DNA from: Adineta vaga | Lineage: Eukaryota > Animalia > Rotifera | Direction of reading: 5' to 3' | Length of the DNA: 64,000 bases | NCBI GenBank assembly: GCA_021613535.1 | Contig: CP075495.1 | Coordinates: 13,330,001 to 13,394,000 of the forward strand | Made by a program: the position numbers and the translations under genes | The notes under the pieces: model-generated | Seen by the model: the letters and a program-made list of their open reading frames with translations, nothing else | Database searches by the model: none | Told to the model about the DNA's origin: nothing | In this document: one piece after another, positions 1 through 64,000 of the stretch | Numbering within the stretch: position 1 is the first letter of the stretch | How the letters are laid out: every line of letters begins with the position of its first letter

Positions 1-3000
1 TTAGACAGATTTAATCAATAACATCAGTTAGATTGAATTTCATGTATTTGTATCGTCAGAAGAGAATTCTATCTACAACTATCTAATCTTATATCTTTGT
101 TCTCTAGTGAACCAATTCAATTTTCATCATTTGATCGTCAATATCATGACTACCTTGTTTTATCATCAGTCTATCCACTTTATCTCTGTTTAATTTATCG
201 TCAATGTTCTTGGATAATCAAAACTTTATTTATTCTAACTTGTTTATTAGTTCAATTAGTTCTTTTTGAATATATATGGTTAACAACAAATCTATATTTT
301 CCATCAATAAATCGTTTACATCATTATACAACATTTACATTGATTATATTTCATGGTATACTTTTAATTATTTCATCCTATGTTCGAGAATGGTTAGAAA
401 AAATCGATTTCGTCTGGCTTAAACAAGTTGATAATGAACGTTTAACGATTGTTCGACAACGTGATGAATTAGTTAAACAAACATCCGTATATTTTCCACA
501 ACGTGTTATTAATTATTATTTACGTATAGATTCTGAGACGGGTTTATCGCAACATTATCATCGAAAATATGATCGAATGGCTTTATTATATATGAATTTT
601 TCGTCAGTGAATATTGAACAACAATATATACTTATGGATTATTTGAATGATATTGAATATTTATTAAAAAATAATGAGAAATATATTCAAATTGTTATGC
701 ATAGAAAATCAACAATGAAAGAAATTATGTTTTCAATCGATACGAATACGGATGATTCAACAAAATCGATTCAACAATTAGTTGAACTTCTATTCCATTT
801 AGACGAACGTTTAAAACAGATTTCATCATCGACAATAAATCTTGCAGCTTGTTTACATATTGGTTGTGTACATGAAATTTTGATACATCTAGAAAATTAT
901 CCAAGAATTGATATTTGGAGTGAACAAATTGCACTTCTACAATTACTTATGACAAAAACACAAGTAAATCATTGTTTAACAACATCAGCTGTATATCATC
1001 AGTTAAATGAACTTTATCTATTTCGAACTGCTGGATCAGTTGTTAGTGGACAAATAAATAATACGCATATTTATTATTTACTTGGTCGTCTTATCGGAGA
1101 TAATGTCTTTCAGGTAAAAATACAATATTTAATCGTTGTTAAACATATTGTTAAGGTTGTATCTGATCCTAAAGGAAAAATAGTAATTTGTGACTTTATA
1201 GTCTAGACATTTAACACAAGAAAACAAGGTTTGAGGTGTATGTGTAGGGAATAGTATAATATTATAAAATTCCTGTGTAGGAAAAATAGTTCTACATCTT
1301 CCATTGTATCAATTGTTTTACTATGTAGAGCAAACAAACACATTTAGTAGATAATGAATTTTATTGTCCGAAATCGGTGATCAAGGTTTTCTTTTATATT
1401 CTTTGCCGTTTCATTATCGTTCGAAAAACTAAAAGTAAACAAACAAATCGACTCTAATATTTTCCGATCCAGTTCTATAATAATCCTATTTCTACTACCT
1501 ACTTTGAAGATCAAATATTTCTCGAATCATTTAGGGTCGTAATGCACTTCCATTAACAATTGGTCATACAAATATGGGTACTGTTCAAAAATCGTCCAGT
1601 ACAGATGATTCTCATCATTCACAATCATCACAATATCGTAGTAAATTGAATTCTCAAAAAGAAGATAATCATATACAAATGTCCACAACAACCACAAATA
1701 CAACTACAACATCATCATCTGGTATTCACAATGAACAACAAAGTCTCTTGAAACATCCATCATCACGAAAACATGTTCGAATATCGAATCATTTTCCAAC
1801 AATTGAAAATCCATCCTATCGTCAAACACTTTTACAAGCATTGAATGGTACAACTAACAATAATACTAATAATACTAATCAATCTCATCAAGAAATTAAT
1901 CCAATCAAAAAGATTTCGAATCGTTTAATTGCAAAAAAAGAATTATCACCATCAGTTTTAAAAGATTATGTACCACGAATGATTCATTTAAGTGATAATA
2001 GTTGTTGGTCATCAAGAGAAGCAATGACACCATCAGAAGCCAGTGGTAGTAAATGTTTAATATTAACACAACAAATGCTTAATGGATCAACAGGTATAAT
2101 CGATAATCTTTCTAATTTTCTAAATATTGCTTTCTTTATGTTTGCTATAGATGATAATAGCCGATGTAAATCTACACCACCACCGCCACAACCATTGTCA
2201 AGAGCTGTTGTATCAAATCGTAATTTATCAACAGAAAGAAAGAGTTTCACAGAAGAAGATTTTCGTCAATTACTTCACGAAAAATCGTCGAAAGAAATAA
2301 TCAATCCTTCTCGAAGTTTATCTACGACAAATGAAGAAACAGCTTCGTCTTTTTCTGGTTGGGATGATATACCACCATCACCAATACCAAGTATTAAATC
2401 GAATCATGTCATTATACAACAACAAGAATCAATTAAATCTTCACCAGCACAACCACCTATTATTGATTGTTATTATCCTCGTCGTCCATGTGATTTATCA
2501 TTTACAGTTAATATGACAACAACTGAAGATGATAGTAGTAGTCGTACGGATACAAAATCAACAGTTGTTCATTCACCAGCATCAACAGTTGCTACAATAA
2601 CTTCATCTATGCCACTTGCTCTTTCACCTCCCGTAAATATTGCTAAACCAGTTGTTGTTACTTCACAAACACCTTCACCATCGCAACCATTACAGAAACA
2701 ACCTGTTATGAGATATCGACCAATGCCATTTGATTTAGCACGTAAATTAGTTGCGGAAACATCTGAGAGTGCTCTTTCTGACATCTCTGTTGAACATCAA
2801 CATGATCCATGGACACAAAATATAGCTTATCAATCAAAACATCCACAAAGAACACGTCTTTCATCTAGTTATAATAATTTACAAGATCTTGTGCAAATAC
2901 ATGATGTATCAAAGTAAATATATTAACATCCTTTTCTTTTTTATAGTTCAAATACTTATCTATTCATTTATTCTATTTATAGATTTCTTCCAAAAGAAAC

Positions 3001-3676
3001 TCAATTATCATCAACAGCACAGAGCGATTTATTACAACGTTGGCTTGAAGATCAACTAACGTTATTTCGTCATCAAGTTAAACAAACACCACCGTCATCT
3101 GCGAGAAAAAATAAACGATTTTCAACGCATGTCATCATTCAAAATGATTCAACTGATGATGAATCAGAAACTATTAATGAAAATACTTTTAATGCTATAA
3201 CAAATGGATCAAATTTACCATTGAAACCTCGATCATCAACGAAACGTTCATATGATCATGTCAGATATAAATCGTTACGAAAAAATCCAACTCAAACTAC
3301 ATCTCATCTTATTCGACATGAATCACTCAAACATCGAAATCGACCATTATTATTCGAGCATACTTCTCAATTTAATAAAGTCACAGGAAATCATCATATA
3401 AATCATATGAAAAAACCTTCACGTCGAACGGATTCAGCTTCAATGCCTCGATCAGATTTAAGTGATATCTCATCATCTCGAGCAGATAATTTATCTGAAA
3501 GTGTTATATCAAATCTTGAATCGGAATATGATAATATTTATACTCAACCACAAAATTCAAATACAACGCCATCAATTATGACAAATTCACAGATTTTAAG
3601 TGATGATGATGACGATGATGATGAAACAACTTTAGCGACAACAATAGCAACATCGACAAATCGGTGTTACTTTTAG
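1..3676 (+). CDS. Degenerate adenylyl-cyclase-like membrane protein (TM helices, class III cyclase-homology domain, long Ser/Thr/Pro-rich tail); 5' part lies outside the window
   Basis: Exons ~7-1113, 1535-2093, 2151-2913 and 2983-3676 splice in frame via GT-AG introns. After the TM segments, 'YFPQRVINYYL...YHRKYDRMALLY...LAACLHIGCV...PRIDIWS...' follows the layout of the adenylyl cyclase C2 domain (ILPAHVA..HQSY..RVGINHGPV..PQYDIWG). Confidence 0.7.
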
Positions 3677-4006
3677 TTGATGATGTGTGCTTATGTGTGT
3701 TGTTGTAATTCTACTTGTTTTTTTTCTCGTTTTTTTCTATCATATTGTTGATGTGTCGTCATTAAAAGATAAAATAAATGTATGCGTGCTTAATGTAAAG
3801 ATTATTCATCTTATTGACGTCTATAACTAAAATGTGCGTCATCATTTTTATTTACACAATAACCACCCACACTTTTCCTTGTTTAGTTTTTATATTTAAA
3901 GCGATGCAAGCCATTTTTATTGCTTGCCATGACTCAACCAATGGGAAATTCGTCATTGACATGACGCGAGACATAATCCTTCCAGTCGTCAAAGGAAGAA
4001 GAAGTT

Positions 4007-4136
4007 AGTCAGCCAATCGAACAAGAGATGGAAGGATGTGATCAGATCATGATGCTATAAATCATAAGAATATAGTCTGCCAATCGAACAAGAAATGGAA
4101 AAGGTCATGATGCTTTAACCGACAAGAATACAGTCA
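4007..4136. repeat. Diverged direct repeat (~60-67 bp x2), each copy with a CCAAT box
   Basis: agtc(a/t)gccaatcgaacaaga(g/a)atggaa...tcatgatgct(a/t)taa..aagaata starts at 4007 and 4074; a (TA)n tract follows at ~4204-4220. Confidence 0.8.
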
Positions 4137-4464
4137 TTACTTGGAATAGCATTGTCAGAGTCAAGATCTATCTAATTTTAAGCAAAAGCATCACATTGCT
4201 TCCTATATATATATATATATACCAGAAATTCCGATTTCTTCCCTAGTCTTATGTTTCTTTGCTTAACATCAACGAGTGTCGACGTCTATATTTTCCAAGC
4301 ACAATTTTAGCTTTTTTCTTTCCAGACTTTGTTCTTTCTCCGACTTGATCATTGTTTCATCTAACTATCCAATCAAATCTTACTTATTGTAATTATTATT
4401 TAGATTTATTATAGAACATCTCGACTCTTCGATATTAACAAAAAGACCAAAATTCTAAGCAATA

Positions 4465-6561
4465 ATGGGCGCTTGCAAATCAAAACAATTCGGTTGTTGT
4501 ATTGCAATTGATAGTGATGAATCGATAATATTAGATAAACCAACAGGTAAAGAAACTCGTCATGGTCCTGGTTGGTTTTGTTTTCCAAATTGGTGGGAAG
4601 CTCAAGTTGTTAAATCTATCCCATTACAAAACAATCAATACCTTGTGATTAAACATGTTATTCTTCCCGAAAGCAATCGTAAATCACGATCAGAAGAAAT
4701 CGCTTTACAAAAACGTTCAACACTAAATGAGAATGATGAACTATTGAATGATCCAGATATGCAATTACTTGAAATTGTTCGTGGACCAAAAATTTATCAT
4801 ATAAATAATCCTTATGATCGTATTAGTGAAGTAAAATCTATGATAGATCTATCCGTTACACAATATATTATCGTCACGGATAAATTGACAGGAGCCAAAG
4901 CCATCGAATCAGGTCCGAAATTATTTTGTCCAAAACCGTATGATGTAGTTAGTGAGATTCACAATATGTACAATTTATCATCAACAGAATATATTATTGT
5001 AACTGATGAATCAAAAGGAGAAAAATTCACAGTTTTTGGTAAATCTTTATTAATAAATCTAATCATTTTTTTTTATTGGATATCAAACTATTTTCTAGGT
5101 CCAAAATTATTTTTACCTAGAGCTTATGATAAAGTATCGGCAATTTATAATTATATCGTTCTTAATCACGCACAATATTGTCGTATTATTGATACTCGTA
5201 CAGGTGTTATGCGTATTGAACGAGGTCCTCAAACATTTTCACTTGGACCATATGAAGCATTGAAAGAAGATAATCATCAAACTATCTTCAATATTATTAA
5301 TATCGATACAGAAAATGCAGTACTTGTTAAAAATCTTGATACGGGTATGGATGAATTAATAACAATTCCACAAAAATTTATTCCATCATTTACACAAACA
5401 TTTATTGAAATAAGAAAATTAATCAAACTAGCACCATGTAAGTGTTTCTTTCTAAAAACTAAAGAATGATTATTGATTTCGAATGAAATTAATCTAGATG
5501 AAAATATGATATTAATTGACAAGGATGGTCAACATATATTAAAAAATGGTTTGAAAGATAAATCATTTTTTCTCTATCCCTATCAACAAACTTATACTCA
5601 ACAATGGTCAAATGATCTAAAAAAAGATCATCAATCAACCTCAACTGTTAATCGTTTTGATACAAGAAATCAATGTAAACTAAAATTATTTTTCGAGATT
5701 TTTTTCTTTTTTTAAAATAATATTCTTTCTTTTTTCAATAAGATATGGATTATGAATTTCTTGTTCGTACGGCAGATAATGTTGAAATCATCCTTGATGT
5801 TTCTATCTTCTGGCAAATAACAGATTTATATAAACTTGTTCTTGTTACACAAGATCCTCCAGAAGATATTTGTAAGTCAAACTGATTACATAAAGTTCAC
5901 TTTTGTTTAAATTCATTGATGTATATTTCTAGGTAATCATACACGTTCGGAAATTTTAAGTCAAGTATCAAAATATAATATGAAAGAATTTATGGAATTA
6001 CCAAATAGTAAATTAATTGCTTCGGTTAATTCCGATAAAGATGATTCATTTTATGAATCTCGTGGTGTTAATGTTATACGCGTTGAAATCTTACAAAAAC
6101 GTTGTAAAGATCCGGAAATTCAAAAGATTTTCAAGCAAATTATTGACGAGAAAACTAATCGTATAAAAAATATTGAAAAACAAGAAGCAGAAAATGAAGT
6201 CAAATTACGTAATTTAAATGGTCAAATTGATGCTGAAAAATTAGTTGGAACATTATTGAAAATAAAGAAAGAAAATGAACGACAGGAAAATGTTGCTGAT
6301 GGTATTGCTGAGGGTAGTCGTATTCAAAATTTCATTGGTAATCTTGGCGAGGATATACCATTAGAAAAGAAATTACAAGTTTATTTTGATATACAAAATA
6401 CCAAACGTTTAGATTTGTTAGCACATTCAAATACAACTTTATATTTAACACCAAAAGAAGTTGATACGAAAGTTATCAATGTCAATACAATTCATCCAGT
6501 CAATGAATCAAACCAATCAACTCAATCACATATTCAAACCAGAATGAATATAGAAGTTTAA
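4465..6561 (+). CDS. Major-vault-protein-repeat / SPFH (band 7) domain protein with predicted N-terminal lipidation
   Basis: Exons 4465-5038, 5099-5437, 5498-5674, 5743-5871 and 5933-6561 are in frame. ~45-aa beta repeats (YIIVTDKLTGAKAIESGPKLFCPKPYD; YIIVTDESKGEKFTVFGPKLFLPRAYD; YCRIIDTRTGVMRIERGPQTFSLGPYE) precede an SPFH/shoulder-like 'VRTADNVEIILDVSIFWQI...DPPEDICNHTRSEILSQVS...RGVNVIRVEI' and a coiled coil. Starts MGACKS. Confidence 0.75.
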
Positions 6562-7115
6562 TGAAACAGAAAGAAAATTTACCTATTTCTCCTTTCTTAT
6601 GAAACAATTATCTTCTCATACCTTCTATTCGAATTCTTACTAGAAATAAACATAGTATTAATCAACAAAAATAAATCATGAAAAGAAGAATTCCCTAATC
6701 AGAATAACTTCCATGAAGAATACAATAGCAAAATATCGATACGAAACAGAGATATATAGATTCATACTCACATTCACCTATTAACGCAACATGGAACTTA
6801 TGTTGAAATCTATTTTTGTTTGCATTGAATTAGAAAGCAAAACTAGTTATTAGTAGTGCAATAATGAATATTGGAATGTTTACTGAATACTTCTCAATAC
6901 AAGAAAAACATCTAAAAATAAGAAATCTTCGATGAAATTTTTTTCTTTCTTCGTTCTCTTTTTATTTCAAATAAAATCATAAAAAATAAAACGAAAAAAA
7001 AAATAAAAACCTTGATCTTATACAAAAAAACGAAATCTTTTAGTTACACATATTTCTATCGAAAAACCCTACATTAACAAACGACTTCTATTCTACGAAT
7101 CTATCTAATTAAATC

Positions 7116-7431
7116 ATGACAAAAGAAGATTATAGAACGACGAAAGTTGATATCAGTAAGAAATAATTTGCATGTTCAGATATTTAACAGAATTTCTGCT
7201 TTCCTTTCCTGTAGAAGATGAATGTTATTGTTGTCAAGCACGTTTAACTGGTCAATCTATACAATTTGCTATACGCAGTTTTCCATTTCAAGATCCTCAA
7301 ATTTATAAACGACCATGTCTTATTTGTCATAATGTAATGTCTAGACAAATTCGACAAGTTAGACATAATAAGTCGAATTTGAATTGAAAAATAATAAATC
7401 AATCAATTAGCTTTTCTTTTTTCTATTTTGA
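7116..7431 (+). CDS. Small Cys-containing protein (~67-70 aa), unknown function
   Basis: ATG 7116; intron 7156-7214 (gtaag...gtag, 59 nt) keeps frame: MTKEDYRTTKVDIKDECYCCQARL...KRPCLICHNVMSRQIRQ. Ends at 7387 if unspliced or 7431 via a second intron. Confidence 0.55.
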
Positions 7432-7553
7432 AATAAATTTATATATATCCGTCCATCCATTTTCCTTTGATTCAAAATGATTGGAGGAACTTTCTAACAA
7501 ACCATAGAATTCTCCGAATGAAATCTATTGTCTGTCTTTTTATTTGAAATGAA

Positions 7554-9462
7554 ATGAACTGTTCTATTGAAACGAAAATATCATCGGGTGAAAAAATTGA
7601 TCATGATGAAGAAAATGCCAAATTAATTGTTTCAGAATTGATCGATTTACTTCAAGATGAACGAGCCTATCGAGATCTTGCTGTTGTTACTGAAATAACT
7701 AAAACTGTACAGTTACTTATCAGACAAAAGGATTGTAGAAGAAAAGAAGTCATCAATCATCCACAAGTAACTTTTTGATTTGACAATTACAAGAAAAACA
7801 AAAGGTAATTCATTCTTTCTAGTTGATCACATCGTTGGCTAAATTATTCAATACCGACAATGATCTTACATGTTTATTATCTAGTCTTTTTCATGATCTT
7901 TCTACTGAAGAAGACGGAATCCGATTATTATTGATCACGGGAATTATACCAATTCTTCTTCAAACACTTGAGTATATATATATATATATATGAAAAAGAT
8001 AATGACCTATTTATCAATTCATTTGAATATAGAGTGTTAAATGATGATGTCATCAATTTTATTCTTACGACGCTTCGTAATTGTCTTATTGGTTTAAATA
8101 CGGAATCGGGAGAAGAAATTCAAGCGCATAATGGTTGTATGATATTTATATCATTACTTATTCATCGTCATTCAGATAAACAAATGAATTTTCTTGCTGA
8201 TTGTTTATTACGTTTAGCAATGTTTAATAAAAACGCACAAGTAAATAGCAAAATAAAAAAAAACAAACTATATCGTTTATCTAAGAAATCTCTAAAAAAC
8301 AAAATCTTCTTTAGATCTATTTACAAACAAGTAAATTATTTCTTCAAGAATTAGTTTCGATTCTTGATGAAACAAATTATAATAAATTATCTTGTACATT
8401 AATACGAATGTTACCATTATTATCATCAAATATTCAAACTAAATCACTTCTTATACAATTTAATCTAATTTCAACTTTAGAAAAACTTTTACATTTAAAA
8501 ATTGATTCCAAAATTCAACGTTATTGTTTATTAACATTAAGAAATCTATCGAATGAAATTATTCATATGGTATTCAATTTCTTCTTTATTTCTACAATTT
8601 TCATTCGACTGTTTTTTAGGATATTTTTGATTCATTAATTCTTACATTAATACAATTACTTTCATCCGATGTTGATATACAAATCAAAGGTTATATTATT
8701 GATATTCTATCGAATTTATCATGTGAAAATCAAGCAAATAAATCTCTTATGATTCGAAATAATATCATTCATTTACTCGTACATATTCTTATTCAAATTG
8801 AGAATAGAGATGAAATGATTGAATCAATCGTGAGTGATATAAACATAAAGATCATTCTTAATTTACGAAGTCTTCTTTTTTTTTTTAGGTCTGTACTCTT
8901 CGACATCTCACAGGTCGATGTCCATTAGCACATCAAGCTCGTGAATCAATTCGAATGTACAATGTCATACCAATTCTTATAAAATATCTTCATTTAAAAG
9001 AATCTAATTGGTCATTACTAAAAGCTTGTATTGGTCTTATACGTAATTTAGCATTAGCATCGAATAATATGAAAATTTTATGTGAACATCGAACGATATG
9101 TAAAATAGGAAAATTATTTTTTCAAATGAAACATATTCCTGAACGTTATGAGATATTTGTTACAACTTTGTTTGTTTTTACTCAACAACAAGATGAGAAC
9201 TTTCAAGTGATCATCTATGATCAAATCATCAATTCAAATTGTATTGAAACACTTGTTCAAGTAGGAATCAATATATTAATCATGTCTATTTATATGTTCT
9301 ATTTTTCAGTTAGCAACAACGAATAATTGTGATCAAATTCAACAAATGTCAAAAACAATCATAGATGATATATGTCAATGTGGTGAACAGAATGACTATC
9401 GACAACGAATACGTGATATAGAAAAATCAATTAAAATAGCCCAATTTATACAATTTGATTGA
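7554..9462 (+). CDS. Divergent beta-catenin/plakoglobin-family armadillo-repeat protein
   Basis: Multi-exon gene. 'HDEENAKLIVSELIDLLQDE', 'CLLTLRNLS', 'ILSNLSCENQANK' and '[59 protein letters not shown]' match beta-catenin ARM repeats (CALRHLTSRH...[20 protein letters not shown]). Confidence 0.85.
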
Positions 9463-9865
9463 TTACTATAGGATACTTTCTTTTCTGTCATGTAAAAACG
9501 AAAAACGTATATTTATTGAAAATAAAATATGTCTCTCCTCCCCCAAATATCAATAGATTAAAGAGATAAATTTCAGTTTTCTAAATCTTCGAGGTTCGGA
9601 AATATTGAACAGAAAATCAGCGTCCTCTATTGTTGAAGATTGGTTTGATGAATTCTATTGGATGGGATGTTCTATCACCTGACTGTCAACAAATAAATAA
9701 AAAATAACAACAAAAAAATAGGATAGAAAAGCAAAAAAAAATACTTCTCTTCATTCAAATCGATCAAAAAAGAAAGAAAAAGAACAAATTATGTGAGATG
9801 GTTTCTTTATTTATGATTGAAATCATTCGTTTATCTTGTATATTCGTGTAAAATAACAATATATT

Positions 9866-12800
9866 ATGGCTAATGATTTACAACAACTTGCTTTGATAGA
9901 AAAAACTTCACATTTAAAGTAAATACATGAATAAAATAGTCATTTATTTCAGAGAAATTTATCTTTTGCTCCTTTCGTCATAGTTATTTACGTGATTTTC
10001 GCGTTGAACAATGTCAATTATTTCTTCAACATAAATGCACACAGTAAGAAAATAAATAATGATGATTTGATTGTTTTAAGACAAAAATAAAAATTTCATT
10101 TATAGACATCGTCCATTTTCATGTTTCTATTGGCATTTTCAAAATCAACGTCGTCGTCGTCCATTTCGTCGAAAAGATGGAACATTTTCATATGACCCTG
10201 ATTTTTATTGTAACGATTATGATGAACAAAGTGGTGTTTGTCTAAATGGTGACGAGTAAGTTTTACCATCCAATTCGTTGTTTGTTTGTTTTTTATACAA
10301 TTGATATCAATATTTGGTTCTTAGTTGTTTATTATTACATCGAAATGCAAATGATACAGAAAAACGTTATCATTTACGATATTATAAAACAGGCTTATGT
10401 ACACATGATTCAGATGCGAAAGGAAATTGTCTTAAAAATGGTCCACATTGCTCATCTGCTCATGGTGCCAATGATTTACGGCAACCCGTTCTTGACAGTC
10501 GAGAGCTTCAAAATAGTGATTTAGCTTTAGAAAGATTAGCACGTCTATGTATTAGTCTAGAAAATGAACGGGCTTTAAATGATGATCCAAAATGGAGTGG
10601 TAAGATGAAACGATCAATTTTATATGTATTAATATTCAAAATATCATTTAGATTCACATTATGTTCTGGCAAATTATAAAACTGAACCTTGTAAACGTCC
10701 ACCACGTTTATGTCGACAAGGTTATGCTTGTCCACAATATCATAATCCTCGTGATCGTCGACGTAATCCATCAATATTTAAATATAAGTAAGAATAAATG
10801 AAAAACAAAATTGCGATTTGATTTGAAACTATATCTAAAGATCAACACCATGTCCACATGTAAAACAAAGTGATGAATGGATTGATCCAACTGTATGTGA
10901 ATCTGGTGATAGCTGTAAATATTGTCATACTCGTACTGAACAGCAATTTCATCCTGAGGTTTGTTTGCTTCGTATTGTTTAGTATCAATCATTTTAAACA
11001 ATTTCTTTGTTGTAGATTTATAAATCAACTAAATGCAATGATGTTTCTGTTACTGGATATTGTCCACGTGGACCATTCTGTGCATTTGCTCATATAGAAC
11101 GTATGTATACTGAATTCAGCTTTATAAAGAAGATAGGATAATTTTGATTGAAAGAATTGAATAGTTCGAGAATACGAACGATTAAGTTGTTTTAATTTTT
11201 TTAGAAGAATTAAAATCTTACAGAGATTTTGATCTTCATTATACAAGTGAATTGCCCTTATCCTCATTTATACCAATACCCGAAGATAAAGAAGTTGACA
11301 TAATCGATGTAAGTTTTATCTAATCTTTATAAATTTCAAAATCGATTCTACAAATTCATTTTCTTAGACATTACGAAACATTCCAAAAAAATCTTCACAA
11401 TCATCTACATTTGAAGTTGGATCATATCCAGGTGCTACTATGAAAACACTGGAACAACATATAGCTAATACAAATGTAAATTAACGAATTTTTGTCATTC
11501 TTTTTTCCATAGTCTTTCTTTTGACTAGTCTCTTGTAACAAATTATTCTGGTAGTGGTTCATTTACTATTCAAGATATGGTTTCACATACATCACCTTCA
11601 TCATCACAACAACAGCTTTTTCGTCAATATTATCAGCCAACACCCACAACTTTACCATCACAAACACCATCGTCATCATCATTTCTTAATGATCAATTTC
11701 TTCTATCAGCTGCATTCGCTGCTAGTCATTCTTATCCTCCGCCATCATCATTTTTCTCAACACTTGCTGCATCAAATCTTCTTTCATCAATCAATGCTCA
11801 TATGCATTCAATATCACCTGAACAACAAATAACAGCAACAATAACAAATTTGAATGATAATTATGATCAACAATCCCTGCCAAACGATGTGAAAAATCTT
11901 ATTGGATCTTCCTTAACAGCTATTGGATTAGATAATGTAAATGAAGATGAATTTGATAAAGCAGCAACCAATGAACAAAATAGTGAACTTTTATTAATTG
12001 ATAATGATATTGAAAATTTTGAACGTTCAACAACACCTGCAACAAATAATACATCACCGACACATTTAACAACAATTTCTTCCTCATCATCAACAAATCC
12101 AATGACAAGACCAGTGAATATTCCACATTCATTCACACATGAACATTTTTCACATTCTTCATCGGCAAAATCACCATTCGATGCACCAAATCAATTATTT
12201 GATGGAACTTTAGAATCGGTATGTGATTGTGAAAAGAAAGTACGAATAAGAAGATGATAAAACGCAAATCATTATGAGTTATCGTCGTTGTAAATATTTC
12301 TTGTTCTCTTTTGAGTAGAATTCAAATCTTCTGAGAAAAATGCCAGAATACTATAAAAATAAATGTAAATTTTAATCTTTTCTAATGATGCTAATTCTAT
12401 CGAGGTTATCGTGTTTTTCCCGGAAATAGACTCTTGAGAATAATAAAACTTTCAATTTGATTCAAGTATTAAGTAAATAATGTATAAGTGCATGAATTAT
12501 TTGTAGACACAAACATACTAGAGAGGAGAATTCCGATTTGTTTTCATTAGCATTACAATCGAGAAAAAAAACGGAATGCAGGGAAAATATTTTGTTCTTA
12601 TTTCAAAATCCGATGAAGATCGAACATGATCGTTTGAATAATGTAAAGAGAAATATCGAATTGTCTATGATTTAATTTAGCCAATTGATACACCTTTTCC
12701 GGAACCGTCAACATCAAGTGGTGGTAGTCAACGTCCTGGCGAATTGTATAAAATGGCAGGTTTTAGTCAAGATCTTCCGACTTCAACACATCATTTTCAA

Positions 12801-13492
12801 TCAACATCGCCTCAATTGATATTTCAACGTCTTAGTACAACAAGTAATAATTCTTTATCACCTTCATCATCATCAACTGAAATGGATTTAATGCGTAATC
12901 GTGTTTTACAAATGCAAACATTAGCAATGACAGAAAAAGAGGTATGAAAACTTAACACAACGTTTTGAAGAAGAAAAAAAACGTTTGCTTTTTCTCTTCG
13001 GAAAAATTTAGTCATCAGAACATTGGCGTCGTGAAGCAGAAGATAATCGTCGACTAGCTCTTCAACTTGAACAAGAAAAGAATCGTATTATTCAACAACG
13101 TGATGATGCTTTTCATCAAATTGAACAAATGCGTCAATTATTTATTCACAATATGGGTCTATTACCAAATGATCATGATTTAATGCAATTAACACTTGAT
13201 GATGTACGAAGATTACAAGCACAACTTCAACAAGAATTATCAAAACTTTCATTAGTAAATCGAATTATCATTATTTATCTGCATATTTCTTCCATTCCTT
13301 TAGATTGAAAAGACTAAATCAAATCCAAATCAATCAACATCATCAACAATTCCTAATGTTACTTCGCCTGTCGTAACAACAACAACAACAACAACAACAA
13401 CTTCTTCACCTCGTCAAAAACAACAGAAACATCAATCGAACAAACATGTTTTAGTTTCATCATCATCATCATCATCATCGTCAAAACAATAA
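9866..13492 (+). CDS. UNK: Unkempt CCCH zinc-finger RNA-binding protein
   Basis: Spliced N-terminus YLRDFRVEQCQLFLQHKCTQHRPFSCFYWHFQNQRRRRP, then RYHLRYYKTGLC, YKTEPCKRPPRLCRQGYACPQYHN, CKYCHTRTEQQFHPEIYKSTKCND and GYCPRGPFCAFAH; low-complexity middle; C-terminal coiled coil. Confidence 0.95.
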
Positions 13493-14383
13493 AGATATAT
13501 ATATATATATATTTTTCCTATTTGTTGTAAAATTAGCAAGAGTTTTACTATGATTTAGTTATTAGAGTTACTATTGTTTTCTGATAATATAGTTTTTTTT
13601 GTCTGAAACCTGTAGGCGAATCCTTTATACATACAAAAGACAGATTTTTTAATGAGTTCAATGAACAGTGAAAAGTGCATCGACATTTGTGTGTGTAGGG
13701 AAGTTTATGTACATAATTCTTTTGTTTAAACATAGATAGATGTGATTTTTATTGTTGTTGTTGTTGTTAGTTTGTGTACGTGTACATGACATTTTTTTAT
13801 TTATATTAAGTAGACATGAAGCTGTCATAAAAGTGCTTCGTTAGAATGAGTAGTAACAATTCGAAGCTTATATTAAGACACACATTCATTTAGAATATTC
13901 TTTTCTGAACAGCAAAGACAACATTATATGTACAGTTTGTTTTGTTTTGTTTTTTATCTCTGTATGTGAAGATATGGATATCAACTCGGTTATATTTTTG
14001 TTTCTTTATTCTTATTGCTGTTGTTGTTGTTCTTCTTCTTCTAATGTAGGTTATTCTTTACCAAAGCATATTAACGTATATAGGAAATTGTCGATCGTTT
14101 TTTTAATATTAGAAAAGTCCTAAGGAAGAAAACAAAAGTTCTACTTTCATTCATGGATTCGATTTTCTACACACGTTCAATCATATCATTTTGATAGATA
14201 TGTTCGTATATGATGCATTGGGCTATATTTGTTTATTTTTCAATGTTCTTTGACCTATATAACTTTTATTTTTATCTTCTCTTTTTGGTTTCATGTTTCT
14301 TTTTTTCATTGTTCGAATAAAACAAAACTATACTTGAATGGATTCATCTCTATTTATATAGACATATATTAGTATTCTTACAG

Positions 14384-16011
14384 ATGACAGAAGCCAATGA
14401 AAGATCCTATGTGGGAATTAATACGATTGTTCAAGCATGTTCGAACATTTATCCTGATCAATTGAATCCTACTCAAGCAACAAGTTTAGTTAAATATTGG
14501 TAGGATTCTATTGAAAAATATCGTTAATCATGAGATTGCATTTGAAATTTGTTTTCTTTTATAGGCTTGGTGGATCGGAATGTTTAGATTATATATCAAT
14601 CTATCATAATCAAGGAAATGAAACATCATCAGCTCATTGGCATTATGTGACATTTGGTTTTAGTGATCTTCATGGCGATGGTCGAGTACATAAGTATGTT
14701 TTCATTTGAAAAATCTAAAATAAAATTTCGTTTGTCTTTCCTAGAGTATCATCAAAAGATGAACCGAATCCTATATCAGGCTATGGTTTTGAATTAACAT
14801 TTCGTTTAAAAAAAGCTCCAGAAAATAGTAATTCTGTTCAAGAAATTCCTCTCTGGCCATGCAAATTAATGCAATATTTGGCTAAATATGTTTTTAAAAC
14901 TGGCACACAATTTCATGCAGGTCATCATATACCATTTGGACATGTTCTTCCAAATTTATATTCTTCGACCAATGATACACAAATACATGATTTATTGATT
15001 ACAACAGATCGACAATTGAAATCGTTTCGAACAAATCTTGGTTCAGTAGAATTTCTTCAAGTAGATAAACGATTTAGTTTTGATTCTATTCTATTTTCTT
15101 TGAATTCGTTTTGTTGATTAGTTGGTTGGTTGTTTTGAAAATGAGCTTGAAGCAGCACAAGAATGTAATGTTGCTCAAATAATTGATTTATTCAGTAGCA
15201 ATCGAAAGTAATTGTTAATTAATTGTATATGAAAGTAAGCTTTTAATATTCAATAGAACGGGTGGATCTCTTTTGGTAACGGATATGTCACGTCGTGAAT
15301 CAATTTTTGATATTCAACCCAATGCTAAACAAATGATACGAGAAAAAATTGAAAAAGAAGGTTCACAACTAGGTCGAGTTCTTGCACGATGTGCATGGAA
15401 TATCGAGTAGGGATTTGCTTGATTTTTGAACTAATCTATTGACCTTTTTTTCTTCTTTCTTTACTTTGAAAGATCTGCTCCACCCAATGATACACATTTT
15501 CGATCCGTTTCTTCCATTGATCTGACATTTGATTTAGATGCAGCAAAAATATTTGTCAAAATTCTTCGGTAATAGAAATTTTCTTTGACATCTTTTATAG
15601 TATCAAAAGAGATTTTCTTTTGTTTATGTTAGAACACGATTACGTCGTGGTAAATGGTTTATATTTGATTCTTTGAATAATCAATCAATTTGCTTTATTT
15701 CCATTGCTGCTAACAATCAAGGTATTATGGTTGATTCAATTCAACAAATAATGATTTTAGGAATGCGAGAAGCACAAATTATGCTTTTACCTGATCATAT
15801 CGATTTATGTATTGATCTTATGTCACATATAATTGATCTTAAAGTAAATGAATCTGTTTTTATTTGATTATTTTTCTGTAATTATAATCGTTCGATATTC
15901 TAGGACGAACAAACACTTCCATTAAAATATGAAATTCCATTTCATACAAATACAAAAATGAATATATCAATAATATCTTCTGAAGATTTTGGTCCAGATA
16001 GTTTAGAATAA
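14384..16011 (+). CDS. SUFU: Suppressor of fused (Hedgehog pathway), ~400 aa
   Basis: Eight exons: YPDQLNPTQATSLVKYWLGGSECLDYIS, HWHYVTFGFSDLHGDGRVH, SGYGFELTFRL, WPCKLMQYLAKYVF, GSVEFLQLVG, LVTDMSRRESIF. Confidence 0.95.
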
Positions 16012-19000
16012 AGAATGTCTTTAGTTTTCTTCTTTTTTTGTAGATGCTTTTTTTTCCTAAGTTTAACATTTATTTCTACCGTCCATTATTGAATTTGCTT
16101 GTGTTGAATGTCGGATATTTTATTTGAAATAAAATTTTATATTATTGTAGAAGCGAGAAAAAAAAAGAACAAATGACAACTTTTTTTTGTGTGAGAGTGT
16201 CTGATCTTAGACATAAATTAATGTTGTTAAATTGAATAGAACAATAATGAATTTCCTTCTGTTCTTTTCCCATCATTCCGGAAGGTATATGAAAAAAAAG
16301 AAGGACCGAGGGCATAAGTATAAAGAACAAGAATCAGGTCATTCTTTTCTTCTTTGTCTGCTTATAGAAGTATATATATATGTGCTCGTGTGCGCATGTG
16401 TGTATTCATAGCAGTAGAACCATTGGCGCCCTCGTTTCTCTCTGTCTCTCATTCCTTTTTTGTGTGGATAGAATGAATTAGGATGGGACAAAAGCGAAGT
16501 AAAAGAATCGAGAAGAGAAAAAAAAAGTTCACCGCAATAATGAGAATGTCAAAAAAGGAAGCCAAGCGAAGTATCACTTTTTTTAGTGCACAAAAGTTGA
16601 ACTCGAGTGCACATGTCCGCATGACAGAAAAAAAAGAAAGAAAAGGAAAAGTGAGTGTGAGAAAAAACATCTTTTTTTCGCACAAACTATCAGAAACAAA
16701 AGGTAAGGTTTATTTATAGACAAGAGAAAAAAGACGACGAGCTAGATCTTTGTCCGTGCTTGTTGATAGAATTAGTTCGATGAAGATGCTGCTGATAGAA
16801 TTAAACCGCTCTAGGGAATAAAAGACCTCGACAGCTTTGCGTCTTCTTTCTTTTACTATTGAACTATAACTACTCTATTCGAAAATTTTGTATGCATTTG
16901 CCGAGCCTTTCTTCTTTTTGAGTACACTTCTTGTAGTTTGGTTTGGGACGATAAAAAACTGAAAAGAAGAGAGACAGAGAGAGAAGAAAAACCGATCGTT
17001 GAATGACGACAGCCAAGAAATGCCAATGTTATTGCTCTATAACTCATCGAAAATCCGACTAATTATTCTTTCTTTCTCTCGCGCGCACGCGCGCGCTTTA
17101 CATTGTACTCTTCTAAGCTGAACTGTGGGTAGAAAGAGAGAAAGATAGAGAGAGAGAATGTTGGCAGTAACGCAAGAGACTTTCCATTCCCACCCTTCTT
17201 GTTTCCTTCTCTCTTCGAGTCATTTTTTTTTCTCTTCTTCACTCGCTTCCAGATCGAATTTGACAAATAGACGACGACGACAGCATTGACCAAACAGATT
17301 TATAGACGACTATTGACAACAATTCCGAATATGATAGCCGATTTAATACGATTTCCGCTGTTACTACTAAAAAGATCGTTGACACTACTATCAACAAGGA
17401 TCACACGATGTTCAGTAAGTGATGGTAGGAAATGCGTTCACATTTTTCTGTAGAGATAACCTTTTAGAAATATGCACTGCAACGAAGATAGATCATTGCA
17501 TCATAAATTAAATTTGTACGCGTGAGAAAAGCAGAGGAGCAGAAGAGAAAATAAAAGAAATGAAACTTAGATTCGGTCCGACAATCGTATCATCCTTGAT
17601 GTTTGTTCGAGATGCAAGACACTGTCATCATTCACTGCCAGTTATTCCGATAAGAGATTGTGATGAGTCCTTCTTTACATTTTGAAATATATGTCAGAAT
17701 AAAAGCGATGCTATTATCATTAGAATAATCAGTTTGTCTGGCTCGAATAACAGTAAGTATGTACAGATTTTCTTTTTTTTTTATTCGAAAAAGTAGAATG
17801 GTATGTCTCCATGCCTTCTACAACTGGTGCAGCAATAAACATTAGAAGAGTCATTCTAATCATTTTCTGATGTCGACTAATGATTTGTCGATATCTCTCT
17901 GTCTGTCTGTCTATCTATCTATTAAATGATAAAAAATGATTGATAAACATCCTTTAGGCATCAGTCTATTCTTCTCAGTTTTTTTTTCTTATTTGTCTTT
18001 TGTATTTCTGTCCTTGATTATTATCGCAATAATCCATTAATTATTTATGTAAATCACTTGTTTGTTTACTTATTTCTATCTTTACATACTCTTCACAATG
18101 ATGATGATCATTGTCATCATGAATAGTAGAGTAATCTTCGAAGTAGTTTTTACTAAGAACATCATCATTGTTATTAAGTTTCTAAGAAAGAATATTAAAA
18201 TATTAGCTTTTCCACGACGAGAAAAGAAGAAGAAGAATTGATGCTTTTACATTGATTGAATCAATCAGACAATTTTATATCCGTCCATTTCATTTGTATA
18301 GATGGTCATTCTTATGATCGACCATGTTCATGTGTCGTCGCCGGTTCGTGAATATAAATCAGACACATGCGTCCCATACGAATCACTGTCACATGTGAGT
18401 TCCTGTTTTAGTTGATGAATGAAACATATACATATATATATATATATATATGTATTAAAAAAGAAAACGCAAAATGAATATTGCATCACAATTGATGGTA
18501 ATACTAGAATGTATATAGTTTTGATCCTATTGATCTCCCAAATGTATCCATATACTAGCATACTGTTATTTGCATGCATAGCCATCATCACTCTGCCATG
18601 AAGTATACATTCCCGAGAGAATAGTGTTTGAATTTATTTGAAGTTGACTTCGACGTTCAGTCGATCTATCCTTCTCATCATTCTAGCAAAACTAAAAGAA
18701 AACACTGGAGAGAAAAGAAAAGAAAAGAAAAGAAATGGTCAAATAACAGCTGAAAGATGCCGTTTTCATATTTACAGTATGAGAAAGAAGTTATTCTTCC
18801 TGCTGTCTTTTGCGTAATGCACAACGGTGTTAGTGATTACGCACCCATATGTGAGTCTATCAATCGTATAATACTCTCCATCCTCTTCTTTTCTGTAACG
18901 TTCATTCACCACCATCCTCATCATATTTTATTATGTAACCGGAAGCAAAGTGTTTCATTATTCTTTTAGCTGCTAAAATAAATAAACAAATGAATATCGT

Positions 19001-19051
19001 CAAGATTTTTTCTTCTTTTGATCTTCTAGATTAAATTTTAATAACTTAAAT

Positions 19052-20429
19052 ATGTTTCATAAAACGCCATTTCCATCTCTTCTATCGTTTCTTATATTAA
19101 TGATTGGATGTGTTCTTTTTACAATAACTACGATTTATACAATTCATCGAATTCAATACAGTGATAGATGGTCATGTAAAAGATGGTATAGTTTCCTTGT
19201 ATATATAGAAGAACTTAAAATAAACAAAACCTTTTCTTTTTTTTTCTTTTTAAAGTTTAAATCTAAGTCGATTAATAATTGGATGTGGAATAGCAATAAC
19301 AATTATTTTTGGTTTATGTTCCGTTCTATTGGCAAGTATTCTTAGTGGAAAGACACGCAAGAAATATTTTTGGGGTTATCGCAAAAATTTATGTGCACGA
19401 ATTTTAAATGGATTTGTAAGTTGAAAAGAAAATTCTATTATTAAATTATAAAAATCTTTTCTGTTCATCATAGATTCTATTTATAACATTTCTTTTAACT
19501 ATTTCATGGCTTGGCATTGCTTGTTTAACATTTATTCCATTATATGGTCTTTTTTATGTATATTTTGTTGTCTGTAGTAATCGTTACGCTACAGCTAGTG
19601 GAAGTTTCGTAAATAGTATGTAATCAATAATAGTCTTGTCATTTAATTTATCTTGATTTGTTCAAAATTAGTCTTGAATGAAATCACTCAGCATGCACAT
19701 GGAGCAGGTGAAAAACCAACTCATTTTAAACTTGCCGATATTTGTCTACCAGTAAGTATTTAAGATTGAATTTGATGAAAAAACATCATCTCATTTCTCC
19801 AGTCTGTTCGAGTAAAAAATCAACCTGAAAAAAGCATATCTATTATTGACATTGAACTCGAGCCTGTTAAGTATCATTCATCTTTCACAAATAAACATTT
19901 ACACGTTGCCCTTATCAATATATATCTATCTGTATTCTTTCTACTTACTCTATCTTGATTTCTCCTTCTCCTTCCAAAATAAATTTTTTTATGATTAGCT
20001 TTATGATTGTTATTTTTCTTTGATTTCCTTTTTCATTCTTCTCAAGGCTTGCATACATTTCTATATCTGTTGCATTCTCATCTCCATGATCAATAATTTG
20101 CTTTCTTTTTTTTCTCTCTTGAAGTGAACTGAAAATGCAAAATGATAAAATCGAACAATAGAGATAAAAAATAATCGAAAACTTTATTTTATTTTTAGGC
20201 TTATCGAGACTATTTTACATTGAGTATTGTAACAACAGCATCATGTGTAGTTGTTCTCGTTGGTTTGGTATGAAAAACTTCATAGAATGTTCTTGTCCAA
20301 ATTCATTTGATTATTTAGATCTGTTTAATGATTGCTCAAGGTGCAAATCATGCACATGTATATAATGATCGAGCACGATATGAAGTTGCACAAAATGGAG
20401 ATCAAGAAATTGAAGAAACAAAAATGTGA
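19052..20429 (+). CDS. Myelin proteolipid / neuronal glycoprotein M6 family four-TM protein
   Basis: Spliced product MFHKTPFPSLLSFLILMIGCVLF...LSGKTRKKYFWGYRKNLCARILNGFILFITFLLTISWLGIACLTFIP...ICLMIAQGANHAHV has four hydrophobic segments and PF.SL / ANxAH motifs typical of PLP/M6. Probable upstream exons end at 17414 and lie at 18302-18394. Confidence 0.75.
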
Positions 20430-20851
20430 AAAATAACAAAACAAAACAAATAAAAATATAAACTGTTGAGAACAGTCATTTTTCTATAAAGTAGAAAAGA
20501 AAACCCAGTCAACAAAAAAAAACGTTGTTTTCTTTTCTATTCATTGTTGTCTGTCAATTGTCAGAAAAAAAATCAAAACATAAAAAAAATAACAACCAAG
20601 CCAGTTGCATTTAGATGACAGGAGTTTTTGCTTCTTCTTCTTCTTCTTCTTTTTTCTGTTCTAGAGCACAGTTCATTGTACAGTTATATGTCAATTTTTT
20701 TTCGCTTTTCATATATATATATATGTGTGTATGTATAAATGTATGTGTGTCAGATTTGTGGAGGATTGAATCTTTTTTTGGAAATATAAATATGTTTGTG
20801 TTTTTTTTTCTTTTGAAAATATATATAAAAGATATTCAACTTAAACGATAA

Positions 20852-21843
20852 CTAACGATAGTCATGACGGCGATAGTACCGATATCCTCTATTATGCATT
20901 AAGGCATCTCCAAATGACACGGAACCTTTAATATGATTTGATGGTAAATGTGCAGAAGTAGCTCGATACAATGGAATAGAACTTTGAATTGTACGTTGTC
21001 GACCTAATGGATTTTCGAATGTAACAGGAGAATGAACGGTCCATTGATGAGTATAAGCATCACGTTCAAGAACGGCAAAATTACAATAATTGACTTTGTC
21101 AGCTTCATACTGAAGTCGTTCAGGTCGTGCACGACGACGAAGCATTCCACGTCCAACTGTTTCAATGGAACCAGCATGTCCAGATAATAATATTGTTCCA
21201 CCGGTACCTTTATGTAATTTAATAATTGCATCAATAAGTTGACGTGAACGATCATAATAACGACCTTCGTCTTCGCTCATATCGACACCATCATAAATGG
21301 ATTCATAATATGGATTAACATTAAAATGTCTATCCATAGCAAGATATTCAGGTGGAATAAATATAAGTGGTGCACCAGCATACCATGCAGGACATTCGAA
21401 TAAACCTTAGAAAGAGAGATTTTGTTTATTGATAAAAATATATAAACACAGATTTTATTGCTTTGTATCATACCTGGCTCGACATTAATCGATACACCTT
21501 TTCTTCCTTGACTCTCAAGAAGCTTATCAGCTGTTTGAATAGATCGATAGGCAGGCGATGAATAACAATAATCAATTGTATAACCAAGATTTGCAAGTTT
21601 GCGTCCAATAGCCATACTTTGTCGTTCACCTTCTGTTGTTAATGGTGGATCATAATTCCATTCACGGAAATCAGTACGTGGTGATAAATAGGATATTCGA
21701 GGATCACGTTGACCATTTTTATTTAATTTACTTGCCCATTTCGGTCCTAGTGCTAGATCGGCACGTTCGCCATGACGTGTTATAATAATCCGTAGATTGT
21801 CTTCTGCAGCATCTAGACCAAATAAACGCTTCAGGGCTGACAT
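20852..21843 (-). CDS. Histidine phosphatase (PGM superfamily; UBASH3/ecdysteroid-phosphate-phosphatase-like phosphatase domain only)
   Basis: RHGER catalytic motif, DPPLT, YSSPAYRSIQTA, EPGLFE across an intron at ~21407-21474, second His in LSGHAG. Confidence 0.9.
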
Positions 21844-22307
21844 AGGAAGTGGCTAACTGTTTAAACGAAAAAACAAAAACCAAATATACGCGACACCTAA
21901 AACAATAATCTTTCGTGTTCTCCTTTTTATATAAACAAATGTAGCCTTTCGAGTTATTGCACTCTTGTCATATATTCTTGTGCAATCCAATATATTATAT
22001 GCCATGGTATTTTGTGTATGTTCAGTGAAGCAAAACATTCATGCAAAAAGAGAAAAATAACCAATGATGAGTGTTTTTCTCAATGATTATATCTAATTAA
22101 TGAAACTGTATTTTTTTTCGTAATAGCCTTTGAAAAGTGTCCTTTTTTTACATTCTATCTTGGAGATAATTTTATTCTGTGATAAGAAAAACACGAACAT
22201 AATGTCTAATTATCGTGACAAAATCAGTGAATCATTTTGATTAGAAAATATATGTAATTTTCTTTTTGATGACGTCTTTCGTTACCCCGTAGTTTTTTTT
22301 GCTTCGT

Positions 22308-23644
22308 CTATTCTCGTATTGTTGTTTCATGAGTTGGTAGTAGTTCCACAATTTGATTTGCTAAATTATTAAACATTGACCATAAAATTGTTTCATTTTC
22401 TTGCCGAATAGGACGACCTTCATCACATGCCTGACGAAAGTAAATATCAATAGGTAATGATTGCAATATTTTCAGATGAAATTCATTCGCTAGTAGACGT
22501 GCACCATTTTCACCAAAGAGTCTTTCTTCATGTCCACATTTTCGACAAAAATAGGTGGAAAAATTTTCCACGACGCCAAGAATAGGAACTTGTACAAGGC
22601 GAAACATTTCAATTGCTTTTCGTACGTCAATTACGGAAAGTTCTTGAGGAGTTGTAACCATAATAACTCCTGATAATGTCGTTAGTTGTGCTAAAGATAA
22701 TTGTATATCACCAGTACCAGGTGGTAAATCCACAATTAAATAATCTAATGGTGACCAAGCAACTTGTCGAAGAAGTTTTTCAATCGCCTGCATAACCATA
22801 AGACCACGCCAAACAATAGCACCATCAGATTTTGTTAAAAATCCCATAGACATACATTTTAAATTGAAATTTATCAATGGTTCAATAAGATTTGTTTTTG
22901 TCATTGTAGTTGCTTTATGATTACGTAAATTAAGTAATGTTGGAATGGATGGACCGAATATATCAGCATCCAAGATACCAACACGATAGGAAAGACGAGA
23001 TAATGCAAGAGCTAAATTGACACTTACAGATGATTTACCAACACCACCTAAAAGATCATACTCGTATTAAATATATTGAATTCCAATTTCAGATAAAAAT
23101 AATCGAAAAAATATTCTGTGAAAAATTCCATCTGAATGACCATGAATGTCCTTTCATTTCTGTGTATACATAATTTCACTATTCATTTAATTAATGATAA
23201 ATGTACTCATATTAATTTGTAACTCACATAAAAATATCCATGAAAACAAGTCAGAGACTTATTTATGAAATAAATATAACGACATAGAAAATTGATGTTA
23301 TCGAACTCAAAATGTAATTTTTTTTGTACACACAATCTCTACATCTATTTCCTACATAATTTATTCTAAAAATACTTTCAATTATTTTGTCAACATCAAC
23401 TAATTGTCACAAGTTTCATATTTATAAATACAATTCTCAATGGACATAGAAATTTACCTCATTATATCAATGAAATAAGTGGCATTATACCTTTGCCTGA
23501 CCCGACTGCAATAATATGTTGTACACCATCAATAGGTGTTCGTTTGGGTAAACCTCGTGCCATCATTGCTTGTTGATGTGACGTCGGTTTAGTTGAATAA
23601 AGTCGTTGAAGACTTATTCGAAAAGAATTCAATCGAAGAGACAT
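22308..23644 (-). CDS. NUBPL: Mitochondrial iron-sulfur cluster transfer protein NUBPL/Ind1 (Mrp/NBP35 family)
   Basis: GSGK|GGVGKS across intron 23048-23490, DADIFGPSIP, WRGLMV, DLPPGTGD, CRKC; Arg/Ser-rich presequence. Confidence 0.95.
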
Positions 23645-23702
23645 TTTATTTTCTTTTTCGTATACGAAAATCTAAAACCAAAACAAAAAAACTACAAAAA
23701 CT

Positions 23703-25417
23703 TTATTTTTCTTTATTTTTTAATAAATCTTTAAATATTTCATCAACTAAATCATCATGTATACGTCCATGATATTTCTTATAAACATTCGAATGCAATT
23801 GTTCTAAAGCTTTTTTCGGATTTGTTTTATATCGATCGATTTGTTTAGGATTTTCTTCCAAGGTTTTCAAACAAATCTCTTCTAATTCATTTCTATCATT
23901 TATTGCATACATATTGTGTTCGTCAAGAAATGATTTTAATGTTCGACTTGAATCACGATTTCTATTACATAATGTTAATAATGTATAAAGTGAAAAACGT
24001 GTTATAATACGTTGATCTAAATGTTGAATTATCTCAGCAAATAAAGACGGAGTTACAGCTTGAGCAAATTTATGAATTTTACGTCCATCATAAGAGATAG
24101 ATTTCACGTCATTTAATAGAACTTCTAATGCAATATGACGAAGACGATTATCATCAAGTTGATTCATAACATCACGAAAATAATCCTTGACAAACAAAAC
24201 ATTTTAGAATTTCTTATCAATTCAATAGAAGAAAATACTTACATTCATATCAAGTCGAAGTAATTCATGTAAATGTTCAGCTGTAAGAAAATCTTTGTAT
24301 TTATTTAAAATTTCTTGTCTTTCGTCTAATGGTGAAATTGGTAGATTTCGTTTGATTTCATCAATATTCACAAAATCCTTTTGATAGTTTGCTTTATCAT
24401 TATCATCATATAAACATAAGGGTGGTAAATTAGGTTCAATCATAAATCGATAATCAATTTGATCTTCTTTACGTCGTAAATGTATGGTTTGATGTTTATT
24501 GGTATCAAATGTTCGTGTTTCTTTTTCAATGGAAGAATTATTTGTTAATAATTGTTCTTGTCGTTTAATTTCAAAATCAATTGCTTGTCGAACATCAATG
24601 AAACTTCCAAGATTTTTGATTTCAACACGAGTTCCATCGGGTTTTGTATCAGTACGATGTAAACTAACATTGGCATCAATACGAACAGCTGTTTCTAAGC
24701 CACTTTGTTCACAGATATGATATTTTAATAGAAGACGATTTAATTCACGTAGAAATGATTCACCTTCAAGACTCGATTGAATATCAGGTTTAGTGACAAT
24801 TTCAATTAGACCCGTTCCACAACGATTCAAATCAATTAAAGTACGATGTTGATTTTCATCATGAATACTTCTACCAGTATCATTTTCAAGTTGAATACGA
24901 TCAATTCGACATTTTTTTGTAACAAATGATTTTGGAGTGTCTACGAACTAGAATTATCAACAACACGAGAGAGAGATTGGAATAAGTTATTCTTATATTT
25001 AATGATATCTACCTTGTATTTTGTTGAAGATTTAAGTTTATCTTTTTTAACTAATAATGGATAATGAAAAAGACCATTCGACGCAAATGGATATCTTTGT
25101 TGAGTTATTTGATAACCAGATGGTGAATCCGGATAGAAATAATGTTTACGTTCAAAATGAGAGATTTTATTAATTTGACAATTAAGACCTAGAGCAGCAC
25201 GAATACCAGCTTCGAGACAAGCACGATTAAAATATGGCAATGCACCTGGTAAGGCCATATCATGAGGTGTAACTTGACTATTTGTTGGTTGAGCTGGTGC
25301 CGATGATGATGATGAAAACATTTTTGTATTTGTTGCAAGTTTAACATGAATTTCAAAGCCTATTAATGCATAAAAGCGACCACTTGATAGAACAGCAGCA
25401 GCTGCAGCAGCTGCCAT
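23703..25417 (-). CDS. GATB: Mitochondrial glutamyl-tRNA(Gln) amidotransferase subunit B (PET112)
   Basis: IGFEIHVKL, HFERKHYFYPDSPSGYQITQ, RIQLENDTGRS, DLNRCGTGLIEIVTKPD, RIDANVS, RVEIKNL, DYRFMIEPNLPP; three exons. Confidence 0.95.
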
Positions 25418-25834
25418 ATCTGATATTGAACTACAGCGAATTACCTTGCAAGTTCGTGAAAGTGAAGAGAGATTTTCTCTAACTCTCTATGCAAGATGAA
25501 TACGTGACTCGTATTGGATAATAGAAATCGATCGTAAGAACGAATCGAAATTGTCTAAAAGATGGCAGGCATATGCTTTAGAAAGATCAGTCGAAAGAAT
25601 GTTTTTATTATATGCATTTATTCTCGGATGATTGTTTTCGAACGAATCCGTTCTTGTTCATGAAATACATAAATATATATCAAAAGAAAACAAATGCTTA
25701 GAAACAAAAAACAACCACAAATCTTTGACTAATCCATAAATACCAAATGAAATAAGTAAAGATTTCAACTAAGAAAGCAAATTTTACAAATCGAAAAAAA
25801 GAAAAACAAGATGTTTAGTATCGGTTCTTGTGTT

Positions 25835-28662
25835 TTACGCATCCATTGTTTCATTAAGTAAAGGAACTTTTGAATTAACTCGATCACGTTGAATACGTCG
25901 CCACTAAAATTAAATCATTTAATGAAAAATATAATACCAAATCAAAACTTACTTGCAAAAAGATGTATGTTGAAGTGATTATCATTCCTAGCAAAGCTAC
26001 GAACGGTAGAATATATTTAACATATGAACTAACATTCAATGAAACAATCAACCACGATAATTCCGAATGAATTTCAGGTGTAATACGTGCTTCATCATCA
26101 AACCAAACCACTGGTACTAAGATTGGTTTAACAGATCTCAATAAACTAAATTGAAATGATTTGTTTTATTGTTCGACCAAAAAATAATCTTTCATAAAAG
26201 TCTTACTCAATTTTTTCAATTCGTGGCATATAAAAACTTAGTTGTAATCGAACATTAACTTCAAATGGTACACTAGTTAACTGAATGAAGAAAAATAATC
26301 AAACTAAATATTTCACGATAGATTTCTTTACCGGATCGAAACTCATAATAAATTCATGTTTATTCTCATCTGGATACATTCCATGAACATCTTGACGAAA
26401 TTTCTTATCAGATTGAAAGAAATGCGGCGAAGAAATAAAACCCCAAACTCCTATGAAATAAAAACAATACAATCGAGATGATTTCTATTTAAAAAAATCA
26501 TTAAATTATTGTAATACCTTGATAACATGTACTAATATTCAGAACACCATCACCAAGACAAGGACCATGTCCACAAAAACCACGATTTTCTTCTCGAGAC
26601 ATATTGAATACATTCGATGATAAATGATAATCATATAATGTGACATAACCATCTTTTCTTTCACGTAAAAATGATAAATAATAAGATCTAAACGATTTTT
26701 CTACAAGATTAGTCAATCTTATTAGAAAATGAAAGTCTAAACTTACCGACACATATCAGCATTATAAGAATAAACATCTCTTGTTTTTGTTAGAAATGGT
26801 GGAAATAACGAACCATCTAAATGATTGATCAGAATTAGGAAAAAAACCAAAAGACTTTCAATGAAATGAATACTATATTTACCTGTTCCATTTAGCATAT
26901 TTGCCTGGAATGTTGACCAATAATTTAAATGTCTAAAGAAAAATCATTGAACTTCTACTAAATCGTTCGTTGATTCTTACTGAACACCATTGAATGATAT
27001 GACTTTTGCAACTTCTGTAATATCATTCAAACCAGAATGAATAGTGAAATTTTGATAATATGAACCATTTCTCTATATCAAACGATACTCTCGTATGCAA
27101 ATGAGAAATAATCTTCTAGAGAAAAATCTTACGGGTTGTAAAATACCAAATTTATTATCTTTTAATACTCCAGGTTTAACAATACTTGCTGTTTCAATCA
27201 ATGGATCTGTATAGCCTAAAGACATACATTTCTTTTCGTGTGAAATAAACTTCTGATAGATTTGTTTCTTTACCTTCCATCAATTCTTTCACAGTTACAT
27301 TTACAAATAATTTTGTCTCAAATAACTGAAGAAGAATATTAACAGCTGCTTGAATTTTCGTTGAATTAAATTGAATTTCATGTGCCATAGCCTAGAAAAA
27401 GTTTTATTTGAATTTATCATTCTAAAATATTTTCTTTTACCATTAATGGAACATTGAGAACAGTCATATATTCATCGTCAGGACCGATGGATTGGCTTCG
27501 ATCAAAATAAAGTGTTGTTATTGGAATGTATGAAAGTGTTTCTAAATCATCACTATAGAAAATATTCGATCGATTCCATTGTTCACTAAATATAAAGAAA
27601 GATAAAATCAATATTATAATTAATAATTAATCGAATCTATCTCGTACCGATAAACATATGGTCCACGTTCAATTAATTCTGGTATTCCACCATTTTGTAC
27701 TTCAATTGGATTAGTACAATGCCATATATACATTTTTCGATGAATCGTCGCTGGTGGATCTTTCCAAAATCGATGACCTTCTCGTCCTTGAATGATTACC
27801 ATTTTCTACACAAAGAAAGTTTACTTTTTTATTTCTTCAAACTAAAGAAAAACTTGGTTTTACAAACATTGGATAGAATTGTGTGTACTGCTAGGTCCAG
27901 TGTAAATAACATAACAAGAGCCAAAACAAAAAAAATACAATTAACGATAAAACATGTCGAGCATTTACGATTGCTTCGACATGGATTGAATGAAGACATT
28001 TTTAATGATGTAGTCAAAAGATCATTTTGCACTAAAGTAAAAAAGGAAAAGAAACAAACGCCATTTTTTTCTTTATCTCGAAGATATATTTTGATTATAT
28101 AACAAATAAGTTTTTTTTCTTTTCTTTCGGTGTTCTCAAAACAATATATACCTTGCTCGTCAAAGTCGTTTAAACACTGATTCATGATAATGGAACGAAG
28201 GTTTTAAGGTAGAATGACGATCTTTGTTGATAATAGAACGTAGAAAACACGAATTTTCTTGATTTAAATTCGAATAATCATGTTCGTTATTAGTGAAAAG
28301 ATATTTATGTAGAAGTCTACCATATATACCCCCTGGTGGTGAAAACATATTATTTAACCAGAACATATTATATAACCAGCATTGAAAATGAGGAAGGCGT
28401 ATGTGGATGATTCATAACCTATCGCATCTGTGGTTGATAGAACAAGAAAAATACGAACGAATAGGAGAGAGGAAAAAAGAATAGTTCTCAAACACGTGAC
28501 AAGAATGAAGAGAAAGAGAATTCAACCATACTTACGATTGGCAGCTTCAGGTTCATTGGTTGTTAATTTGATCTTTTCATCGTTATCCTTTGAGGGATAA
28601 TTATTTTCAATAGATGTTATTTTTGTATTGTTAGTAAATTCATTTTCATAAATAACCGTCAT
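25835..28662 (-). CDS. CD36/SCARB (LIMP-2-like) scavenger receptor class B
   Basis: N- and C-terminal TM helices; WKDPP, NPIEVQNGGIPELIERGPYVY, NGTDGSLFPP, SSPHFFQSD, PVVWFD. A first exon (MTVIYENE..., ATG 28662) splices in frame to the exon carrying MSSFNPC (ATG 27999). Confidence 0.9.
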
Positions 28663-30062
28663 GTTGATGAAATCTAGAAGATACTTTTGCTGTTATTTTA
28701 CTCGAGAAATGCTTGAAATAAACAGTCTCGTATTTTATTTTAAACTGAAATCAAAGAAAAGATATATACATGTAGTGCATATCTATTCAGGCGTGATATA
28801 ATGTGCATCATGGATTGTCGGAATATGTTTTTTTTTGCTTTCTTTTTGTATATATTTATCTGGTATATATTTTTAGTTTCTACTTACTATTATATAATCG
28901 AATAATTACACAAGAATGAAAGTGTGGAGTCCAACGAGAATGAATTTGTTTATTAAATTGCTTTGATATTTGAAAATATTTATCTGAATTGAAAAAGAAT
29001 GGTTAAAATACTAGTCTTGGAATGATAAGAATGCCAGATAGTTAAATAATACTTCAGTATTTTATACTTAGCAGGAATGAAACGTATTAAAGTGTCTGTC
29101 CCGAAGATAAGTTGAGAGATTGAACAGAATGCATACTAATCCTTTTCTGCATGCGAATAAAACATTTGTCTTACAAGACATGTATTTATAGTTTGGGGAA
29201 AACGTGAGTTTCTTTCTTCTCATGATTTACGATAAACTTATAGAAAAAGACTTGCTAATGAAATATCATACAAAACTATCACAATTATCTAAGAAAGATG
29301 ATTTATCTATTTCGATGAAATTTATTCATGTATCAAATATTTATTGAGTAAAACGCAACTAAAAATAGTAACATTAGATAAGTTCACTTCATGGAAATGG
29401 AAAGAACAAATGATGAAATATGTCCTTGTTTGATCATTTTTACAAGAATTTTGAAAGAAAACAGCATGACAGATGTCTTGATAACAAACAGATAAATATT
29501 TCGTGGCGTATCATTTTGCATTCTCCACAGCTATTACAATTGTATGCAGTCTTTGATCATCTTCGATTTTTCTAACACAAAATATCATCTAGTTTTGTTT
29601 TTAACTGCTGAAAAAGAATTGATTAATTAGATAATTTCTGTATAAGAAGTACGCCTTTAAACAGACGCTGTCTTCAAAAATAATCGATTAAAACAATACA
29701 ATGGTATAACCTATTTGTCAATACTTCATACTATCCTTTCGAATGAAATGATTTGTTCAACAAAGATCGTTCATAAAGAAAAACCAAATATGTGCAAAAC
29801 AAAATTCAAGCGTTTTATTTTTTCTATAATAAAACACTCAGTTAATCCGAGTGATTCATATAAAAAAAAGGCAAGAACACATGAGAATAAGAGAAAAACG
29901 AACGATATAAGTTGTTAAAAGAAGCAAAACAGACTAAGACAGTTAAGAAACGGAAATAAATCGCACACTCTAGCACGTAAACATCGTGTGAATACGTTGA
30001 AAAGATTAACCTATGTTAAAAAAAACAATGTCGATATATTAATGAAATTTCTTTTCGTAGAT

Positions 30063-33000
30063 TTATCGACGATAGGATGATGATTGCATGAAACGAAGTG
30101 TTGGTCGTTCTTGTGTTTGTTGAACGAATGGTGCTAGAATTTAATTTAAAAAAAAGTTTAATTGCTTTTGAATGAACACAAAACTATTCATCATTTACTT
30201 CTTTGTTGATCATATTGTTGATCTGAAACCATAGGTTTTTGAGTTTGTACGCGACGATTGTATTCTCTCATCAATGGTAATGAAAAGAGTCGTTGCATTT
30301 TTGGAACTTCTTTACGTGCATTGATTTGATTGTATGCTTTACCATATGAACTGAAAGCAATAAGATATATCAGCTAGTTCTAATAGAATTTTCTTATTTC
30401 TTACTTTTGATCATTTGAAATCATATGTGGATTATAATTACGGTAACGATGACCTTGTTGTTTATCAATACTTTGATCAGTTAAACTGACTGTTGGTCGA
30501 TTGTATGCTAATTTAGATTCGTGTTTGTTATAATTAATTTGATATGATGATGGTTGATCTTCAGCTGGACGTGCTGGTGATGTTTCTTCTCGATCACAGA
30601 TTTTACTTTCTTGGTTCCAGAATAAACCACCTGCACATGGTCGAACATAGAAAATATCACCATTACATTGTACATAAGCATGAGCACTATATGCAAATGG
30701 ATAGTATTGTTCATGTTCTTGTTCCGAAGCCAAACATGGATTTGGTACAGTGTCTAAAGATTAAAAAAAGACAATCGATATGATGATAAAAAGAAATATT
30801 TTTTATTAAGACATACTTCGTCCACAAGTTAAACCATATGATTTTCGTCCATCGCAAGTACAAACGTAATCTTGTTTATAATCGCTTGCAACTAATGTAT
30901 GACATTCATTACCTTCGCCACATGGATTGGATGCGCATGACGATACAGGTGTTTCACAACGTTCACCTGTCCATGGACCACGGCAAGTACATCTAAATGT
31001 TGTTGGACTTGTCTGATAGCATTGACCACCATTTAAACATGGTTCTTCACGGTCACAAATTGATCTAGATTTGTCAACTTTTTCACATTGATCAATATCA
31101 GGATTATAAATAAGACTCGATGGACAATCCATGATTTCATATACATCTTCATTTAAACATGAAATATATTTTGTTGAATCTGATGGATGTGGTACATTAG
31201 TTTTAGCAGTTTGACCAGTACATGGTGATGCTAAAAGAAATTGAATACAATGAAATTAAATAAAAGTATTTAAAGGTTGTCTTACAATGACGAATTGGTG
31301 CGGATGGTAAGCGAGTTTGTTGTTTATTTAAATTCATTGATAATACACGCGATTGTTGTGGAAATGATCGTTCTTGGTTTTGTACCAAAAGAGGTGTATC
31401 TTGATCAACATTTAAATCATAATTACGTCTTTTACGATAATAATCTCCACTGGAATAATCAGAGTCGTAATTTGATGAATAACCACTTTTCTTGTTAGGT
31501 GAATAGTCATTATATCCATTGTATGAGTTACTTTGATAGTTTCCATTCCTAATCGAAAGAATACATTATATGAAGATTTTATTTGTGACTTCAATACGAA
31601 CTTTTTATAGTTTGATGTCGAATAACTATTATCACTAAAGAAGAAACAAGAAACATATAAGATAGTAAAGATTCATTAATATTATTAAGAAAAAAACGTA
31701 CGAATAAGAATTGCCATAACCACCTTTGTTGTTATAAGATTTTCCATAACCTTTGTTATAATCTCCACTACCATAGTTATCGTAATCTTTCTTGTAACCA
31801 CCTTTACCATAGTTGTCATAACCTTTGTTATAACCGCTTTTACCATAGTTGTCATAACCTTTGTTATCATAACCCTTGTTATAACCACCTTTACCATAGT
31901 TGTCATAACCTTTGTTATCATAACCCTTGTTATAACCACCTTTACCATAGTTGTCATAACCTTTGTTGTCATAGCCTTTGTTATAACCGCCTTTACCATA
32001 GCCACCTTTTCCTCCACTAATGTGAATAAAACAGAATTGTTTTTATGAAAAGGAAATGACTGAGATCGAATTACAATACTTACAAATCGTCATAGATGTC
32101 GAATCCACCTGGGAATGGGAATGGCTCAAAGAATGGACCTGGAAATCCACCGTAGAATTCATCACCAAATGGAAAACCACCGCCGAAACTACGAAGAAAA
32201 ATGAAAGTATTTAATTTTTAACATCTCATATCATAGTCTTCTATATGTTTCCTGATGAATGGAATAGCGTAAAGCATTCTATATGAAGTTTATTAGGCAA
32301 AAATCTTACCCGAAATCGGAATCAAATGGATCATCGAAGAATGGTTCAAAGCCAAACGGTCCACCAAGAGGTCCAAATGGTCCACCAAAAGGTTCTAAAG
32401 GTCCACCAAAAGGTGCACCAATAGGTCCAAATGGTCCACCGAAAGGTCCAAAGGGTCCACCAAGAGGTCCACCAAGAGGTCCACCGAAGGGTCCGCCAAA
32501 AGGTCCACCAAGAGGTCCGCCAAGAGGTCCGCCAAACGGTCCAAAAGGTCCGCCAAGGAATGGTGAGCCAAAAATAGGTGGTGGGCCAGGAACTATAGAA
32601 AAATAGGATTGAAAAATAAGACTAATTATAATAAAAAACACATACTGAAAGTTGCTGGAATGCTCATAGGAAGAGGTGGGAGTAATGGACCGCCAAGTGG
32701 TATTGGTAGTGGTGGAATCATTGGAGGAAGGAAGGGTGGAAGTGGTGGTGGAAGTATTGGAGGTCTGTAATTAGAACAATAATACGTAAGATTGAAAAGA
32801 TTTCATGGTATAATACATACGGAATAGGTGCAATAGGTGGAACTATTGGAGGAATAATTGGAGGTCTAAAAATGTATATAATGTATTAACTAGAAATAGT
32901 TTAAATAATAAATTTAAGAACATACGGAATTGGTCCAAAGGGTGGGATGATAGGTGGTCTAAAATGAACAAATATTGTTTCTGAACTGATAAATTACAAT

Positions 33001-36000
33001 ATTACATACCCAAAGAATGGTGGTGGAATTGGTGGTCTAAAATGAACAACTATATTGTTTCTGAAGCGATAAATTACAGTATTACATACCCAAAGAATGG
33101 TGGTGGAATTGGTGGTCTAAAATGAACAACTATATTGTTTCTGAAGCGATAAATTACAGTATTACATACCCAAAGAATGGTGGTGGAATTGGTGGTCTAA
33201 AATGAACAACTATATTGTTTCTGAAGCGATAAATTACAATATTACATACCCAAAGAATGGTGGTGGAATAAGAGGACCTGGGATTCCAATAGGACCTGGA
33301 AAGCCTGGTAATGGAATAAGACCAGGAACAGGTGGACCTGGAAGAAAAACACATATTTTACATATATATATATAAATGAAATTTAGTTTTGAGCAAAAAT
33401 CTGATTATTTACCGAGAGGTACTTCAAAATTAATTGGATCCGAAAATAATCCACCGGGGAAAAAGCGTTTCTTGCGTTCAACTGTTGAGCGTTTCTTTCG
33501 TCCATATGAATAGGATGATCCACTTCCGTAATTGTTGTTACTGGTACCGTACGACGATGATCCATAATTGTTGTTACCTGCTGGATATTCAGCGATCGTT
33601 GGCCAGTCACATACATTAATTCGTGAATTCCAGACAAGATAATTCGGGCATGGTTTAACATACATACGTTCAAGTGAACATTGAATGTAACAGCGTGGAT
33701 AGCCGGGTATTGGATAAAATTGTGCTCCGTTAATTGTGCATGGATTTTCAGTTGGTGCTAGAATAAAAATACATAACGCAATGACGAAATATGCTAAATT
33801 TAAAACAAGTCTTACTAGGTCCACATTGAGATAAATCAAGTTTTTCTGGGTAATAATTAGTATATTCGCCTGTCGATTGAATACCATATGGTGGGCCGTA
33901 AGTTGGTTCCGAATACGATGAACCATAGCTACCACTGTTACCGTATGACGAACCACCACCATAACTACCACCATTACCATAAGATGTTGGTGCAGCAGAT
34001 TTAGCTGCAGTACCATATGATGAGCCACCACCATAACTACCGCCATTACCATAAGATGTTGGTGCAGCAGATTTAACTGCAGTGCCATATGATGAGCCAC
34101 CACCATAACTACCGCCATTACCATAAGATGTTGGTGCAGCAGACTTAACTGCGGTACCATAAGATGATCCGACTGATTTGACGGTGTTACCATATGATGA
34201 ACCACCGAGTGTACGGTCACCGCCATATGATGTTGATGGAGCAACTTTAGCACTACCTCCATAGGATGAATCAACAATGTTGCGATCACTGCCATAAGAC
34301 GATGGTCCGACAGATTTGATAGCGCTGCCATATGCTGATCCAGTAGATTTGATATTGCTGCCAAATGATGAACCACCGAGTGTACGGTCACCGCCATATG
34401 ATGTTGATGGAGCAACTTTAGCACTACCTCCATAGGATGAATCAACAATGTTGCGATCACTGCCATAAGACGATGGTCCGACAGATTTGATAGCGCTGCC
34501 ATATGCTGATCCGGTAGATTTGATATTGCTGCCAAATGATGAATCACCGAGTGTACGATCGCTACCGTATGATGATGATGGAGCAGATCTGTCGACTGAA
34601 CCATATGATGATGAAGCAGATCTATCGACTGAACCATATGATGATGGAGCAGATCTATCGACTGAACCGTATGATGATGATGATGGAGCGGATCTGTCGA
34701 CTGAACCATATGATGATGGAGCAGATCTATCGACTGAACCATATGATGATGAAGCAGATCTGTCGACTGAACCATATGATGATGATGGAGCGGATCTGTC
34801 GACTGAACCATATGATGATGGAGCAGATCTGTCGGCTGAACCATATGATGATGATGATCGGGTTAAAACAGATGTGCTTGGATAATCATTTACAAATCGT
34901 GCTTGTGAACCATAGTCATTATATGATGTACTTCTGTCTTGAACGTTACCATCAATTAAACGATTTGATTCGATAATAGCTAAAGTGTAAAACATAGATG
35001 AAATATTTAACATAAATTAATATATTCTTACATGGACAAAATTCTGATTTTTCTGGAAGTTGATCGCAACTAATTGCTGTAAGATCAAAATCATTGCATC
35101 GATTTTTAACAGCTAAAAGAAAAGAAAATGAACTGAATAACCTGTTAGGTATGTAAACGAATATATTTACCTCGACAAAAACTAGCACACGGAAGAATTG
35201 CATCGCTGTCACATGGTGGAAAAAATAAAGGACATGTAAACATACGTATATCTTTGAAACAATCAGATTCTAATGCTGGTCGAAGTGTATTTAATAAATC
35301 ATTTGCTCCATCTTTTGAATTGTGACCAAAAAAATTTGGTAATGAAAATGTGGTTTGTGGTAATACCGAACAGTAACGAGAAAATGATGGAAAAACTGAA
35401 TCAATGATATTATAGCATGTATTTGTACTAGCACTACGGCTATCACCAGCAGCTGGTACAGGTGCAGATGAACCATATTGTTGTGCAGTACCACTGGTTA
35501 CACTAAATAGAAAGAAATTATTTTTCATGCTGTTGACTTTTCTTTAAACGTACTCAGAACCAGTATTTCTAGTATCAACCATAGATTGTTGATTGCTGAC
35601 TGGTTGTGCAGCTTGTTGTGCAACAGCAGGTTGTTCGGATCCAGCACCCAATTGTGAGCCTACAGCTCCTTGTCCACCGAATCCACCACCTAACTGTGAA
35701 CCCGCAGCTCCTTGTCCGCCGAATCCACCACCGAATTGTGATCCCATAGCTCCTTGTCCGAATCCACCACCGAATTGTGATCCCATAGCTCCTTGTCCGC
35801 CGAATCCACCACCGAACTGTGAACCCATAGCTCCTTGTCCGCCGAATCCACCACCGAACTGTGAGCCCATAGCTCCTTGTCCGAATCCACCACCGAATTG
35901 TGAACCCAAACCAGCTTGTCCAAATCCAGAAGCAAGTTGATTTGCAGATGGTTGTTGTTGAAAGGCTCCTGGGGATGAAAAACCGCCCCATGAGGACATC

Positions 36001-36260
36001 TGCGATTGTCCAAAACCAAATGGTTGTGCACCAAAATTTTGACCAGCTTGTCCAACTGAAAAATGTCAACAGATAATACATAAATATACATATTATTTAT
36101 AAAAAATATAATTAAACATTATACCTGTAGTGGCTTGTCCAGAGATACTAGTTGCCAATAGAAGGCACAATAACAGTTTCAAATGAACCTTAATCATAGA
36201 TATTATTAGAAATTTCATAATAATTTAAGTTTAAATTTCATGAAACCATACCTGTTTCAT
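30063..36260 (-). CDS. Large secreted repetitive polyprotein: signal peptide, Gly/Gln/Phe repeats, Frizzled CRD, SSYG repeats, chitin-binding (CBM14-like) domain, RKKR x2, Pro/Phe/Gly-rich block, Tyr/Lys/Gly/Asn repeats, RKRR, CBM14-EGF-EGF-CBM14
   Basis: More than 20 exons joined by GT-AG introns from MKQ|VHLKLLLCLLLATSISG to ...QSSSYRR*. Fz CRD (LPNFFGH..C...FTCPLFFPPC..PCASFC..VK.RC) at ~35030-35420; CBM14-like domains at ~33600-33750, ~31080-31225 and ~30590-30745. Confidence 0.8.
31715..32016 (-). repeat. Coding tandem repeat (54 bp) GKGGYNKGYDNKGYDNY
   Basis: Directly visible repeats such as ataacctttgttatcataacccttgttataaccacctttaccatagttgtc. Confidence 0.9.
32959..33269 (-). repeat. 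Tandem 78-80 bp intron+micro-exon units (27-nt exon PPIPPPFFG)
   Basis: Units begin at 32959, 33037, 33117 and 33197, are near identical, and each has a gtatgt donor and ttttag acceptor on the minus strand. Confidence 0.95.
33920..34860 (-). repeat. Coding repeats SSYGSVDRSAP (~8 copies), a 180-bp duplicated block, and KSAAPTSYGNGGSYGGGSSYG (x3)
   Basis: Visible in ORF 33748-35013 and in the DNA. Confidence 0.9.
35650..35910 (-). repeat. Coding repeat GSQFGGGFG(G)QGAM (~6 copies)
   Basis: Visible in ORF 35544-35999. Confidence 0.9.
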
Positions 36261-37228
36261 CTTGGGGTTTAATAGAAGTCCAATATCGACGTTAATAATA
36301 CGCATAAATATGACGATAACCAAATCGTCCCTCTACTCTTATTCTCTTCTTTCTATCTAGTGCGCGTGTTTGCGTCTAATAACGACCGCGTTCGTGTGCA
36401 AAGTGAAGATGAACAACGGCAGTGACACGGCTTTTCTAGATTCGATCTGGGGATGATGATATCACTCACTCTCTCTCTCTTTCGTTAGATCTCTCTGGAA
36501 TTACCCTCGAATGCCTTTCTTTGTTAGCTTCAAACATGATGATATATACATAGATATGTATGTAACAATCGAAGTATTAAACTATCCCTTGATTCGAAGA
36601 AAAGAAGAAAAATCTATTCGTTTACTTCTAACATAGCAGACGAACAAAGAATATAAGAAAACATTACTACTACATATTTCTCTATCTATTCTACGAATAG
36701 AATAAACACATATATATGATTTGTAGCTATCTAATTCGAGGTGATCTGACGTCACTGATGTTTTCAAGAATCAAATCAATGAAATGATTTTATACTACAT
36801 TAATGTGAATCGTTTATACAGTGCATTTTGTATATTTACAAATAAATCTATTTTTCTTTAAAATGTAAACTAGGATAAAAACAAACATTAGTGCGTGCCT
36901 TGTAGAAAGTAATCGAAACACAAATAAAACGAATCGATCTAATTTAATTATACGGATTGAATTAAAAAATGATGTCAATAATTAATTAAATATTTTTCAA
37001 ATATATCAGTATACGTTTCATAAACCCACTAGAGAAAATGAATTTCAATTTAATGAAAAATATTCTAAAATAATATTGACAAAAGAGATATTTTCGTGTT
37101 TTTTGGTCCGAAAGAAATTTGATCTAAGATATATCAATCCTTCATCATGAATAAAATACAGCTATAAAAATATCGATGAAAAAAAGCAAACTAATACATT
37201 TTCTACTTAAATCATTGTTGTTAAAAAC

Positions 37229-38208
37229 ATGCCTTCCGTTTTGTAAGTCATATGATAATCATTAAATGTTTTTTATCTGACTTTTTTTTGAAGAAAAACG
37301 GTCTTTCTTATTTTTAATTTCGCTGTTGTTTTCATATCAGCACAAGGTAATTTTATTGATCATATTCTCCAATAATTTTCTATTTCTTAATTGTTAAGAA
37401 ATCGCTTCAAAAGCATGTGCATGTTATAATCAAGGTATCTGCGATGCATATACAGGTGAATGTATTTGTCCGGCAGGTTTTCTGGGTCGACAATGTGAAC
37501 AATCACAACGTAGGATAAGAGATCTTTTATAGACAATCGTATGTTCTCATTTTATTTCCGATAGCAACAACTCTATGTAATAACATTTCTTGTAAGAATT
37601 CCGGAGTATGTAATATACTCTCAGCTACTGAATCGAGTTGCTGGTGTTTATTAGGTAGAGAAGAAACTATTGAAATGACTTTTCGATTACGAAATATATG
37701 TTTTCTTTTAGGTTTTCATGGTGAATATTGTGAACGACAGCAAGGTTGAGAAACGAAATATCTTTTGAGAAAACTTATTTTTGTATTTTGAATTATTAGC
37801 TGCTTCACGTTGTACGCAGATTCAATGTCAAAATGGTGCGACATGTTATGAACATTCACCAGGCTCGAGTATCTTTGCTTATTGTGTTTGTCCACCAGGA
37901 TTTACTGGACGATTCTGTGAAACAGGTCATTAAATAAACTCTTTTTTCAATATTTATTTTTTTTTGTTTGTTTGTTTAAGAATATTTTCGTTGTCCACAA
38001 GCAGGTACATTTGCTGATGAATATAAATGTGCTCAAGGTTTCTATTTTCTTTGTGATTATTCAAGTAAGAAAATGGACTAAGTAACTGAATAATTCTATT
38101 TGAATTTTAGATCATCGTATTGCTGGTCGATGTCCACGAGGACTTCGATTTAATCTAATGAAAATGTCATGTGATCATGGCAATGCTGTAACATGTCCTA
38201 ATAAATAA
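37229..38208 (+). CDS. Small secreted protein: 3 EGF-like domains + C-terminal 6-Cys chitin-binding (CBM14/peritrophin-A) domain
   Basis: Eight short exons: [23 protein letters not shown]; [26 protein letters not shown]; CQNGATC...[13 protein letters not shown]; [22 protein letters not shown]...[23 protein letters not shown]. Confidence 0.85.
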
Positions 38209-38563
38209 GATTGTAAAAGAAAAAGAAAAAAATATATGATTTAAATCGGATTAAATTTTGTTGTTGTTCTCATCATCATCATTGAAAGGATATTTTGCAT
38301 TATCCTTGATAGTCTGAAATTTCAAATCGTTGTTGAAGGTGATATTTGTGTGTTGTTATATTCAAAAGAATACATATTTGTTCATTTTCTTTTTGAATGA
38401 TGTTATTGAAAAGAAATTTGTTCAACCTTGAATAGTCAGATTAAATATACGAGGGTGGATGTACAATAATAAAAAACACGACTTTTTTTTCTCAGTTAAA
38501 TTCACAAGGTAAAAATTGTAAGACATTACAGTTTTGATTAATAGAAAAATAAAAAAGAAGAAA

Positions 38564-40054
38564 ATGTCAACGAAAATTTTCCATTATCAATTAATAGTCG
38601 TTTTCATTATGGTTATTATCTATCCATATGTTCATGGAGGTTAGTAGGAGAGAAAATGAAGAAAATGCATATTGTTTTTGTTTTCTCAATATTTAGAATG
38701 CTCATTGGATTGTGGTGATCACGGTGGTCGATGTCTTGAAACAAAAATACCACATATACCTGAAATTTGCTCGTGTCCAGATGGAACATATTCGAATTCA
38801 TCATGTGCAGATATTGAATATGACAATGTTAATAATATAACATCGATTAATATTCATGGTTTGTTTTGTTGATGTCTGGTGAAAATAATTGATATCTTTG
38901 GTATTCGTTTAGCTCGACGTTTAGTCGCTGTTTGTGAACATTCATTTTGTGGTGATACAGGAGTTTGTATTATCATTGATACAACTTTTGGTTGTATTTG
39001 TCCTGATGGTGCAATTGCAGATAGATGTACATCAAATATTAATACAGGTGTTAGTAAGTATATGTTTTATGGAATAAAAAATTGAAGAATTCATTGATAA
39101 TTTTAGTATCTTATTGTACTGGTGGATGTTTGAATAATGGCGTGTGTAATCCAATTATTGGTTCATGTACTTGTCCAAGTGGTTTTACAGGTGTACGATG
39201 TGAAATAGCACGAAGTATGAAATTATTTAAAGGACAACGAAGAGTTTTCTCTGTTCAATTTAGGTACTGATCTTTGTCGGGATATTCAATGTCGTAACGG
39301 TGGTGTGTAAGTAAAATGATTGATTTTATATTTCTGGTTTGTTTCTAATGAATTGTATTCATATTTAGTTGTAATGTTCTAAGTCCAACTTATGCAACAT
39401 GTTGGTGGTATGTAGTTCTGCGTTAAGATAGTTGCATTTTGAATACATTTATCTTTCAAATAGTCTTTTGGGTTTTCATGGTGATTATTGCGAACGACGA
39501 ACAGGTACGGTAGAATCTTTATATTAGTATGTTAACATAGGAATATGATTTTCTTAATATTGTTAAGTCGCTCCACGGTGTATATCGAGTCGATGCTATA
39601 ATGGAGGCACATGCTATGAACATTCACCAGCATCAACAATATTTGCTTATTGTTTGTGCAAGTAAGTTATTTATTTTTTGATTTCTTGAATTTCATATTA
39701 CATGATGATTGATATAGACCTGGTCTCATTGGTTCTCGATGTGAAGTTGGTAAGAAACGTTGAATTTTTGTTCTATTAAATCTTTAACTTTCAATACATC
39801 ATTAGAATATTTTCGTTGTCCAACAAATGGTTTCTATGCTGATGCATATGGCTGTGCTCAAGGCAAATATTTTGAATGCGTTGAAAAAAGTTTGTTATAC
39901 ATTTTTATAATGATAAACTATTTCTATTAATCTTTTTTTGTTCCTATCTACTTTAGCAATCATAATATCTCGTTCATGTCCACGAGGCCTTCGTTTCAAT
40001 TTCTTTCTTGGTCGTTGTGATTATGCTAGCAATGTTGCTTGTCCTGCTTTATAA
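38564..40054 (+). CDS. Tandem paralogue: secreted 5 EGF-like domains + chitin-binding CBM14 domain
   Basis: Signal peptide MSTKIFHYQLIVVFIMVIIYPYVHG; shares CYEHSP.S.IFAYC, EYFRCP, CAQG.YF.C and CPRGLRFN with the upstream gene; two extra N-terminal EGF-like modules. Confidence 0.85.
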
Positions 40055-40364
40055 ACTTTAAGAAAAAAAAAAAGAAGAAATTTTTTTCTCAATTCTTCTA
40101 TTGTTTATTATGATTATTATACTTTTCTTTAATTTAAATAAAATTCTTATTGCTTAACTACGTTTATTTACAAATAATATATGTGTATTTTTTTTCTCTC
40201 TCTATCACTTGCACGCACGCACATTTGACATGAATTGAAGCAGTACGAACATATGTCGATGACAAAAGAGAAAAATAAATAAGAAAGGAAATTGAAAATT
40301 AAAACGGATTTCAAAAGTTCAAAACGAAAGGTAGTAGATTGACTGCGAACTAAATCGTTTGTTC

Positions 40365-43233
<2,869 letters not shown>

Positions 43234-43594
43234 AGATTACAAATGCTTGTGAGATTGTATAGACTTAATATTTCATTAGCAACATAAATTCGTATGAAAT
43301 CAAAAATAATTTCAAAGTTCTAAAAAATAGAAAATCAATTCTATATTCGTGTAACTAGGAGAAGAAATGACACGACGATTTGTTTTCAAGGTATTGATAC
43401 TCCTTCCCATGTGACGATGGATGATAAAGTAAAACCTCAGTCGTCAAAATGTTTATTTTTAGTCCGTATAGAACAACGTGACCTAAAGATGGTGCTCGAT
43501 GTCATAAGAGAAATGATTGGATAGAGAAAGTTATAGAACAGAACCTTGATTTCGATTTTATGAAAAGTATCTCGAAAACGAGTTTTTGACTATT
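43234..43594. promoter_or_regulatory. Probable bidirectional promoter between CLPX (-) and ZFR (+)
   Basis: Head-to-head start codons are only ~360 bp apart. Confidence 0.5.
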
Positions 43595-43609
43595 ATGATA
43601 ACTGATGGA

Positions 43610-46403
43610 ATGGATTTTTCTACGATGTATAAGTAAGATAATTTCAAAGATCAGTGATCTATTTATGAATATTTATTTTAGTTCTATGACATGCCCTCCA
43701 ACAGGTCAATATCAACAACAAGCTCCACCTTTCTATGGACAAAATTATCCAAATTCATTTACACAAGTAAGGGTTTTCTTAGAAAATAAGAGAATAATTG
43801 AAAAACATGAATTAGATCATAAATTTTTCTAATCTATTTATAGTCAACAATATCTACTTATGGTGCTTACTCAATGTATTCTTCACCTTCTACAACACAT
43901 TTAACACAATATAACAGTAATATCAGATATTTTCTTTTTCGTTTAATAACTTTACAATAGGTCATGATCATATTACTCAATCGACAGCTGAAACGCTTGC
44001 AGCTTTCACTCATCCAAATGAATTATCTATGATCAATCATTCTCAGGCACATTTGAATGCAACTAAATCTCAACGAACTTCAATGCGTCGTTTAGTAAAA
44101 GATTTTCCCAATACTCATAATACAACACGAATGCATTATTGTGAAACATGTCGTATTGAATGTGGTGGTTATGCAACATATCAAGCACATTTGAAAGGTT
44201 CGAAACATAAGAAAAAAGAACTTGGCACACAAAATCAACAAACATCCATGAATATTCTTCGATGTGAACTATGTGATATAACATGTACAAGTTCCGATGC
44301 GTATAAAGCACATTTAGAAGGAAGTAAACATGAAAAAGTAAGACTATTTCATAATAAAGTAGTTCATATTATTAAAAATGATTTCTAGGCAATGAAATTA
44401 CATCGTAAATTAGGTAAAACGATTCCATCAATTGAACCCACAATATTAAATTCTTCGTCAACTACATCTCAATCAATAAATTTCTCACAATCGCCAACAA
44501 ATGGATCTCAGATTTCAACAAATCAAGAACAAACGATAACTTTATCGCGTCTACTTGAAAATAGTAACAAACCAATTGGTGAAGAATATATAGTAACAAC
44601 CTTTGATGCAAACAATAAACCAGTACTCTATCATTGTAAATTATGTGAATGTACATTTAATGATATAAAAGGAAAAGATGTGCATTTGAAAGGAAAACGT
44701 CATCGAATTTCATACAAAGTAAACAAGTCAAAAGATTTTCTATGAACTATTGTTATTTTGTATTCTTTTCTTTGTAAGAAAAAAGTCAATCCAAATTTTA
44801 TCGTGGATAATAAATTATCTACTCCAAAACAAAAACAAATCAATAGTAAGACTACACATACTCAACAACCAATCGATTCTTTCAATCAATCAGAACTTGA
44901 TGATGATACGAAATATCTAATGATGTTACATAAACAAATTGTTCCATCACCTCAATTAGTAAGTGCTCTCTTTTCATTAAGAAAACTTTGGAGAATTATT
45001 CCATGTTGATGTGAATATAATGTTAAGAGAATAAAGTATATTATAGATTGAAACTATTGAACAATTCGTTAGTGTTGTTGAAGCAGCTCTCAAATTATGT
45101 TCCGAACAACTTCAAACATTATCAACAACCTCTACGTTAGTTATAATCGTTAAAATTTCTTCTACATTATGCTTTTCAATTTAGAAATCAATCTCCATTA
45201 ATGGGCGTTTCACGAACTGGTCAATTCGGCAAAAGTCTATTGATTAAAACCGATCGTCTATTTCAACTTGTTGTTATTTGTACCAAATGGCCAACAAAAA
45301 ATCTTTTACAATCAATTGCAACAATGTTATCGGATAATTTGGATGTAAAAGAAAAATACTTTGTTTGATCTATTTTCATACTGTTATCGTTTTTTTTGTA
45401 TATCAAAGGAAAAATGGAAAAATGAAATTCAAATTGATTATCAAAATAATATGGAGACAATTGAATTACAAACAATCACAACAGAAGGAATTTTCTATCT
45501 TTCAATTGCTTTCACTTCATTAGTCATTCAACAAGAAAGTTGTGAAGGTAAAATCATTGATTTTTATATTTTTAATATTCATTCGAATATGTGCAGATAA
45601 ATCTGAAGAATTTTTATCAAAAATCAATTGTTTAAATGTTTTATATTCATTGAATTCTACTCGATGGTTTCAAGTATGAAATTGTCTTTTCATTATGAAA
45701 GAAAAAAATTCGTTTGATTAGAATCAAGTTGGTATTCGTCAACATGCATCAGCATTAATTCGTTGTTTACGATACAAATCAAGTATTTCAACTAAATGGC
45801 AATCATTACCATCTGAAGTAAATAATTTATTCTTCGTTTTTTTTCATTTGAACGAAAATTTTCTGATTGCAGGCTTTCGAAATTCTGATCGATTCGATTC
45901 CATCTCAAGCTCTGACAGCTATACATGCTTTTCGTCGAGTTTTACAATATCTTTCTGGTGGTCTAATATTATCCAGTCAGTGTATATATCTTTCGAATCA
46001 ATGATATTCTATAATAAAGTATTTAGATGGTCGTGATCTACATGAACCATGGCAAATCGATTCGAACAAAAATATTTTTGAAGATTTAACAGATCAACAG
46101 AAAAATGACATAACTCAGGAAGCTCAAGTAAATAAAACATTTCAGTCATTAATCAGAACAGCATCGATATATTTAGATTGGTCTACGTCTAATGTCTTTC
46201 GGTCAATTAATGAAATGGTTTGAAGAATCAACAGTTTCATTGACTAAACGTCCTTATTCCGAATCTGATGACTTTCAAAGTAAAATGAACATAGGAATTT
46301 ATTCTTCATCGAAATATTTCGATGTTTATTTTAGTTTCAACAAAACGACAATGTGTGAATTCCATAGAGGAAAAGAATATTTTATTTTGATTCTAACGTG
46401 TAA
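43610..46403 (+). CDS. ZFR: Zinc finger RNA-binding protein (3 matrin/U1-type C2H2 fingers + DZF domain), compact and divergent
   Basis: HYCETCRIECGGYATYQAHLKGSKHKKK, RCELCDITCTSSDAYKAHLEGSKH, YHCKLCECTFNDIKGKDVHLKGKRHR; DZF-like LMGVSRTGQFGKSLLI...RWFQ...FRRVLQYLSGG...ITQEAQ..LRLMSFGQ. Alternative in-frame ATG at 43595. Confidence 0.85.
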
Positions 46404-47185
46404 GACAATTTATAGTTGAGAATTGTTATTATTGTTAATCAACATTTCAATGTTATACGTGTTTTTTGTACCTAACCTAATAAAATAAAATCAATAAAAA
46501 CCTGTTTTTCGAGTCTATGGTCTTTTATATTTCAAACTGAATTTTGAAAAAAAATCGGATCTCATCTGTACACATACTGCGGGACTTGGAGATCTAATGG
46601 AACAACACCTTTCATACGCAATCAACATTAGATTCAACACTAATCGAACTTCGTCTAGTTGAACTAACATTCGACACTCGAGAATTTCCTTCGCGAGCAA
46701 GTAATTGATTAGAAGTCATTCAAGTTTTACTTAATTCTGAAATATTCGATGGAGTAGGACTTTCGTTCTTGTGACATTTGTCGTTGTGTATCTGTCATCA
46801 TTTTTCTATCTAATTCATTCAATGATTATTGAATTTTCGCTATTGATCATCGAATGTATTAGATTCAAGATTCGTATTGAGAGTTAAAGAAATTTTATTG
46901 TTAAATCACACATGACGATGTTACATAAAAGTGTGGACTATATATATATATATGGAGAAGAGTTATCAAGGTAGAGCGAGAGATACATATAGGATATCAG
47001 AAGATATAACATCCAAATAAAGAGATCCGGATAGAAGATATCAAATCATGAGAGATTTCGAGATGAAAGAGATTACATCAGAAGCAACGTCTAAATAAAA
47101 GAATGAACGAGATATCATGATATACATGTAGATGAGTATCAAACGAAGTTAAATATATTAGAGAAATATATCACTACATAACAAC

Positions 47186-50100
47186 TCATTGTCTTTTATA
47201 ATTTTTCTTGACTCGATCACCTGGACGAATTTGTCGACTTGAACTATTTGTTAACCGTTCCGATACGGATGACATAGTTGTGGTATTCTGTAAAGATAAA
47301 TCATCCTCATCATTTTCAGCATGAATTTTGTTTGCTAATTTCTGATAGGATGATGGATTCGTTCCTTGTGGATGAGCATTTTCACGAATATTTGTATCGG
47401 AGATCGATTTGATCGAATTGATTAATTCAAATCGATTTTGTTCGGAATTGAGAAAATCATCTTTGGTATATTCAACCCTATCGAACGTAAAAAATCATTG
47501 GAAGAAAAGGATTTAATATAATTTTCTCAAACCGATAGGTCCGATTCGTTTTTGAATGAAATATTTCAATAAATTCTGCTTGATAGATATCTTTCACCGA
47601 AGATTTTGATCCATTCAAGGAAAGCTTCAAATTTTTCAACTAAAATCAAATTTTATATATCAAATAAATGTCAATTGAATAATAAACTTTGCTAAGATCT
47701 TTCATTGTTTCAATAAAAAATGTATTGATTTTATCTTTGTGACCTAATTCCATATTTTCATGTATTTGGTCAAGAGTTATTATTTCTGATCTTCCATGAT
47801 CATCAATTAATTCAAGTTGAATTTTTGTATTCGAATCAACAAAGTGTTTTTTAATAGTTTTAATTTTTATCTGATAAATATTTTCCTTAGTAGGTTTCTA
47901 AATATCAAGAATAATTTTTCAATATTATACAAATGAAATAAACTATCTACATGATTATTTGAACGTGGATGTAAATCTATTGTTACTTCAGCATTTTTCT
48001 CATTTAAATTTGTATTTATATCAGCTATATAGATTTCGTTCGAATTGTCTTGTGTAATTTCTAGCTGAGAGATTGACCACTAGAGAATAAAGCATATGAT
48101 CGGAAGATTATCATCAGATTGAATCTACTTTATTTTGTAATTTTCCATCGACAGAAAGTGTTGCCGATTTTAACTAGAGATAGATGACCGATAAATCTTG
48201 ATTTCTAGCCGAAGACATATGTACATACATTTCCAATGTTAGGTATATTCAAAGAAAATGTATCTTGTTTGTTTTTGTCAAATAAATCTTTTGAATTAGT
48301 ATTGGATTTGTTAAGACGAATCTTTTCTGATATCCCTCTATCACCATGCAATTGTAAATGAACTTTTGGGTTGATTCCTTTCAAATTTGAATGACCAGTT
48401 CGGATTAAAACTTTATAATCATTATCTAAAGAGAAAAAGACTCAGATAATTCAAGCTTCTTTCTTTCCGCTTCATTCGGATCACCAGTAGGTGGTTTGGC
48501 TCCTTGAGGTATATTTGTTGTTAATCGATCTAGAAAAATAATGAATGATAGTTTGAAATCTTTTAAGCATTACCGAAATTTTTCTTATTGGTTGAAGGAG
48601 GTAATGAAAGTTGACTACGATTTGTTTTTGTTGATGAAGATTTTTTAAGAACTATAAAAAAAAGATGAGAGATCAATGATTCATGATCAAAAGAAAACAT
48701 ACATTGTGAAATTCGTTCAGCTTTCGCAGTCATTTTTGGATTTTTGTTATCGAGTATACGATTGATATGAAATCTAAATAATGTAAGAAGATATCTCTTT
48801 ATTTCTATTTAATTTACCTGTATGATTCATTTGTTGACATATCTTTTATTTCAATATAATCGATTCCAAGTTTCTTGATATTCGGATGAGTAATATCAAT
48901 TTCAATTGATTGTAAATCACCTAAGGATGTTTCATTATTAATATAATATTCATCTTTATGTCCCGATTGAAAATTATTATGCGTTGATATGAGATTTATT
49001 AAATTAAATTCATCTTTGCTTTTATTTCCTTGTACATGTAATTTAATACTTCGATCTGGTCCATTTAATTCACTTGTAATGGTTCGAATTTGAACAATAT
49101 AATTTGGCTTTTGTTCATTGATTGATTGAGCAGATAAAACGTTTGTATCATCATCTGATTTCATCCATTTGTAGATTGGAAAGAAATAATCCTAAAAATT
49201 CATTTTAATTTATAAAATATTAAAGAATTAATCAATAATCTACTTGTCCTTGTTTGATATCTCGAATAATAATTGTTTCTATAAACCATTTGTCAATAGA
49301 ATCATTCGTTGCTAATTTTAAAGCTTGTAAAGAACCGACATAATATTTCGATGAAAGAACAAATTCATCAATTTGATTGTCGCGGAATAATTTTCTTTTA
49401 TCATCCAATGATTTCAATGTATATGGTTCAGATTTTCCTCTTTCACCTTTGAGACTTATTGTAATCGATGGTAATTTCGACATATTTCCTAGACCTTTAT
49501 CACCTGTTTTGATTTTTAAAAAATAACTTGGCTTATCTTTATCTAAAACGAGAAAGATGACGAAGATTTTGCTTGTTGAAAAGCAATTAGATCAAGTACC
49601 TTCTTTCCTGCTTTTTTCATCTGAAAGAAGGGAAAAGTTAGAATTTCATATTGGAAAAAAGAAACACTTCTATCTACATGTTTCTTCTGGATAAACAGTT
49701 AACTGTTTTTGGGAATTTAAACTATCGGTATTCGAGCCATCAAATAGTTGATTAACAATAAATCTGTAATAAAAACGAAAACTTCAATTATCTAATAGAT
49801 ATTTTCTTTTGTTTACTTGTATTGATCGCCTGTTTGACTATCGTCTATTGTTATATATTCACAGAACCATGATGGTTGTTGACCTTCGGATTGAAGATAT
49901 AAATGTAAGGAATGTAATTTACCCAGATGTGGCCAAATGAGATAGAATGTATCCAATTGATCAGGTTCAAAGATTGAACTTTTAAAAGCTGAATACGCAC
50001 TACAGAGATTATCTTGAAATAGACCAAAGATAAATTCATTTCTGGAAGAAAAAAACAATCTGTATTTTACCAGTAAAATTTCCATTTTCTCCATGAAGTT

Positions 50101-51546
50101 CCATGAATATCAATGAATCTGTAACTTTATTTGGTTGTTTACCTGTTTTAACTTTCACTGTATATGTTGAAAATCCGATTTGTTTATAAGATTTTATTTG
50201 TTTCGTTGGTTTCGATGGTAAACGATTGATTGGACCGATATCACGTTGTATAATAAAACGTGTTTTCTTCTCGTCAGAATGTTTATCAAATAATCGATGA
50301 AGAGGAAAACGATAGATATTTGCACTATCGTCAATAATTTCAATCCAATCTACTTTCCACGAAGAATATTCATTGTCATGCCAAATTTCCATTGCATAAA
50401 TTTCACCTAAATAATTCAATTCGATATTAAATAAATCAATTTGACCCGATTGCCATTTTAATTTATGTATCGATTGTAAAAGACGAATATCAGGTGATTT
50501 TGTATATGTACCATGTAATCGAACGAATACATTTGTATCATTTGATAGAGATGAACTTAGTTCATCATTTGTTCTAATTTTAATAATATATGTAGCTTTC
50601 GTTGGAATAGAAGATAGATTTTTTAGACTTTCATCATCATTTTCTTCTGGAAGATGAATATTTGATTTACTAAAATATTCACCTGTCGCAATTTTCTGTG
50701 CTAATGTTCGAACATAATGAAGTATAAGATTCATTCGATCAAGAATATCAGTTGTAACTGAAGAGAAAAGAATTGTTTCTTTCACTTTAGGTTCATATTG
50801 CATTTGACACATTAATAGATCAATATCACCTTGAAATTGATTGATATAGGTTAATAATTCGTGAAAATGTCGTCGATCATCTTGCAATTTATCATCGAGG
50901 AAAATTCGATTGATTTGACGAATTGATTCTTTCAATTTATTATGCAATGTACCAGTTTCAACTGATAAAACGGAACGATATTCAGGACGATTAAATCGAT
51001 CTGCACGAAGCTAGAAATAATAAAAAAACGAATTACTATTCATCAATTTATTCTTTCTAAAGAAAAACAAAACAAAAAGATTACTTCATAAATATTTCGT
51101 TTTGCTCGTTTACAAGTTTTTTCAAGTGTTTGTTGATTCAAACGAAGATCATAATCAATATTGAATGTTAAACAACAATCTCGTTGTTTCTCTTTCATTT
51201 CATTCATTTCCTTTGTAAATGTTATTAACAATTGATCTGTTTTCAATGATTCTTCTTTATCTTTAATTTGAGATATTTCATCATTCGTTACATATCCTAA
51301 TTCACGTAATTTGGCAAGACCTTTTATTCGTCGTTGTTCTTCTTCTTTTAATTGTTCTTCGAATTGATATTGCATCTGTCTTTGATTTTGTTGACGTATT
51401 CGATCACGTTTACGTCGACCTTCATTATTGGTTTGAAAATCTTGTTGTAGATGGATAACTTTCGTTGCTAAAAGGATGAAATCTGTTAAGGATAAGCCAG
51501 TATCAATTAAACTTCGCAAAAGTCGATCCGCTTTAGTTGTAATCAT
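47186..51546 (-). CDS. Multi-PLAT/LH2-domain protein (LOXHD1-like, ~6 PLAT repeats) with N-terminal helical/coiled-coil region
   Basis: Repeated Y.I.I.TG...V.I.LHG....S...L.....F..GQ.D.F.....LG.I..I.I.HD....W..E.I.I.D....Y.F modules in successive exons; many short introns; stop TGA at 47186-47188. Confidence 0.8.
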
Positions 51547-52970
51547 TTAATTCATACAAGACTTATTTTCGTTTAAGATTCGAATTCTTTGAGAAAAAAA
51601 AATCACGAAATTTTTGCAAAATAAATGAATGATTTTTTTGAATTATCAATGCGCTTTTTTTTACGTAATAATCTTCGATTGAACTGTATTGTTTGAAAAT
51701 GTAAGCTCACGGTGAGAATATTTTACATAAATTCCTATTTTAAATGTAGTTAAATGACCTTGAAATTGACATTTAAATATATCTTTGAAAGTACGCGAGA
51801 CATTTTTCTATTTTCAAAATGTTCTAGTTGTTTTCTTTAATTAAATATATATTATAAAATCATTTCAGATTTTCTTTCACTCATGAGAGATAAAGATAAT
51901 TTCCGTTGAAACAATCACTTACTACTTCATTTTTTTATACATGAAATGAATAATTACATTTAGAAAAAAACTTCAAAGTTACAATATTTCTTTGAATTCA
52001 AATATTTTCTTCAAGTGTTATGATACTAAATATTATACAAATGAAATGACAAAGTTATTCCACCTAGAATCCACATCTGCCACTGCGACGTGCCTTTTTT
52101 TAATGAATAGTAATAACTAATATTTGATAGTCTTTTCTCTGGGACACGATCTTTTTCATGTTAAATATCTAGAGATTAGACATAGCTAATTTGATAGAAT
52201 TGTGTCATAATTGCTGTTGTATGAAGTTTTAAAAGAAGAGAAAATAATATTCTTAATAGGAATGTATGTGGAAGTGTACGACTGAGATAATAGTCACGCT
52301 AGATTTCAATGTAGGTTAAAAAAACAAGATCATTAAAAAATTTATCATTTATGAAGTTCGTGCTGTCACTCTCTTTTCACGTTTAAACGCATCAATTTAC
52401 GTTTAGAAATTCTTTTAAAATCAAGATCAAAAACTATTTTAATGAGCTCTTCTTATGCATCCTCAAAAAACATTGATCAATTTCCTTCCTTAGTCTATGC
52501 ACGTTATTTGATAATATTCTTAATCTTACTATATTATTTTTTCCACGTGAATGTCTGCTGTAAAGGCTCGATCGATATATAGAGGATAATTATGATTATC
52601 AAGAAGTCATGCATTCCCTTCGAATATTTTCTTTGAACTTTCATGGTACATTTATGACAATCATAGTTTTTCTTTTATAACGTCCAACTTTTTCATGGGC
52701 AATAATTGCATTTTGTTTTACAATCGTTGCGTTCTTCATCTAAATAAACAAATTCTATCAACTGTCATTATAATACAATGATGAAAGACATATGGCAATT
52801 CTTAATGGTTTTTAGATAATGTTATATACGTAAGAAAAATGTATGGACTATATTTAATATGTACAAAATAATTGTTTTCTTTTACTTTGAATGAAAGATT
52901 ATTAAAGCAAAAAATAAAATGAACGGAAGAAAAAGATCATACATGTATTTTTTTTGTCTTAGGTATTTGA

Positions 52971-55034
52971 TTATTTAAGATCATCTGGTTCAAGTTCAAC
53001 AATAGATTGAAGTTCATCTTCTTGCATTCGAACATCATCAATAGGATTAGGTGTTTTATAATAACTTGCTTTGGTTTGATATCCTTTCTTTAAACATGTA
53101 TTTTCATTGATATCATCTAATTTCAAAGAATATTCTTCTGGACAAATATTTTTCATATTATTATTAACTGTGCAAGTATTTTCATTTCGATCTGTGATTG
53201 GCCGTGTTCGACGAAGAAATTTTTCGGTAAATAATTGTTTGAATTTTCGACGAAATGGTTTGGAAAGAAATATAAAGAAGATAAAATTTGTTCCATAATG
53301 AATATTTCGTATAGTTCGAAGAACATGATCGATATAGTGCATTTTTAATAGATAAACTGATGATTTTAATTTTTCGGGATGCATTCGTTTAATATAAACA
53401 TTATAGGACCAAAATAATCGATAAGGTAATGTTAAGATTAAATAAGATAATGCAACACTAACTAACATAATTGTTATATTTCGATCACGTGCTTGATGTC
53501 TATTTGGTGTTGTATTTCCTGATTTAAGATTAACTTTATTATGTTTAAGTTTTATTGTTTGAAATGATGTATCAGTTAAAATTTCTTGATCTTTACGTGC
53601 TGTTAATGAACGTTCGGATGAAGATTTGATAACATGAATCGATCGAATTTCTTTATGTGAAGATGAATGTAATTTATAAGTAATACGTTTTTTAAAGTCT
53701 TTTAATGATGTTTTTGATTTTGTATTTGATAACGTTGAATGAATAGAATTGGATGTACTAGTCATTAATCGTTGTCGTTTTTTTAATCGAACAATAATCA
53801 TTATATTCATAGCAGCGACAGATGTTAATGGTAAAATATGTAAAAATCCTGATAAAATTATTCCAATAATATCATAGGCATGTTCATGTTTCTGACTGTA
53901 ATAACAACGTTTCCATACAATAGCATACGTATGTGTAATTTTTTGTGTTAAATCAAAAACATGTTGATTTGTTGATATAACTGGTCGAAGTTCATGCATA
54001 AATATTGGATAAAGACAACATAATATTCCTACCAATGTTATAATTCCAATACAACGAAACGCTTGTAAATGTTGACGATATTTTTGACTAGATTTCCATG
54101 AAATATGTTCGGTTAACATTGATAAAAACGATGATCCACAAAGAGAATGACTTTTTCTTGACGAACTATTTGTCAGATTTATTCCTGTAGATACTTTTGA
54201 TGGATTTGAAGGTTGTGTACGAAAGAAATACGATGATGGATGGCATACCGAACGCCAACGATTGAATGATATAGCGCACATGTACCATGCACTAAGTGCA
54301 GCAAATAATTGATCAGGACACATTAATGCTTTACTAAAATATAACAAATAAAATTCATTTATTTTGATTTTCTAAAAAAAGAAAGCAAAGACAAACCAGA
54401 GAAAATTGGATTTGTCTCGAAAATAACCACGTTCAGGTGTTCGATTAAAACAATTGTCAAGCCAAAAGATAAAAACTGGTATTAGCAAATTTAATGTATC
54501 TGATATATTCAACATAATTGTATAAAATGATACAGGCAATTTCGCTATATTTCCATTAATTAAAATATATGTTGCAAGTAGATTTCCAATAACACCAAAT
54601 AAAATCTTTAAGAAAAAATGTAAAGAATTTCGATAAAAGAAAACAAATCTTCTTACCACAATCGGATTAACAATTAAAACAAACCAAAGCGAGAGTATTG
54701 AAAGCACATGAGATGTATCAACATCATTGGATGAGACAGGTATTGATGATGAGCCACGAGATAATATTGCTGGTGAGAGATTTGTTGATGATGATGATAA
54801 ACTTGAACTTAATGACATATGAAATGCTGATTGATTATCAGACATTTTTGAAAATAATTGTTGAAGTATTGTTGCTAAATGTTGTGAAGCAGGATTATGA
54901 TTTGTACTATGATTGAAATTATTTTCTGTACTATCAAATAAATAATCAAATAAAGATAATTGACTATCATTCGTTGTCGGTACAATACTAGCCAAATTTG
55001 TCACAACATCATTCATTAATTCAGGATTATCCAT
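52971..55034 (-). CDS. Rhodopsin-class (peptide-receptor-like) GPCR with long N-terminus and long third intracellular loop
   Basis: GVIGN (TM1), LNISD (TM2), SFNRWRSVCHP (DRY region), ILPL (TM5), YLILTLPY (TM6), NFIFF...FRRKF (TM7/H8); introns near 54608-54656 and 54333-54397. Confidence 0.9.
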
Positions 55035-58000
55035 TGTTGAAGTTTTCTCGATAGAAAGATCTTCTTCACATAATCATATCTACAAAAAAAGGAGAAGAAA
55101 ATTCTTATCGAATGCAGTCAAATGTATTTTGAGAACAAAACATGTACTTCATTGTTTATCTTTGATTAATAAGTGAAATAGAAAACAACGGATTCTATGT
55201 TCTTCTAAGTGGTAATTACATTTCTATGTTGCTGTGACATTTGTAAACATGAACACAATGAAAAAAATCAGCAACAAAAAATAGTTCTCGTTTTTCTCAA
55301 TTATCTTCTAGATCACATCATCAAGTGTTAAATGTAATAAACAAAATAAATGAACATATTATTCATATTACACTTATACTGATATAACCTATGTGTTCAA
55401 TTAAAACTTGAAAAGAGTTCAAATAGAGAAGGCCGAAGTAAAGAAAAAGAATGTTTTTTTAAATGAAATAAAATAGTTTACACTTACTGTTGTTTTGACT
55501 ACAATATTATTTTGATAAAATACAAAAAAAATATGATTGATGGTGCGCAAATGTTTTCTTCTTTCGATTCTCGAAGATCAAATCAACGACGGTAATGTAC
55601 CTAGAACTATGTCTAAAGAGCGTATTACAAATAGATTGTAGATAAAAAAAGATGGAAATAAGCAGCTTTGAGAAAAAAACATGCATTTGTATCGTTAACT
55701 CATATTTAGCATGCATCAAAATAAAAGCACATCTGAGAAACTATAAACCATATTCTTATCTATTTATTGTATCTAAAACGATAAAATGTGAGTCCTTTTT
55801 CCCGACTTCCTTTTTCTTTCAACATCAATTTTTTATCATGTTGTCTATTTTGATATATGTGGGTTGAAGAAGAAGAGGAGAAAAACAGAAAAAAAACATA
55901 CAAAGAAGAAAATATCGAATAGGAATATTTTTCTCCGTCTATCTTCTCTAACAATTGTTTAGATAGATCTAATATATTCTTAAGATAATATCGATAACGA
56001 AATGATACATATGTCGAAATCTACGGAAAGAAATAGATTCTATATGTTGAGATCTTTTCTTACTAAAGAATCATTATAGTGTAGTTATCTTTGTGAGAAT
56101 AAGTACTGTCTAATTACAAAAAAATTATTTCGTTTTCTCTATACTATGAGATCTCATTCTTACAATCTACACTGACTATTTCAATGGAAAGATAATCTTA
56201 TAATTGGAACTATAGTTGTGGAAAATAGAAATGAGAGCAGTGAATGACTTGTAAAATGTGTGTGTAAATATGTGACAGTTCGGAAATTAAACTTTTACTG
56301 AATAAATGAATGAGTGAATGAGTAAAAATCAAAGTGACGTGCACCGACTGATAGATGAATATGATATTGGATGAGGAAACGTTTCACTATCATGTAAGAC
56401 AATAGTGAATAGAAATAATTTCATTATAATATGAAGTCTAAATGTTGTATTTGTTGTAAAACAAATGTTTGATCTAATAAATAGATGACAAAGAAAAAGT
56501 CAATCTACCAGATGACATTTACTTTAAAAATCTAAGAAAAACTAACTGAAAAGTTTAGTTACTAAAACTTTTTAAAATCAAAGAATTTCCTTTGAAAAGA
56601 TATATTTAAAAAACTTCTTGTTAGTCTCGTGATAAAAGCATGAAAAGAAAAAAGAATCATGTCATAATCATCTTTCCAGTCTTTTGTCTACCTCGTTATT
56701 CATGTATTGTTCTTCTTTGCGTTTCACAAGTCACTTGTAAATAGATATACTGAAAGTACCATAGGAGCTTAACTGAATATGGTAATCAATATAGAAATCC
56801 TATATCGAAATAATTACCCTTTCTTATGTCGTTATCTTCAATATTCACCTGATACACAAGCGACATAAAAATATCAAAAAATAGAATCAAATGTTTTTTG
56901 TAATCAGTCAATATTTATAGAAAAAAAAGAGAGAGAGAGAGAAACAGATACATAACAAAATAGTTTCGAAGTCGTTTTTTCTTTCTTTGCTATTTGCTGT
57001 CTTTTTCAACGATCTAAAATTGATTGATGTTCTTATGAGAAAAAATTCATTATATGAAATGTGACCATACAAAATTATTTCATCGGTCGTATTTCGTTAT
57101 CTTTCAGACTAAACTAAATGCATTCATCGTTCCTTAAATACATTATTTGAGATGGGTTTTGACAATCCATCTGATTGTAACATGAAATCTGATCTTTCAA
57201 AATAACTAGATCATTTAGTGAACATGACATGAAAAACAATCAAATGCGTCATACTACACCCATACGAAAAATGTGAACGTTAAAATATATGTCAAATCTT
57301 TTCATGAATTTCAACGTGCTTTTACATTCATTTTTACTACGTGAGATAAGACTTAATTCATTGCTTGAACGTGATGTTACAAAATTTTCTTATATAGACT
57401 TTTTCCTATTGGACTTGTTCATACTCTCTAAACATCGTTCGAGTGCATTCATAGTTCCACTAAATATAATGACATTAATTATCATATAAACAATCCAATA
57501 TAGAACTAGAATAATCGCAATGTTTTCTCCATCACATACTTCAACTGATGAAGTTGACATACTAGAATGAATAAAATAAGTAAGAACTATATGATAAATG
57601 CAAATGTGTCAAATAGACGTAGATTGGTTTTGAGATGAGAAAAAAGATTTAAATCAATCAATGTTAACTTGTATGACTTTTTTTCCTTCTATTTGATTTC
57701 TATTGTAAATGAAAAAACCTATAGAGAAAATTATTTTTGAATAAAGAGGAATGATAAAAATACGACCGAATTTAAATGTACAATTGAATAAGAAAAGAAA
57801 AAATTTCGGTACAAATGAATATGAAATATTAAAAAACGTTTGAGAAAATTTTTGATGAAATATTTATTCAGTACAGTGCGAAGAAACGGAAATAATCTAG
57901 TTTAAAATAATGGAACAGATTGCTACTTGAGCAGTGAACAATGTTGAAGAATTTGAGAAGATTATATAGATTTCATTGCGAATAGTGAAACAAAAAATTC

Positions 58001-58900
58001 CATCTTATGCTTAATCTACCTTACTTGAAACTTTCATTCGACTCAAGCGTTTTGTAAGTTTGTCGTCAAGAAAAAAAAATGAATGTTTCTCTCTGGAATG
58101 TAAGCCAAAAAACATCGATAAATATTAATCTAAAACAAACTTTTCGGACATAAATTATTTAAAAACAATTGTCAAAATATTTCCTTTTTTCGATTGACAT
58201 CAAATACATTCTCAAAAAAATAATCAGTAATTGATGTAGAAAACTTCTTTTTCTATTTAAAAATAATATCTTCTTGATTATCATCAAATGTTCATACTTG
58301 ATGTTTTCACGGTTAATCAAGTCTAAAGTACTTTACATTCCAACAGTGTTATAAAATTGTCTATGATTGTGATCATGTGAATTTTAACGACTTAAACATT
58401 AAACGAAGTTTCTATTCGAAATAATGATTTTAATATATATTTTCTTTTTTTTAAATTACGCGTAATTTCAGAACAAAAATGTTCTTCTAGATTATAAACG
58501 GTAATTATTGTGATTATAAGAAATGAAGAGGAAGAAAGTTGACAGATTTTTGAGTGCAACAAAGAACTATCATTTAGGACGAGAATTCATCACTAAATAT
58601 ACTCTACAACTAAATCGAGTGCATCTTGAAGTGTCTAGAATATTCTGACGTTGATGTCTATTTTTGGTCAACAATAGCGGTAAAAAAGTACATAAAACGT
58701 ATCTTTCAATAAATATCAAATCTACGTAAAATAAAATCGGCTGTAGATTATTCCCATCATACCTCGTCAGTATGATGATCTCGCAAATATTACTTCGTAT
58801 GGCCTTTTCATGATTACAGGGTTTTTTTTTCATCAAACGAAACCAATATATATAATCCAGTAAATTTGATCTAGTATTTTAAAAGCTATTATCAAAGAAA

Positions 58901-59745
58901 ATGTTAAGAATTATTGCTATTTTCTTTGCTGTGTTTCTTAGTTCGATCACTACTCAAGAAACATGTCAATTAACTGATCCAGATATTCTAGGTCCTTATT
59001 ACATTCCTGGTGCACCAAAATCAGAGGATCAACTTTGTTCTAATTTACCAGCTCACGATCGTCTAATTCTGACTGGACAAGTATTAGATTTCGATTCGAA
59101 ATGTATGAATGGCGTATCTTATGTTCAATTAGATTTATGGCAGGTAATCAAAGATGGCGTTTAAAAATAATAGTTACTATCGAATTGGTTTTTATTTTAT
59201 TAGGCTAATTATAATGGTGTTTATTCTGGTGGGAAAAGTGAGACAGATTGGTTTTGTCGCGGTATTTTTAGAACGGATGGAAATGGCAAATTTCGTATCA
59301 CAACATTAATGCCAGGCCGTAAACCTACACTTCCGTTAATCTGGATGACTAAAAATATATATTTTTACTTCTTTTTTTCTAGGTTATGATGACGGTGGAT
59401 ATCGACCAGCTCATATTCATTTTAATATAACAGCTGAAGGATATCCAAAATTGATTACACAATTATATTTCAATCAAGATTATTATTTATCTCCTCGTGA
59501 TTCATGTGCACGATGTAAGATAAATAAGATAGATCTATCTTTTATCTGTATGATATTTCATTGTAGGTCGAAGTGATGCACAAACATTACGTGTGACAAC
59601 AAGTCATCATGATGATATAAAAACTTTCGAAGGTAATTGGCAAATTGTTTTATCAAAAAAAGCACGTATTTCATTTCCACCGATGACTCGTGAAACATCA
59701 AAACGAGGATCATATATCGAAATAAAAGAACATATTATGCATTGA
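58901..59745 (+). CDS. Secreted intradiol ring-cleavage dioxygenase (catechol/protocatechuate dioxygenase family)
   Basis: Signal peptide; GPYY, L.LTGQV, DLWQANYNGVY, RG, LMPGRY...RPAHIHF, LITQLYF; the Tyr,Tyr,His,His iron ligands are present; three GT-AG introns. Confidence 0.92.
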
Positions 59746-59907
59746 TGTTTCTTTGGTTTCGTTTACTGTTTGAATACTATGGAAACAAATTATTTTTGTA
59801 ATCAATGTAATTTTTTTCTTTAAACGAAATAAATTCTATTCAATCGTCTGTGTTTGATGTTCTAATTATTATTTCTACTAATCTTTGTTGAAAAAGAGAA
59901 GAAAAAT

Positions 59908-60344
59908 ATGAATCGTTCTTCCTATCAAACATGGTCAACGTTAAATCGTATCAAGATGTTTTTTGGTTACAGGTACTTCATAAATAATATAAACAAGAAA
60001 GAAAAGGAAAGTGTGTTTTTATGAATTCAGAGAATCAATATATCAACCTGTAGCGAAAAATGAAATGGACGAAATGAGCTCTTCGATGGATGTCGATACA
60101 TCATGTCTCAATGATAAAACATCGATTATAGAGGATAAATCAATGTTAGTTCATCAATTTGATAATATAAATATCAAACAAATTCAAGAAATTTTACCTC
60201 TTGTAAATGGACAATCATTTCAATTAAGCGAACTTTTACCACCTAGGGTGAGTTATTAAATCTAGAAGCTTACCTTGCTATACATCCATTTAGAGTTCAT
60301 ATACAAATGAAACTCATCCGGATGTGAATCTACTGGAATGTTAA
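59908..60344 (+). CDS. Orphan ~110 aa protein
   Basis: Three exons (59908-59972, 60031-60247, 60294-60344) with canonical splice sites give MNRSSYQTWSTLNRIKMFFGYRESIYQPVAK...VNLLEC*. Confidence 0.6.
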
Positions 60345-62826
60345 TGTGGCATGAATTCAAAGTTATTCGTAAGATTGAAATGGATTGTAAACATTGGATT
60401 ATATGAAGAAAAAAATATACACTTACTAGTCAGAATTTTCATCAGATAAGTTCGACGTGAATATTTGAATGATATGATAAAATAAATAATTCATGAAAGA
60501 CTTTTTCAAACTATCTCATTCTCTTTAATGAAGATTGATGTATTAATTTGTAAAGAAACATAAATATAGAAACATTAATAAAATTACTTTTTTTTCTATT
60601 ATTCATTCGAGAAGATACTTATGGAAAAAATCATAAATTCAATTTAAAAATCTAATTTAAAGATCAAAAAACGAGTACGTGAACTAACGGATGTCTCGAC
60701 GAGGTTTTCTAGAGCAACGATAAATCTTTACTCTTTGAATATATTGTGCGATAGTTTAACTTCTCTATCAAACTTCGATCAATATACTTCATAATAGTAT
60801 ACGGCTAGTAAAACTGCACGATGCCTATATTCATTAGAAACACAAACTGAACAATGTCATGGAAAGAATGTATAATATTACAAATGACAGGTTCAGTGTT
60901 AAACTGCGTCGATTTAATGAGATATAAATGTGGATAAATTCATGATTACATCTGTAGCAAATAGAAAGAGAGTTCTAATTAGATTTGAAATATGAATAAA
61001 GCATAACGAATTGAAGTATAATTTTACCAATCTTTCAAAATTTGATCTCTTTCTATTGAATAACTAATCTCATTGATATAGTTGAGAAAATGCCTATGTA
61101 CACATTTAAAACATCAATAAAATTTGTTATTAAATGTAAATTAGATTGCTATTTTCATTGTGAGAAATTCCACATACATATGTGATATTTATTCACTTTT
61201 CTTTTTCGCTTAATTTTTAACATTTACTCATCAGTTCGAAAAATGATCGGAAAATTGTTTTCTTAGATATCATTCTAATCTTTTTTTCCTCTATTTATCT
61301 TCAAATGGGATGACATGAATATTGACCGACATGAAACAAAACTACTTCATGATATTAAAGCTGACTGATATATAATTTCAATAGTACTTCACATTATATA
61401 AACATTATAAAATGTATGTATATTCTAATCGATCATAAAATAAGGATATACATTTGAATAAGCAAAATTTTACTTAAACATTATTTTCATTTCAATAAAA
61501 GACATAGAATATATGATCTGTCAATCATGTCAAGTGCAATGATAAGAAACCTATATAAATATCTATCAAAACGAATATGAGTATCTTAAACTAACATATA
61601 TGTATAAGAACAACAAGAGTACGTTTATTCTAGGTTGATATGTCTGTCAATCTACATATGTCATTGGATCAATTTGACGAGATATTATTCATATACATAT
61701 ATCATCTAATGAAAGATCAACATCTTACATTGAAACCTGAACAAAGAAGATGAAGCCAATGTGAAAACTGAACCAATTTTTTTAAGAGAAAAGAAAAAGA
61801 ACGACAAATTAGACCATATTTAAAACAGAGTTACATCATCATCATCATCATCATCATAGGATTGAACTTCAGATTTGATTAATATTTTTTCTCGTAGATA
61901 GCTGAGATGAGAAAAGACTTCAATTTATTCTTGATAGTTTCGACTGATGCTCGTCTATTATCCATAGATCGATCAAATACAAGACAAAGATGAAGAAACA
62001 AGACATGTAGAGAATGATAAATAGTCTAGAGATAGATGGTGAGAAAAGATAGAGTATTAGTCGGAATGCCTTGTTCTCGTTGGTTCATGTTAGCTATATA
62101 GCCTCACACATTAATTTAGTTGAACCCCATGACCGCTGTCCTTCTTCTTCTTCTTTTCTTCTAGATAAAAATTGTTCGAACTAACTTTGCTTGCGAACAC
62201 CACACACGCGTGCGCCCATCGGTCGAAAGAAATGAAGAGAGAGAGAGAGAAAGAAAAAAGCGAAGAAAAGAAATGGTAGTGCCGTATCTATCGACGTAAA
62301 AACTAAAAGAAGAGAAAAGAAGAAGAAAAAATGAGTGTTGATTGTATATGCATATATATGATAGACAGCTGCATGTATGTATATAGATGAACATTTGTAT
62401 TATACATTGAAATAAAATAAAAACGGGAGTAATATTTATTTCACGAATTAAATTGACCTAGACAATGATCGTTGTTCTATTTCAGATCTTATCATCATTG
62501 TAAGTAAGAAATCTTTTGCCTTTTAGTTTGTTATCAGATGTTCAGTGATACATTTAAGACAATGGAGAAAATCTTGAGGACGAGAAGACATTTCTATATT
62601 ATCGATCGAGGAAAAAAACGATTGTGCATCGGCTCATATACTCCTTAGGGGCATCGAACTAGGATGCATTGCTGTTATGTCTCGAGTGGTATAGGCATTT
62701 ATAAAAGCTTGTTGAGAAGAGAAGAACAATCGATTAACAAAGCAGGTGAATGAGCAGAAAAGTTCAAACATATCCCATAAGATTGATTGAAACATGATAT
62801 TCATTTTTAGATAAATTTTATTCGAG

Positions 62827-63972
62827 ATGGATCGCTATGAATTTGAAATTCATAGTCAAGTGTCAACATCTCATGCATTTTCTACTACGACTGTCTCTTC
62901 AGCATTACTTCCAGCAATTATCAATCCAGAATGGATCTCAATGGTTGAACATATTCATTATTATGCATATCCGATTATAATATTAAGCGGAATTTTCTTC
63001 TCTTTAATCACATTAATATCCTTAGCACAAAATGTTCATATGACATCCAAACCCTATCTATTTACTCAAACAATATTTGATATTTTATTCTTATTACTTG
63101 GTGTTTGTTTGAATATTTCGAAATATTATCCAAATATTCTTCCAAAATTTCCTAATGAAAAAATCTATTATAATTTTCTTTTCTATATACTTTGGTTTAT
63201 TGTCATTTGGATATTCTTAATTAGTTGTCTTGATCATACTTGTACAGCTATTCAATCCAATGGTTACAACGAAAGATTATTTTGTTCACCATGTAATTCA
63301 AAAAATGTCATTCTAGGAATAGTACTTCTTGGAATCATCTTTTCATTGCCACAATTATTTGCATGGGAATCATTTGAAACAATCTATCGTACAACATATT
63401 TACGAACATCATTTCTCTATGAACATATTTACTTTTGGTTTTTACATATTATTTATTTATTTATCCCATTGTTTGCCATCTTCGTTTTTCTTGGTACACT
63501 CTCATATACATTATGTAAAAAGAAAGAACATTATTTATTAACATCAAATGGTGGAAATCATGGACATTATACAATTCATTATGGTAATCCACATGAAACT
63601 TCAATAAATTATTCGAAAACACGTGAACGTGAAAATATAACAAAATTATTTATCATGATGTGTTTTCTGTATTTAATGTTAGTATTACCATATTCATTTG
63701 TAATTTTCTTTGGAAAATTATTTTTACGTGAACAAACAACAATACAATCGAAAACCATATTTCAAGAAATACTTTTTGCCTATGATGTCTCATTGATCTT
63801 ATTCTATCTTCAAATCTTAATGAAATTTTTTGTTTTAACAATCTTTAGTAGAAATTTTCGTTTATGTTTCAAGAAATTTATTACATGTCGATGTTTATGT
63901 TGTTGTTGTACGCGAAAGAAATCTTCATCGATAGATAATCATGAACATGAGGATGGAATTTATATGAAATAA
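62827..63972 (+). CDS. Rhodopsin-class GPCR (FMRFamide/sex-peptide-receptor-like orphan), single coding exon
   Basis: Seven hydrophobic segments, FSLPQLF (TM4), FIPL (TM5), YLMLVLPY (TM6), SRNFR (helix 8) and a Cys cluster; 5' UTR introns upstream (donor at ~62746, acceptor at 62810). Confidence 0.85.
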   Translation: MDRYEFEIHSQVSTSHAFSTTTVSSALLPAIINPEWISMVEHIHYYAYPIIILSGIFFSLITLISLAQNVHMTSKPYLFTQTIFDILFLLLGVCLNISKYYPNILPKFPNEKIYYNFLFYILWFIVIWIFLISCLDHTCTAIQSNGYNERLFCSPCNSKNVILGIVLLGIIFSLPQLFAWESFETIYRTTYLRTSFLYEHIYFWFLHIIYLFIPLFAIFVFLGTLSYTLCKKKEHYLLTSNGGNHGHYTIHYGNPHETSINYSKTRERENITKLFIMMCFLYLMLVLPYSFVIFFGKLFLREQTTIQSKTIFQEILFAYDVSLILFYLQILMKFFVLTIFSRNFRLCFKKFITCRCLCCCCTRKKSSSIDNHEHEDGIYMK

Positions 63973-64000
63973 TAATCCTAGTCAATAGAATGAAACAAAA

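Follow-up and report, generated by a model that had tools for sequence, protein, structure and literature searches.

The gene under study was located at positions 4465-6561 (+) of C2:13,330,001-13,394,000, a stretch of 64,000 nucleotides of the Adineta vaga genome that is referred to here as the window. The genome comprises 100.8 Mb in six contigs; the gene is single-copy in it and its host contig is chromosome-scale (16 Mb). The product is 'hypothetical protein I4U23_009916 [Adineta vaga]' (P0036), encoded by five exons, the translations of which are all exact successive parts of P0036. Because of this exact identity the length of the protein is 615 aa, so that the figure of about 620 aa given in an earlier note on this DNA held as an approximation and not to the residue. 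Searches were performed with single exons and with the identical database protein P0036 as a stand-in for the whole product. The four introns (60, 60, 68, and 61 nt) are of phase 1 with GT..AG borders, and the junction residues G192, Y305, Y364, and C407 match the prediction. The G+C content around the gene is about 29%, the same as in its surroundings, and an Unkempt-like metazoan gene lies downstream, as it does in Adineta ricciae. A giant endogenous viral island at this locus was considered and ruled out, the neighbours being ordinary animal genes. Coordinates of the gene and of the features of its product are detailed in Table 1.

Table 1. Features of the gene encoding I4U23_009916, with positions counted from the first nucleotide of the window.
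Feature	Positions	Strand	Evidence or remark
5' UTR, minimum extent	4402..4464	+	X1 and X12 transcript contigs start at 4402
Exon 1: aa 1-191 and first base of Gly192; candidate acylation motif, repeats 1-4	4465..5038	+	Exact part of P0036; splice joint in contigs
N-terminal MGACKSKQFGCC, myristoylation-type pattern PS00008, with Cys4, Cys11, and Cys12	4465..4500	+	Pattern in 10/10 bdelloid orthologues examined
Disordered insertion loop within repeat 2, aa 68-95	4666..4749	+	pLDDT <50; length varies in relatives
Intron 1, 60 nt, GT..AG, phase 1	5039..5098	+	Position common to A. ricciae and Rotaria; not Didymodactylos
Exon 2: aa 192-305, repeats 4-7	5099..5437	+	P0036 identity, contigs; weak Vault_3 match, E 0.0056
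Intron 2, 60 nt	5438..5497	+	P0036 comparison, contigs
Exon 3: aa 305-364, last repeat and start of SPFH domain	5498..5674	+	P0036 identity, contigs
Intron 3, 68 nt	5675..5742	+	Position common to Adineta, Rotaria, and Didymodactylos
Exon 4: aa 364-407, core of SPFH domain	5743..5871	+	Band_7 E 1.5e-4 on exon 4 alone; contigs
Intron 4, 61 nt	5872..5932	+	Position common to Adineta, Rotaria, and Didymodactylos
Exon 5: aa 407-615 and stop codon; SPFH end, helices, C-terminal motif	5933..6561	+	P0036 identity, contigs
SPFH/Band_7 domain, aa ~353-465, spanning introns 3 and 4	5641..6108	+	Band_7 aa 353-494, E 1.2e-10; stomatin SPFH Z 12-13
Long helix, aa 467-543; putative counterpart of SPFH wall helix or of start of MVP cap helix	6112..6342	+	AF2 model; aligns to MVP up to residue 722
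Second helix, aa 550-571	6361..6426	+	AF2 model
C-terminal motif LYLTPKEVD, aa 576-584	6439..6465	+	Conserved in family alignment; unstructured in monomer model
3' UTR, at least to 6800	6562..6800	+	Spliced contigs reach 6800 and beyond

The gene is a transcribed, intron-bearing gene of A. vaga. All four introns were found spliced out at the predicted sites in contigs of the runs X1, X12, and X6, which belong to three studies, and the last intron was removed in a contig of run X5; this evidence consists of assembled contigs of public runs and attests presence and splicing, not expression level. That the sequence could be contaminating viral DNA or an assembly artefact, as the viral nature of its nearest non-bdelloid relatives might suggest, was refuted by these spliced contigs and by the orthologues that share its introns, and retains practically no probability: spliceosomal introns are removed in RNA-derived contigs, the gene stands on the 16-Mb chromosome contig between animal genes, and same-intron orthologues are present in the assemblies of four other bdelloid species.

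The positions of all four introns are common to A. vaga, A. ricciae, and Rotaria. The Didymodactylos gene has eight introns, two of which (at aa 364 and 407) are common to Adineta and Rotaria, and therefore the gene was present, and already intron-bearing, before these lineages split. The gene is under purifying selection in bdelloids, with dN/dS values from 0.055 to 0.21 at a dS near saturation. Allelic differences were seen to cluster near the loop of repeat 2 (aa 68-95).

Seven beta repeats of about 42 aa each were distinguished by eye at roughly aa 13-350, and an internal repeat match was obtained (37% identity, E 9e-5). In the AF2 model, of mean pLDDT 79, the beta repeats extend over about aa 12-360 and have pLDDT >90. 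Residues 1-9, 68-95, and 582-615 were disordered. An alpha/beta SPFH domain extends up to aa 465, and a long helix of 77 residues (aa 467-543) comes after it. The cap helix of MVP measures about 155 residues in the rat vault structure, and the modelled helix of I4U23_009916 is about half that length, in agreement with the coiled coil much shorter than the cap helix that had been described from the sequence.

Among the Pfam profiles, Band_7 matched P0036 with 42.1 bits against a cut-off of 23.6 (E 1.2e-10), by which the SPFH-like shoulder of the earlier note was borne out. Vault_3 remained below the Pfam cut-off in the window protein, and single exons gave weak matches only (Vault_3, 0.0056; Band_7, 1.5e-4). 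In the Rotaria orthologue both Vault_3 (E 1e-3) and MVP_shoulder (E 0.05, 14 bits against a cut-off of 25) were sub-threshold. Over 27 aligned members of the family, Vault_3 was found in 24 and Band_7 in 22.

Matches to MVP were marginal (E about 0.01) when one orthologue was compared with the PDB using phmmer. With the family profile against PDB sequences, MVP was retrieved at E 7e-20 over the repeats, with a weaker stretch over the shoulder and helix, and archaeal stomatin-type SPFH proteins and QmcA were found at about 1e-5 and stomatin at about 1e-3. Foldseek comparison of the AF2 model with the PDB, which had been proposed as a check against MVP and flotillin, gave full-length MVP as the best 12 matches (1e-23 to 1e-19); the MVP R1-R7 structure was matched at 1e-10, and MVP was followed by HflK/C, stomatin, prohibitin, erlin, and flotillin (1e-10 to 1e-6). 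Using VIA-align, residues 7-541 of the model were superposed onto residues 133-722 of human MVP with Z 18.8 over 483 residues, compared with Z about 16 over 304-312 residues on the MVP R1-R7 crystal structure and Z 11-13.6 on SPFH cage proteins. When the two shoulders are kept in register, the seven repeats correspond to R3-R9 of MVP (residues 113-520), and the protein therefore has no counterpart of the waist repeats R1-R2. The kinship of I4U23_009916 with MVP is far beyond chance, and the count of about six to seven MVP-type repeats made from the letters alone was accurate.

The protein was also compared with the canonical vault genes of the same rotifer. A genome scan with MVP_shoulder (PF11978) gave above-threshold matches at about six loci, on C1, C3, and C6; the locus 4465-6561 was not returned, and no MVP_shoulder match was obtained in P0036 at E 0.01. 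The rotifer thus carries I4U23_009916 in addition to, and separate from, its ordinary vault genes, and the protein is distinct from canonical animal MVP, as had been claimed. I4U23_009916 is not an MVP orthologue; it groups with viral and protist proteins.

To this protein corresponds a large family, present in protists and giant viruses and undescribed in the literature found. An exhaustive profile search recovered 351 clusters at E<=1e-30, 910 at E<=1e-10, and 1760 at E<=1e-3. In a word search with the Rotaria protein as query, bdelloid orthologues (Rotaria, Adineta, and Didymodactylos) were 76-94% identical to it and further relatives, among them Terrestrivirus5_133 and protist transcripts, 26-41%; bdelloids were the only named animal matches of this word-limited search. 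The family has cellular members among EukProt and MMETSP sequences and among the transcripts of euglenids and diplonemids. Intronless copies were found on seven IMG/VR giant-virus contigs of 22-509 kb, and the Terrestrivirus copy is intronless too. The contigs of P0041, P0047, P0042, P0069, and P0077 were read, and four of the five carry genes for aaRS, SUI1, MutS, SNF2, UvrD or CTP synthase amid dense ORFans, a Mimivirus-like pattern; the contig of P0077 is short and dense, without such marker genes. The best folds in BFVD were two Harvfovirus proteins. No match was found in PHROGs for the rotifer or the Terrestrivirus protein, and a pattern scan of 185,579 prokaryotic genomes, of limited sensitivity, gave no relative of the subfamily. 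The rows of the ESM Atlas include more distant proteins with Vault_3 and Band_7, labelled as diatoms, haptophytes, some bacteria, and phages, as well as a row labelled Mollusca within a more distant Band_7 family; such labels are weak evidence. No paper was found in the literature on vault-like proteins in giant viruses or on the family of I4U23_009916.

Phylogenetic trees were reconstructed with FastTree on 98 rows and, more carefully, with IQ-TREE on 35 rows under LG+C20 PMSF. In the IQ-TREE tree the bdelloid genes form a clade (100/100) that is sister to one giant-virus subclade (99/98), and both are nested, in a clade supported at 100/100, with a second viral subclade; the same arrangement was obtained with FastTree. 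None of 200 bootstrap trees holds the viral rows together, and a tree with all non-bdelloid members of the clade together was rejected in the AU test at p 0.017, a moderate value for a group that was named after the tree had been seen. The enclosing clade is giant-virus-encoded wherever the context was readable. Six members of the 'viral' clade (P0038, P0039, P0081, P0096, P0121, and P0132) have no readable context, and thus unseen cellular hosts could sit there. The next clade outward consists of euglenid and diplonemid transcripts, also with acylation-type starts, and the bdelloid stem branch is long (0.69).

From these relationships we infer that the gene passed from a Mimivirus-like (Imitervirales) giant virus to a bdelloid ancestor and that introns were gained afterwards. 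The horizontal acquisition suggested before is thus strengthened by the nesting among intronless giant-virus genes, with a giant virus as the probable donor, and not a bacterium or a protist directly. The further remark that the gene had since become intronised agrees with its four spliced introns, two of them at positions common to Didymodactylos. Vertical descent of an ancient eukaryotic gene, kept by bdelloids, lost by other animals, and captured independently by giant viruses, would account for the cellular members (euglenid and diplonemid transcripts, EukProt, MMETSP) and would be in keeping with the habit of giant viruses, which often take host genes. We consider it rather unlikely, as bdelloids sit within the viral clade and not with the protists (AU p 0.017), bdelloids were the only named animals in the word-limited search, and the gene would have to be lost in nearly all other animals. 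Transfer in the reverse direction, in which a giant virus of a bdelloid ancestor or relative took the host gene and the gene then spread among viruses, appears very unlikely. Rooting with the outgroup puts viral subclade 2 before the pair of bdelloids and subclade 1, so that two captures or a different root would be needed. The bdelloid stem branch (0.69) is long enough for some misrooting to be conceivable, and several clade members come without an assigned host; the diversity of the viral copies, however, far exceeds that of the bdelloid copies, and the next outward relatives are euglenozoan, not animal.

The N-terminus of the protein was characterized with respect to a predicted membrane anchor. 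The sequence MGACKSKQFGCC, at the true protein start, fits PROSITE PS00008 through its initial MGACKSK and has Cys at positions 4, 11, and 12; by a rough estimate, the chance that a random N-terminus fits PS00008 is about 1%. I4U23_009916 is thus predicted, from these residues, to lie at the cytosolic face of a membrane, held there by myristoyl and palmitoyl groups. The pattern is kept in all bdelloid orthologues examined (10/10) and recurs in viral and euglenozoan relatives, which lends weight to the myristoyl/palmitoyl-type N-terminus that had been proposed; in other branches of the family a transmembrane helix replaces the acylation-type start. Among 107 full-length members outside bdelloids, 73 begin with a dual-acylation-like motif or a transmembrane helix: PS00008 is fitted by 26 (25 of these with Cys in positions 3-12), and in 47 a transmembrane-like segment, in most cases N-terminal and in many rich in Cys, lies within the first 330 residues. 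Neither anchor type was seen in the other 34, which include the Terrestrivirus subclade, placed in the viral clade sister to bdelloids. Some of these 34 clearly have wrong start calls; in P0041, an internal MGNCISC matches the MGCCCSC start of its GVMAG orthologue. Two kinds of putative anchor at the same place in distant branches are the strongest argument that membrane tethering may be a family-wide property.

A soluble small vault was considered at this point, that is, a diverged MVP paralogue forming closed, free particles, in which the N-terminal motif would not act as an anchor. MVP is indeed the best structural match across repeats, shoulder, and helix. Nevertheless, this explanation is unlikely, since distant branches keep a lipid motif or a transmembrane helix at the N-terminus, the repeats match R3-R9 of MVP without the half-joining R1-R2, the Pfam match is Band_7 and not MVP_shoulder, and the helix has half the MVP length.

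On the basis of all these data, I4U23_009916 is an expressed protein of the SPFH/MVP superfamily, probably giant-virus-derived and with a predicted anchor of the dual-acylation type, which would form a side-by-side ring or dome on a membrane. The order of its parts is an N-terminal dual-acylation-type signal, seven MVP-type repeats, the SPFH domain, a helix of about 77 residues with a shorter helix after it, and the C-terminal motif. SPFH proteins form membrane-seated rings or domes by means of lateral contacts of the SPFH domain and helix, and the MVP repeats of the vault wall are packed side by side (PMC13100048; PMC12624060). By analogy with both, lateral assembly of the family's subunits into a ring or dome is probable. 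With an anchor at the N-terminal end of the repeat stack, the open rim would rest on the membrane and the top would be closed by the SPFH domains and helices; the result would be a tall dome of the SPFH type, or 'half vault', that may fence off a patch of membrane. For giant viruses, a role of such a dome in organising host-derived membranes is a reasonable guess.

A broader interpretation is put forward tentatively, and with some doubt: the family might represent membrane-seated 'half vaults', intermediate between SPFH cages and free vaults, with which giant viruses organise infection membranes and of which bdelloids domesticated a viral copy. If this is true, the origin of vaults would lie in a dome of this kind that lost its anchor and acquired the two waist repeats by which the halves join. 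As the MVP repeats stand between the predicted membrane anchor and the SPFH domain, the family joins both architectures in one protein, and with such an architecture an origin of vaults from membrane SPFH cages can be tested directly by expression and cryo-EM. For Mimivirus-like viruses the family would be a possible membrane-scaffolding protein, a kind of protein that no paper found discusses in them, and the rotifer gene would add a well-supported case of an animal retaining a giant-virus gene under long selection.

In relation to known systems, I4U23_009916 resembles MVP in that its MVP-type beta repeats stand in tandem, with an SPFH-like shoulder and then a long helix after them. It differs in having seven repeats instead of nine, without counterparts of R1-R2, through which the two halves of a vault are joined (PMC13100048), in its Pfam match, which is Band_7 where MVP has MVP_shoulder, and in its helix, the MVP cap helix being about twice as long; the sequence identity between the two proteins is 12-16%. 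No membrane motif is described for MVP (PMC13100048), whereas I4U23_009916 has a lipid-anchor motif.

With the SPFH cage proteins (stomatin, HflK/C, prohibitin, erlin, flotillin, and QmcA) it shares the SPFH domain, a helix about as long as their wall helix, and conservation of a piece at the C-terminus; its predicted lipid anchor would correspond to their N-terminal membrane anchor. The long helix present in the AF2 model lines up with the wall helices of stomatin, HflK/C, and QmcA. Flotillin is held at the membrane by lipid modification and not by a transmembrane helix (PMC13100048). The difference lies in the approximately 340 residues of MVP repeats between anchor and SPFH domain in I4U23_009916, which would rule out the direct seating of the SPFH domain on the membrane seen in known cages.

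Proteins with MVP-like parts have been reported from other organisms. Gliding bacteria have MVP homologues combining MVP repeats with a band-7-like domain (bioRxiv 10.1101/872010), which are near full-length MVP, unlike the shorter family of I4U23_009916. Compact MVP-like proteins of 530 and 559 aa are known in Naegleria (PMC3595041), and archaeal proteins of about 320-400 aa contain one MVP repeat and an SPFH domain (bioRxiv 10.64898/2026.04.01.715805). Both are shorter than MVP and have an MVP repeat or MVP-like fold together with a shoulder (Naegleria) or an SPFH domain (archaea); the reports mention no membrane anchors and no giant-virus or animal copies. What is new here is the predicted family-wide anchor, the proposed giant-virus origin of the rotifer gene, its age and purifying selection in bdelloids, and the family of 351 clusters.

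Intron turnover was observed in the orthologues of the window gene from the bdelloid genera Didymodactylos and Rotaria. The Didymodactylos orthologue (L023, 8001-10411) contained eight short introns, of which only two were at Adineta positions. All four Adineta intron positions were retained in the Rotaria orthologue (L024, 8001-15730), with intron 1 enlarged to approximately 3.5 kb and intron 4 to approximately 2.2 kb. The downstream neighbour, an Unkempt-like CCCH zinc finger gene, was also present downstream of the orthologue in A. ricciae (L025), and the long open frames upstream of the window gene had no Pfam match at E 0.001.

In the transcript contigs, allelic or strain differences between runs were concentrated at window 4684-4921, a stretch covering part of repeat 2's disordered loop and the sequence immediately following it, where contigs were split into short alternative pieces. 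One contig from each of the sequencing runs X5 and X12 touched window 4384-4408 and 6258-6276 in reverse order and with unrelated flanks, which is probably a chance similarity of 19-25 nt from another locus.

Canonical MVP shoulder-domain loci numbered about six in the genome of A. vaga (G000); two of them occurred as closely spaced pairs with the members on opposite strands. Stop codons were present in some of the matches and may represent introns or broken copies.

Canonical MVP loci of A. vaga (contigs C1, C3 and C6) and features flanking the window gene
Feature	Location	Strand	Match
MVP shoulder-domain matches	C6:8189869-8193145		
MVP shoulder-domain matches	C3:8229990-8233127		
MVP shoulder-domain match	C3:17983221-17983625		
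MVP shoulder-domain match	C1:16387413-16387697		
Unkempt-like CCCH zinc finger, downstream gene	window 10314-10679	+	PF25427, E 2e-23
Long open frames, upstream	window 97-3676	+	

Within the viral clade sister to bdelloids, the Terrestrivirus subclade (P0039, P0040, P0043, P0044 and P0045) had one extra repeat; these proteins lacked both the acylation motif and a transmembrane segment, and the anchor may have been lost. In the transmembrane-anchored family member P0057, from a protist transcript, a zinc finger of the PBZ type (PF10283, E 2.5e-11) was located at the N-terminus. By eye, this finger was also recognized at the N-terminus of the transmembrane-anchored members P0155 and P0141. PBZ is a poly-ADP-ribose-binding module and PARP4 is a partner of the vault; the finger of these anchored proteins is a curious parallel to that partner.

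What the first reader, a model, noticed from the sequence alone, without database searches (positions are those of the whole stretch)
30063..36260. Furin-site 'biomaterial cassette' polyprotein combining several elastomer/adhesive-like repeats with chitin-binding, Frizzled and EGF domains
Seen: one spliced secreted reading frame with GSQFGGGFGGQGAM repeats, a Fz CRD, S(S)SYGSVDRSAP and PTSYGNGGSYGGG repeats, three CBM14-like domains, PPIPPPFFG and GGPFG blocks, GKGGYNKGYDNKGYDNY repeats and two EGFs. Established: abductin uses GGFGGMG-like repeats, pro-resilin uses PSxSYG repeats plus a chitin anchor with dityrosine cross-links, and mussel foot proteins are Tyr/Lys/Gly-rich. Inference: a single precursor delivering stoichiometric, chitin-anchored components of a composite material such as jaw/trophi, gut lining, egg shell or glue. 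I do not recognise this architecture as a described family.
Basis: partly seen in the sequence, partly recalled or inferred. Interest (0 to 1): 0.9.

Follow-up and report, generated by a model that had tools for sequence, protein, structure and literature searches.

The report
Bdelloid rotifer chitin-binding matrix polyprotein
This is a real, spliced and transcribed rotifer gene for a large secreted protein that joins chitin-binding, Frizzled-type and EGF domains to several rubber- or glue-like repeat blocks. Conserved cutting sites probably split it into three parts of a chitin-based structure such as the jaws or the eggshell, but nobody has studied it.

Summary
A minus-strand gene (36260..30063, 23 exons, about 1615 aa) encodes:
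- a signal peptide;
- Gly/Gln/Phe repeats;
- a 10-Cys Fz domain;
- Ser/Tyr/Gly repeats;
- CBM14 and an RKKR..RKKR doublet;
- Pro/Phe mini-exons;
- GGPFG repeats;
- Tyr/Lys/Gly repeats and an RKRR site;
- CBM14-EGF-EGF-like-CBM14 and a tail.

Pfam scores Fz, three CBM14 and one EGF above its cut-offs. RNA contigs from four studies join 21 of the 22 introns of the model exactly; the first lay outside the laid stretch.

The locus is annotated in Adineta vaga as hypothetical protein I4U23_009924. That model lacks the signal peptide and three mini-exons.

Relatives were found only in bdelloids (Adineta, Rotaria, Didymodactylos, metagenomes), and all are unnamed. In 13 relatives the two cleavage positions are conserved. 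The stretch between them has no Cys in 10 of 13, while the repeats have diverged.

Best reading: a convertase-processed, three-chain, chitin-anchored structural matrix precursor. The tissue (jaws, eggshell or other) is unresolved, and the resemblances to abductin, resilin and mussel proteins are in composition only.

The scan noted this stretch before (s1-505558), and probably its chromosome-5 duplicate (s1-502083).

New variant of a known kind; interest moderate to high.

The parts
36252..36260 (-). Start micro-exon ATGAAACAG (MKQ), followed by a 63-nt GT..AG intron (36251-36189)
   Evidence: Orthologues begin MKQ[VIG]HLKLLLCLLLA. The chromosome-5 duplicate has the same micro-exon. Sequence read. 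Not covered by the laid reads.
36125..36188 (-). Signal-peptide exon (VHLKLLLCLLLATSISGQATT)
   Evidence: Hydrophobic core followed by small residues (read from the sequence). An RNA joint links 36125 to 36055 in two runs.
35554..36055 (-). Gly/Gln/Phe-rich block with GSQFGGGFGGQGAM repeats (G 29%, Q 16%, no Cys)
   Evidence: TRF 42-nt unit x6.6; composition; no Pfam family; RNA joints on both sides.
35032..35502 (-). Frizzled-type cysteine-rich domain in two exons (35502-35171 and 35112-35032), with 10 Cys
   Evidence: Pfam Fz 45-52 bits against a cut-off of 32. Best PDB sequence matches are Frizzled-3/4/7/8 CRDs and sizzled, E about 4e-8. All 10 Cys are invariant in 8 orthologues, mean column identity 70%. 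RNA joints at 35502|35554, 35112|35171 and 34979|35032.
33816..34979 (-). Ser/Tyr/Gly-rich block (S 28%, G 16%, Y 10%; 38 Tyr, no Cys) with S(S)SYGSVDRSAP and PTSYGNGGSYGGG repeats
   Evidence: TRF units of 33, 171 and 72 nt; composition; no Pfam family.
33413..33757 (-). CBM14 domain 1 and a Tyr/Ser/Gly linker, then the doublet convertase site RKKR-STVE-RKKR (33465-33500)
   Evidence: Pfam CBM_14 32 bits against a cut-off of 22. Site coordinates. The site is conserved in all 13 relatives examined, and as a doublet in most of them.
32646..33337 (-). Seven Pro/Phe/Ile-rich exons (P 45%), including three identical 27-nt mini-exons that each lie in an 80-nt exon-plus-intron tandem unit
   Evidence: Model. 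80-nt unit x4 at 97% identity. RNA joints at 32865|32926 and 32958|33010, and loose ends at 33250, 32764 and 32821 that match the next exons. How many of the three mini-exons are used cannot be told from contigs.
32084..32592 (-). GGPFG/GGPLG block (G 33%, P 24%, F 22%) in two exons
   Evidence: TRF 12-33-nt units; RNA joints at 32592|32646, 32188|32310 and 32016|32084.
31286..32016 (-). Tyr/Lys/Gly/Asn/Asp block (Y 22%, K 15%; 35 Tyr, 23 Lys) with GKGGYNKGYDNKGYDNY repeats, ending in convertase site RKRR (31425-31436)
   Evidence: TRF 51-nt unit x3.7; composition; site coordinates. The site position is conserved, as YRKKRQY in most relatives. RNA joints at 31634|31702, 31547|31601 and 31230|31286.
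30817..31230 (-). CBM14 domain 2, one EGF and one EGF-like unit
   Evidence: Pfam CBM_14 36.5 bits and EGF 23.5 bits. The second unit has a six-Cys EGF pattern but Pfam does not call it. 66% identical to the chromosome-5 duplicate.
30405..30753 (-). CBM14 domain 3 and the start of the Gln/Arg/Ser-rich tail
   Evidence: Pfam CBM_14 32.5 bits. RNA joints at 30753|30817 and 30350|30405 in three to four runs.
30063..30350 (-). Last two exons: the tail, ending SSSYRR and a stop codon
   Evidence: Model. The loose end at 30199 matches the start of exon 22 in all four runs. The C-terminal SSYRR/SSYKK is conserved in orthologues.

Best explanation
This is one gene of the bdelloid rotifer Adineta vaga. 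It encodes a secreted precursor of about 1615 aa for a chitin-based extracellular structure. The signal peptide takes it into the secretory pathway. Furin-type proprotein convertases most likely cut it at RKKR-STVE-RKKR and at RKRR, giving three chains in equal amounts. (i) The N chain carries a Gly/Gln/Phe block, a Frizzled-type CRD, a Ser/Tyr/Gly block and one CBM14. (ii) The middle chain has no Cys and no recognised domain, and consists of a Pro/Phe block, a GGPFG block and a Tyr/Lys/Gly block. (iii) The C chain carries CBM14-EGF-EGF-like-CBM14 and a Gln/Arg-rich tail. The N and C chains would anchor to chitin fibrils, and the C chain, with two CBM14 domains, could bridge fibrils. The middle chain would act as a free filler or cross-linkable phase. 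The 112 tyrosines are candidates for oxidative cross-linking, more likely by a haem peroxidase (dityrosine) than by a tyrosinase. Shown here: the gene structure, its splicing and transcription, the domains, the conservation of the family, and the positional conservation of the sites. Inferred: cleavage, chitin binding, cross-linking and the structural role. The target structure is unresolved: roughly 40% jaws or pharyngeal cuticle, 35% eggshell, 25% other.
For: A single spliced frame is supported by RNA joints or loose ends at 21 of 22 introns in runs from four studies. All 8 indels between the RNA contigs and the window are multiples of 3. A JGI contig of 4587 nt carries an uninterrupted 4173-nt ORF for a full-length homologue with the same order of parts, so it is an intron-free single molecule. 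Fz, three CBM14 and one EGF score above Pfam's cut-offs. Cysteines occur only in the signal peptide and the recognised domains. R-x-[KR]-R occurs 3 times against 0.18 expected. In 13 relatives from Adineta, Rotaria, Didymodactylos and metagenomes, the sites lie at the same two places, although the flanking repeats differ. The stretch between the sites has no Cys in 10 of 13 and always has a Pro-rich first part. The C chain always has exactly 20 Cys. The genome has at least 9 convertase P-domain matches, 3 chitin synthase matches and several animal haem peroxidase loci.
Against: There is no protein-level evidence of cleavage, chitin binding or cross-linking. There is no tissue or stage information. 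The GGPFG and Tyr/Lys blocks are replaced by Pro/Gln/Met-rich and acidic Asp/Asn/Lys-rich stretches in Rotaria orthologues. What is conserved is therefore the layout and the general low-complexity character, not the particular 'elastomer' motifs. The role of the strongly conserved Fz domain in a structural protein is unexplained. No monogonont relative was seen, which is odd for a core jaw protein if jaws are homologous across rotifers, although the searches were of limited sensitivity.
Confidence: 0.68

Rival explanations
1. It is the same secreted protein, but it is not cut. The conserved basic clusters would then serve another purpose, such as binding polyanions or supplying lysines for cross-links, and the protein would act as one long chitin-anchored chain.
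For: No cleavage data exist. In Rotaria Fz-type orthologues the second member of the doublet has decayed, for example RKKRSTIERKKL.
Against: The motif kept is specifically R-x-[KR]-R, not merely a basic patch. At least one such site is kept at each of the two positions in all 13 relatives. The sites bound a Cys-poor, domain-free segment. Convertase genes are present.
Confidence: 0.14
2. It is a chitin-anchored signalling or lipid-binding protein. The Fz CRD would be the working part, holding a Wnt or a lipid at a chitinous surface like an immobilised sFRP, and the repeats would only be spacers.
For: The Fz domain is the best conserved part outside the C-terminal cassette: 70% mean column identity across genera and all 10 Cys invariant. 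It is closest to true Frizzled and sizzled CRDs.
Against: An old duplicate lineage (A. vaga chromosome 5 and four Rotaria species) keeps everything else but has lost Fz. Fz is therefore dispensable for the function of the shared scaffold. Most of the protein is repeat blocks that expand and contract in frame, which is typical of structural proteins.
Confidence: 0.08
3. It is a defence or gut-lining lectin. The CBM14 domains would bind foreign chitin (fungal pathogens, food) rather than the animal's own, as in peritrophin-like or immune chitin-binding proteins.
For: CBM14 proteins include peritrophic-matrix and immune proteins (established knowledge). Bdelloids are attacked by fungi (title of bioRxiv 10.1101/2021.09.04.458992, seen).
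Against: The large Gly/Pro/Tyr-rich repeat blocks, the polyprotein layout and the fixed 20-Cys bridging cassette fit a building material better than a lectin. No inducibility data were available.
Confidence: 0.07
4. The long frame is an artefact that merges two or more neighbouring genes.
For: No single A. vaga contig spans the whole gene, because contigs break in the repeats.
Against: Every adjacent pair of exons from the signal-peptide exon to the last exon is joined in RNA contigs. Independent gene models in six other bdelloid species give one protein with the same order of parts. One intron-free contig carries a complete homologue.
Confidence: 0.02

Closest known systems
Peritrophins and cuticular proteins analogous to peritrophins (CPAP1, CPAP3/obstructor) of arthropods
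   Same: They are secreted proteins that bind chitin through one or three CBM14 (ChtBD2) domains and organise chitinous matrices. CPAPs are classed by having one or three such domains and are expressed in cuticle-forming tissue (abstract of PMC3504105). This protein has three CBM14 domains, scoring above Pfam's cut-off.
   Different: Those families are not described with an Fz CRD, an EGF pair between CBM14 domains, five distinct low-complexity blocks, or conserved internal convertase sites. Domains 2 and 3 here have only four Cys. No orthology was shown; relatives were found only in bdelloids.
Pro-resilin of insects
   Same: Tyr- and Gly-rich repeats with SYG-type motifs flank a chitin-binding domain, and cross-linking is by dityrosine (established knowledge). 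Here 48 of 112 Tyr are followed by Gly, and the Ser/Tyr/Gly block adjoins CBM14.
   Different: Resilin's chitin anchor is the Rebers-Riddiford domain (PF00379), which no Pfam scan found here. The repeats show no sequence homology. Dityrosine is untested.
[quoted passage not shown]
   Same: This is a chitinous feeding structure built with many secreted, intrinsically disordered, low-complexity proteins (title and abstract of PMC9629831 / bioRxiv 10.1101/2022.03.11.483951). It is a functional analogy for rotifer jaws.
   Different: Those are many separate small genes, not one multi-module precursor. There is no shared sequence family, and the localisation here is unknown.
Tyrosine-rich eggshell precursors of trematodes (P14, P19, P48)
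   Same: Their Tyr residues are often followed by Gly, with Lys as the cross-link partner, and they make a hardened eggshell (PMC2758302). The Tyr/Lys/Gly block here has 22% Tyr and 15% Lys.
   Different: Those shells are tanned by tyrosinase through DOPA-quinone. No tyrosinase match was found in this genome (a weak negative). The trematode proteins have no chitin-binding domains. The Tyr/Lys block is not conserved in Rotaria.
Convertase-processed structural precursors (nematode cuticle collagens cut by BLI-4, profilaggrin)
   Same: A secreted or stored structural precursor is cut at R-x-[KR]-R to release its building units (established knowledge).
   Different: Here the units are three unlike chains with different domains, not repeats of one unit or the removal of a propeptide.
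Secreted Frizzled-related proteins and Frizzled receptors
   Same: A 10-Cys Fz CRD with clear sequence similarity.
   Different: There is no seven-helix membrane part and no netrin-like domain: the Pfam scans list only Fz, CBM_14 and EGF. The Fz CRD is embedded in a chitin-binding repeat protein.

Membership tests
CBM14 (peritrophin-A / ChtBD2) chitin-binding proteins | One or more CBM14 domains scoring above Pfam's gathering cut-off | tested here: met
   Three domains at 32.1, 36.5 and 32.5 bits against a cut-off of 22.1, and 69 bits summed on the public protein. The CPxxLxWN....CD motif is readable in all three.
CBM14 (peritrophin-A / ChtBD2) chitin-binding proteins | Actual binding to chitin | not testable with these tools
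   Needs a pull-down with recombinant domains.
CPAP1/CPAP3 or peritrophic-matrix peritrophins (arthropod families) | Orthology to the arthropod families, and expression in cuticle-forming or midgut tissue | tested here: not met
   In the three word-based searches every hit was a bdelloid or an unnamed metagenome protein. In the exhaustive search every hit that covered the whole query and was looked up was one too; the other hits were long multi-EGF proteins that were not looked up. Expression site not testable.
Frizzled / sFRP superfamily | Fz cysteine-rich domain with 10 conserved Cys | tested here: met
   Pfam Fz 52 bits against a cut-off of 32. All 10 Cys are invariant in 8 orthologues. Best PDB matches are Frizzled-3/4/7/8 and sizzled.
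Frizzled / sFRP superfamily | Seven-helix Frizzled membrane domain (receptors) or a C-terminal netrin-like domain (sFRPs) | tested here: not met
   The Pfam scans of all exons and of the whole public protein list only Fz, CBM_14 and EGF.
Pro-resilin | Rebers-Riddiford chitin-binding domain (PF00379) between elastic repeat regions | tested here: not met
   No such Pfam hit at E up to 0.1. The chitin anchor is CBM14.
Pro-resilin | Dityrosine cross-links | not testable with these tools
   Only the prerequisites were seen: 112 Tyr and haem peroxidase genes.
Abductin | Small molluscan Gly/Met/Phe-rich protein with FGGMGGG-type repeats (from memory; no profile exists) | tested here: inconclusive
   The block here is Gly/Gln/Ala/Ser/Phe-rich with few Met. 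The chromosome-5 duplicate has GGLGGMGGMGG runs. Composition alone cannot show homology.
Mussel foot proteins (DOPA adhesives) | Tyr converted to DOPA by a tyrosinase | tested here: inconclusive
   A Tyr/Lys/Gly-rich block is present, but no PF00264 match was found in the genome. That search rang in no control genome, so it is a weak negative. The DOPA chemistry itself is not testable here.
Convertase-processed polyprotein precursors | Signal peptide plus R-x-[KR]-R sites at the borders of the units, conserved among relatives | tested here: met
   3 sites against 0.18 expected. The same two positions are used in 13 relatives. Convertase P-domain genes are present.
Convertase-processed polyprotein precursors | Demonstrated cleavage into the units | not testable with these tools
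   Needs proteomics or blots.
EGF-like domains | Six-Cys EGF fold recognised by profile | tested here: met
   The first unit scores 23.5 bits against a cut-off of 21.5. The second unit has the six-Cys pattern but no Pfam hit, so it is called EGF-like only.

The most novel reading that the evidence does not exclude
This gene, with its Fz-less duplicate and the cassette-only paralogues, encodes the main organic matrix of the bdelloid jaws (trophi). It would then be the first molecular component known for the jaws that define Gnathifera. One transcript would deliver, in fixed proportion, two chitin-anchored chains and one free cross-linkable chain. The Fz CRD would act as a lipid- or ligand-binding module within a hard tissue.
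Probability: 0.3. Interest if true: 0.8.

Novelty: new variant of a known kind. Interest (0 to 1): 0.6.

Why it matters
In the paper searches made here I found no study naming a protein of rotifer jaws or eggshells. This family is a concrete and probably abundantly transcribed candidate (contig depth is a poor measure). It is conserved across bdelloid genera and can be tested directly by in situ hybridisation and by proteomics of isolated hard parts.

It also shows an unusual way of building a composite material. Unlike chains, two with chitin anchors and one without, are encoded in one precursor with conserved cutting sites, so their proportions are fixed.

The repeat blocks differ between genera on a fixed scaffold. 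That makes the family a natural experiment on which properties of low-complexity sequence matter. The pairing of a Frizzled-type domain with chitin-binding domains has not been described, and its purpose is open.

Tried and rejected
- **Greedy splice model:** the longest-ORF choice went wrong in the Pro-rich region. It was replaced by a hand-curated model, which the RNA joints later confirmed.
- **Fz paralogue on chromosome 1:** the only other Fz match to this domain (39% identity) is a different, shorter gene without CBM14. It is not a duplicate of the whole gene.
- **Repeat exons in Pfam:** no family, apart from a meaningless sub-threshold PAZ hit.
- **ESM Atlas, middle chain:** no usable hit.
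- **AlphaFold of the Fz domain:** an 8-sequence alignment gave a mean pLDDT of only 62. The model was not used and no fold search was run.
- **Second EGF alone in Pfam:** nothing.
- **Non-bdelloid relatives:** three word-based searches returned only bdelloid or unnamed metagenome proteins. In the exhaustive search the whole-query hits I looked up were also bdelloid or unnamed. Its top 150 were crowded by multi-EGF proteins whose sources I did not look up, so absence from monogononts is not shown.
- **Paper searches:** rotifer jaw or eggshell proteins, and A. vaga chitin-binding proteins, gave nothing relevant.
- **Expression table of PMC12220480:** the stored copy is cut after the first few hundred genes, so this gene could not be looked up.
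- **Tyrosinase profile:** no match, but the search rang in no control genome, so it is a weak negative.
- **Not attempted:** Complex prediction, because there was no specific binding claim to test.
Full report
**What is there**

The stretch 30063-36260 holds one gene on the minus strand. I joined them with GT..AG introns of 51-121 nt into one open frame.

My first model began at an ATG at 36218. There, ATGAAACAG (MKQ) is followed by a 63-nt GT..AG intron and then VHLKLLLCLLLATSISGQ. Orthologues begin MKQ[VIG]HLKLLLCLLLA, and the duplicate on chromosome 5 has the same micro-exon.

The refined model has 23 exons and encodes about 1615 aa.

One feature stands out. Three identical 27-nt mini-exons (GPPIPPPFF) each lie in an 80-nt tandem unit made of the exon plus its 53-nt intron, with copies 97% alike.

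**How the searches were run**

For whole-protein steps I used the public protein of the same locus (P0195). The exons were joined only inside scripts, for coordinates, composition, a local BLAST and a tree.

Read laying was given 6000 letters (30161-36160).

**Domains**

Exon by exon, Pfam gives the following, all above the curated cut-offs:

| Domain | Score (bits) |
|---|---|
| Fz | 45 |
| CBM_14, domain 1 | 32 |
| CBM_14, domain 2 | 36 |
| CBM_14, domain 3 | 32 |
| EGF | 23.5 |

- On the whole public protein, Fz reaches 52 bits.
- The Fz domain has 10 Cys and is most like true Frizzled CRDs and sizzled among solved structures.
- The second EGF has the six-Cys pattern, but Pfam does not call it.
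- The repeat exons match no Pfam family.
- Cysteines occur only in the signal peptide and the recognised domains.

Composition by block:

| Block | Main residues |
|---|---|
| Gly/Gln/Phe block | G 29%, Q 16% |
| Ser/Tyr/Gly block | S 28%, G 16%, Y 10% |
| Pro/Phe block | P 45% |
| GGPFG block | G 33%, P 24%, F 22% |
| Tyr/Lys/Gly block | G 23%, Y 22%, K 15% |

**Transcription and splicing**

I laid contigs of four runs from four studies on the gene; one run is an RNA library on record.

- Exact intron-skipping joints with CT..AC ends appear at 15 predicted introns.
- Loose ends whose letters match the next exon cover 6 more, including the Pro-rich mini-exons and the last intron.
- Every adjacent pair of exons, from the signal-peptide exon to the last, is therefore joined in RNA.
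- Only the first 63-nt intron lay outside the laid stretch.
- All eight indels between these contigs and the window are multiples of three, as expected for coding repeats.
- No single A. vaga contig spans the gene, because assemblies break in the repeats.
- A JGI contig of 4587 nt carries an uninterrupted 4173-nt ORF for a full-length homologue with the same order of parts. It is intron-free, hence cDNA-like and a single molecule.

**Whose gene it is, and its relatives**

The genome has six contigs totalling 100.8 Mb. NCBI names the protein of this locus 'hypothetical protein I4U23_009924 [Adineta vaga]'. That model of 1474 aa starts at an internal Met, so it lacks the signal peptide and the first 114 aa of the refined model, and it skips the three mini-exons.

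An exhaustive profile search with the CBM14-EGF-EGF exon, followed by word-based searches, found two classes of relatives:

- **Full-architecture relatives with Fz:** Adineta steineri, four Rotaria species, Didymodactylos carnosus and metagenomes.
- **Relatives without Fz:** four Rotaria species, one unlabelled Logan contig, and the A. vaga copy on chromosome 5.

All are unnamed or 'uncharacterized'. No non-bdelloid relative appeared. However, the exhaustive list was crowded by multi-EGF proteins and the other searches depend on shared words, so absence elsewhere is not shown.

The chromosome-5 copy keeps the whole layout except Fz, and has a ClpX-like gene upstream, as the focal gene does. 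In a tree of the cassette, the Fz-bearing Didymodactylos and metagenome sequences branch below a group that holds both types. The Fz-less sequences can be a single group, with support 78/86. This fits an ancestral Fz lost once in a duplicate lineage. Shorter paralogues carry only the cassette.

**The cutting sites**

R-x-[KR]-R occurs three times in the protein against 0.18 expected from its composition (2 of 2000 shuffles reach 3). In five relatives tested the same way, 0-2 of 2000 shuffles reach the observed count.

In 13 relatives the sites fall at the same two places:

- **Site A** lies 35-100 aa after CBM14-1, mostly as a doublet of the form RKKRSxxERKKR.
- **Site B** lies 45-70 aa before the cassette, mostly as YRKKRQY.

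Between them lies a segment of 287-455 aa. It has no Cys in 10 of 13 relatives, with a Pro-rich first part and a polar, charged last part. The chain after site B always has exactly 20 Cys.

The repeats themselves have diverged. Rotaria has Pro/Gln/Met-rich and acidic stretches where Adineta has GGPFG and Tyr/Lys/Gly repeats. The layout and the sites are under constraint; the particular motifs are not.

The genome encodes convertases, chitin synthases and animal haem peroxidases. A tyrosinase profile found nothing (a weak negative).

**Interpretation**

The best reading is a secreted precursor that furin-type convertases cut into three chains in fixed proportion. Two chains are anchored to chitin and one is free. 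Together they would build a chitin-based extracellular material. The many Tyr-Gly motifs are candidates for peroxidase-driven cross-linking.

- Shown: the gene, its splicing and transcription, the domains, the family, and the conservation of the sites.
- Inferred: cleavage, chitin binding, cross-linking and the structural role.

The tissue cannot be told with these tools. From established knowledge, chitin in rotifers is reported in the jaws and in eggshells, so these are the two leading candidates.

The chitin anchor is not resilin's domain, and the blocks concerned are not conserved across genera.

The closest known kinds are:

- CBM14 matrix proteins such as CPAPs (PMC3504105);
- the low-complexity proteins of the chitinous pharyngeal cuticle of C. 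elegans (PMC9629831);
- the Tyr-rich eggshell precursors of trematodes (PMC2758302);
- convertase-processed structural precursors.

I know of none that combines an Fz CRD, a CBM14-EGF-EGF-CBM14 cassette, several unlike repeat blocks and conserved internal cutting sites, and the searches here turned up none.

**Verdict**

- The locus is annotated, imperfectly, but unstudied.
- It is a new variant of a known kind (a secreted chitin-binding structural protein) with an undescribed architecture restricted, so far, to bdelloids.
- Earlier notes of this scan describe the same stretch (s1-505558), what is most likely its chromosome-5 duplicate (s1-502083), and the cassette paralogue at chromosome 2, 8.4 Mb (s1-489626).

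Noticed in passing
window 36125-36260 and 32953-33269: The NCBI model of this locus (I4U23_009924, 1474 aa) starts at an internal Met, so it has no signal peptide. It also omits the three 27-nt mini-exons. RNA joints and loose ends support the longer model.
   Followed up: yes
window 32953-33269: A tandem array of an 80-nt unit, each unit being a 27-nt exon plus its 53-nt intron, in 4 copies 97% alike. This is a recent duplication of whole exon-intron units. A. steineri lacks this exact array. Contigs cannot show how many copies are spliced in.
   Followed up: partly
L022 (G000:C5:6551501-6561500), about 4340-8880, plus strand: A duplicate of the gene on chromosome 5. It has the same layout and the same convertase sites, but no Fz domain and far fewer Ser/Tyr/Gly repeats. 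Its N-terminal block is rich in Gly and Met (GGLGGMGGMGG). Its first intron seems to use a GC..AG donor.
   Followed up: partly
window 40496-42296 (minus) and L022 1227-3488 (plus): A ClpX-like gene lies upstream of both the focal gene and its chromosome-5 duplicate. The conserved neighbourhood is consistent with the genome duplication of bdelloids.
   Followed up: no
L003 (G000:C1:4781001-4791000), about 1700-3420, plus strand: A separate small secreted gene with a related Fz domain (39% identity). The intron within the domain appears to be at the same position. An Ala/Pro-rich stretch follows, and there is no CBM14.
   Followed up: partly
L023 (G000:C2:8400001-8410000, minus) and L024 (G000:C5:10015001-10025000, plus): A second pair of paralogues carries the CBM14-EGF-EGF-CBM14 cassette without the upstream blocks.
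   Followed up: no
whole genome G000: No match to the tyrosinase profile PF00264, while animal haem peroxidases give 20 exon-level matches at several loci. The tyrosinase search rang in no control genome, so the negative is weak.
   Followed up: partly
window 31180 (run X7) and 32153 (run X9): Two contigs leave the window sequence here and continue for 255 and 106 unlike letters. They may come from a related strain or species, from a paralogue, or from an alternative isoform.
   Followed up: no
C-terminus of the protein (window 30063-30133) and the tail in exon 20: The C-terminal SSYRR/SSYKK and a G-x-RYRNYN motif in the tail are conserved across Adineta, Rotaria and a metagenome homologue. 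This suggests a functional end, such as trimming of the two basic residues or a binding motif.
   Followed up: no
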